Shown piece after piece: positions 1 through 64,000 of a stretch of 64,000 bases of DNA. A program made the translations under genes and the position numbers. The DNA is from Glaucostegus cemiculus. Lineage: Eukaryota. The stretch lies in assembly GCA_976551045.1 (NCBI GenBank), contig CDPCPM010000016.1, positions 24,118,001-24,182,000 on the forward strand, written 5' to 3'. Position 1 is the stretch's first letter. Every line of letters starts with the position of its first letter. Under the pieces are notes generated by a model. The model saw nothing but the letters and a program-made list of their open reading frames with translations, was not told where the DNA came from and made no database searches.

Positions 1-245
1 TGCTGGTGAGCTTTCTTGGTCATGGCGTCTACGTGGTTGGACCAGGACAGGCTATTGGTGATGTTCACTCCATGAAACTTGAAGCTCTCAATCCTCTCGA
101 CCTCAGAACCAAAAGCATGTGCATTGCCCCTCCCCCATCCTGAAGTCAATGACCAGCTCTTTTGTTTTGCTGACATTGAGTGAAAGGTTGTTGTCATGAC
201 ACCACATCATTAAGCTCTCTATCTCCTTCCTGTACTGACTCATCA
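1..245 (-). mobile_element. Rex1/Babar-type LINE reverse transcriptase fragment
   Basis: Reverse strand reads WCHDNNLSLNVSKTKELVIDF, the RT segment typical of Rex1/Babar; homologous to the plus-strand copy at 5170-6055. Confidence 0.7.
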
Positions 246-324
246 TTATCTAAGAACAGGATTGAATCCTTTTCACTGGACCTGTGATAAAGTAGCTCTA
301 CCAGCTGCACCATCGTATTTCCAG

Positions 325-1690
325 GCGGCTTTCAAGAACATCCCACACAGGAGGTTGATGAACAAGACTGTAACAAATGGAAGTGGGGGCATTATACCAG
401 CATGAATCAAAAACTGGTTAATGGAAAGAAAACAGGGCCCTTCTCAGGTTGGTAGGCAGTGGATAGTGCAGGACTTAGTGCCTGGGGTCCAACTATTCAA
501 AATCTGTATCCATGATTTGCCCAAAGGGAAATGTAATATTTCCAAGTTTATTGATGACACAAAGCTAAGTGTAAATAGTGAATAGTGATGAGAATACAAG
601 AGGATATAAGCAAGCTATGTCAGCAGGCACCAACATGATAGAGGGATTATAATATGGAAAAATGAAAGGTAGAGAAAACAAATGCAGAATAATTTTTAAA
701 TAGAGTGTGTTTAGGAAAAACTGATGCTTAAAGGGACCTCTATGTCATTGTACACATCACTGAAAGCTAACATGCAGGTGCAGCAAGCAGGCCAATGGTA
801 TGTTGCACTTTACTACAAGAAGATTTGATTACATGAATAAAGACATTCTACTACAATTACACAGGACATTAGTGATAGCAGACCTGGAAATTGCGTACAT
901 TTTTGGTATCCTTTCCCCAAGGAAGGTTGTAGTTGTGATAGAGGGTGTACAGCAAGGGTTCCCCAAACTGGCCCTGGGATGAAAGATTTGTACTGTTAAA
1001 AGTGATCGAACAGGCTGGGTCTCTATTCTTTGCAGTTTTGAAGAATGAAAGGTGACATCATTGAAAGATACAAAATTCTTACTGGGCTCTACGGGGTAAA
1101 TGTAGGGAGAATGTTATCCCTGGCTAAGGAATCAACTAGGGGTCACAGTCTAAAAAAAATATGTAGGCCACAAGAGTAAATTCAGGAAAAGTGTCTTTCC
1201 TCAGAGCAGTGCATCTTTACATTTCTCTACCCAGGAGTATGGGCAGGTACTGTAGTGTAGTGGTTAGCATAACGCTATTACAGCACCAGTGACCCAGGTT
1301 CTTAGGTTCCCAGTGACTCAGCTCCTTACTATCTGTAAGGAGTTTGTATGTTCTCCCCATGTCTGCGTGGGTTTCCTCCAGGTTCTCCAGTTTCCTCCCA
1401 CATTCCATAGACATAGATGTTTGGACGTTGTGGGCATACCATGTTGGGGCTGGAAGCATGGCAACATTTGTGGGCTGCCCCAGAACACCCTATGCAAAAG
1501 ATTTATTTCACTGTGTGTTTCAATGTACATGTGACTAATAAAGTTATCTTATCTTGTGGAGGGTCAGTTATGAATGCATACAAATCAGGGTTCAACAGAT
1601 TTCTGGATAGTAAAAGAATGGGGGATAAGGAATTAGAGCAGAAAAATGGAGCCGTGGTAGAAGATCATTCATTATCTTGTTGAATGACCA
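325..1690 (+). mobile_element. Degenerate CR1 LINE 3' fragment, split by a SINE at ~1240-1553
   Basis: Decayed SKFxDDTKL motif (tccaagtttattgatgacacaaagcta) and CR1 C-terminal region; CR1 sequence resumes after 1553. Confidence 0.7.
1241..1553 (+). mobile_element. V-SINE (HE1-like tRNA-derived SINE)
   Basis: tRNA-like head plus V-domain ggagtttgtatgttctccccatgtctgcgtgggtttcctccagg...tttcctcccacattcc; short ttatct tail. Confidence 0.8.
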
Positions 1691-3799
1691 TTTCGTATGT
1701 TAATAGAAAAGGAAGAGCAAACACAAAATGAAACCACTAATCATTTATATTTAAACATCCATGCTTATTGTTGCTGGTAGTCAATTTGAGCTCAAAGTGT
1801 AATGAAACCAGCATTAGCATTGAGAAGATCATCTGGTTTCATGGAAGAGCATCTGGTTAACAAAATTAAGCAGAAGGTTGTATTTAAAGTCTTAAAGCAA
1901 ACAGTGTCATTCCTTCAAAGTTAATGTTACAGCAGTAAAAGTAAGCATTACATATCCTTTCTTAAATCAATACTTCAATTATGGAAGTGTAGCACAAAGT
2001 GCATGTGAGCAACTGGAGTTACAAGGATCTCTTCCAACAGTCAATGATCAAAGTTCTAGCTTAATTAAAACAGAAATCTTTATCAAGCTAAATTAAAGTT
2101 ACTACAGGTGACCCTGTAATGAAGCCACATCATCTGCACATGTCAAGAAATGAGACTAGGAAAAAAAATTGTGTTGATTTATTTACTATTCTTTCCCCCA
2201 CATAACTTCTGTGAGTGCGAATTTTATTCTGTATCTCAAAAGTCTGGATAGTGATTCATGAATTCTGTAAGGGCGAATTCCTGTAACCCAAATGGCTGGA
2301 ATGTGGGGGTCGTATGTAACAATTTAGATTTAACCTATAATCCTTCTGTGATCAATAGAGAAAAAGGAAACATACCAAAGGGAATGCAAAGAACAGCGAT
2401 AAAAATGCAAAGAATGACAAGTGAAAGAAGCAACCAAGCTCATAACTGGACTTCAAATGTATTTCCCTATGGCTTTGCATCATAATGTCCAGAAGATAGA
2501 AGTAATCCTGTTGACTCAATAAAAAATTACACCTGTTGAACCTGACGCATTTCTTTGCGAGTAACATTTGACATGCCCCTACGTGTATGTAGGTATTTAT
2601 TATACACACAAATACATGCACAAATGGAAACTAATTCTGTACTGAATGGTCAGATCTCATAATTCTGTCATCTCTTGTTGGTCTTTAACAACACTGCAAT
2701 TAGATCTCTTTGGCTCATTTAGGCAGCATTTCCTCCAAAATACTAAACTTTTGTTAATCCAATATTGGTTAATCCATGCAAGTTAGTGCCAGGCCATGGT
2801 ATGTGGCTTGAAGCTTGACATAGATAAGAAAGTCAGCCCACAAATTAGGCATCTGAATAATGATATCCATTATTGTTGAAATTTTCCAACTTTACTGCCT
2901 GTGTTCTAACATGCATCGACTTCCAATTACCCATTAATCTTTTTCTTAACTACCAACTTTGGCTCCTGGTAAAGCCGTGTCTTGGTTTAAAAATTTTCCT
3001 GATTTCACCGCCACAGTTTCTCCCTCATTTCTAACCTTCTCCAGCCCAATAACTTCCAAGATATCTGCACTCCAGATTGGACTTCCTGACCATCCTAGAA
3101 TTTCACTGGTCTGTCACTGGCAGTGGTGCTTTCAGCTGGTTAATAAGGCCTTAAATTCTACAATCCCTTCCCAAATCTTTCTACTTTTTTTCCTCTCCTT
3201 CTAACCATGGCTTAAAATCTTTCTCTTTGATGAAGTGTTTAGTGATCAAGTGTAACATCTATGGGGCTTGCCATTAATATTTGACACATTCAGGACACTA
3301 TATAAAATGGAAAAGTTTAACACCTTAAATTATAAAACTTTAAAATGTAATAGGCACCTGTGCCTACAAAAACATTAGATTAGAAACAGCATCAAAATAT
3401 TTAAGTATTAATGATTTTTAGGGTGGGTAATTACAAGTAAAAAAATTTATGGTAGGTCAGCTGACCCGCCCATTAGTAGTAAATTCTTCTGTTCAAAGGT
3501 CAATGACTTGAAACATAAATTCTTGTTTCTTCCGCTGTCTGTCCTGCCAAGGAGTTTCAGATTACCAACATCTCCAGTATTTCGCTTTACTTTTTACTGA
3601 TGAAGCCTGGAAGCTAAACGTAGTACCACGTCCACCACCAAAGAAAATCTATCCTGTCAACTACACAGATAAACCATCGCACTAAGAGGAAGTATTGAGC
3701 AAGGCACAGTCAGCCAATTTTAAATAAAAACCTGAGTGCATTGCGAAATGAAAATGAATCACCCGCTTTTAATTCAAGAACAAGTTCGCATCCAGACTC

Positions 3800-4610
3800 C
3801 TCGTTAGTACGTGGCGTGCCCCTTGTAGCGGCACTTACCTTGGTTGTCATAGACGCTAACGTAGGAGATGCCCACGGCCATACACCAGACCACCAGGCTG
3901 GCGATGTCAGTGTAGCTGCTCTCCTCCTCGGTGATCACCAGCCCCAGGTGCAGCGGCAGCTTCTTCAGCCCGCGCCCGTCCGCCCGCCAGCGCGCGCGCC
4001 GGCTCTGTCCTTTGTTCTTGGCGTTCTGGAAGCCGCGAGCCAGCAGCGCCGCGTTCCACCGCGCCCAGGCGCACATTCCACGGCGGAGCCAGGCGCCCAG
4101 GGTCCGCTGCAGCCACAGCACGGCGTGCAGCAGCCGCCACACCAGCTCAAACACCGCCATCGCCTCAGCGGGGCGAGGCCAGAATACAACGCTGCTGAGC
4201 TGTGCGAACAGGAATCGGGTCGAAATATTACATCTGAGGAAAGGGTAAAGCGGCTGGGCTGCCCACTCAGTAGTTACTTTCCTCACGGCGATTGCAAATC
4301 AATGCCAACTCCCCAGAAATAGCGGCGCCATCTTTACTTTTGTTTTAAAACAGTCGTTAACTTTCACCTTTGACTGAAGCAACACATGGAGCGCGAGCAT
4401 TGGTTCACAGCCTCCCTCCGCCGTCGACGCCCGGCCCTGGGTGACGACAGGCAAGAAGGATATTGCAGTCTGATAGCCCGGGCTCCAGCGCCCCCCCAGC
4501 CGGCGGAGCAGAACTCGGAAACGCAGCCGCAGGCGCCAGATCAATGCAAGGCTGAGGGGAAAAAGCAGAGCACCAAGTATAGACCTGACCGTACAGCTGC
4601 CTGAACTACA
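3800..4610. promoter_or_regulatory. CpG island / NUS1 promoter and 5'UTR with YY1-type motif
   Basis: GC- and CpG-rich against an AT-rich background; AAGATGGCG on minus strand at 4326-4334. Confidence 0.7.
3839..4160 (-). CDS. NUS1: NUS1 (Nogo-B receptor, cis-prenyltransferase subunit) coding exon 1
   Basis: [15 protein letters not shown]...[51 protein letters not shown] matches the NUS1 N-terminus; donor AG|GTAAGT at 3839/3838 (phase 1). Further exons not recognised in the window. Confidence 0.95.
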
Positions 4611-4824
4611 GTACTTCTGCTTTATTTCATATTGGATAAGCAAGTATGTTGTCACCTTCCAACCCCCTTTTTAACTGCATTGCACTGCAAAATAGATAGA
4701 CCAGGGGTGAAATAACTTAGAAAATTAAATATATTTTGTAGTACAATGATTGATTTATGCAAATTGGTTCGGAATTAAGGGCATCAACATATAATGTCTT
4801 TGGATCTCCATTTCTATTAAATAC

Positions 4825-5125
4825 TGGTCCGATCTCATTCACTCACGATCACTGTGCTCACTGACCTACATCAGTTCCCAATCTGGTTATGGTTCTGTAT
4901 TGACATTATTGTCCTTGACTTTTAAATCCTTCTATAGCCTAGCTCCTCCATTTCTTTGTAGCATATTCTGGCCCCACAATCTTCCAAAATCACTGTGTCC
5001 CTCCAATTCTGGTCCTGTGCACATTCCCATATAATACTGTATTATTGACTACATAAAATGGTTTGGTCAAAATTTCTTTGCTAGGACATCTGTGGGGTGT
5101 CTTACCACATTAATCAAGTTGGTGT
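4825..5125 (+). mobile_element. L2-type LINE 3' end fragment
   Basis: cattcactcacgatcactgtgctcactgacctacatcagttccca resembles the L2 'ITPVLADLHWLP' region. Confidence 0.5.
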
Positions 5126-5169
5126 TGTAGTCAACTGACTTCCATAATGATTATGTTTATTTAATGCCA

Positions 5170-6056
5170 ATAACATCGTCTCCTCACTGACTATCAATAC
5201 AGGTGCACCTCAAGGATGTGTGCTTAGCCCACTGCTCTACTCTGTTTGCACTCATGACAGTGTGGCTAGGCACAGTTCAAACACTATCTACAAATTTCCT
5301 GATGACACTACTGTTGTTAATAGAATGTCAGATGGCAATCAAGAGGCTTACAGGAGTGAGATAGATCGGCTGGTTGGATGGTGTTGCAACAACAACCTCA
5401 CACTCACCGTCAGCAAGGCCAAGGAGCTGACTGTGGATTCAGGAAGGGGAAGTTGGGAGAACACACACCAGTCCTCATTGAGGGGTCAGTGGTTGAAAGG
5501 GTGAGCAACTTCAAGTTCCAGCGGCTCTACTTAGGAGTTTGAGGAGATTTAGTATGTCAGCAAAGACTCTTACTAATTTCTGTAGATGTACAGTGGAGAG
5601 CATTTTGACTGGTTGCATTCACAGCCTGGTATGGAGGCTCCAATGCGCAGGATCGCAAGAGGCTGCAGAGGGTTGTAGACTCAGCCAGCTCCATCATGGG
5701 CACAACCCTTCCCACCATCAAGGTCATCTTCGAGGAGCAGTGCCTCAAGAAGGTGGCATCCATCATTAAGGATCCTCACCATCGGGGACATGCCCTCTTC
5801 TCATTACTACTGTCAGGGAGGAGGTACAGGAACCTGAAGACCCAAACTCAACAATTCAGGAACAGCTTCTTCCCCTCCGCCACCAGATTTCCGAATGATC
5901 CACGAACCCAAGAACACTACCTCATTATTCCTTTTTTTCTGCAATATTTGTTAATTGTGTAATTTATTGATTTTTGTCTTGCATTGTACTGCTGCCGCAA
6001 AACAACAAATCTCACGTCATATGTCAGTGATTATAAACCTGATCCTGACTCTGATT
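5170..6056 (+). mobile_element. Rex1/Babar LINE, 5'-truncated
   Basis: GAPQGCVLSPLLYS...YKFPDDTTV...WCCNNNLTL; RCTVESILTGCI; PHHRGHALFSLLLSGRRYR; ends in (ctgatc/ctgact/ctgatt) short tandem tail. Confidence 0.85.
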
Positions 6057-6676
6057 GTGGAACATCACAGATACCACTCATTCAGTAACAGAATGTACAG
6101 ATGGTAAATTTCAAAATTGTTTCTCTCATTTCTTGATCAAAAATCTTTAATGTGAAAGTTCAAAAGGTAAAGGCTTTGATTGATTAAAACAAATTCTAAA
6201 CAGTATATGTTTGATTATGGTTAAAATCCTCACTCTAAATATGCTCCCCTACATGTGTTTGGGATCTAAAGCACATCTATATCAATAACTTGGAATTTGC
6301 AGTGATACCAATGGCAAGACTATCACTGGTCACAGTTATTTTAGATAAAATCAGTCTGCAGCTTTTGGATTATGAACATGCACAGTTAAGTACAGAAATT
6401 AGAAGCTGTCAGAAATCCCCTACTCCTCAACAGGTTGCGCTCTATGTCTCAACATGGCCATTCAGTGTGGAGAAGGAGCATTTGTAATGCCGCTCAGAAT
6501 CTTAGGTTCATGATCCTCAGGGATCCATACTAGGACCTCTGCTGTTTGTGATGTACATAAATGACTGGAATGAAAATGTACATGGGTGGGTTAGTAAGTT
6601 TGCAGATGATATAAAAATTGGTGGTGTTGTGGATAGCATAGAAGACTGGCAAAGGATACAGCGGAATATAGATCAG

Positions 6677-7415
6677 TGTTACGGAATTAGGTTACTATTT
6701 GGGGAGTGTCCCTTTAAGACATAGTACAGTTGTGTGTGTGTGTGTGTGTTGTGTGTGTGTGTGTGTGTTGTTATTATGACAACAACAGGGGATAACAACC
6801 TGTTGATGTTTTGGTTCAGTCAGAGTCAGAAGGAGAGAGAGGAGAAAGAGAGACACTGCCTGCTGGTCTCTATCGATGGATGAAAAAATAATAACTGTGT
6901 CTGTCACTACAATCCATGTGTGGATTTTTGGAGTAATCCAGTGGAGTCCACTTTGTCAATAACCTGTAGGAGGAAACAGGTATTTGTGTGGATGGCTACA
7001 TCTTGAATGCCTTTTGGGGTGGCAGATACTTCGGAACAAAGCAGTGGAGATCATCAGTGATGGAGGTGTCGTATGGTTTCCATCGAGGAACATTTGGATT
7101 TCGTAATGTCTCTATTATCTCTCTACATTTTCTCTTCAGTCAACGGTGGTTTCGCAGAAGCCTTTGCTCTTCTTTCACATTATGGCTTGCTGAACTGAAC
7201 TTTGAGAACTATTCCTGGACTTAGAGTTTGGGAATTTGCCACACACACACTTCGAGTTTAGTTTTGGGGTTAATGTTTAATATCTAACATTTTTACTTAT
7301 AGCATTTCAACATTTTCATTTTTATTTTTCTTATTATCGTAAGTAGTTGTTAATAAAATAGTTTCTAACACTTATACATAACTTGGTGTGTTTCTTTTGT
7401 TGCTGGTACATAACA
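6677..7415 (+). mobile_element. Solo LTR (739 bp; Gypsy or ERV type)
   Basis: TGTTA...TAACA inverted termini, 4-bp TSD TCAG at 6673-6676 and 7416-7419, AATAAA at 7352, internal (TG)n; cleanly splits a CR1. Confidence 0.85.
6732..6768. repeat. (TG)n microsatellite inside the LTR
   Basis: Direct reading. Confidence 0.9.
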
Positions 7416-9899
7416 TCAGTTGCAGATATGGGCAGAGAAATAGCAGATGGAGTTCAATCCCGCCAAATGTTAGGTGTTGCAATCAAATGTAAAGAGACAG
7501 TACACTATTAACAGCAAGACCCTTAACAATGTTGATAAGCAGGGGAATCTTGGGGTCCAAGTTCATTGCTCCCTGAAAGTGGCTACACAGGTTGACAAGG
7601 CAGTAAAGAAGGCATATGGCATGCTTGCCTTTATTAGTTGAGGCACTGAGTTCAAGAGTCAGGAAGTTATGCTGCAGCTTTTATAAAACTTCAGTTAGGC
7701 CACATTTGGAGTATTGCATTCAGTTCTGAATGCCTTTTGGGGTGGCAGATACTTCGGAACAAAGCAGTGGAGATCATCAGTGATGGAGGTCATAGGAAGG
7801 ATGTCAAGGCTTTGGAGAAGGTGCAGAAAAGGTTTACCAAGATGCTCCCTGGATTAGAGATCATGTGCTGTGAGGATAGTTGGACAAACTTGGTTTGTTC
7901 TCTCTGGTGCAGCGAAGGCAGAAGGGAGATCTGATCAAGGTTTATAAGATTATGAGAGGCATAGATAGAGTAGACAGCCAGTATCTTTTCCCCAGGGTTG
8001 AAATGTTTAATACCATGCATTTAAAGTGATGGGGGGGTAACTTCAAAGGAGATGTATGGGGCAAGTCTTTTACACAGAGAATGGTAGGTTCCTGGAATGC
8101 GCTGCCTGGGGTGGTAGTGGAGGCAAATATGATAAGGGTGTTCAAAAAGCTCATAGATAGGCACATGAATGTGAAGGAAGTGGTAGGATTTGGACATTGT
8201 GTAGGCAAGAGGGATTAGTTTAGCTGGGCACTTCATTACTCATGTAATTGGTTTGGCACACCCCACAAACAACTCATCCATCAGCCTCATTGGGCACCTA
8301 CTGCACCGGTTGTGGAAAAGTCTCCAGTTCCAATATTGACCTTATCAGTCAACTCATAGCCCACAGAACCAAAGCAGAAGCAAATCATCCTTGATCATGA
8401 CTGACTGTCAAAAAAGGCCTGTCACTACTTGGGTCACTGCTGAGGAGCATGAAGACTCATTCTTTCTTCAAAATGTTTTTTTTAATCAGGGTGCAGCTAC
8501 CATGATTCCTGCCTTATTTGGCCTATCATGACTGTGGTACTCAGGCCAATGGCTTTCCTGCTGCTTAAGTGCAAACTTGCCACAAAGAGGCCCCATTAAT
8601 TCAAGCAGGAGTGTTTTATGAACCACTAACACAAGTCTTGTTGCCATTGGCAGGAGATTATGAACTCAACATTGTGCTTTTCTTGCAAATTGAGTAACAC
8701 AGATCCAGAAATTTCCACTACTAATATGACCATTCATTATGTGATGTGGTAGCAGAATATCACTCCCCAGTCAAATGCACATGCTGATTTTAATATCTGA
8801 ACATTTTCTTACTCTGTGCGGCTCAGTGAAGACACTAATCTGATCGGCTGGTGTATTCTCAGTTCAGAATGCAGTGGATCCTGCAGAGGGCACCATGCTC
8901 CAGAAAAGCACTGGATTTGTGGCAGTCTCTGCTGACTTGCTTGTAAAATGTTTGTGGCAGCTACCAACAAGGTGAATGGTGAGTTATGTTCCTTCAACAA
9001 TGGAGGCAAACTGGCCCATATGAACATTAGTGTGTGAATTTGTTTTTTTTTCACAGAACTTTTAAAAATCTTCATGCATTAATTCTTAAATATTTGCATT
9101 GCTCTCTGATAGCAATCTACATTTTTAATGATTTGTTTCCTGAAATAAAATGTTTAATTTAAAATATCTTTATTCCAAAATCATCATAAAGTGATTACAC
9201 CATTGCTGATAGGGTACCTGAACTTGTTTTTGTACACATATTCTTTGTAATTACATTTGATATTAGTAATATAATTAGTATCAATTGGTTATCAATATTT
9301 GTAGTACATTCAATATTGGTTATCCAATGGTAGAAGAACAATAATGCTAATTTAATTTAAAATTTAAAACTAAAGTAAAGCAGTAATATAATTAAACAAC
9401 ACTACTTGTTATGCATATTTTTGATTTAGTGGCAACACTGATTTAAAACATGGTATTGATTTCCCATATATGATTATCTTCTTATTTGGAAAAGCAAATA
9501 TGCATTTTGTTTATGATTACTATATGAAAGTCAATCTTTTACTTTTAAAAAAAGATAGACCACAGACAAAACATTATCCTATCATACCAAATGAACAATT
9601 TTGACTATTAAGAATTTTCTGCTCAATGTAGTTGGGTCATTGCTTGTACTGACCTTACCAATGCATGCAGTGGCAATAACGTATCTCTCAGAAATCTAAA
9701 CTACAGGTCAACAGAAAAAAGATTCAAAGAAGACTCATAATTATCCATTCTAAACATTTACATGTGATTTAGCAGGCACTGTGAAGACAAAATGAGAATG
9801 TAAGCATAAAATCCAAGTTACACTAGAACATTCTTTACCTTTGCACATCAGTCATACAATCAGAATTTTTAAAGTAATTAATGTATTAGTCACTGATTT

Positions 9900-10362
9900 T
9901 CAGTATGTATCATAGTCATAATAATCTTCATAGTCAGTTGGACCATTGATGTTTGAGCTATCATGATTCTGTGCTACTTTTGCATAACTTTCAAGAAATG
10001 CTTTTCCTTTCACACCATGCCAAATATTATATCCACAGCTGTTCAGAATCTTGGTGGAAGATAGCCAGCTCTCACCTTGATAATAGACTGGGGTTGCACA
10101 GTTGCCACTTCTAATCTCCAATTGTTTTGCAGTTAATAAATCTCTCATTTTTATGAGGTCACATGTACAATTCCAAGGGTTTCCATCTAAATAGAGCCGC
10201 CTGAGGCGAGGAAAATAGACAAACACTTCAGGGTTTAGAGATGACAACTTGTTATTACGCAGATTTAGAACCTGTAGCCGTTTCAGATTTTTAACTGTCT
10301 CCTTGCAAATGTCCTTTATGTTATTTCCTTTCAAGTCTAGCCTTACAAGAGTATCAGGGAGC
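9900..10362 (-). CDS. NEPN: Nephrocan coding exon 3 (last LRRs, LRRCT, acidic Tyr-rich tail, stop)
   Basis: Acceptor ttcttcag|G (phase 2); LPDTLVRLDLKGNNI...LDGNPWNCTC...DYEDYYDYDTY*. Confidence 0.92.
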
Positions 10363-11469
10363 CTGAAGAAAAGACAAAGGATAAGAATTACTGGAATTAT
10401 ATTAAAATATTCAGTTATTAATAAATAAACACAATTTTTGAGTAAATACAGATTATTGCAGTGCCCACACTAGTGGGAGAATGTAATGACAGCAGAAAAT
10501 GTTGCATGGGCATCTTCCATTATAAATGGGATTCCCAGGAAGCTGACTCAGCATTTACTTTAAGATTCATACGTAGTTAATTTGGCTAATTGAAATGTAT
10601 TGTCCTTTCCTGTTTCATTACCTCTGTTTTCCCAAGCACCTACCAATAACCCTACCTCCCGAACTGGTGAAATACTGTAGACTTACATCCTAAGTCCCTG
10701 AAGCACTGCCGTGATCAATTTTATAAATCCAGCATCGCCAATCCTCAAGCCCATGACATACTCTGGCCCTCTTTGCAGTGAATGCTTGACACAAAACACT
10801 TAGCTAACTTGCCAAACCCTCTGAGATGCATTTCCAAAAATGTTCCTTTGTCATGGCTGTGATGATTTTCCAATGCTCTATTAGTTGCAAGATTATTTAC
10901 TAGCCCTGTTATTGCATACTGCAATAATTTTCTGGCAGTATTTTTTCTCCTCAGCTTGCAAGATAATAGCAACCTTCCATCCCCTAACCCCCACCCCAAC
11001 CCCATTACCACAATTCTCCCTGGAGCTGAATGTTGTGCTGAGTCTTTATCCCAAAAGAAATCTTGTTCCTTTTAGGTGACATTGTATAAGCTAAGAGAAA
11101 CTATTTCTCTCTTCTGGCCACTATCTTGTCAACCTCTTCTAGAATGTGAATGAAGCTGTTAAGTTCTTTAGTTTACTTTCACTGTTATTTATTTGCAGCA
11201 GTGTCCAACCCAATCAATTAAAAGTTCCCTTTGTTTCCATTATGTCACTGGAAAAAAATCTGTAATGATTGAAAAACTGAAATTAAAATGCAAGGAACTC
11301 AAAACATGACTATTAGCAGCTGAGCAAAGAAAATATAAGATAAAGGTGTGCATACTGTTTGTCAGAATCTTAGAGCAATAGACATATTAAGAATAGCCCA
11401 TCATTGCTGTTTTGATGTGTTGATGAGGCATTTTAATTCTTGGTCTTTTGTATGCACATGGTTTCCAGC

Positions 11470-11508
11470 ATTATTAGGGTGATCCACTTCTTGGATCACC
11501 CTAATAAT
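11470..11508. repeat. Perfect 17-bp inverted repeat with 5-nt loop
   Basis: attattagggtgatcca-cttct-tggatcaccctaataat. Confidence 0.95.
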
Positions 11509-11728
11509 TGATATAATTAATGTTTTTTGTATCCTAGAAATGTTTTTCTTGCTATTGTAAAATATTAGCTTGTAATCATGAGTGATATTAAAGCAGAGAA
11601 ATAGGCACTAGTGCCAAGATCTTAAATTTATGTTTGACAGCAAATTGAAAACAATATTAATTGACACCAAGGTTCCATCAATGGAACTTAAGTACTGTAT
11701 TTCTCCCAACCCCGTCATACTAACCTAC

Positions 11729-12630
11729 CCTTTTGGAAAAGATGACAGGTGATTTTGCTCCAGTGCTAGGTCGGAAAGTTGTAAACAATGCTGCAGTGCA
11801 TCTAGATCAATATTAGTAATGTTGTTGTACTCCAGAAACAAATGTTTTAGCCCACACACTCCAGAGAATTCCTGCAGCGTAATTTTTTGTATGAGGTTGT
11901 GACTGCAATCCAACATTCGCAGATGTGATGGGAGACCAGTTGGTATTGCTTTCAGCTGATTTTTAGATAGATCCACTGTGGATAAGTTTGACAAAGTCAG
12001 TGCATTATTAGCTATAGAAATCTGATTTTCAGAAAGCGAGAGTTCAAAGAGGTGTCTGAGATAGTTTAAATCTTGCATTTGCAATTCACTAATCAAATTT
12101 CTGTCCATTTTTAAGGTCCATAATAATGGTGGCATTTCTTGTGGAATCTTGAAAAATGAGTTTCCCGATAAACTAAGAAAACGTAGTGATGGTAAGAAGC
12201 TGAAAAAATTCAAAGGTAGTGAAGAGAGTCTGTTATTTTGCATGCTTAAACGTTTTAGGTAAGCAAGCTTTAATGGTCCTGATAACAACTCAAGTCTATT
12301 ACTGTCCAAGATAAGACTTTCTAATCTGACAGCAGATGACAAAACATTGGAATTAATTATGGAGATCTTATTATTTTGAAGATCAAGGACCTTCAATTTT
12401 GCCAAACCTTCAAAGTCAGCTTCACACAAGACCTGAATCCTATTATTACCCAGTTTTAGCACCTCTACATTGGAGGGAAGTTTACTGGGAACATGTCTCA
12501 GCTTGTTTTTCCATAGTTCTAAGGTTCTCAGATTTGTGAGTGTTGAAAATGTGTAAGCTTCTGTTGCTTCCATTCCACATGAAGACAATGCTAGCTCTTC
12601 AATTCCATTAAGTCCACCAAAGTCAGATGC
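11729..12630 (-). CDS. NEPN: Nephrocan coding exon 2 (LRR array)
   Basis: Acceptor tcttttgcag|GCA, donor GG|GTAGGT; 902 nt open with tandem LxxLxLxxNxL repeats; phases match exons 1 and 3. Confidence 0.93.
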
Positions 12631-12809
12631 CTGCAAAAGATCAAGACAAGATAGATACAGTTCACAATAATTACCAGGGGAAAAGATTCGGCCATATCTT
12701 GATAAATGTAGGTTGTAACATTGGGATAAAGAAAAGAAAATGGCTGAAAATGAAATTTTCCAAAAAATAAACAACTGATTGCTCAACAAATATGTGACAT
12801 GTCATACTG

Positions 12810-26069: not shown

Positions 26070-26849
26070 GCTCAACAGAGATTGGATGTATTTCAATTTT
26101 GTGCAGAAAGTCATTTAAATCACAGTCCATCATATGAAATTGACTGGAGCTCAAAAGCACATCCTGTATTTATTATCATCTAATTTCAATCTACATTTTT
26201 GACCTTGCTTTTATAACGGAAGACCCTCAAAATATCAGCATTTAGACACACAGGCCTGAAAGTCATAACGAGATCAGACCAGGTTTTGCGCGCGTTATAG
26301 TGGAGAAATAAGATGGAAGCACTGGATTTTGGAAGGCAGCGAAGCTCTTGCAAATTTAACTCAGCCTAGTACTGCATTTTTGGGTCTAGATATTGCCTTT
26401 GTGTTACTGAAGATAATTGTTGGGAAAGGCCGGGGGTTGGGGCGGGGTGTGTGTGGAGGGAGAAACTGGTAAACATAAAAACTTAAACAAAGAAGCTTAG
26501 AGTTGGCTGTTTTCTTATTCGAAGTGTATGTTTACGTAGGAATATTATTATGATTTAAAATAAAAAAATGCTTGTGTAATAATTAACTCCCTTTGCTAAA
26601 TAATGCACGAATATAATGGTTTTAAGGTCGCAAAAATGCAGTCTAGAATAGCGGTAAGTCTAAACTCGGAGAGCACGGTCAATTCATTCAGCAAAACAAC
26701 ATCACCATTCTTGGCATTAAAACCACTTTCTCGCCCTTTCCTCATTTCCCTTTATTGTTCAAATGTCCGTCGATCACTGGCTGAAAAATATTCGAAGACT
26801 CCACCTCCCCACCATTCTGGATTAGAGAATGGCAAAGAATCAAGATTCT

Positions 26850-28330
26850 CTGTGGAATAACATTGCTTCTTGTCTTCTTCTTAAAAGGATGGCCCTTTAT
26901 TCAGAAACTACGCCCCCAGTTCAAGATACCTTCACTAAGGGAAGCCATCTGCCGTATCAATTCCCATGAGAATCTTGTACGATTCAATGCAATCACCTCT
27001 CATTCTTCAGTACTCCAATGATAAAGATTCAACCTGCTCAAACTCTTTTCATATGTCATTCCCATCATCCTAGCAATAAATTTTGTGTATCTTCTCTGCA
27101 CTGCCTCCGATGCAAGTATAACCTTCCTTAAATATGGAGACAAAATCTGTACACAATGTTCCAGGGGCAGTCTCGCCAGTGCCATGTAACATTCCATCAA
27201 AACTCACCTACTTTCATACTCCATAACCCTTGCAATAAAGGCCAGCATTTGATGAGCCTTCTAATTACCTGCACTAGAGCTTCCAGGTCCCATTGTACCA
27301 CAATATTTTAAAGTCTTGCTCAATTTAAATAATAAACTTCTATTTCATTTTTCCCTTTTGAAGTGAATAGCTTCACATTTTCCCACTATACATTCCATCT
27401 GCCAACTTGTTGCTCACTCACTTAAACTATCAACATTCCTTTGCAGACTCCTCACATTTGTTAATCCATCTATCTTTGTATCTTCAGCAAATTTGGTTTC
27501 AATGTACTTGGTCTCTTCATCCAAGTCATTAATCTAGGTTGTAAATACTTGAGATCCCAGCAGTGATCCCGTGGCACACTGCTAGTTACTGATTATCAAT
27601 TTGAAAACTGGCAGTTTTCCTGACTCTCTGCTTTCTGTTAGTTAGCTATTCCCCCACCCATGCCAATATATTAACCCCAATTCCATGTGTTCATGTGCAG
27701 TCACCTTTTATATAACAAACTCACCGAATGCCTTCTGGAAATCCAAATGTGCTGCACTTACTGGTTTTCCTTGTTTCACCCTGTTTCTTAGTCCTCAAAT
27801 GGCATCAGCAAATTTGTCACACATGGTTTCCCTTTCATATAAACCATGTTGACTCTACCTTTGATTATGATTTTCAAAATGACCTCCTCTTACAACAATA
27901 ATAGATTTCATCATTTTCCCTTTGACTTTCCTGCTTTCTGTCTCCCTACTTTCTTGAATAGCACAGTTGAATTTGCAGTTTTCCAAACCTCTGGGACTTT
28001 TCTAGAACCAAGGGAATTTTGGTAGATTAAAACTAATACATTCACTCTCTCTGCAGTCACTTCTTTTAAGATGCTAGGGTGCAGGCTAGTGGGTCTGGGA
28101 AGCTTTCTGGCCTTTAGTCCTAGTTGTTTGCCTCATACTTTTTCTCTAATGATATACATTGTATTAAATTCTTCCCTCCTTATATTGATTGATTAGTTCA
28201 TTGATTACTTTGGGATGTTTTACTGTCTTCATCCACAAAGACAAATCCAAAATAATTATTTAGAATCTCTGCCATTTCTCTGCTTGTCATTATTGATTCC
28301 CAGTGTCCTCCTCTAATGGACCAACATTTT
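26850..28330 (-). mobile_element. Degenerate CR1 ORF2 fragment
   Basis: LARLPLEHCVQILSPYLRK..ASEAVQRRYTK; decayed KFAEDTK and QHG motifs. Confidence 0.8.
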
Positions 28331-29329
28331 ATGAAATTCATACCCAACTGTTTTTTTGGATGTGTTTTTTATGTTTTCTTGACAGAGTTGTGATTTTAAA
28401 AAAATCAAACTAGTTCTTCCTGTGGCTTCATATAAACGAACATTGATCCCAATGATCGAGTATTTCAGTGATTATCTTCAAAGGTGAATGAGTTGGTGCA
28501 TTGTTCTGCCTCATGTCACAATTTTATAGGTAAATGAGTCTAGTAATTATTGTAAGCTTTTGATATCAAGATCCTTTATTTCCAAAGTAGGTACCTTGTA
28601 ATTTTGTACAATGTTTACTCCAATCAGTAATTAAGTAGGACAATTGTTTATCACTGAATCACTCGTCCTTAGCAAGGTAAGATCATTGTAAAATGTATTT
28701 CTAGGTAGGAGTACCCATCGATGTTGGCTACTGAAATAGTGCGATAAAACCATTTACAATTCTATGTGCCTCAATGTAATGCCCTACCATTACATACACG
28801 TTTCATATTTTGAAATTAATTATATTAGCCTACATATCGATTACTCCCACTATGTTTTTAGACTGGAGTTGTGTGTGAAGATGACAAATCTGAACTGGGA
28901 GTCTTAATCTTTTCTAAACTGCGGTTGGAATACGCTGATGATATTGTACAGCACGGAGCAACTGTATCAGACCAAGACAACCTGCAGGCTGTGCGCAGCT
29001 ATTCTCAGAAGGCATATTAACCTACATTGTGTTCACACCAATACGCCGAAGACACTCCTGCATTGCATGATACAGTTTTCACAGAATGATACAAAATGAA
29101 ACTGTTCCGTCTTAGTGCGTGTGCCAGTTCGACACTCTCTCTTATAATCCTACACTACCAATCATCTCCCCCACATCCCATCCTTTTCTACTGTTCCTTC
29201 CCTATATACGCCCTGCCCACCTTGACAGCTACACGTTGCTCAATATCCAGTCCAAGAAAATATTTCAAGTAGTTATTAGCATATTTGTATGCATACATAT
29301 TTATGCTTTGTGAATTACATCGAAACCAG

Positions 29330-29900
29330 CAACTGAAGCTGCGAACCCTGCAGAAAGGTTTCGGTGCACAGGCCAGCGTGAGCGACAGCACGGAAGGAAG
29401 GTGGAATTGATGACGCAGCACAGACCGCCTCCATCTCCGTGGCAACCGCTCGATCGCTCGGTTGGCCACTAGCTGCGAGGTGGCAGGAGGGAGTAATCGA
29501 GTGTCGGCCCTTTGACAACCGGAACTGGAGGCGGTGCCGGGTGAGAGGAAGAGAGGGAGGCAGACGGACAGACATCGAGGTTTCCTTTAACCGCCGCCCG
29601 TGCTCTCTTTCCATCACAGCGGCAGACATGGCCTCTTCGGCTGGGGGCACGGCGCCGGCAGGTCCCGGGGCGGGCACTGGCTCGGGCCCCGGGCCCTCCA
29701 TGTTCCGCTGGCTGGAGGTACTGGAGAAGGAGTTCGATAAGGCCTTCGTGGACGTGGACCTGCTGCTGGGCGAGATCGACCCCGATCAGTCCGAGATCAC
29801 GTATGAGGGCCGCCAGAAGATGACGGCGCTCAGCTCCTGCTTCGCACAGCTGTGCCACAAGGCTCAGACCGTCTTCCAGATCAATCACAAGCTGGAGGTG
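29330..29900. promoter_or_regulatory. CpG island / GOPC promoter
   Basis: CpG-rich; TGACGCA (29411), X-box-like ctccgtggcaac (~29435-29446), ETS-like CCGGAA (29519). Confidence 0.7.
29628..29897 (+). CDS. GOPC: GOPC (PIST/CAL) exon 1
   Basis: MASSAGG...[31 protein letters not shown]...[13 protein letters not shown]; donor GAG|GTGAGG. Confidence 0.97.
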
Positions 29901-29924
29901 AGGGCAATGCATTAATGCTTTGTG

Positions 29925-30192
29925 TCAATGGAGACTGCACCGCACCATCCCTGACTGGGGGCGAGGGACGTTGTATTTATGTCTGAATGGAGACAGTGTA
30001 CCCACACCATCCCTGACTGGGGACGAGGGACAATATCTAAATGAAGGTAGTACAGCACTTTCCTGACTAAGGGAAGGACAGTGTATTATCGTCTGAATGG
30101 TGATTTTGCACGCATACATCCCTGACTGCAGTCGATTGCCAGTGTATTAATATCTCAATAGACACTGGGCACTACAGCATCCCGATTGAGGT
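29925..30192. repeat. Imperfect ~60-bp minisatellite, about 5 units
   Basis: Core catccctgactg at 29946, 30008 and 30117, with variants at ~30058 and 30178. Confidence 0.8.
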
Positions 30193-30559
30193 TGAAAGCT
30201 AATATTATAAACATCTCATTGTTGACTGGAGTAGGATGGAGTTTTAATGCTGCTGTTTATATGCAAGTGAGGGCAGATTTAAAAAAAAAGTATTATAAGG
30301 AAAGACTGTAAATTAAAAACTTAACGAAGGATGTGCCATTGTGTCATGTCCAAACATAGAGCCTATATATTAGGTAAATTTCTGCTCTGAAGTCAGATCA
30401 GCTACTAGCACATAAATAGATACCATTGACTAGAAATATAGTGCCTAACTCAAGTTATTTGAGCACCAAAGATCTCCTTTAGTGCACGAAACAAGCATGA
30501 TTCAAGATCAACACTTTGGAAAATCCAAAACACTCTATGAATGCACTAAAGGTAAGAGG

Positions 30560-31000
30560 GTAACTGGAGAGAATGCGGAGGTAGTTCATCAGAATGTATC
30601 TTAAGATGGAGTATTTCACTCTAAGGAGGAATTGGATGGGCTGGGTTTGCTTTCCTTGGAGGGGAGAAGACTGAGAGGACATTTGATAGGGGTATACAAA
30701 ATTATGAGGGACAAAGACAAGGTGGATGATAAGGAACTTTTCCCCTTAGCAATAATGTCTACAAGAAGAATGCAGAAGTTTAAGGGCAGGGGATTTGAGG
30801 AAAAAAGTGGTTGAAATCTGGAACGCACTGCCTGAGTGGTGGAGGCAGATGCTCTTTCCACATTTAAGACGTTGTGCATTAAACTCCATGGTTTAGAAGG
30901 CTGTAGGCCTACTGCTGGAAATTGAGATCGGATAAGATTGGTACTTGATTACAGGCACGGACTTTTTGGGTCAAAGGGCCTGTTGTTGTGCTGTATGACA
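30560..31000 (+). mobile_element. CR1 3' end
   Basis: LGLLSLEGRRLRGHLIGVYKIMR; gggtcaaagggcctgttgttgtgctgtatgac tail. Confidence 0.8.
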
Positions 31001-31009
31001 GTATTCCTT

Positions 31010-31282
31010 GTATTGGTTTATTATTGTCACTTGTACTGAGGTACAGTGAAAAGCTTGTCTTACAAACCGATCGTACAGGTCAATTCATTACTCAGTGCAG
31101 TTACATTGAGTTAGTACAGAGTGCATTGATGTAGTACAGGTAAAAAAACAATAACAGTATAGAGTAAAGTGTCACAGCTACAGAGAAAGTGCAGTGCAGT
31201 AAGTGCAAGGTCACAGTAAGGTAGATCATGAAATCATAGTCCATCTGAATTGTATAGGGGAACCGTTCAATAGTCTTATATA
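31010..31282 (-). mobile_element. LINE 3' UTR fragment, probably Rex1/Babar
   Basis: Reverse strand ends ...tacaagtgacaataataaacca, similar in style to the Rex1 tail at ~6030. Confidence 0.45.
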
Positions 31283-31959
31283 ATGAAACATCAGTTTGCA
31301 CTGTTTCACTTTGTAGGTAATGCACTGGAGAAATCTAGTCACATTCCTGTGCTATGTAAAAATTGTTGTTGTGGCCGTTAGAGCAGAAGTTAATGAGGAA
31401 AGATGGTCTGCATCAATGGAACACGTTTCTGTTAACTATTCAGGTGAAAGATTCTCTAGTTTTTCAGGAGTTCATCACTTTCACCACAATCTGGATGTCA
31501 GTATTGGAGAAGTGATGTGTCCACACCCACATTTATCTAGCCACTTTTCCAAACATTATAATTAAGCACCATCCTTTAGATTTGATGTCAATCAGTGCTG
31601 CCTCACTTATTATAGTGACTATGATTCCTGAAATTATTGGTGGTTTATGTGTGTTGCTGCAGAAAAGCACAAAATTTTGCAATGTGTGCCATTGAAAATC
31701 TTTCTCCAACAGCACAGGCACAAATTGGTACCATATTCGTAAGCAAATTTATTTTTACCCCCTTATATGCAGATTAAATAAAATTGAGATCACTGGGAAT
31801 CAAAGGGTGAACTCTTCACTGGCAGGTGTTGAACCTAACACAAAAAATATAGTTAATAGTTGTGGTGTGTATCTGCCTGACACCACATGGAGCAAAGCAG
31901 TCTGTTTGATGTCACTCCATCCACCACTCTAAATAATCCATTCCCTCCATCACTGTCAA

Positions 31960-32460
31960 ACCATAGCTGCAATATGTGCAAAATCAGGTAAGGGATTGGG
32001 TATCCTGTGGAGAGTAATTCACCTGCTAACACCCGAAAGCCTTTCCACCATCAACAAGGTGCAAGACGGGAATGTGATAGAATACCCTTCATTTGCCTGG
32101 GTGATTGCAACTTTAATAAGTCCTACACTATCTAGAACAAAGCAACCTACTTGATTGGAACCCATACACCATCCTTAGCATTCATTCCTTTAACCATTGC
32201 ACCATGGCTTGACCGTGTGACATCTACAAAATACATTGAAGTGGCTTAGCTAGGATACTCTGACATCACCTCTCACTCCAAGGATAAGGGAGCAGCAGGC
32301 AAATAGGAACACCACCACTTGCAAGTTTCTCTCCAAGATGCATGCCATCCCATCTTGGAAATGTTGTTGTTCCTTCATTGCTGCTGGATCTAAATCCTGG
32401 GACTCTCTACCAATGGAATTGTGTGAGTACTTCATGGTTCAAGAAGGTGGCTTGCCAACG
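31960..32460 (+). mobile_element. Old L2/CR1-group LINE 3' fragment
   Basis: ctttccaccatcaacaaggtgcaagacgggaatgtgatagaatac; homologous pieces at ~35700-36130 and ~57750-58620. Confidence 0.5.
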
Positions 32461-32914
32461 GCTTCAGAACCTTGTTGAACTGCTGCATCTCACTTTCAGA
32501 AAACTTCCTACAGAATTGAGGTTAATCTTCAAAACTCATGAGAAACTATTTAATCGACAGGGCTACATTCCAAAACCAATGTCATCCCAACTTCAGTAGT
32601 CAAGCTGCAGTGTACAGATTACGCAAGCATTTACACAGGTCGTTCCAAGCTATTATAAACTTGTTCACTGATGCATATGGGAGGATGGGGAATACTCTCA
32701 ACATCTGCAAGACAAAATCTTCTTTTGGCTTGCCCTCACTGTACAACATCACCCATTCTCATCGGTCATCTTTAAACACACAGAAATGGAATGGAAACAG
32801 GTTGTCCTCAATTTCAGTGGATTGCCTCAAGAAGAAGGTTGGTTGGCAAAAGTGCTGGCATTGACAATCATGCCTGCATCCTGAGAAATGAAAAACAAAA
32901 GAGTAAATTACAGA

Positions 32915-35698
32915 AACGTGGTTGCAGGGTGGAGATGAGTGGGAATTAAATATCCAAGGGAATCAGGTAATACAGAAGGATAGCCAGGAAGGTAAAGGGA
33001 GGTGGGTAGCACTCTTAATTAAGAATGAGACCAGGGCAATAGTGAGAGATGATATAAGATATAAGGAACAGAATGATGAGTCTGGGTAGAGATTAGGAGG
33101 AGTAAAGGAAAAAAAAAATCACTGGTGGGAGTTGTCTGTAGGCCACCGAATAATAACATTACAATAGCACGGGCAATAACCTAAGAAATATTTGATGTAT
33201 GTAAGAATGGAATGGCAGTTGTCATGGGGGACTTAAACTATCACATCGATTGGGCGCATCAAGTTGGTCGAGGCAGTTTTGAGGAGGACTTCACAGAATA
33301 CATTTGTGATAGCTCTCTTGAACAGCATGTTAGTGAACCTACAGGGGAAAATGCTATCTTAGATCTGGTCCTGTGCAATGAGACAGGTAAAATTAACAAT
33401 CTTGTAGTTGGGGTTCCTCTTGGAAAGAGTGATCACAATATGATTGAATTTCTCATACAAATGGAGGGTGCGGTAGTTTGATCTAAAACCAGTGTATTAT
33501 GCCTAAACAAGGGAGACTACAACAGGATGAGGGAGGAGTTGGCTAGCGTAGACTGGAAACACAGGCTATATGGTGGAACAATTGAGGACAGTGGAAGACT
33601 TTCAAAGAGATTTTTCACAGTGCTCAACAAAAGGATATTCCAGTTAAAAGCAAGGACAGTAAGGGTGGGGAGAGCCAGCCTTGGATAACTAAGGAAATAA
33701 AAGAAGGCATCAAGCAAAAAGCTCATGCATACAAAGTCACCAAGAGTAATGGGAAACTGGAAGATTGGGGAAATTTTAAAATGCAACAAAGAACCACTAA
33801 GCAAGCAATAAGGAAAGGGAAGATATATTTTGAATGTAAACTAGCACAAAATATGAAAAGGGATAGTAAAAGTTTTTATAATTATATGAAGCGGAAAAGG
33901 GTGGCTAAAGTGAATGTACGTCCCTTGGACATTGAGAAGGGGGAATTAATATTGGGTAATGTGGAAATGACCGAGGCCTTGAACGACTATTTTGTATCAG
34001 TCTTTATGGTGGAGGACACATCTAACATGCCAAAGAGAGATGTTATGGATGCGATAGGTGATGAGGAACTCGATGCAATCGCTGTCACTAAAGAGGTAAT
34101 GATGAGCAAACAAGTGGACCTAAAGGTAGACAAGACCTCTGGTCCTGATGGGATGCATCCCAGGGTACGGAAAGAAATGGCAGAAGTTATAGTAGAGGCG
34201 TTTGTGATAATTTACCCAAATTCTCGGGACTCTGGGCAGGTCTCGGCAGATTGGAAGACAGTGAATATCACAACACTGTTTAAAAAAGGATGTAGGCAAA
34301 AGACAGGTAACTATAGGCCAGTTAGCTTAACATCTGTAGTCAGGAAAATACTTGAAGCTATCATTAAGGAAGAAATAACAAAACATCTGGATAGAAGTGG
34401 TTCCATCAGGCAGACACAGCATGGATTCAGGAAGGGCAAGTCCTGTTTGACAAACTTATTGGAGTCCTTTGAAGATATAATGAGAGGGGAACAGGTGGAT
34501 GTTGTGTACTTAGATTTTCAGAAGGTGTTCAATAAGGTGCCATATAAAATACTTATCCATCAGATAAGAATGTATGGAGTTGGGAGTAAGGTATTAGCAT
34601 GGATAGAGGATTGGTTAACCAATAGAAGGCAGAGAGTTGAGATGAATGGGTACTTCTCCGGTCGGCAATCAGTGGTGAGTGTGGTGTCGTGGGGGTTGGT
34701 GCTAGGTCCGCAACTGTTCACGATATACATTAACAATTTGGAAGAGGGGACCAAGTGTAGTGTATCTAAGTTTGCTGATGACTCTAAATTGAGAAGAAAA
34801 GCGAATTTTGCAGAGGATGCGGAGACTCTGCAGAGAGATATAGATAGGTTAAGTTAGAGGGCAAGAGTCTGGCAAATGGAGTACAATGTTGGTAAATGTG
34901 AGGTCATCCACTTTGGAAGGAAAAATAGAAGATCAGATTATTATTTAAATGATGAAAGACTGCAGCATGCTGTTGTTCAGAAGGACTTGGGAGTACTTGT
35001 GCATGAATGGCAAAAGGTTGGTTTGCAGGTGCAACAGGTTATCAAGAAGGCCAGTGGAATGTTGGCTTTCATTGCTAGAGGGACTGAATTTAAGAGCAGG
35101 GAGGTTATGCCGCAATTGTACAGGGTACTGGTGAAGCCGCATCTGGAGTACTGCGTGCAGTTCTGGTCACCTTACTTGAGGAATGATATACTGGCTTTGG
35201 AGAAGGTGCAGAGGAGTTTCACCAGGTTGATTCCAGAGATGAAGGGGTTAGCCTATGAGGAGAGATTGAGTAGCCTGGGACTATACTCACTGGAATTCAG
35301 AAGAATGAGAGGGAATCTTATAGAAACATATAAAATGATGAAAGGGATAGGTAAGATAGAGGCAGGAAGCTTGTTTCTATTGGCAGGGGAGACTAGAACC
35401 AGGGGGTACAGCCTCAAGGTTTGAGGGAATATATTTAGGACAGAGATGAGGAGAAACTGCTTTTCACAGAGAGTAGTGAATCTGGGGAATTCTCTGCTCA
35501 GGGAAGCAGTGGAGTCTACCTCATTAAATATATTTAAGACACATATAGATTTTTGCACAGTAGGGGAATTAAGGGTTACGGGGAAAAGACGGGTAAGTGG
35601 ACCTAAGTCCATGACCAGATCAGCTATGATCTTACTGTATGGCGGAGCAGGCTCATTGGGCCAGATGGCTGACTCCTGCTCCTATTTCTTAAGTTCTT
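32915..35698 (+). mobile_element. CR1 LINE ORF2 (APE endonuclease + RT), inactivated
   Basis: MGDLN, LDLVL, SDH endonuclease motifs; NYRPVSLTS, QHGF, YLDFQK, SKFADD RT motifs; in-frame stops; ends tcctatttcttaagttctt. Confidence 0.95.
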
Positions 35699-36499
35699 AA
35701 GTAAACCACCACAGCTATTTTCAGCTGCCTCATCAATGACCTTTCTTTCTTCATAACATTAGAAGTAGGGATATTTGCTGATCACACTATCTTCAATTCC
35801 ATTAGTATTTCCACAGGTGATAAAGTAATCTTTATCTTCATTCAGCTTTCAGGCATGTCTTAATCAGCAAGTAACCTTACACCATGCAAGTGCTGGACTC
35901 TAACCAACTCCAGCTTTCAGGTTCAACAGCATTTACCATTGCAGAGTCCCAAATTCTTTAAATCTTCTTCCAAGGAAAGATCAGGGGTGTGATGGAATCT
36001 CTCCACTTACCTCGCTGGTTGCAGTTCCAGTGATACTTAAGAATCTTGGACACCATCCAGGACAAAGTAGCATGTTTGATTGGATCAGATCGGATCACAC
36101 CTACCTACACTGCTTGGGCATTGTGCTGTGCATCTGTGATATGTACTGTTATGGCTTCAGTGCCATCTCCAATTTGGAAACTTAAAGAGAATTTATCCCA
36201 GTCTTTATAATAGGCCCTCACCTTCTCAGAATTTGAAACAAAGATGATCTCTAGGCTTTGTTGTTAATACCAATATGAGAAGGTGCTGTAAGAATGCCTT
36301 CTGAATGCCACTATGCTAATACTGATCTGATATTAGTCAGTTTTCAACATCAAACCATTGTCAGTATGACGGTTTTCAGAAGACCTACTTCAAACAGCGT
36401 ATCCTCAGTACTGCAGTGAAATGTCAGGCAATATTTGTGTACCAATCTCTTGGCTAGAAAACACCAAGCTGTTTAATGAAAATGACCAGGAGATCCTGG

Positions 36500-38370
36500 A
36501 GCTAACGAAATGTAAATGCAAGGTGTTCTTGGACTGGAAACACAATTGTGTTTCATTGGCAAAAAAAGAGATTTTCAGCTATCTGAACCAAGGTCCAACA
36601 ACAAAAAAAACCTGAGATCTAAAGAACAGGCTGTGGGTAGAAAGAACCCACTGGGTGATAAGCATGATATGCTTGGATTCTTCAACATCACCAAAACCAT
36701 CTATAGTCCATACCCAAGGACAGAGTAGCAGCCAGTGCCAATAAGAAGGAGCTCTTTGAAGATCTCTCCAATTGAGATTCTATCTTTGATGCAAATGTGC
36801 TTTATTCCATCCCACAGCATGCTATCAACCACAATTTCAGTGCTACTCCAAACAACAAGAGATTGAATATACCACCCAACAGTTGAAAAACAGCAAAATC
36901 CCTGGAGTAGACAGAATCTCTGCCAAAGTGCAGAGATTTGGTACTTGTGACATAAGTTCATGCTCTTCACCGTTTGGGAAGAGGAGGTCTTCTCAAGGGA
37001 CCTTAGAGGTAATCTTTAGGAAAAGAGACAAGACCAATTGCAGTAACCCACAGAGGGTTTCCCTGTTATCTGCCATTGCAATGATTTTTTCAATGGTTTT
37101 CCAGTGATTGAAGCATCTTTGACAGGAGTTGCAATGTGGATTCTGCTTGTCAGAAGTATTACAGGTACAGTCTTCACCATACAGTAAATTCATTAGAGAT
37201 TTAAAGAATTACATCAACTTCTGTGCATGTCTGCTTTCAACTTCATAAATCTTTGACTATATCAACTAAAGGGGAATATGAGGCATCTTTTTCAAATGGT
37301 GTTGTCAGAAGTAGAATATCATTCTATGCCTTTTACTTGATGACATGCAAGCTGTGATGCTTACCTGTGGGTTCATTACAGACTGAATCACAGAGAAGCT
37401 GGGTTAAACAAGACTGTGTCATTGCTCCAACACTCTCTTCGGTCTTCCTTGGTGCAATACTGCAGCTCGCCTCCAATGAGCTTCTAGCTAATATGGAGTT
37501 AGTCTATGGGACAAGTGGAAACTAGTCAATCTTCATCTCCAATCCAGAATGCAGATTGACCAACCAGTCATTGAATTGCTGTATGCTGATGATTTGCACA
37601 TGTGCATGCCCAGAGACTAATCTCCAAGGTGTTGTTAACTTCATTCAATTGTACAAAAGGATGAAGCTCACACTAAACATCTGGAAAGTTAAGGTAGTCT
37701 ACTAACTTGTCTCTGACTTGCACTCTAGGAAGTCCAAATCAGGAGCCTCCCCTTAATGAAATCAGACTTTGATGAAACTTGCTTAAGGCTCTCGTGCACT
37801 AGTTCGGCCTCCAATGAAAAAAAGAGTATTAGATGCTTTGGGATCATGGCCAACCTATGGTAGACACACAAAACAGCTGGAGAAATAACACCAACACTGT
37901 CTCTGCAACATCCTACAAATAGATTGACAAACCAATTTCAGTATCCTTTCTCAGGCCAACACATCTATCATTGAGGCTCTGGTCACGCATGATCCCAGGT
38001 TCTTGAAACCTGTACACTTCTCCAATCTGTCTTGAGAAGAGATTTTCAAGACAGAGAGAATACTTAAAGGGCCTTCCCAAAGTCTTCCCAAGAAATGTAA
38101 CATCCTCATCCAAACCAACTTATTTGATTCCCTTGCCCACAACCATTCAAGGTGGAGGACAGCATCTGGGAAGGTCCCATGTTCTTCAAGGATTATGATA
38201 GGAGCTCATAGAGGCCTTGTGCAGACAGCAGAAGGGCTACACAGCATTCCAGACTAACCACCCATCTGCCTCATCAAGCACCAATGATCCCACACAGAAA
38301 CCTTCAGCCACCTCAGGACTGGAATAGAAGTGAATCATCCTTGACTCTGAGGGATTGTCTAAGAGGATAG
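36500..38370 (+). mobile_element. Degenerate RTE-clade LINE
   Basis: KIPGVDRISA, DKTNCSNPQRVSLLSAI, ctgtatgctgatgat (LYADD), aaacaagactgtgtcattgctccaacactcttc (KQxCVIAPTL) remnants. Confidence 0.65.
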
Positions 38371-39934
38371 AAATCTGATAAGTACCAGTAGAACCTGTAG
38401 ATCAGGCCTAATAATCACTTGAATAACTCTCATGATTATTGCATGATCGGTTTGGCAAGCAAAGAGTAGAGTTATTCAGTATGTAATGATTTGAACCAGA
38501 TTTGCATAATTATGTGATTGAATGTAACATCTTTAAGGGTAATAGTCAAACTTTATTTTTTGACATTATATTAAAATGTAATTGAAATCCATAGCACAAC
38601 TTTATTCTTTGATTCAAAACAACCATGTTCCCTTTTCACTAGATATGAATAATTTTTACTTGAATATTTTTTTGACAGTACCACAGAATTGTTTGGATTT
38701 GTAAAATTTAAAATAGTTACCTGTTAACTTTTAGTTTTGGCATATCTTTCAGCATGGCAAAGAGTAAAAGTTTATGTGATTGCTTTTATGAAGGTCTTGG
38801 GGTGCTTTGCTATGTTAGACATGGTGTGTGAAAACAAGAAAAAAAACACAAAATGAAGTTGAACTAGACATTTTTGTCTATAGGCCATCTCTGGGGGTGT
38901 TATGAATGGGTTCCATTTTCACAGATGTCAATCAGTTGATTTTGTCCATAAGTCGGAAAATACACACAATCACTCAATATGGTATAACCATACCTCCACA
39001 GTATTGTAATGAATAGCATTGAAAGCACATAAGACAATGAGAAAGAACAATGACTAAAAGTGGACAGGGGGAGTAAATTAGTTCTGCCATTTTCAGGAAC
39101 GAACCTATATACATATATTGAACTTTTGAATTTATGCAGGTATGATTTTGGATATGGTTATAATGCAGCCATGAAGGCGTGTATCAACTCCCTTTGAAAG
39201 GTTAGTGCAACCAAGAAAAACTAGTTAGGGTTGGTCTCTATTGTCAGTGTGGCTTTACTTTTAAATAAAGCTGCAGCAAAATGGATTAGATTACTTTAAC
39301 ATTGTCTGTGATTATAATACAAATCACTGACTGGTGACAGATGCTGCTACAGTGAAGTTGTTTTAGCCTGTGCAATAGTTTTAGTGGGAAATGTATGAAG
39401 TAGTCATGACTTCATATATGTTAACTCAATAAGGATCAGCAACCTAAAACAATCAAAAATAGTTATATGTTCTATAACTCTGGGCAATGTACACAGTTAA
39501 AATAGACTTCTAACTTTTGCAATGCCTGAAACAGCAGGTCAGGTACCATCTGTGCAAAGAGAAACACAGTTAGTCTTACAGATTGGTGCCCTTCATGAGA
39601 ATGAGGAAGTTAGAAACCAAAATTGTTTGGAACATCAAAGGGAGGGGGAGAGAGAAAAAACAGGATAAAGTGGAAATGAAAAGAGACTGAATGACATAAG
39701 TGATAGTGGTGCTAACTGAAAGAGGGTGGTAAATTTTTGTAACTCTCTAAAGATACTATATGACCTACTGAGTGCACCTAGCTTTTTCTGTTTTTATTTC
39801 AGATTTCTAATATCTGCAGTTTTTTGCTTTCACTTAAATGCGATTCTTTATACATTTTAATCTGTTCAGTTTACATGCAATAATTATTAGTAAGCTTTTC
39901 AAGAGGATGTTCTTTTGGTTGTTCCTTGTACCCA

Positions 39935-40430
39935 TATAGAACAGAACAGAATAACAGCAACAGGTCCTTTGGCCCATTGTGTCTGCTTCGACCATAATGC
40001 TAATCTAAAGTAATCCCATCTGCCTACACATGGTGCATATTCCTCTGTTCCCTGCCTGTTGATGTGTTTGTCCAAACGCATCTTAAATGTTGCTATCGTA
40101 TCTGCTTCCATCATCTTTCCTTGCAGTGAGNNNNNNNNNNNNNNNNNNNNNNNNNNNNNNNNNNNNNNNNNNNNNNNNNNNNNNNNNNNNNNNNNNNNNN
40201 NNNNNNNNNNNNNNNNNNNNNNNNNNNNNNNNNNNNNNNNNNNNNNNNNNNNNNNNNNNNNNNNNNNNNNNNNNNNNNNNNNNNNNNNNNNNCACAAATC
40301 TCCTTTAAACTTTCCCCCTCTCATCTTAAACCTATGTGCTCTAGTATTTGACATTTCCACCCTGGGAGAAAGATTCTCTGACTACCTACCCTATTTATGC
40401 CTCTCATAACTTTGTATACTTCCATCAGTT
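39935..40430 (-). mobile_element. CR1 3' end containing an assembly gap
   Basis: MSNTRAHRFKMRGGKFKGD...EADTIATFK; agaac tail. Confidence 0.8.
40131..40292. other. Assembly gap (162 N)
   Basis: Run of n. Confidence 1.
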
Positions 40431-41219
40431 AGCTGCTGAGAAAGCAATTCATGTTTTGTAGAGGGCAGGCAAAGGGCCCAGCCCTTATGGTGTTTGAGGA
40501 AGTGAAATGCAGTGTAGATAATTTTTAAGGAGGAGTAACAGTTTAGCAGTTTGGGAGTTGCATTTTCTAATACCTTGTGATTTTGTGGAATAGTTAATCT
40601 TCGTAATTTTTCTTTGAGTCACCCTGTTATACCAAAAGGAAAGGGTTAGAAGGAATGTAGCTCTGCAAACAATGGAATGTTTAAGAAAAAAATTCTGTTC
40701 TTTTATGTTAATCCCAATCAAGACTATAGTGTTTTACTTTTTGATGAAGGAGAAGAAGAAGAATCTTTTCTAAATCTGGGGGTAGAATATCATCAGTGAT
40801 AAAGAAGGAGTTCTACATGTTAGGCTTATTTTAGCCCTCTGTATTCAACATTGAATTTATTGTTCAGAGGCTTGAATGTCATATTTCCAGTTTGTACAAT
40901 TTTTTTGTCTTATCTGGTGAATTTAGATTTCATAATTTCTATTAATACCTCAGACAATCCATTTATTAGAAATTGGACACTTTTCTGAGCCTTGAGCCTG
41001 CCCTCAACAAAACTTGAACTGTTTTCTCTGGAGTGTCAAAGACTGATGGCTGACTTGATAGAAATATATAAAATTATGAGAGGAATAGATAATGTTGATA
41101 AAGTCTTTTTCCCAGGGTAGAAATGCCCAGTGGGTCCACGTTAACTATCAACCACCCATATAGACTAATCCTACACTCACCCCATTTATTTATTCTCCTC
41201 ACATTCTCATCAGCTCAAA

Positions 41220-43006
41220 GTTAGCATGAAACAGTGACCACAACTTCTTGACCTTTAGCATAGCCATGGACAAGGATAGCAGCAGACGATATGGAAACAT
41301 TTTTAATTGGGGGAAGGCTAATTACACTGGTATTAAGCAGGGACTTGGGAGCGTAAATTGGGAACAGATGTTCTCAGGGAAATGCACAGCAGAAATGTGG
41401 ATGCTGTTTAGGGAACATTTGCATGGGGTTCTGGATAGGTTTGTCCCACGGAGACAGGGAAAGGATGGTAGATAAAAGGAACCATAGTTGACAAGAGATG
41501 TGACGCATTTAGTCAAGAGGAAGAAGGAAGCATACCTAAGGTTTAGGAAGCAAAAATCAGGCAGGACTCTTGAGAATTATAAGGTAGCCAGGAAGGAGCT
41601 TAAGAAGGGAAGGGGACATGAGAAGGCCTTGGTGAGGAGAATTAAGAAAAACCCCAAGGCATTCCACACGTATGTAAAGAACAGGAAGGGAGGATGACTA
41701 GAGTGACGGTAGGTCCACTCAGGGGTAAAAGGGGAAACATGTGGCTGGAGGCGGAAGAGGTAGGGGAGGTCCTTAATGAATACTTTGCTTTAGTGTTTAC
41801 TAGGGAGAGGGACTTTGACGAATGTGAGGTCAGCATAGGACAGGCTAATGTGCTGGAGCATGTTGAGGTTAGGAAAGAGATAGAGTTCTGAAAAACATTA
41901 GGACAGATAAGTCCCTGGGGTTGGACGGGATATTACCCTAGGTTACTACGGGAAGCAAGGGAAGAGATTGCTGGGGCATTAATGATGACATTTGATTCCT
42001 CTCTGGCCACAGGAGTAGTACCAGAGGATTGGAGGATGGCAAATGTTGTTCCCTTGTTCAAGAAAAGTAATAGAGATAATCCTGGGAATTATACACTGAT
42101 GAGTCTTATATCAGTGGTGAGTAAACTATTGGAGAGGATTCTTAGGGACATGATTTACAAACATTTGAAGAAGCATAGTCTTATTAGGGATAGTTAGCAT
42201 GGATTTATGAGGCGCAGGTTGTGCATTATGAGCCTATATCTGGGGTGTAGAGTATTGTCAGTAATAAAAGAAGGAGCTTTTTGAGGACATGACAAAACAA
42301 ATTGTTGAAGGTAGAGGGGTGGATGTGGTGTATATGGACTTCAGTGAGGCGTTTGACAAGGCTCCCCATGGTAGGCTCATCCAGGAAGTCATGAGGAAAG
42401 GGATCCATGGAAACTTGGCTGCGTGGATTCTGAATTGGCTTGCGCAGAGAAGGCAGGGGGTGGTAGTAAATGGAGAGTATTCTGCCTGGAGGTCGGTGAC
42501 TAGTGGTGTTCCACAGGTATCTGTTTGGGACCCCTGCTGTTTGTGATTTTTTATAAATCATTTGGATGAAGAAGTGTAGAAGGTTGTTGTAGGTTACAAC
42601 AGGGTATAGACAAGATGCTGAGTTGGGAGGAGAAGTGTATGGATAAGATTATGAGGGGAATAGATAGCGTGTACACCCAGCACCTTTTCCCCAGGGTGGC
42701 AATGGAAATAGCAGAGGACATCAGTTTAAGGTTAGAGGAGGAAAGTTTAGGGGTTACGTCAGAGGTAGTTTTTTTGCACAGAGGATGATGGGTGCCTGGA
42801 ACGCACTTTCGGAGGTGCTGGTAGATGCTGATACAATAGGAGCATTTAAAAGACTCTTAGATAGGCACATTGGATGAAGTAAGATTGAGGGTCATAGGCT
42901 GTTTAGGAGGAAAGGGTTAGATTAATCGGGGAATAGGTGTTTATACAGGTCGGCACAACATAATGGGCCAAAGGGCCCGTACTGTGCTTTACTGTTCTAG
43001 GTTCTA
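41220..43006 (+). mobile_element. CR1 ORF2 fragment with internal deletion, inserted into a minus-strand V-SINE
   Basis: FNWGKANY, NPKAF, PEDWRMANVVPLFKK, YMDFSEAFDK; jumps to the 3' region at ~42640; SINE halves at ~41128-41217 and ~43007-43102. Confidence 0.85.
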
Positions 43007-43540
43007 ACTCCTCAGATTATATCACTTACCTATGCACTACGTGCAACTTATTTTGATTAAGTAAGCTACCAATCCATGCGTTTTTGGAATATGGGAGGAA
43101 AATGCTATTGTTGTTTGTTAGTGTTAACCACCTGTTCTGCTGGTATCACGGCCACATGCCATTTATTCTTTCCAGGTCTCTGCCATCTTTTCTCTGCAAC
43201 TTGGAACTGTTTTATTTTTAATCTCTAACTTTTCCCAGGTAGACCTTCTATATTAATCTAAAATGCTTTTGGATTAAATGCGTCTTTCCTCTTTTTAATG
43301 TGAATGTGAAGTGGAGCCATTAATTTAAAGTAAGAAATTGAAGAGGAAGATTTGTGAGAGTCTCTATTTACAGGATGTGCTGAAGAATGTAATGCTTTGT
43401 GACAAGAAGTGATTGAAACAGAGATTGTTGCATCTTTTAAAGGGAAATTAGAGAAGATTTGCAAGGTGTAATAATGTTTAAATGTGATAAGATGAATGAG
43501 AGCATTAGTGGAATCAATGCTCAAAGGGATCATTATAACA

Positions 43541-44440
43541 TTGTATAGAGAGATACTGACAGCGCTGCTGTGCTAGGAACTTGGCAAAAGCCTCTGCCCT
43601 CCCTGCTGTGGCCCATTGCTTTGCTGGTAACCTGGTTGAGGGCTCAATTCTCTGGAGCACTAACAACAATAAAATAGTTAAAGTGATCTCATTGCTGCAT
43701 GGCTCAATGTGGAGTGACCCACAGAGGCATTGTGCAATGGCTGTGTGTGAGGGCTGGTGCTGGGCAGGCTGGAACAAGTGTTGCAACTGCTTAGTGCTGA
43801 GATGTAGGGTTGAGGACTACATTTGAGCTGGCACCATGAGTGCATGCCAGTTATTGTTGGGGATTGGCAGTGGCTGCTCCATGTGTTGACAGACTGTCTG
43901 TATCCTATGGTTTCTCTCATCACCAGCCGCTCAATGTGATGGAAGTTGTTGACAACACTCTCTTTTTATCAGGCTGTACAGTTCTTCCCAGCACAGAGAT
44001 TTCACCATAGTTTCAAGTTCAATGCCCAGTGACCTCAGTTTAGATTGTTAGTATGGAGAAATCAAATAAAAAGAGCAGGATACGGCAGCTTCCAACACAT
44101 TCAATGGAAGGCGATGAGAGAGCACAGAGCATCTGTGTGGTCTGTTAACATGTGGAACAGCCACTACTAGTCTGCAGCAATGGCCCGGACTCACTGTACC
44201 AGCTAGGGTGCACCCCTGCCTCCTGAATCTCGGTGTTAAAAGAGCACACCTTTGCCCTAGCTAGCTCAATGTCAGCCCTCAGGCAGCCACTGCACCTTGC
44301 CTGTGGTTCAATCCACATTGATCTGTGCAGTGATGAGTTAACTGTTTCATTGCTGCAGGAGTGCCAACAGAGATCAAAAGTTCAGGTCAAGTTTCTGGCA
44401 CAGCAGAATGCTGCCCGACCAGATAGCTTTTTAAACTACA
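43541..44440. mobile_element. Old foldback / MITE-like element with ~400-bp imperfect inverted arms
   Basis: 43541-43970 aligns by eye to the reverse complement of 44066-44440; a further arm end lies at 63820-63935. Confidence 0.7.
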
Positions 44441-44956
44441 GGGAAGTATGCACCTGTGAGTGTTCTGACTTCAGGATCAAGAAGCTATAACAAATCAATG
44501 TTCTGCAAAGTAGCACCAAGTGGAGTACCACATGGGTTGTGCTCAGGAATGTTTTACAAAATGGTCCTTGGCATAATGATCAAATTGTCAACTTAATCTA
44601 TGAATCTACAGGATGTGGTGTCTATAACTTTGTGACTCATTAAAATGGGTACCCTTTATGTCTGACTATGCTATATTTAGTATACTGCATTCTGAATACC
44701 ATGGCAAGTTATTTCCATTCCAGTTTATTTGTTTGAGCTATATAAGATATTTTAGGACATAAATATTTATAATTGTTGGTTGGAAGTTTCTTCACAGTCA
44801 TTTGTATGGCTAATATTTGCATAATTAATTGTAATTGGATTGCCTACAATATTATCATTAAATTAAAAATACTACAAATTTTGGAAATCCAAAATAAAAA
44901 GAGGAAATGCTAGAAATACTCAACTCTGATGGAAAGTTATCAATCTGAAATATTTA

Positions 44957-47900
44957 GAACCATAGAACCATAGAACAATACAGCACAAAACAGGCCCTTC
45001 GGCCCACCAAATTGTGCCATCCTTCAAATGTCTCACAATCTAACTCTTTCCTCCCACATATCCTACTATTCCACATTCTTCCATGTGCCTATTCAACAAT
45101 CTCTTGAACCTGTCCAACGTATCTGCCTCTACTACCACCCCAGGCAGCGCATTCCATGCGCCAAACACTCTCTGGGTGAAAAACTTCCACTGTGACATCT
45201 CCCCTAAACTTACCACCCAATATCTTAAAGCCATGCCCTCTCATCTTGTGCATCAGCGCTCTGGGAAAGAGGCACTGGCTGTCAACTCTATCTATTCCTC
45301 TCAATATCTTATACACCTCCATCAAGTGTCCTCTCATCCTCCTCCTCTCCAACGAGTAGAGCCCTAGCACCTTAAGCCTCTCCTCATATTCCATACCCTC
45401 TAATCCAGGCATCATCCTGGTAAATCGCCTCTGTACCCTCTCCAACGCCTCCACATCCTTCCTATAATGCGGTGACCAGAACTAAACGCAATATTCTAAG
45501 TGCGGCCTAACTAGAGTTTTGTAAAGCAGCATCATCACCTCTCTGCTCTTGAACTCAATCCCACGATTTATAAAAGCTAACATCCCATAAGCCTTCTTAA
45601 CTGCCCTATCCACCTGCGAGGCAACTTTGAGTGAACTGTGGATATGAACCCCCGGATTCCTCTGCTCCTCAACACTGCCAAGTACCTTACCATTTACCTC
45701 ATACTCTGCCCTGGAGTTCGTCCTCCCAAAGTGCACCACCTCACACTTCTCCGGATTAAACTCCATCTGCCACCTGTCCGCCCAGCTCTGCATCCTATCA
45801 ATATCCTTCTGTAAGCTCCGACAGTCCTCCACACTATCTACCACACCGCCGATCTTGGTGTCATCCGCAAACTTACCAACCCATCCTTCCACTCCTTCAT
45901 CTAAGTCATCTATAAATATAACAAAGAGTAGAGGTCCCAGAACCGATCCCTGCGGGACACCACTAGTCACAGCCCTCCAATCCAAGGGCACTCCCTCCAC
46001 CACAACCCTCTGCTTTCTACAGGCAAGCCAATTCCTGATCCACACAGCCAAACTCCCCTGGATGCCTCGACCTCTGACCTTCTGAAGCCTGCCATGAGGA
46101 ACCTTATCGAATGCCTTACTAAAATCCTTTCTTTTTCAATCTTTTTTATCGATAACAAATCATTACAGGTTAAAATATATAACAACAATGTTTACACATG
46201 TATTATAGAAATATCAAGTAAATCGTAGGCAGTCATTAAAAGAAAGCAATAAAATATGATATATATAAAAGAAATAGTTCCAACAATCTCTCGGTTCATA
46301 AGTGTAATGTGAAAGATAGAAAAGAAAAAGATTTGTTATATAATTAGAAAAAAAACGCCAAAAAAAACGCAAATCAATTTTAAAAAATCATAATAATATA
46401 GAGTAAATTAAACCAAAATCAATTTTAAAAAAAGAAGAAAAAAAAAACAAAACAAGGAAAAAAAAAACTGGGCTAAAATTTTCAATAGAAATAGAACAAT
46501 ATAATGTTGTCAGCTCCGTTTCTCTAAATTAAAAGAAAGTTATAGAAGGGGAAACTATATCATATGAAAGTATTGAATAAATGGACTCCAAATATCTTCA
46601 AATTTAAGCGAAGAATCAACAGTACCACTCCTAATTTTTTCCAAATTAAGACATGATATAGTTTGAGAGAACCATTGAAAAGTGGTAGGGGGTATTGGAT
46701 CCTTCCATTTAAGCAGAATGACTCGTTTGGCCATCAATGTAACAAAAGCAATCATACGATTATCAGAAGCAGGTAAGTGGCCAGACTTTATCCATGGTAA
46801 TCCAAAAATTGCAGTAATAGGGTGAGGTTGTAAACCTATCTTCAATACATCTGAAATAATATTAAAAATGTCTTTCCAATATTTTTCTAAATAAGGACAA
46901 GACCAGAACATATGCGACAAAGAAGCCACGTTTGATTTACATCTGTCACATATAGGGTTTATACGATCATAAAAATGAGCTAGCTTATCTTTGGACATAT
47001 AGGCCCTAGCCTTACTAAAATCCATATAGACTACATCCACCGCACTGCCCTCATCAAGCTTCCTCGTCACTTCCTCAAAGAATCCTATCAGGCTCGTGAG
47101 GCAAGATCTTCCCTTCACAAAGCCATGCTGACTGTCCCTAATCAGTCCGTGACTCTCCAGGTGTTCATAGATCCTATCCCTCAGAATCCTTTCTAACAGC
47201 TTACCCGCCACAGACGTGAGACTCACCGGTCTGTAATTTCCCGGACTATCCCTACTACCTTTTTTAAACAAGGGAACAACATCCGCTACCCACCAATCCT
47301 CTGGCACCATCCCCGTGGACAGTGAGGACTCAAATATCCTCACCAGCGGATCAACAATCTCCTCCCTCGCCTCTTGAAGCAGCCTGGGGAATATTCCGTC
47401 AGGCCCCGGAGACTTATCTGTCTTGATATTATTTAACAATTTCAACACCTCCTCCCTCTCGATAGCTACATACTCAAGAACATTACCCTTACCAGCACTC
47501 TCTGTCGCGTCATCCAGACCCCTCTCCTTGGTGAATATGGAAGAGAAGTATTCATTCAGTACCTCCCCTACTTTTGCCGCCTCCAGGCACATCCTCCCAC
47601 CTTTGTCTTTAATCGGACCTACCTTCACCCTAGCCATCCTTCTGCCCTTCACATACGAGAAAAAAGCCTTGGGATTTTCCTTAACCCTAATAGCCAACAT
47701 CTTTTCATGTCCCCTTCTAGCTCTCCTCAGCTCTTTCTTAAGTTCCTTCCTCACTATACTATATTCCTCACGGGCCACGTCCAAGCCTTGCCGCTTACAC
47801 CTTATGTAAGCCGCCTTCTTCCTCCTAACCAGACGTTCCAACTCTCTCGTCACCCACGGTTCCTTCACCCTGCCATTCCTCCTTTGTCTTGCCGGGACAT

Positions 47901-49191
47901 ATTTATCCCTAACATCCTGTAAAACATCCCTGAACAACATCCACATCTCCACAGTACACTTCCCCTCAAAAAGGACTTCCCAATTTACACTCCCAAGTTC
48001 TCTCCTTATAGCCTCATAGTCTGCCCTTCCCCAATTAAATATCCTCCTGTCCTCTCTGCACCTATCCCTGTCCATGACAATTCTAAAGCTTATCGAGCAA
48101 TGATCACTGTCCCCCAAATGCTCACCCACCAGTAGATCCCTCACCTGTCTCGGTTCATTTCCTAAAACCAGATCCAACACCGAATTCCCTCTAGTCGGCC
48201 TGTCAACATACTGCATCAGGAATCCATCCTGGACACACTTAACAAACTCGTTCCCATCTAAACCCTTGGCACTGAGCATGTCCCAGTCTATATTCAGGAA
48301 GTTGAAATCTCCCATTATTACAACCCTGTTACTTTTGCTTCTGTCCAAACACTGCCTGCCAATCTGCTCCTCTATATCTCTACTGCTACCAGGGGGCCTA
48401 TAGTATACCCCCAGCAGCGTAATCGCACTCTTCCTGTTCCTCACTTCCACCCACTCCAACTCGAGAGAGGATCCTTCTGCAAAATCCACCCTTTCTGCAG
48501 CCATAACATCGTCCCTGACCAATATCGCCACCCCTCCTCCTCTTCTCCCCCCTTCCCTATCCCTTTTAAAACACTGAAAACCAGGAATATTCAATATCCA
48601 CTCCTGTCCTGACGACAGCCACGTCTCAGTTATAGCTACGATATCATAGTCCCCCATACTTATCCAAGCCCTCAATTCATCTCCCTTATTCCTGACACTT
48701 CTCGCACTAAAGTAAACACACTTTAGTCCATCCACTTTACCACTTTTATAGCCTGTACCCTGCCTCTCCTTCCCCAAAGCCTCTCTACCTGCTCGATCCA
48801 ACTCTTCTCCATCCCTTTCTTCCTCTGCCCTACTCCTCCGGTTCCCATCCCCCTCACAAATTAGTTTAAACCCTCCGCAACCACTCTAGCAAACCTAACC
48901 GCAAGGATATTGGCTCCCTTCTGGTTTGGGTGTAACCCGTCCTGTCTGTACAGGTGCCACTTTCCCGAGAAGAGATCCCAATGATCCAGAAATCTAAAAC
49001 CCTCCCTCCTGCACCAACTTCTCAGCCACGCATTTATCTGCTACTTCCTCCTGTTCCTGCCTTCACTATCGCGTGGCACCGGCAGCAATCCCGAGATCAC
49101 TACCCTCGAGGTCCTGTTCCTCAGTCTCCTGCCTATCTCCATAAAGTCTCTCTTCAGGACCTCATCCCCCTTCCTATCTATGTCGTTGGTG
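44957..49191 (-). mobile_element. Young 5'-truncated CR1 (end of esterase ORF1 + ORF2), interrupted by an L1
   Basis: ORF1 C-terminus TND...FLDHWDLF...DGLHPN, stop at 48861-48863; ORF2 APE (TETWL, MGDFN, SDH) and RT (YRPVSLTS, QHGF, KFADD); (agaaccat)n tail. Confidence 0.95.
46128..47008 (-). mobile_element. 5'-truncated L1-clade element (881 bp)
   Basis: Encodes CDRC-x8-H-x4-C (HMFWSC) zinc knuckle and WK...W C-terminus typical of fish L1 ORF2; T-rich 3' UTR ending aaagattgaaaaagaaa; 15-bp TSD gccttactaaaatcc at 46113-46127 and 47009-47023. Confidence 0.92.
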
Positions 49192-49696
49192 GTTTACTTC
49201 TATTTCTCCCTCCATAGATGCCACCTAATCAGCTCAGTATTTGCAGCATTTTCTCTTCTGTTATTAGTGAATCATTTGAAGGAATTCTACAGCTAAACAC
49301 ATAAATTTAAGTTAACAAAATCACAAACTGAACTTGTTTCCCTGTGTATTTAGTATTCTTTTGCTGCTTAGAAGTACTGTGGAGAGATCATAGTTAAAGT
49401 GGTAGTTACTATAAAGTCTGACTGAATACTGCACTCAGATTGACTGAGTTCCTGATGGATTATGGACTAATTTCCATTTGGAGATCAGATTTGATCATCA
49501 GGTTCAATGTATCTGATAAGGGGCATAAATAGAACCGAATGTGCATGTTTTATGTGTACTGGTCGCATATTTATTGTAAGTATACTAAATAAAACCACAA
49601 AATACTACCATGTGGAAAATGAAGATGTGATCTTCAGAATGTTCACATTTTACAATTATTAACAGTTATTAACCATATTTATTATTTGCTCTGTAG

Positions 49697-49861
49697 GCCC
49701 AGCTTCTGGATATGAAGTCAGAGCTAATTGATACTCAGGCTGAGAAGGTTGTGTTAGAGAAGGAAGTGCATGATCAGCTTTTGCAGCTTCATGCTGTTCA
49801 ACTGCAGTTGCATGCCAAGACTGGGCAAAATGTTGATTCCGGCTCAATCAAGGCTAAGCTG
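49697..49861 (+). CDS. GOPC: GOPC exon 2
   Basis: ctgtag|[10 protein letters not shown]...[36 protein letters not shown]|gtatgt; 165 nt. Confidence 0.96.
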
Positions 49862-49989
49862 GTATGTCTTTGTTAAAACAAAATGAAATTTATTCCAAAG
49901 TTATCTAATTTTGTTTTGAGCATTGTTAAATTCAGAATTATTTGAGCTGATTTTGTTTTCATGCAAATTATTTTCATACATCATGTTAG

Positions 49990-50950
49990 TCATAGAGAAC
50001 TTACAACATAGGGAGAAACTGTTCAACCTTATGTATCTCTGTTGGTTTAAAAAAAAGGGTTACCAAACCTCATCCCAATTACCAGTACAAGGTTCACAGC
50101 CTTGTTGGTCATGACACTTCAACTACACAACAAGTAATGAGGATTTACTTCTTTTACCACTCTTTCAGGCAGTGAGTTTCAGACTCCTGCCATCTCTGGA
50201 AAAAAACCCTCATCTCTCTGTCAATCCTATCAATTACGTTAAACCAACCCCCTTTAACTTTTGACCTCTACAAAGAGAAATTGATCCTTCCTATTGACTT
50301 TACCAAGTCCTTCATAATTTTATACACTTCAGTTATGTTTTTTTTTCTCAGTCTTCCTTGTTAGAGAAAACAGTCCGAGCTTATCCGATCTTTTCTCATA
50401 GCTACGGTTTTCTATTTCTGCCCAATCTTTATAAAACTAGTCTGCATCCTTTATAGTGTAATCACACCTTTTCTGCAATGTAATGACCAGAACTATATGC
50501 AGTTCTCAAGCTAGTTTTGAGTCCAGTTCTCGTGTAACTTTCCTGCTATTCTGTGCTTCAGCATCCCATTTATCTTTTTTTAACTATCTCATTGATCTGC
50601 TGTCTTTGAGGATCTGTGGGTATATGATTCAAGGTTTTGATCCTCTACCACATGTATTATTCCCCCTTATCTTTTTAATATCCTATTTTGTTGCACCTCT
50701 CCAAATGCATTTATGTACTACTCTCAGCTTCTAATTCCATATGCCAAGCTGACCAGGCCATCTATATGCTTTCCCCCTCACCGCCAACCACATGGCAAAT
50801 GCTTCTTTCAACCAGAAACTTCTTTCTTATGTCTCTTCCATTTGCGTCTAAGTAATTTATTGTATATTACATAAAGCAAAGGATTGAGTACTGACCATCG
50901 TGAAATTCCACTTGTAACACTCGTAAGTACTATGTACACATTTGTTGACC
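49990..50950 (-). mobile_element. Degenerate CR1 3' fragment
   Basis: tgaccagaactatatgcagttctc and related reverse CR1 motifs. Confidence 0.65.
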
Positions 50951-51169
50951 ATTTGTACCTTTTTGGATGATGGATTGTTTTAATCTAAAATGCTGCTCCT
51001 TTCACTGAAGTAGCTGTGCTGTAGAATAATATAGCCATTAGTATTAGAATACTACCTCCATGGTGCTGCTGAACAAAATTCATTGACTTCTCTCTTTTTT
51101 TCAGTGAATGAATCTTCTTTAACTGTTCTCTATATGCTAACTTCCTAACTTTTTCTTTCCTGTCCCAAG

Positions 51170-51193
51170 TCTGTCCTCTCAGTGGATGAGATG
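51170..51193 (+). CDS. GOPC: GOPC alternative 24-nt microexon (nPIST insert), SVLSVDEM
   Basis: Branch-like ctaac x2, pyrimidine tract, aag|TCTGTCCTCTCAGTGGATGAGATG|gtacgt; phase 0/0; resembles the mammalian 8-aa insert SGPSVEEL in the same intron. Confidence 0.85.
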
Positions 51194-52151
51194 GTACGTG
51201 AGTACACTGGTGTGGTCTTGTTTTGTGGATTTCGTGTCAACTCATGCTGCCTTCCATTAGTCTTGTACTTTCAGTGTAAGCCACACTGGAAATTTTTTTT
51301 TGGACTTTAGCAGAGGATTGACTGTTGGTGAATAGTGTTACCTTTTGTTATATTTACATTGTACACAGCAGTGACAAATTGAACTAGGTCTCATCAATAA
51401 TTGACTAAAAATAAGTTAGTTCACTATTTCTACAATTTTTAATTTGTTGAATATTTTTAACTTGGGTCTTTTAATAAAAGGATTATATTATGCATTTTTA
51501 CAGAATGTTTCAATCAATGTACAATATGTCTTCTGGGGGAAGGAAAGCTCAGTATTTTACAAAGCAGCCATCAAGAAAGTTGCACAAAATTAACAACACA
51601 TTTAATGGTTCATGTCCTTTCTATGAACAAGAACAGTCATTAAATATTTCCAAGTGTTATGAATATTCTTTGTTTTATGAACTTCATGTGATAGATCATT
51701 ATGGTAAATAGGCTTTGTCTCAACTAAGATTATTGATACAAACTAAATTATGTATTTTGCCTATCCTTTTTAAATTTAAACTATATTTTCATCTTTTCTA
51801 CAGGTTAAATATTAAAAAGCTTGATTTACTAAATTACAGGAAAGATAGATGGTATAATATTCCCTTGCTTCTGGCTTTCGGCTAAATTCTGTTTCCAAGT
51901 TTGAAGCCATGTCTTGTCTTTTGCTGTCTTAAGTATCCATTGAGATGTCCAATAAAAAATTTGCTATTAGTACTTGGGCTCTCACCACATTGGGCCCAAG
52001 TTTTTCCAATCCTCCTTTAGATTTTGGCTATGATATTGCTTAAACGTGTTGGGATATTGTGAGCTTGGCATTGCTTGTTACTGCAAAGGAATTTTGTTTT
52101 GATGAGACTGATTACATGTAGTGGTAAACAATGTGTATGTTTCTTTGGAAG

Positions 52152-52327
52152 GAAAAAGAATTAGAAGCCAATAAAAAAGAAAAAGTGAAGGAAGCAAAAC
52201 TAGAAGCTGATGTAAAACTGCTGAGAAAAGAGAATGAAGCCCTGCGTCGACATATAGCAGTTTTACAAGCTGAAGTATATGGTGCAAGGCTAGCAGCTAA
52301 GTATCTGGATAAAGAGCTAGCAGGCAG
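52152..52327 (+). CDS. GOPC: GOPC exon 4
   Basis: [11 protein letters not shown]...[29 protein letters not shown]; donor AG|gtaaga; 176 nt. Confidence 0.96.
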
Positions 52328-52625
52328 GTAAGAAATTGCTCATAATTATTGATTATTACTATGTTTCTAACAGAAAACCAGCAGAGACTTGTGCATTTGA
52401 CAAATATGATAATTTCAGTTTAACACAATTACCATAATTAAATTTAGACGTCGATCCATATGGTAAATTTTTCAGAGTTTAGAGTGAATGTTAAACGTGC
52501 AAAACATAACAAAAAATTTGGGAAAATCTACAAAGTCTGCTTATAATGGGGAAAGGAAGAACTTTCCTGCTGAATCGTCACATTTAAATATTCACTCTGT
52601 ATTTTCTCTGTTTCTATTATATCAT

Positions 52626-52950
52626 GGGCAGCATAGTGATGTGGTAGTTAATACTGTTGACTTGCAGTTCAGTGTCCCCAGGTAATGTTTGTGCTAAGTT
52701 CGCATGCACTCCCTGTGAGAACATGGGATTCCTTCACGTGTTCCTGTTTTGTCCCACATCCCAAAGATGTACTGGCTTAACTGGTAACTGTAAATTACTC
52801 CTCCTTCTAGGTTAATAGCAAGAAAAGAATCAGAGGGAAGTTGACGAGCATTTCTGTGGAAGAATAAGTTGCAGGGCTATAGGGAAATAGGAGAGTGGGA
52901 ATGGGACCTATTAGATTGTTCCTCTGGGAGCCGATGGGATGAATGACCTG
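52626..52950 (+). mobile_element. Older V-SINE
   Basis: gggcagcatagt head; decayed V-domain; cccacatcccaaagatgt. Confidence 0.65.
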
Positions 52951-53077
52951 TGTCATTATAAGATACTTCTCCATTTAAATGAAAAGGGGTTTGAATCTGA
53001 TTTAAATATTATTTCTTAAAGGAACCTACATCCTTTTCTTTAAAGAAAAATCCTAATTGTTAATATGTTTCATGCAG

Positions 53078-53243
53078 GGTTCAACAAATTCAGCTTTTGG
53101 GGCGAGACATGAAGGGACCTGCTCATGATAAGCTCTGGAACCAGCTAGAAGCGGAAATACATCTTCACAGACATAAAACTGTCATTCGGGCATGCCGAGG
53201 ACGCAATGACCCAAAACGACCACTGCCCATGCCACCTGGACAT
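53078..53243 (+). CDS. GOPC: GOPC exon 5
   Basis: tgcag|[45 protein letters not shown]...PPGH|gtacac; 166 nt. Confidence 0.95.
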
Positions 53244-54489
53244 GTACACAAAATTTCAAATTTCACTCTACTAACTAAAGATGATGTTTACTTGTGTATT
53301 AGTTTGCTTTAGTAAGAGCCTTCCAAATGGTGAAATTCTTCTTGAGCCTCAATAAGAGGTCCAAAGCTCAAGATTGAAACAGCTCTCTAGGTTGAAGTAT
53401 TACTTCAGTTCTTGATCTTGCATATGTCTCTAGAAGTGTTATCAAATTGTGCAATCATCCATCTATCAGCATACTTAATACTAATATTTAAAACATTTTA
53501 GTTGTCTGTTTTGTGCAAATGGTTTCTGCTTTTATGGTCACATTATAGCAAATAATGTGTATAACATCTTGACTTTTAGTTTGCCTATACTATTCATAGG
53601 ATTCTTGTGATATTTTACAGCTTTCATAAGACTCCACATGGCTACAAAAAACACAGAAATCTTAGCAGAAGATAATATATGTGCTCAATTTAGACTCGTG
53701 GCACATGTATAATGTTATTAAAACAGCTAATGCTGAAAGTTCTCAGAAATGAAAAACAATATTTCATATTGATGATCTTTCATCAAAAGTGGATAAAGAT
53801 AAATAGATTTTAAGATGCAGAGAAAGGAAGAGGATGTGAGAGAACAAAATGAAAGGTCTGTGATGACATTGATGATTGGCACGACCAAATGACACGCAAT
53901 GATACTGCATGATAAAAGAGAGTGGTGAGGAGATAATTGGAGAAACTGAAGAGTAGTCTTATGGAGGTGAAAATGGAAGAAGCAGATGACTTAATTTTAA
54001 TCTAATACATAATAGGCATTTAATGCACTCATTTCAAATTGACCATAATTTTACAACATAATAAAATCATACCACACGAGCACTTTCAACATAACTAGGA
54101 ATTTAACAATTACAATTTTAGGCTGTAAATCCAGACTTATACTCGTGACTATTCACCAGGAATTCGTACCATGGCCAGGAGGAAACTTTCATATCTCTGC
54201 GCATCATAGACTTAGTTAGATATAGACCAGGTGAATTTTGTAAGAAGTTTACCTCAATAAATAGTGCAGTATATAAATGATCTTTGTGATCCCTATCATT
54301 GCTAGAATATTTGAATAATTTGAGTTCTGAAAGTGGATAATGGTGTTATATCCTTTACTTTTTCATAAAAATCAAAGTGATCATTTTATGATGCCCTGTC
54401 AACATGTTAGATCTCAATTAATGTTTTTCATTGTTTGCAACAAAATTAGATTTGACAGGAACATGTGTTCTTAATGAAAACCAAAAAGA

Positions 54490-54627
54490 TTGCAGATGCT
54501 AGATATTAGAAATATAAACAGAAAATGCTGGAATCAATTCAAGCATTTGAGGCTGAAGACCCTTCATCAGAGTTCTGATGAAGTGCCTTCATTTTGAATC
54601 ATTAACTCTGTTTTACTTTCCACATTT
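54490..54627. mobile_element. Palindromic Penelope-derived-like element with decayed hammerhead-like cores
   Basis: tgcagatgct...acagaaaatgctggaa arm; central cttcatcaga-gt-tctgatgaag palindrome. Confidence 0.55.
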
Positions 54628-54832
54628 GTAATCTTAATGCTTAAACTTCCATCAGCTAACCATTAGTGAATTATGTACAAGTTGTTGCATGTCATATGTT
54701 AAGTAAGCATAGTAATGTTAGATTATTTTATAAACTGCACAATTTTATAAGATTTTATAGACAAACATCATGAGAATTTTTCATGCTTTTCACATTCAAA
54801 AATGATTTATCTTTTTCTCCTTCCTGAAACAG

Positions 54833-54928
54833 GATCCAGATATAATTAGGAAGACCCAAGGGGTTGGGCCAATTCGCAAAGTACTGTTGGTTAAAGAGGA
54901 TCATGAAGGACTTGGTATATCGATTACA
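54833..54928 (+). CDS. GOPC: GOPC exon 6 (PDZ start)
   Basis: [32 protein letters not shown]|gtgagt; 96 nt. Confidence 0.96.
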
Positions 54929-55002
54929 GTGAGTTTCCTTTAACATTTATTAATGCTATTTATCTGGGTATATCAGGTTGTAGTATCCATGTCAGTGGGT
55001 TG

Positions 55003-55036
55003 AATCTCTCAATCCATTGATGTGGATTGAGAGATT
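55003..55036. repeat. Perfect 14-bp inverted repeat with 6-nt loop
   Basis: aatctctcaatcca-ttgatg-tggattgagagatt. Confidence 0.93.
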
Positions 55037-56504
55037 TTTTTTCTGTTGACTCAAAACAGAAGCTTCATATTAGTATTAACTGCAAAGCATAATTTCATTT
55101 AATTTGAATGATGAGCAGCATATTCTTGATCTTTAACTTGTGTGAGTTGTAGCATATAATCTCTCAGAATTTATTTTACTGTTAATATATGTTTCAAACT
55201 CTTATAGAGTTGACCAGTATTAGTTGCTGCAAGATGTAATCTTAATTGCCGGTAACCTTTTGTCCAATTATCACCTATGTCCTCAAACCCTGGAAATCTA
55301 AGTTAGAGAATACAGGTAATTTGGTTTCTATTTTGCGAATAGCTGTTGTATCATGAGTTTCATTGGTTTGTGAAGGGCTATTCATGGAGCTGTTGATTTG
55401 TTGGTGGATAAATCTCATAGTTATCCTAAAATTTAGTATTCACAACCTCAGCTATGTCTAAGATAATGTTCGTTAAAAATTATGAGAGACTTATAATGTT
55501 CCATGATGTCCACAAAGTTAAAGAACCTAGACTTTCCTGTTCTATGATGATGACGTTGTAAACAATGCACCTTAGCTCTATATCTCACTAAACTTAAAAG
55601 CACCATTTCAGTGCTAGTTGATTCTTGTGAAAGATTTAAATGAAAAGATGTAAAAAACTATAGCAGAAAAATAATGCTTAGGCAACTTTCATTTTATTGG
55701 CAGCATTTGGGACAGTAATATTAGCAATTATAGCTATAATTTATGTCTATAGTCTATTGGAAGACATCTCATCACTTACATATGGAATGTGTATGTATCG
55801 AAGCAAGAAGCAAAATCAGAGACATCAGAGGCAAGTTTGAAGAGCAGTACATTGTAAGAACATTCAGGCAGAATGGCATTGAGGTTCAGGAGTTATAGAA
55901 TGGAATCCACAAATTCAAAGTGGCTGAATAGCCATGAGTGGCAAATTACATGAGATATGAAGAATAAATTAATTGTTATCTGAAAAATGATGTCCATAGG
56001 TATCCATATCTGTCGGGAACTGGTGAAGTAAGATAATCCTGAGTATATGCAGGGACTTATACAATATTGACTAGGTCAGTTTGGTTATAGGAAAGTTATG
56101 AAATGTGAAGATTGTTGGGCAGTGAAGAAGTTTTGCACTTCTAAATTCAAAGTAGCAATTTAGTAGATGAGTAAAATCTAGACTTGGAGTCCCAGTTCTA
56201 ATATTAGTCAAGAGCCAAAGGTGGTAGTGAAGAGTTAAATGAGTTTCCCTGGAGGAAATGTCACCTTGTCAGAACTTTATTCTGATCAGAAAATACCATA
56301 TGGATTGTCTGATTTCAGGTTTTTTCAAAATTATGAGTGCAGATTATATGATTATTGGAGATTAGGTAAATCACTGTTAGGCAAAAATTCTCTCTAAGCT
56401 GTGATGTAATATTTACAATAATATGTATGCATTGAGATTTGTGTATGTTAATAGAATTCCCATAACATTACTCAGTTTCCCCAAATGACTTACCCTTGAG
56501 GAAC

Positions 56505-57055
56505 AAAGAGTCACAGAGCCAAAAAGTGATAGTGTGTACAGCACAGAAACAGGTTGTTTGGTCCAGCATGCCAATCTTTTTGCCCAACTACACTGATCCC
56601 ATTTGCCCACATTAGGTCCATATCCTTATATGTCTTGTCTATTTAAGTATCGTCTAACGGACTCTTAAATATAGTGATAACATCTGACTCCATCACTGCC
56701 TTTGGCAACTGGTTCTGGATATCAATCACTCTCTGTGTAAAAAAAACTTCCCTTTCAGAATTCCTCTCTTCTTAAAGCTCTTCCCTCTTGTTTTGATACC
56801 CTTACCATGGGAAGGAGATCCCAATGATCTACCTGATCTCTGCCTCTTATAATTTTATACACCTCTATCAGGTCATCCCTCTCCTTCCTTTGCTCCAGGG
56901 AAAATAAATCCAGCCTCTCCAATCTCTCCCCCTAACTAAAGTCCTCCAATCCAGGCAACATCCTGGTGAATGTCCTCTGCACTCTCTATCACAACCACAT
57001 CCTTCCTAAATTGTGGTGACCAGAACTGTACGCAATACTCTGGGTGCGGTCTAAT
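56505..57055 (-). mobile_element. CR1 3' end
   Basis: gtgaccagaactgtacgcaatactc...caggcaacatcctggtgaa reverse CR1 motifs. Confidence 0.85.
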
Positions 57056-57278
57056 CTACAATCTAAGAGTTTCATAATATAATGCATGATAGTTTGAAGG
57101 GATACATTCTGGCAATAAAACTTCATTATGAAAGAGTTTTAAGACCCTTTAATAATGATCAGTTATAGGTATTTATAATTATGAACAAATTCCAAGACAC
57201 ATTTAAGTGTACAATGCTTAGACATTAACAATGTTTAGATGCTAAATAAATGTAACCACTTTCTGAATTGTAAAACAG

Positions 57279-57443
57279 GGTGGCAAGGAGCATGGAGTCC
57301 CAATTCTAATATCAGAAATCCACCCAGGCCAGCCTGCTGAGCGATGTGGCGGCCTTCATGTTGGAGATGCCATACTAGCTGTTAATGGAATAAATTTAAG
57401 AGATGCAAAGCACAAAGAAGCTGTTACAATCCTTTCCCAACAG
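57279..57443 (+). CDS. GOPC: GOPC exon 7 (PDZ core)
   Basis: [55 protein letters not shown]|gtaatt; 165 nt. Confidence 0.97.
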
Positions 57444-60400
57444 GTAATTGAACAGACCAATGTGGTATAGAGGTGTATGTATGATTGTAAAAGCAATGCT
57501 TATGAATGTAGAAGTTTTGAGCTTGAATTTACTGTCTCTGAAATGTTAATCTGGCTTTATTCTCCATAGTTTCAATATACATTATATTTAGAATATTTAT
57601 TCCAACTAAATCTTGTGCATGCTTTTTTATATTCCATGGGTGCTGAATGGTTTCTAAAAAGCCAGCCAATGCATAGATATGTCTTAACCTTGCACAATCT
57701 CATAATCCTGTTTAGCCAAACATATATTTCAGCTGAAGGTAATCTGTGCAAAAGCTGATCAATGGCAAGTAACATTTGTGCCACCAAAATGCTAGGTAAT
57801 AATCATCTCTAGCAAGAGAGGTTTTAATTATCCATCCTTGATGTTCAATGCCAAGTGCTCATACTGAGCGTCACTATTGTTGAGAAACTCAGCTGGACAT
57901 GACATATAAATACAAAAGTATACCTCAGAAGCTTAATATCCTGCAGTGAATAATTCACCTTTTTATACCACAACGTCTTTCCAGAAGATGCAAGAATGTG
58001 ATGGAATATTCTCCACTTTCCAGGATTTAGGTCCAGTGATGATTAAGCAATGGCAAGATATTTCCAAGTCAGGATGGTGTGTTACTTGATGGGAATCTGT
58101 GGGCACTTCTGGTCCCATGCATCTGCTGCCCTTATCCTTCTTGATGATAGAGGTTGTAGATTTTCAAGGTGATGTCAGTACAGCCTAGACATATAACTGC
58201 AGTGTATTTTGTAGGGAGCACGCACTGCAGTCATGGTGAAAGAGTAACAGAGAAAATGAAGGAATTTTCACTCCAATCAACGAGTTCTTTGTTCTGAATG
58301 GTGTCGAACTTCTTGAGCATTGTTGGAGCCACAAGCATCCAGACAAATGGAGAGTATTCCCTCATAATCCTGATCTGTCCCTACTTGAAGTTGGAAAGGT
58401 TTAGGGGGATGTCAGGAAATGAATCGATTGCTGCAGGATATCCACCATTTGATCTGCTCCTGTAACACATATTTATGTAGCTTCTCCAGTTGTGTTTCTG
58501 ATGTTGATGCCATTGAGTCTCAAAGGTAAATGATCAAGTTCTCTTTTGTTGGAGATGGTCATTGCCTGGAATTTTCTGATATAAATGTTACTGGCCACTT
58601 ATCAGCCCATGCATGAATGCTGAAAAGAGATTGTGGATAAAGGAGAGAGTGGGATACAAGGAGGAGGATTTGATGTGAGGAAATGATCACATTCTGTTGT
58701 TTCAATGCTGCAACTAGATATGGAGTCAGCACCAGCTACTTTAATGAAACCAAGTACATAGTTAAGTAATAGTATATAATAATGAAACTAAGTACATTGA
58801 TGCTCCCTGCCATTAAGCTGAATTGCAATTAAGTAATAATTTGTTCTGCTTGAGAACAGGAAGAATACATTTGAGCATATAGCAACATATTTAGATGGAA
58901 TGCCTGTTATGAATGGATTGCAGGCAAAGTTTATGTTTGGAGAGATGAAACTTCAGTCAAGTAGTTGATCAGTAGGTGAAATGGATTTATAATGTTAGGT
59001 ATGAATCCTGATTCATTAGACATTGTTTTGTAAGTGAGTGAGGGAATGAAGTACATTGAGCAGTGTTTAGTGTAGCTGGTGGGGTATGGTATTTGAAGAT
59101 ACATTCATAGACCATATCCATGCATAGGCAATCCTTGGGGCTCAATCCTTATAACTTCCTGCTTCCACTGCCTTTGTAGGATTTATCTCAAGGGTTTCCA
59201 GGCCCACTGTAGATAGATCTTGTACCTTTTCTCCAGCTCCTCCAACAAAGATCTCCAATGCATTTTTGGAAAATCTTAAACATTGATGCTTCCTTTCTTT
59301 GTTGTCTCACAGGCTACACCAACTTCTGTTGCCAAATGCACCTGCTTATTTTCGAAGTGCAGCTTGGCTTAACTTGTTCAGGTTATTTATGAGAGGTGCT
59401 GGTCATTCAATATTGTTATATTGTTGAAGAATGCAAACAAAAACAGCACTGGTATCACAGACTGTGCACAGAAAACCTGCAAATTAGTAGGCAGCACAAA
59501 ACTGACTGGTTAATTGCAAACTGTGATCCCTATTGCCTGTTTTTGGGACATCATATATAGCCCCTTCGTAATTATAAATGTGTAAAAACAAATTTATTAA
59601 ATGTGCTTGATACTTTTAAATACTTTAAAAGTTTACTCTTCAATTTTCTGAATGTAAAAAAAAGTTCTGTGGTTCCACATATTTCTGTAATTCAGCTTTT
59701 GTAAGAAATAGAAAGTTATAAAAATGTTATTTTTTGTTTAATTTTGGCTTCAGATATGTGTTTTAAAAGGAGAAATTAAATATTACCTTGTATTCATAGC
59801 AGAAAACAGGTCAATAAGCGTAAAATATATATCAGTGTTTATGCTCCAGATAAACATCCTCCACCTTCTTTCATCTAATTTCATCAACGTATCCTTCTAG
59901 TCCTTTATCTTCAGGAGAACAGCATCTCCTTAAATGCATTTACTTTATTTGCCTCAACTGCTGCTTGAGGTAGCAATGTCTACACTGTAACTATTCCATA
60001 GTTAAAGAAGTTTCACTTGCGATCCTCTTTTGATGTATCAGGGACCCTTATATTTGGGATGCCTAATCCTGCTCTCAACTGCAGGCGGAAACATTTTCTT
60101 TGCATCTATTCAATTGAACCTTTCAATAACCTTAAATTTCTATCAGTCCATCCTTCTTCTGTTCCCACAACCTATTAAGCCCTTTATTATGGGTATTAGC
60201 TCTCTGTTCTGATATCGTTCTAATGTATTTTCTCCAGTGTATCTAAATCCATATTAAGATGCCCGAAGATGCTATATATAGAAAAGACTAGCATGAATGC
60301 CGCAATTGTTCGTCATGCTCCATGTGGTCTAACCAATGATCTACACAAGTTTAACACAACTACTTCATTTTTCAGTCTTATCCCTCTTAAAATGAACTTT

Positions 60401-60800
60401 GGTATTTTGTTGCTTTCTTGAAATCTTATTAAATTATGTCACTATTTTTCTTGATTTACGATTCTCTGTTCATCCACCTCACTTGGAAACTATTTTTCGA
60501 GATATATGCGATATTTGTTGTTCCCAAAGAGATGTACTATTTCAGATTTATACATTAAAAATCATTGGTTAGCAAGTTAATTAAAAATGTAGGAGTGAAC
60601 ATACTCTGAAGCTCTTTCAGAAAATGGATATTTGTAATTTGGTCAGTGACTTGAAGCATAAACCCTACCTTTATCTTTCTGTAGATTGACTATTTCCAGC
60701 ATGTTAAGTTTTTATTTCAACATCAACAGTAATTTTGTTCTTTAATAATGCAGTATTCTTTAACAGGACTAAAACAAAGATAACTTTGTTTCTTTTTAAG

Positions 60801-60981
60801 AGAGGAGAAATTGAATTCGAGGTGGTATATGTTGCTCCAGAGATAGACTCTGATGATGAAAATGTGGATTATGAAGATGAGACTGGGCATCGTTATCGTT
60901 TGTATCTTGATGAGCTGGAGGAAAGCAGAAATGCGGCTGTCGGTAGAAATGATGGAAGTGGGGATGCCAAACCACTAGCAG
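60801..60981 (+). CDS. GOPC: GOPC exon 8
   Basis: tttttaag|RGEIEFEVVYVAPEIDSDDENVDYEDETGHRYRLYLDELE...G|gtaaaa; 181 nt. Terminal exon not recognised in the window. Confidence 0.95.
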
Positions 60982-61499
60982 GTAAAAATTTGAAAATGAA
61001 CTTGACTGTGCACCAAGTATGTGGCACTAAGATGCCTGAATGTGTTAGAAATGAAAAAAGACAAGCATGTATGTAGCACTTTACATCAGCCCAAGATACT
61101 TCAAAGCATTCTGCAACTTGTGCATTATAATCACTGTTGTAGAGAAATATGGCAAGCAATCTGTGCGTCATCAAACTATGATGTAATAAGAATTACATGG
61201 TTAGATGACAAATATATATTGACTAGGGAAATGGTGGAATCTTTCAATCTATTTTCAAATTGTTTCATATCCTACAAAGAAGATAAGCCCTAGCATCATC
61301 AGTTTAACTAAAAGATGGCACTTGCTCAGTGTTGACTCATGCAATTAGCTCCCGGAGATGGGACTTGAACCTGTGACTATCTCAGTTCAGGGTTGAGAAC
61401 ACTATGACTGAGTCAAACAAACTGCCATATATTCTGACCTGCTATGATGACCCTAGTTATCTTTGCATTCAAATATCTTTCCAATATTCTTCGTAAAAG

Positions 61500-63065
61500 C
61501 ATAAATAAATAGAAGCAGCAGTAGGCCATTTGGCCTATAAGATCTTTTACCTCAGTGTCATTTGCTTTCATTAGTTTTGCTTCTTTATTTTGAAACTGAC
61601 CCCTGATTTTAAACACCCAGCCAAAGGATCATCCCTGTATTTACCCTGTCAACCCTTGTAATACTTCTGTATGTTTATTGAGATTATCCCTCATTCTAAA
61701 CGCCAGAAATTATGGGTTAGGGCTGTTTAACCTCTCCTCATGTGACAAACCAGCCATTCTGGGTATAAAACCTGGTGAACCTTCACTGCATTCCATCAAT
61801 CGCAGGTACACCTTTTCTTAAGTAAGGAGAGATTGGATATTACACAACATTCCAGATGTGGTTTTACCAGGGCCCAATTTCATCGGAGCAAGATATTTCA
61901 ACTTGTTTACTCACATCATCTTGTGGGCAGCACGATAGCATAGCGGTTACCGCGACGCTGTTACAGCGCCAGCGATCGGGGTTCGATTCCCGTCGCTGTC
62001 TGTAAGGAGTTTGTACGTTCTCCCGTGTCTGCGTGGGTTTCCTCCGGGTGCTCCGGTTTCCTCCCACATTCTAAAAAAAAATAGACTTATGGGTAGGTTA
62101 ATTTGGGGGTTGAAAATGGGTGGCGTGGACTCGTTGGGCCGAAAGGGCTTGTTACCACGCTGTAAAATAAATTAAATTAAATTAGTAATAAAGGCCAACG
62201 TACCATTTGCCTTCCTGATTGCTTGATTCCTGATTGAGTGATCTGTATGTTAACCTTCAGTGATTCATATACAAGGACACCCCGTTCTCCAGAACAATAA
62301 CACTTTTAAGCTCTCGCTTTGTGTCTCTGTTTCTTCTAGTTCTGCCCTAATTCTGCCTACATTTTTCTTTATTTCCAGTTGCCATATCCTGAGCCATACT
62401 CTTAACCATTCTACATCTGACGGAAGCTTCTGTGGATCAGCCCACACCATTGCCTCCTAGTTTTGTTCCATCAGCAAATTTGGATATATTGCACTTGCAT
62501 CTCTTCAGTCAAATTGTTGATATAGATTGTGAACAGCTGGGATTCTTGTACCAATCCCTGCTGCTTGCTTTAGTCACAACCTTCTGACTGTAATCAGAAC
62601 TTGAGAAACATAAACTACTGCTCAGTCCATGCCCCCTTTACTCCCATTTCAGTGACTCTGATTTTGTTTGATGATCTCTGGTGTGGCACTAATGGAAGGC
62701 TTTCTAGCTTGCCTTTATCTATTCTGCTAGTTACGACCTTAAAAACTTCCAGCAGATTGGTCGAATATGCTTTTCATTCCATAAATCGCTACACTATAAT
62801 TGTTCTCTAAGAGTCTTGATACCACTTTGTTAAGAATAGATTATGGCATTTTTTGCTACAACCAGTGTCAGGTTAACTGGTGTATAGTTCCCTGTGTTCC
62901 TCTCTCTCTGTTGAATAGCATGGTTACATTTGCTACTTTCCAATATTTGAGAACTGTTTCAGAACCTATGGAATTTTGCAAGTTGACTATCAGCACATCC
63001 ACTATCTCCATAGCTACCTTCTTCGAAAGCCTTGGGTGCAGGTCATCGGGTCATGAGGAATTTCA
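61500..63065 (-). mobile_element. Degenerate CR1, interrupted by a young SINE
   Basis: agaagcagcagtaggccatttggcc tail; catcagcaaatttgg (KFAD) reverse motif. Confidence 0.7.
61925..62183 (+). mobile_element. Young V-SINE (HE1-like)
   Basis: CpG-intact tRNA head with B box ggttcgattcc, near-consensus V-domain, CR1-like tail gggccgaaagggcttgttacc, (aaatt)n end. Confidence 0.9.
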
Positions 63066-63819
63066 GTACCATTATTCCCTGTGATCACATGGGTTTCTTC
63101 CCACATCCCGAAGCTGAGTTGGTTTGTAGGTTAATTAGCCACTGTACATTGTGCCTTTTATGTGAGTCATACCATCTTGAGGGAGCTGATGGGAATATGG
63201 GGAGAATAAAATATGTTAGTGTAGCATTAGTGTAAATGAGTGCTTGATGGTTGGCAGGGACTGAAGGGCCTGTTTCTGTGCTGTATAACTCTATGATTTC
63301 ATAACTTCACAAGCCCTTTATGAATTCATCCTCTAAACACTGCTAACTTGGTTTGCCCAAGTTTAAATGTAGATTGAAGACTCCTTTGATTATTTTATTA
63401 CAGTTGTTACTTACACCTCTAATTTCATGATCTATATTCTACCCTGAATTACTGTTGTGGTTTGGGCTTTTGTATACAACGTCCAAACATCTTTTTTGCC
63501 CCATACTGTTTCCTAGCACAAACCAAACTGATTTGACTTGATTTTTCAAATGAAGACCCTTCCCCTCTATGACTTTCATCCCATTCATTAATATCAAGGT
63601 CACCCTGCCTACTCTTCCATTTTGCTTATCTTTTCTAAAATGAAATATCACAGAATATTTCATTTCCAACTTTTTTCTGTACATGATTATTAAATGTACT
63701 TACTTGTTTTTGTATGCACCCTTAATTCATTTACCTTGTTATGAATGCCGCACTCATGTAGTTATAAAGCCCTTAGTTTTGTTTTGCATTGTTTCCCTGC
63801 TCTGAAACTTTAAACGTTC

Positions 63820-63935
63820 CAGTGCTGCAGGAGCACCCACAAAAGGCTAAGCCCTCAGCCAGATTACTAGGAGAGCAGGGGTTCACGCCAAGTTCCTGGA
63901 CAACAGCGCTGTCAGTAACACAGCTCTATAGACAG
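63820..63935 (-). repeat. Third copy of the foldback element terminus
   Basis: Reverse complement tatagag...tactgacagcgctgttgtccaggaacttggc matches 43545-43584. Confidence 0.7.
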
Positions 63936-64000
63936 AAAGATGACCCCATTTAGTGCTGATTCCACTAGCACTGTCATTGCTGGGAATGCATCCTGGGCAT

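Follow-up and report, generated by a model that had tools for sequence, protein, structure and literature searches.

A 776-codon CR1-L1 reading frame in a GOPC intron of Glaucostegus cemiculus, very probably an inert accident of nested insertion

Does a reading frame that runs without a stop from the endonuclease of one LINE into the C-terminus of a LINE of another clade point to a shuffled protein, or does it arise where two insertions happen to meet in register? The question is raised by a locus of Glaucostegus cemiculus (assembly GCA_976551045.1, contig CDPCPM010000016.1), analysed in a stretch of 64,000 nucleotides (contig positions 24,118,001 to 24,182,000; henceforth the window, in which all positions are counted). 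A 5'-truncated L1 lies here in a 5'-truncated CR1 within an intron of GOPC, and the 776-codon frame is very probably an inert accident of two young, little-mutated insertions. The nest and its surroundings consist of the following parts:

29628..29909, plus strand: first coding exon of GOPC (ends approximate; protein homology)
44955..46112, minus strand: CR1 3' half with the rest of the RT (GVPQG, FADD), the C-terminus, the 3' UTR and a TTCTATGG-type tail (Pfam and relatives)
46113..46127, no strand: copy of the target-site duplication (TSD) that adjoins the L1 tail (exact 15-mer match)
46128..46554, minus strand: L1 3' UTR and GAAA-type tail (comparison with 29 relatives)
46555..47008, minus strand: end of L1 ORF2, 5'-truncated, the last 150 codons and stop (C-terminal domain; Pfam and relatives)
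46897..46950, minus strand: complete CCHC zinc knuckle, CX2CX8HX4C (motif match)
47009..47023, no strand: TSD copy at the in-frame junction, coding for MDFSKA (exact 15-mer match)
47009..48885, minus strand: 5' half of CR1 ORF2 with APE endonuclease, linker and RT profile positions 4-78 (Pfam)
48706..48708, minus strand: codon 60 of the frame, where the invariant Asn, probably that of motif I, is replaced by Ser (homologue alignment)
48861..49190, minus strand: what is left of CR1 ORF1, interrupted by a stop: the C-terminal portion of a GDSL/SGNH esterase (Pfam and relatives)
49697..49861, plus strand: next coding exon of GOPC (protein homology)

The flanking exon belongs to GOPC, 98% like the ray proteins, and since GOPC exons lie on the plus strand on either side, the nest occupies the first coding intron, 20 kb long, in antisense orientation. 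GOPC has seven coding stretches on the plus strand of the window (29628-61028), which also holds further long CR1-like ORF2 copies at 32907-35463 and 41203-42775. Searches of Pfam, PDB and the atlas, together with a splice-site scan, gave no name for the host exon; a sigma-70 promoter scan was disregarded as not meaningful for a vertebrate.

The host element spans about 44955-49190 on the minus strand and is 5'-truncated at 49190, inside the ORF1 esterase; no TSD of its own is evident. Its ORF2 has an APE endonuclease and an RT, without a C-terminal CCHC; its ORF1 is an SGNH/GDSL esterase (Lipase_GDSL_2 at E 7e-7, just under the cut-off, for a 59-aa piece) and its tail is made of short tandem 3' repeats. 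An esterase of this type in ORF1 and a short tandem 3' tail are marks of vertebrate CR1. By domains and tail the element is thus CR1-type, an assignment in which CR1 and L2 are not separated by a tree. The nearest named homologues of its ORF2 are from rays. The 29 closest genomic copies are 95-97% identical to it, and all 29 run on as CR1 at the insertion site; the 3' half (44955..46112) is 92-96% identical to 29 relatives and is damaged: a stop codon interrupts it at 45482-45484, and 3 nt are missing near 46087. Among public vertebrate proteins that bear the names of host genes, several (P0004, P0007, P0018, P0026, P0034, P0057 and P0093) contain a CR1 endonuclease domain, and are likely gene models that have swallowed intronic CR1 copies.

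That an 881-bp element with a perfect 15-bp TSD sits in the RT of this CR1, in the same orientation, was already seen in the sequence-only reading, and coordinates, TSD and tail bear it out. The 15-mer has just two exact copies in the window (46113-46127 and 47009-47023, no mismatches), a pairing seen in 0 of 100 shuffles; the insert between them (46128-47008) shares the minus strand with the CR1, ends in an A-rich tail of GAAA repeats and is truncated at its 5' end, where no microhomology was seen at the junction. The CR1 was inserted first and the L1 second, since the 15 bp that were duplicated belong to the CR1. TSD, A-rich tail and 5' truncation are hallmarks of target-primed reverse transcription (TPRT), the established route of LINE integration, by which the L1 would have entered, duplicating the target and breaking off after 881 nt.

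The insert belongs to a large family of the L1 clade. A 32-nt pattern finds at least 4,852 copies genome-wide, and 39 other copies (the best 39 of 4,420 candidates) match at 92-97%; their truncation points vary and their TSDs measure about 10-20 bp. The insert itself aligns to residues 1127-1247 of human ORF2p with E 0.02, and the clade assignment follows from the long copies, in which a Transposase_22 ORF1 stands beside an ORF2 near human L1 ORF2p: L120 has the L1 RBD-like domain above the cut-off (E 1.4e-5; this domain does not lie within the truncated insert), and the ORF2 of L112 matches human L1 ORF2p at E 1e-125 and R2 at 1e-24, by match score without a tree and in PDB, where few clades are represented. 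The CCHC knuckle agrees with both. Just upstream of the long L1 in L112, in the same orientation, lies a CR1 copy whose RT is open over a piece of 319 codons (L112:89-1610). Among the 29 best-scoring relatives of the insert, seven (L002, L007, L014, L017, L021, L027 and L030) break off at the 5' end no more than about 55 nt from the point where the insert does; this clustering near 47008 may reflect a truncation hot spot or a search bias.

Across the junction, the minus-strand frame is open from 46555 to 48885, that is 776 codons from stop to stop; the stop-free 748 codons counted earlier are the same frame taken from 48801. The peptide at the boundary (47008/47009) is YMDFSKA|RAYMSK, and the order of domains is APE endonuclease, first third of the RT, L1 CCHC knuckle. 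The Pfam check that had been proposed returned all three expected domains: Exo_endo_phos at E 7e-20, RVT_1 only in part (profile positions 4-78 of 205), and zf-RVT at positions 44-85 of 85 with E 0.003, under the curated cut-off. The remainder of RVT_1 (74-194, with FADD) is found in the downstream CR1 half, past the insert, and the product would thus be RT-dead, as had been supposed, the catalytic ADD being absent from the fused frame. The CCHC domain is indeed L1-type and foreign to CR1 ORF2, since 0 of 120 CR1-like ORF2 homologues have zf-RVT or the motif. The earlier remark that no ATG start is evident also stands: the first in-frame ATG is codon 77, within the endonuclease and beyond codon 60. 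Translation of LINE ORF2s can, however, begin in unconventional ways.

The endonuclease has lost an invariant residue. Codon 60 is Ser here and Asn in 98 of 98 homologues that cover the column and in 28 of 29 genomic relatives; the contigs of all four sequencing runs have the family base at this position. All remaining catalytic residues (E, Y, D, N, D, SDH) are preserved, but the set of invariant residues expected of an active APE-type endonuclease is incomplete. The PDB alignments of the endonuclease start at L1 residue 22-23 and leave the motif-I Asn column outside, and the match to exonuclease III starts at profile position 46, chain residue 4, which would bring the column of codon 60 to residue 7 if ungapped; ExoIII Asn7 is, we take it, the motif-I Asn site. 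Codon 60 probably corresponds, as judged by alignment, to the motif-I Asn, likely L1 Asn14 and APE1 Asn68, which are given as counterparts in the accessible part of PMC8565326. The N68A substitution of APE1 lowers activity 600-fold according to the available text of PMC3852660 (to Ala there, to Ser here), and the portions seen of PMC1950540 and PMC3670995 hold no data on L1 N14. The suggestion that the product might be endonuclease-competent is therefore not supported, the Asn being found in all homologues covering the column and in nearly all relatives.

The lack of stops is what would be expected of young elements: both have drifted by about 1.5-2% from their families, and their youth would account for the open frame. 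The same 625 CR1 codons are open in 10 of 29 relatives, and the same 150 L1 codons in 17 of 29, rates that are upper bounds, being taken from the 29 best-scoring relatives of each element. The only stop of the CR1 ORF2 falls outside the fused frame. Divergence at non-CpG sites is 1.5% in the CR1 half within the frame, 2.0% in the CR1 outside it and 1.6% in the L1 coding part, values typical of the respective relatives. From the family majority, the CR1 half differs in 44 of 625 codons, 21 synonymously and 23 nonsynonymously; without CpG sites the ratio of synonymous to nonsynonymous changes is 14/13, as against 289/515 in relatives (Fisher p = 0.10), and for private changes of the CR1 half it is 10/12 (p = 0.08 against the neutral 0.29, p = 0.24 against relatives). 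For the whole fused frame it is 25/28, as against 548/873 in relatives (Fisher p = 0.25, with few changes and low power). The synonymous lean of the fused frame is mild and non-significant.

This lean bears on the idea that an antisense promoter in the GOPC intron drives transcription of the frame, which would yield a protein with endonuclease fold and knuckle, or an RNA, with an effect of its own, for example nucleic-acid binding that hinders LINE mobility, and that selection keeps the frame open. The lean would fit, as would the complete CCHC motif and the length of the frame, the longest among the in-frame junctions seen (626 open codons upstream of the junction, as against 8-114 in five others). 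Against it stand the lost Asn, the late ATG, the missing CR1 5' end and a mutated poly(A) signal of the L1 (GATAAA at 46150, where 28 of 29 relatives have AATAAA); moreover, the divergence of the CR1 half is ordinary (the relatives' median is 1.65%), and the L1 part, with four synonymous and five nonsynonymous changes, is like its relatives. We consider a selected fusion very improbable. With an accidental nest, the locus would be silent or its product inert; a functional product is not to be expected, because the CR1 5' end is gone, the intron is entered in antisense, no ATG precedes the endonuclease, the Asn is lost, two thirds of the RT are missing and the poly(A) signal is mutated. Nor does the locus have the 5' UTR promoter, intact ORF1 and complete RT with ADD that make up an autonomous LINE.

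A chimera of this kind could instead have been copied onward, as a new non-autonomous element with a CR1 head and an L1 tail. L1 proteins recognise the L1 3' UTR and tail, as is established for L1, and the fused unit, ending in both, might by analogy be recognisable to them. A search of the genome for further copies of the junction had been set beforehand as the check. The 30-nt junction pattern, with up to two mismatches, has a single match in the 2.85-Gb assembly, and with a 120-nt junction query only one of 40 scored matches (the best 40 of 1,279 candidates) covers both halves, namely the locus itself; no junction thus recurs at a second locus, and no sign of mobilisation was found. Behind the TSD the locus retains the downstream half of the CR1, and the nest is therefore the original one. 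Mobilisation, largely refuted in this assembly, has next to no probability left. Speaking of cross-clade domain shuffling in an evolutionary sense accordingly goes too far: the junction is uncopied, the signs of selection are non-significant and the genome has many analogues.

A further question is whether the assembly has merely fused two repeats. Among 32 of 3,865 contig pieces, from four sequencing runs, none bridged the junction; depth in unique sequence is about 3 in the two best runs (X1/X2) and cover of the unique flanks is patchy, which leaves some room for an artefact. It would, however, have to produce a perfect 15-bp TSD with the tail on the expected side, in a family whose other copies have TSDs of similar length, and private substitutions on either side of the junction; in addition, independent insertions occur at the same base elsewhere. 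An artefact is hardly plausible. In two other organisms whose intron is about 94% similar, the contigs end before either end of the CR1.

How exceptional an accidental nest with an open junction is depends on how often L1 copies land in CR1. CR1-like ORF2 accounts for 17% of the window and, in 30 sampled flanks, for 14% of the sequence. In 59 sampled L1 copies (the 29 best matches and the 30 first-listed pattern matches), three lie in sense within CR1-like ORF2 (L027, L030 and L086) and two to three in antisense; scaled to 4,852 copies, this amounts to some 250 nests in sense (95% range 50-690), of which some 80 would be in frame (95% range 17-230). The break would have fallen in register by a chance of one in three, as the sequence-only reading had estimated, and this finds support in the other sense junctions that start in L1 coding sequence, 5 of 11 of which are in frame (L099, L105, L108, L109 and L111). 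This count leaves out this locus (L094), L095 and L101 (no CR1 flank), L102 (UTR-only insert), L097 (junction outside L1 coding sequence), L106, L107 and L110 (5' end past the flank), and the antisense L009, L022 and L072; L100 is scored as out of frame because its translation ends after six codons and the reference copy is frameshifted there. At L109:616 (oriented; G000:C167 near 2000640), a distant LINE RT, 32% like this CR1 and presumably Rex1/L2-like, is joined in frame to the same L1 C-terminus, open for 114 codons upstream and on to the L1 stop. In-frame junctions of this sort are routine here, and the open frame is unsurprising.

Some nests recur at the same place. A genome-wide search for RT motifs no more than 25 nt beyond an L1 tail gives five matches for DFSKA (four of them real, including this locus), two for GVPQG and ten for ADDT. 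Three independent L1 copies (at window position 47009, L099 and L097) coincide in their TSD end, at one base of DFSKA, in three different CR1 hosts that are 70-100% like this one: L099 (G000:C360 near 3759270) is about 930 bp long, truncated 48 nt further upstream and in frame, in a host about 70% like this CR1, while L097 (G000:C12 near 21930500) is a 4.8-kb L1 with the identical TSD end. Tx1-type elements are target-specific, and the shared end could mean that this L1 family, too, is specific for a CR1 RT motif. Yet the real DFSKA matches number only four in a family of at least 4,852 copies, the sampled copies mostly lie elsewhere than in CR1 ORF2, and the control motifs were hit as well, ADDT in ten cases (L102-L111), seven of them at one AAR-TTT-GC site, and GVPQG in two; on these controls target-site specificity is rejected, and specificity for a CR1 RT motif has only the slimmest of chances. 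TSDs of the family mostly start with runs of A/G. The clustering at ADDT suggests that the GAAA tail pairs with purine-rich target starts. It is also highly unlikely that the family hits conserved CR1 RT motifs beyond what local sequence and copy number would give, serially disabling a rival LINE and yielding in-frame fusions, of which this clean copy would be one that is expressed antisense to GOPC.

As an accidental nest, the locus shares with other LINE-in-LINE nests formed by TPRT the TSD, 3' tail, 5' truncation, single copy and split host, and is set apart only by a break that keeps the register and by two parts still free of stops, which give the 776-codon frame. With L1 ORF2p it shares the order of endonuclease, RT part and CCHC C-terminus; here, however, the endonuclease is CR1-type with its Asn lost, and the RT ends at profile position 78 of 205, without ADD. 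The accessible part of PMC4120745 proposes hybrid LINEs formed by nested insertion as a source of ORF1 shuffling within the Jockey/CR1/L2 group, and describes ORF2 structure as highly constrained. As far as that text goes, the mechanism is the same, a 5'-truncated LINE inserting into another so that modules of two clades are joined, but those hybrids have a whole ORF2 with a foreign ORF1 and may stay mobile, whereas here the break falls inside the RT, for which reason the chimera cannot be autonomous. The lack of propagation fits the constraint on ORF2 as stated there. An in-frame CR1-L1 ORF2 fusion is not described in the literature searched, of which coverage was partial.

Were it expressed or copied, the fusion would count as a rare crossing of ORF2 modules between LINE clades. 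Taken as inert, the nest illustrates that chance alone can produce a long ORF of several domains in the repeat-rich genome of a cartilaginous fish, and that such an ORF can mislead gene prediction; it also places two LINE bursts in order, this CR1 copy before this L1 copy. The raw material for cross-clade shuffling of ORF2 appears to be made often in this genome, without spreading.
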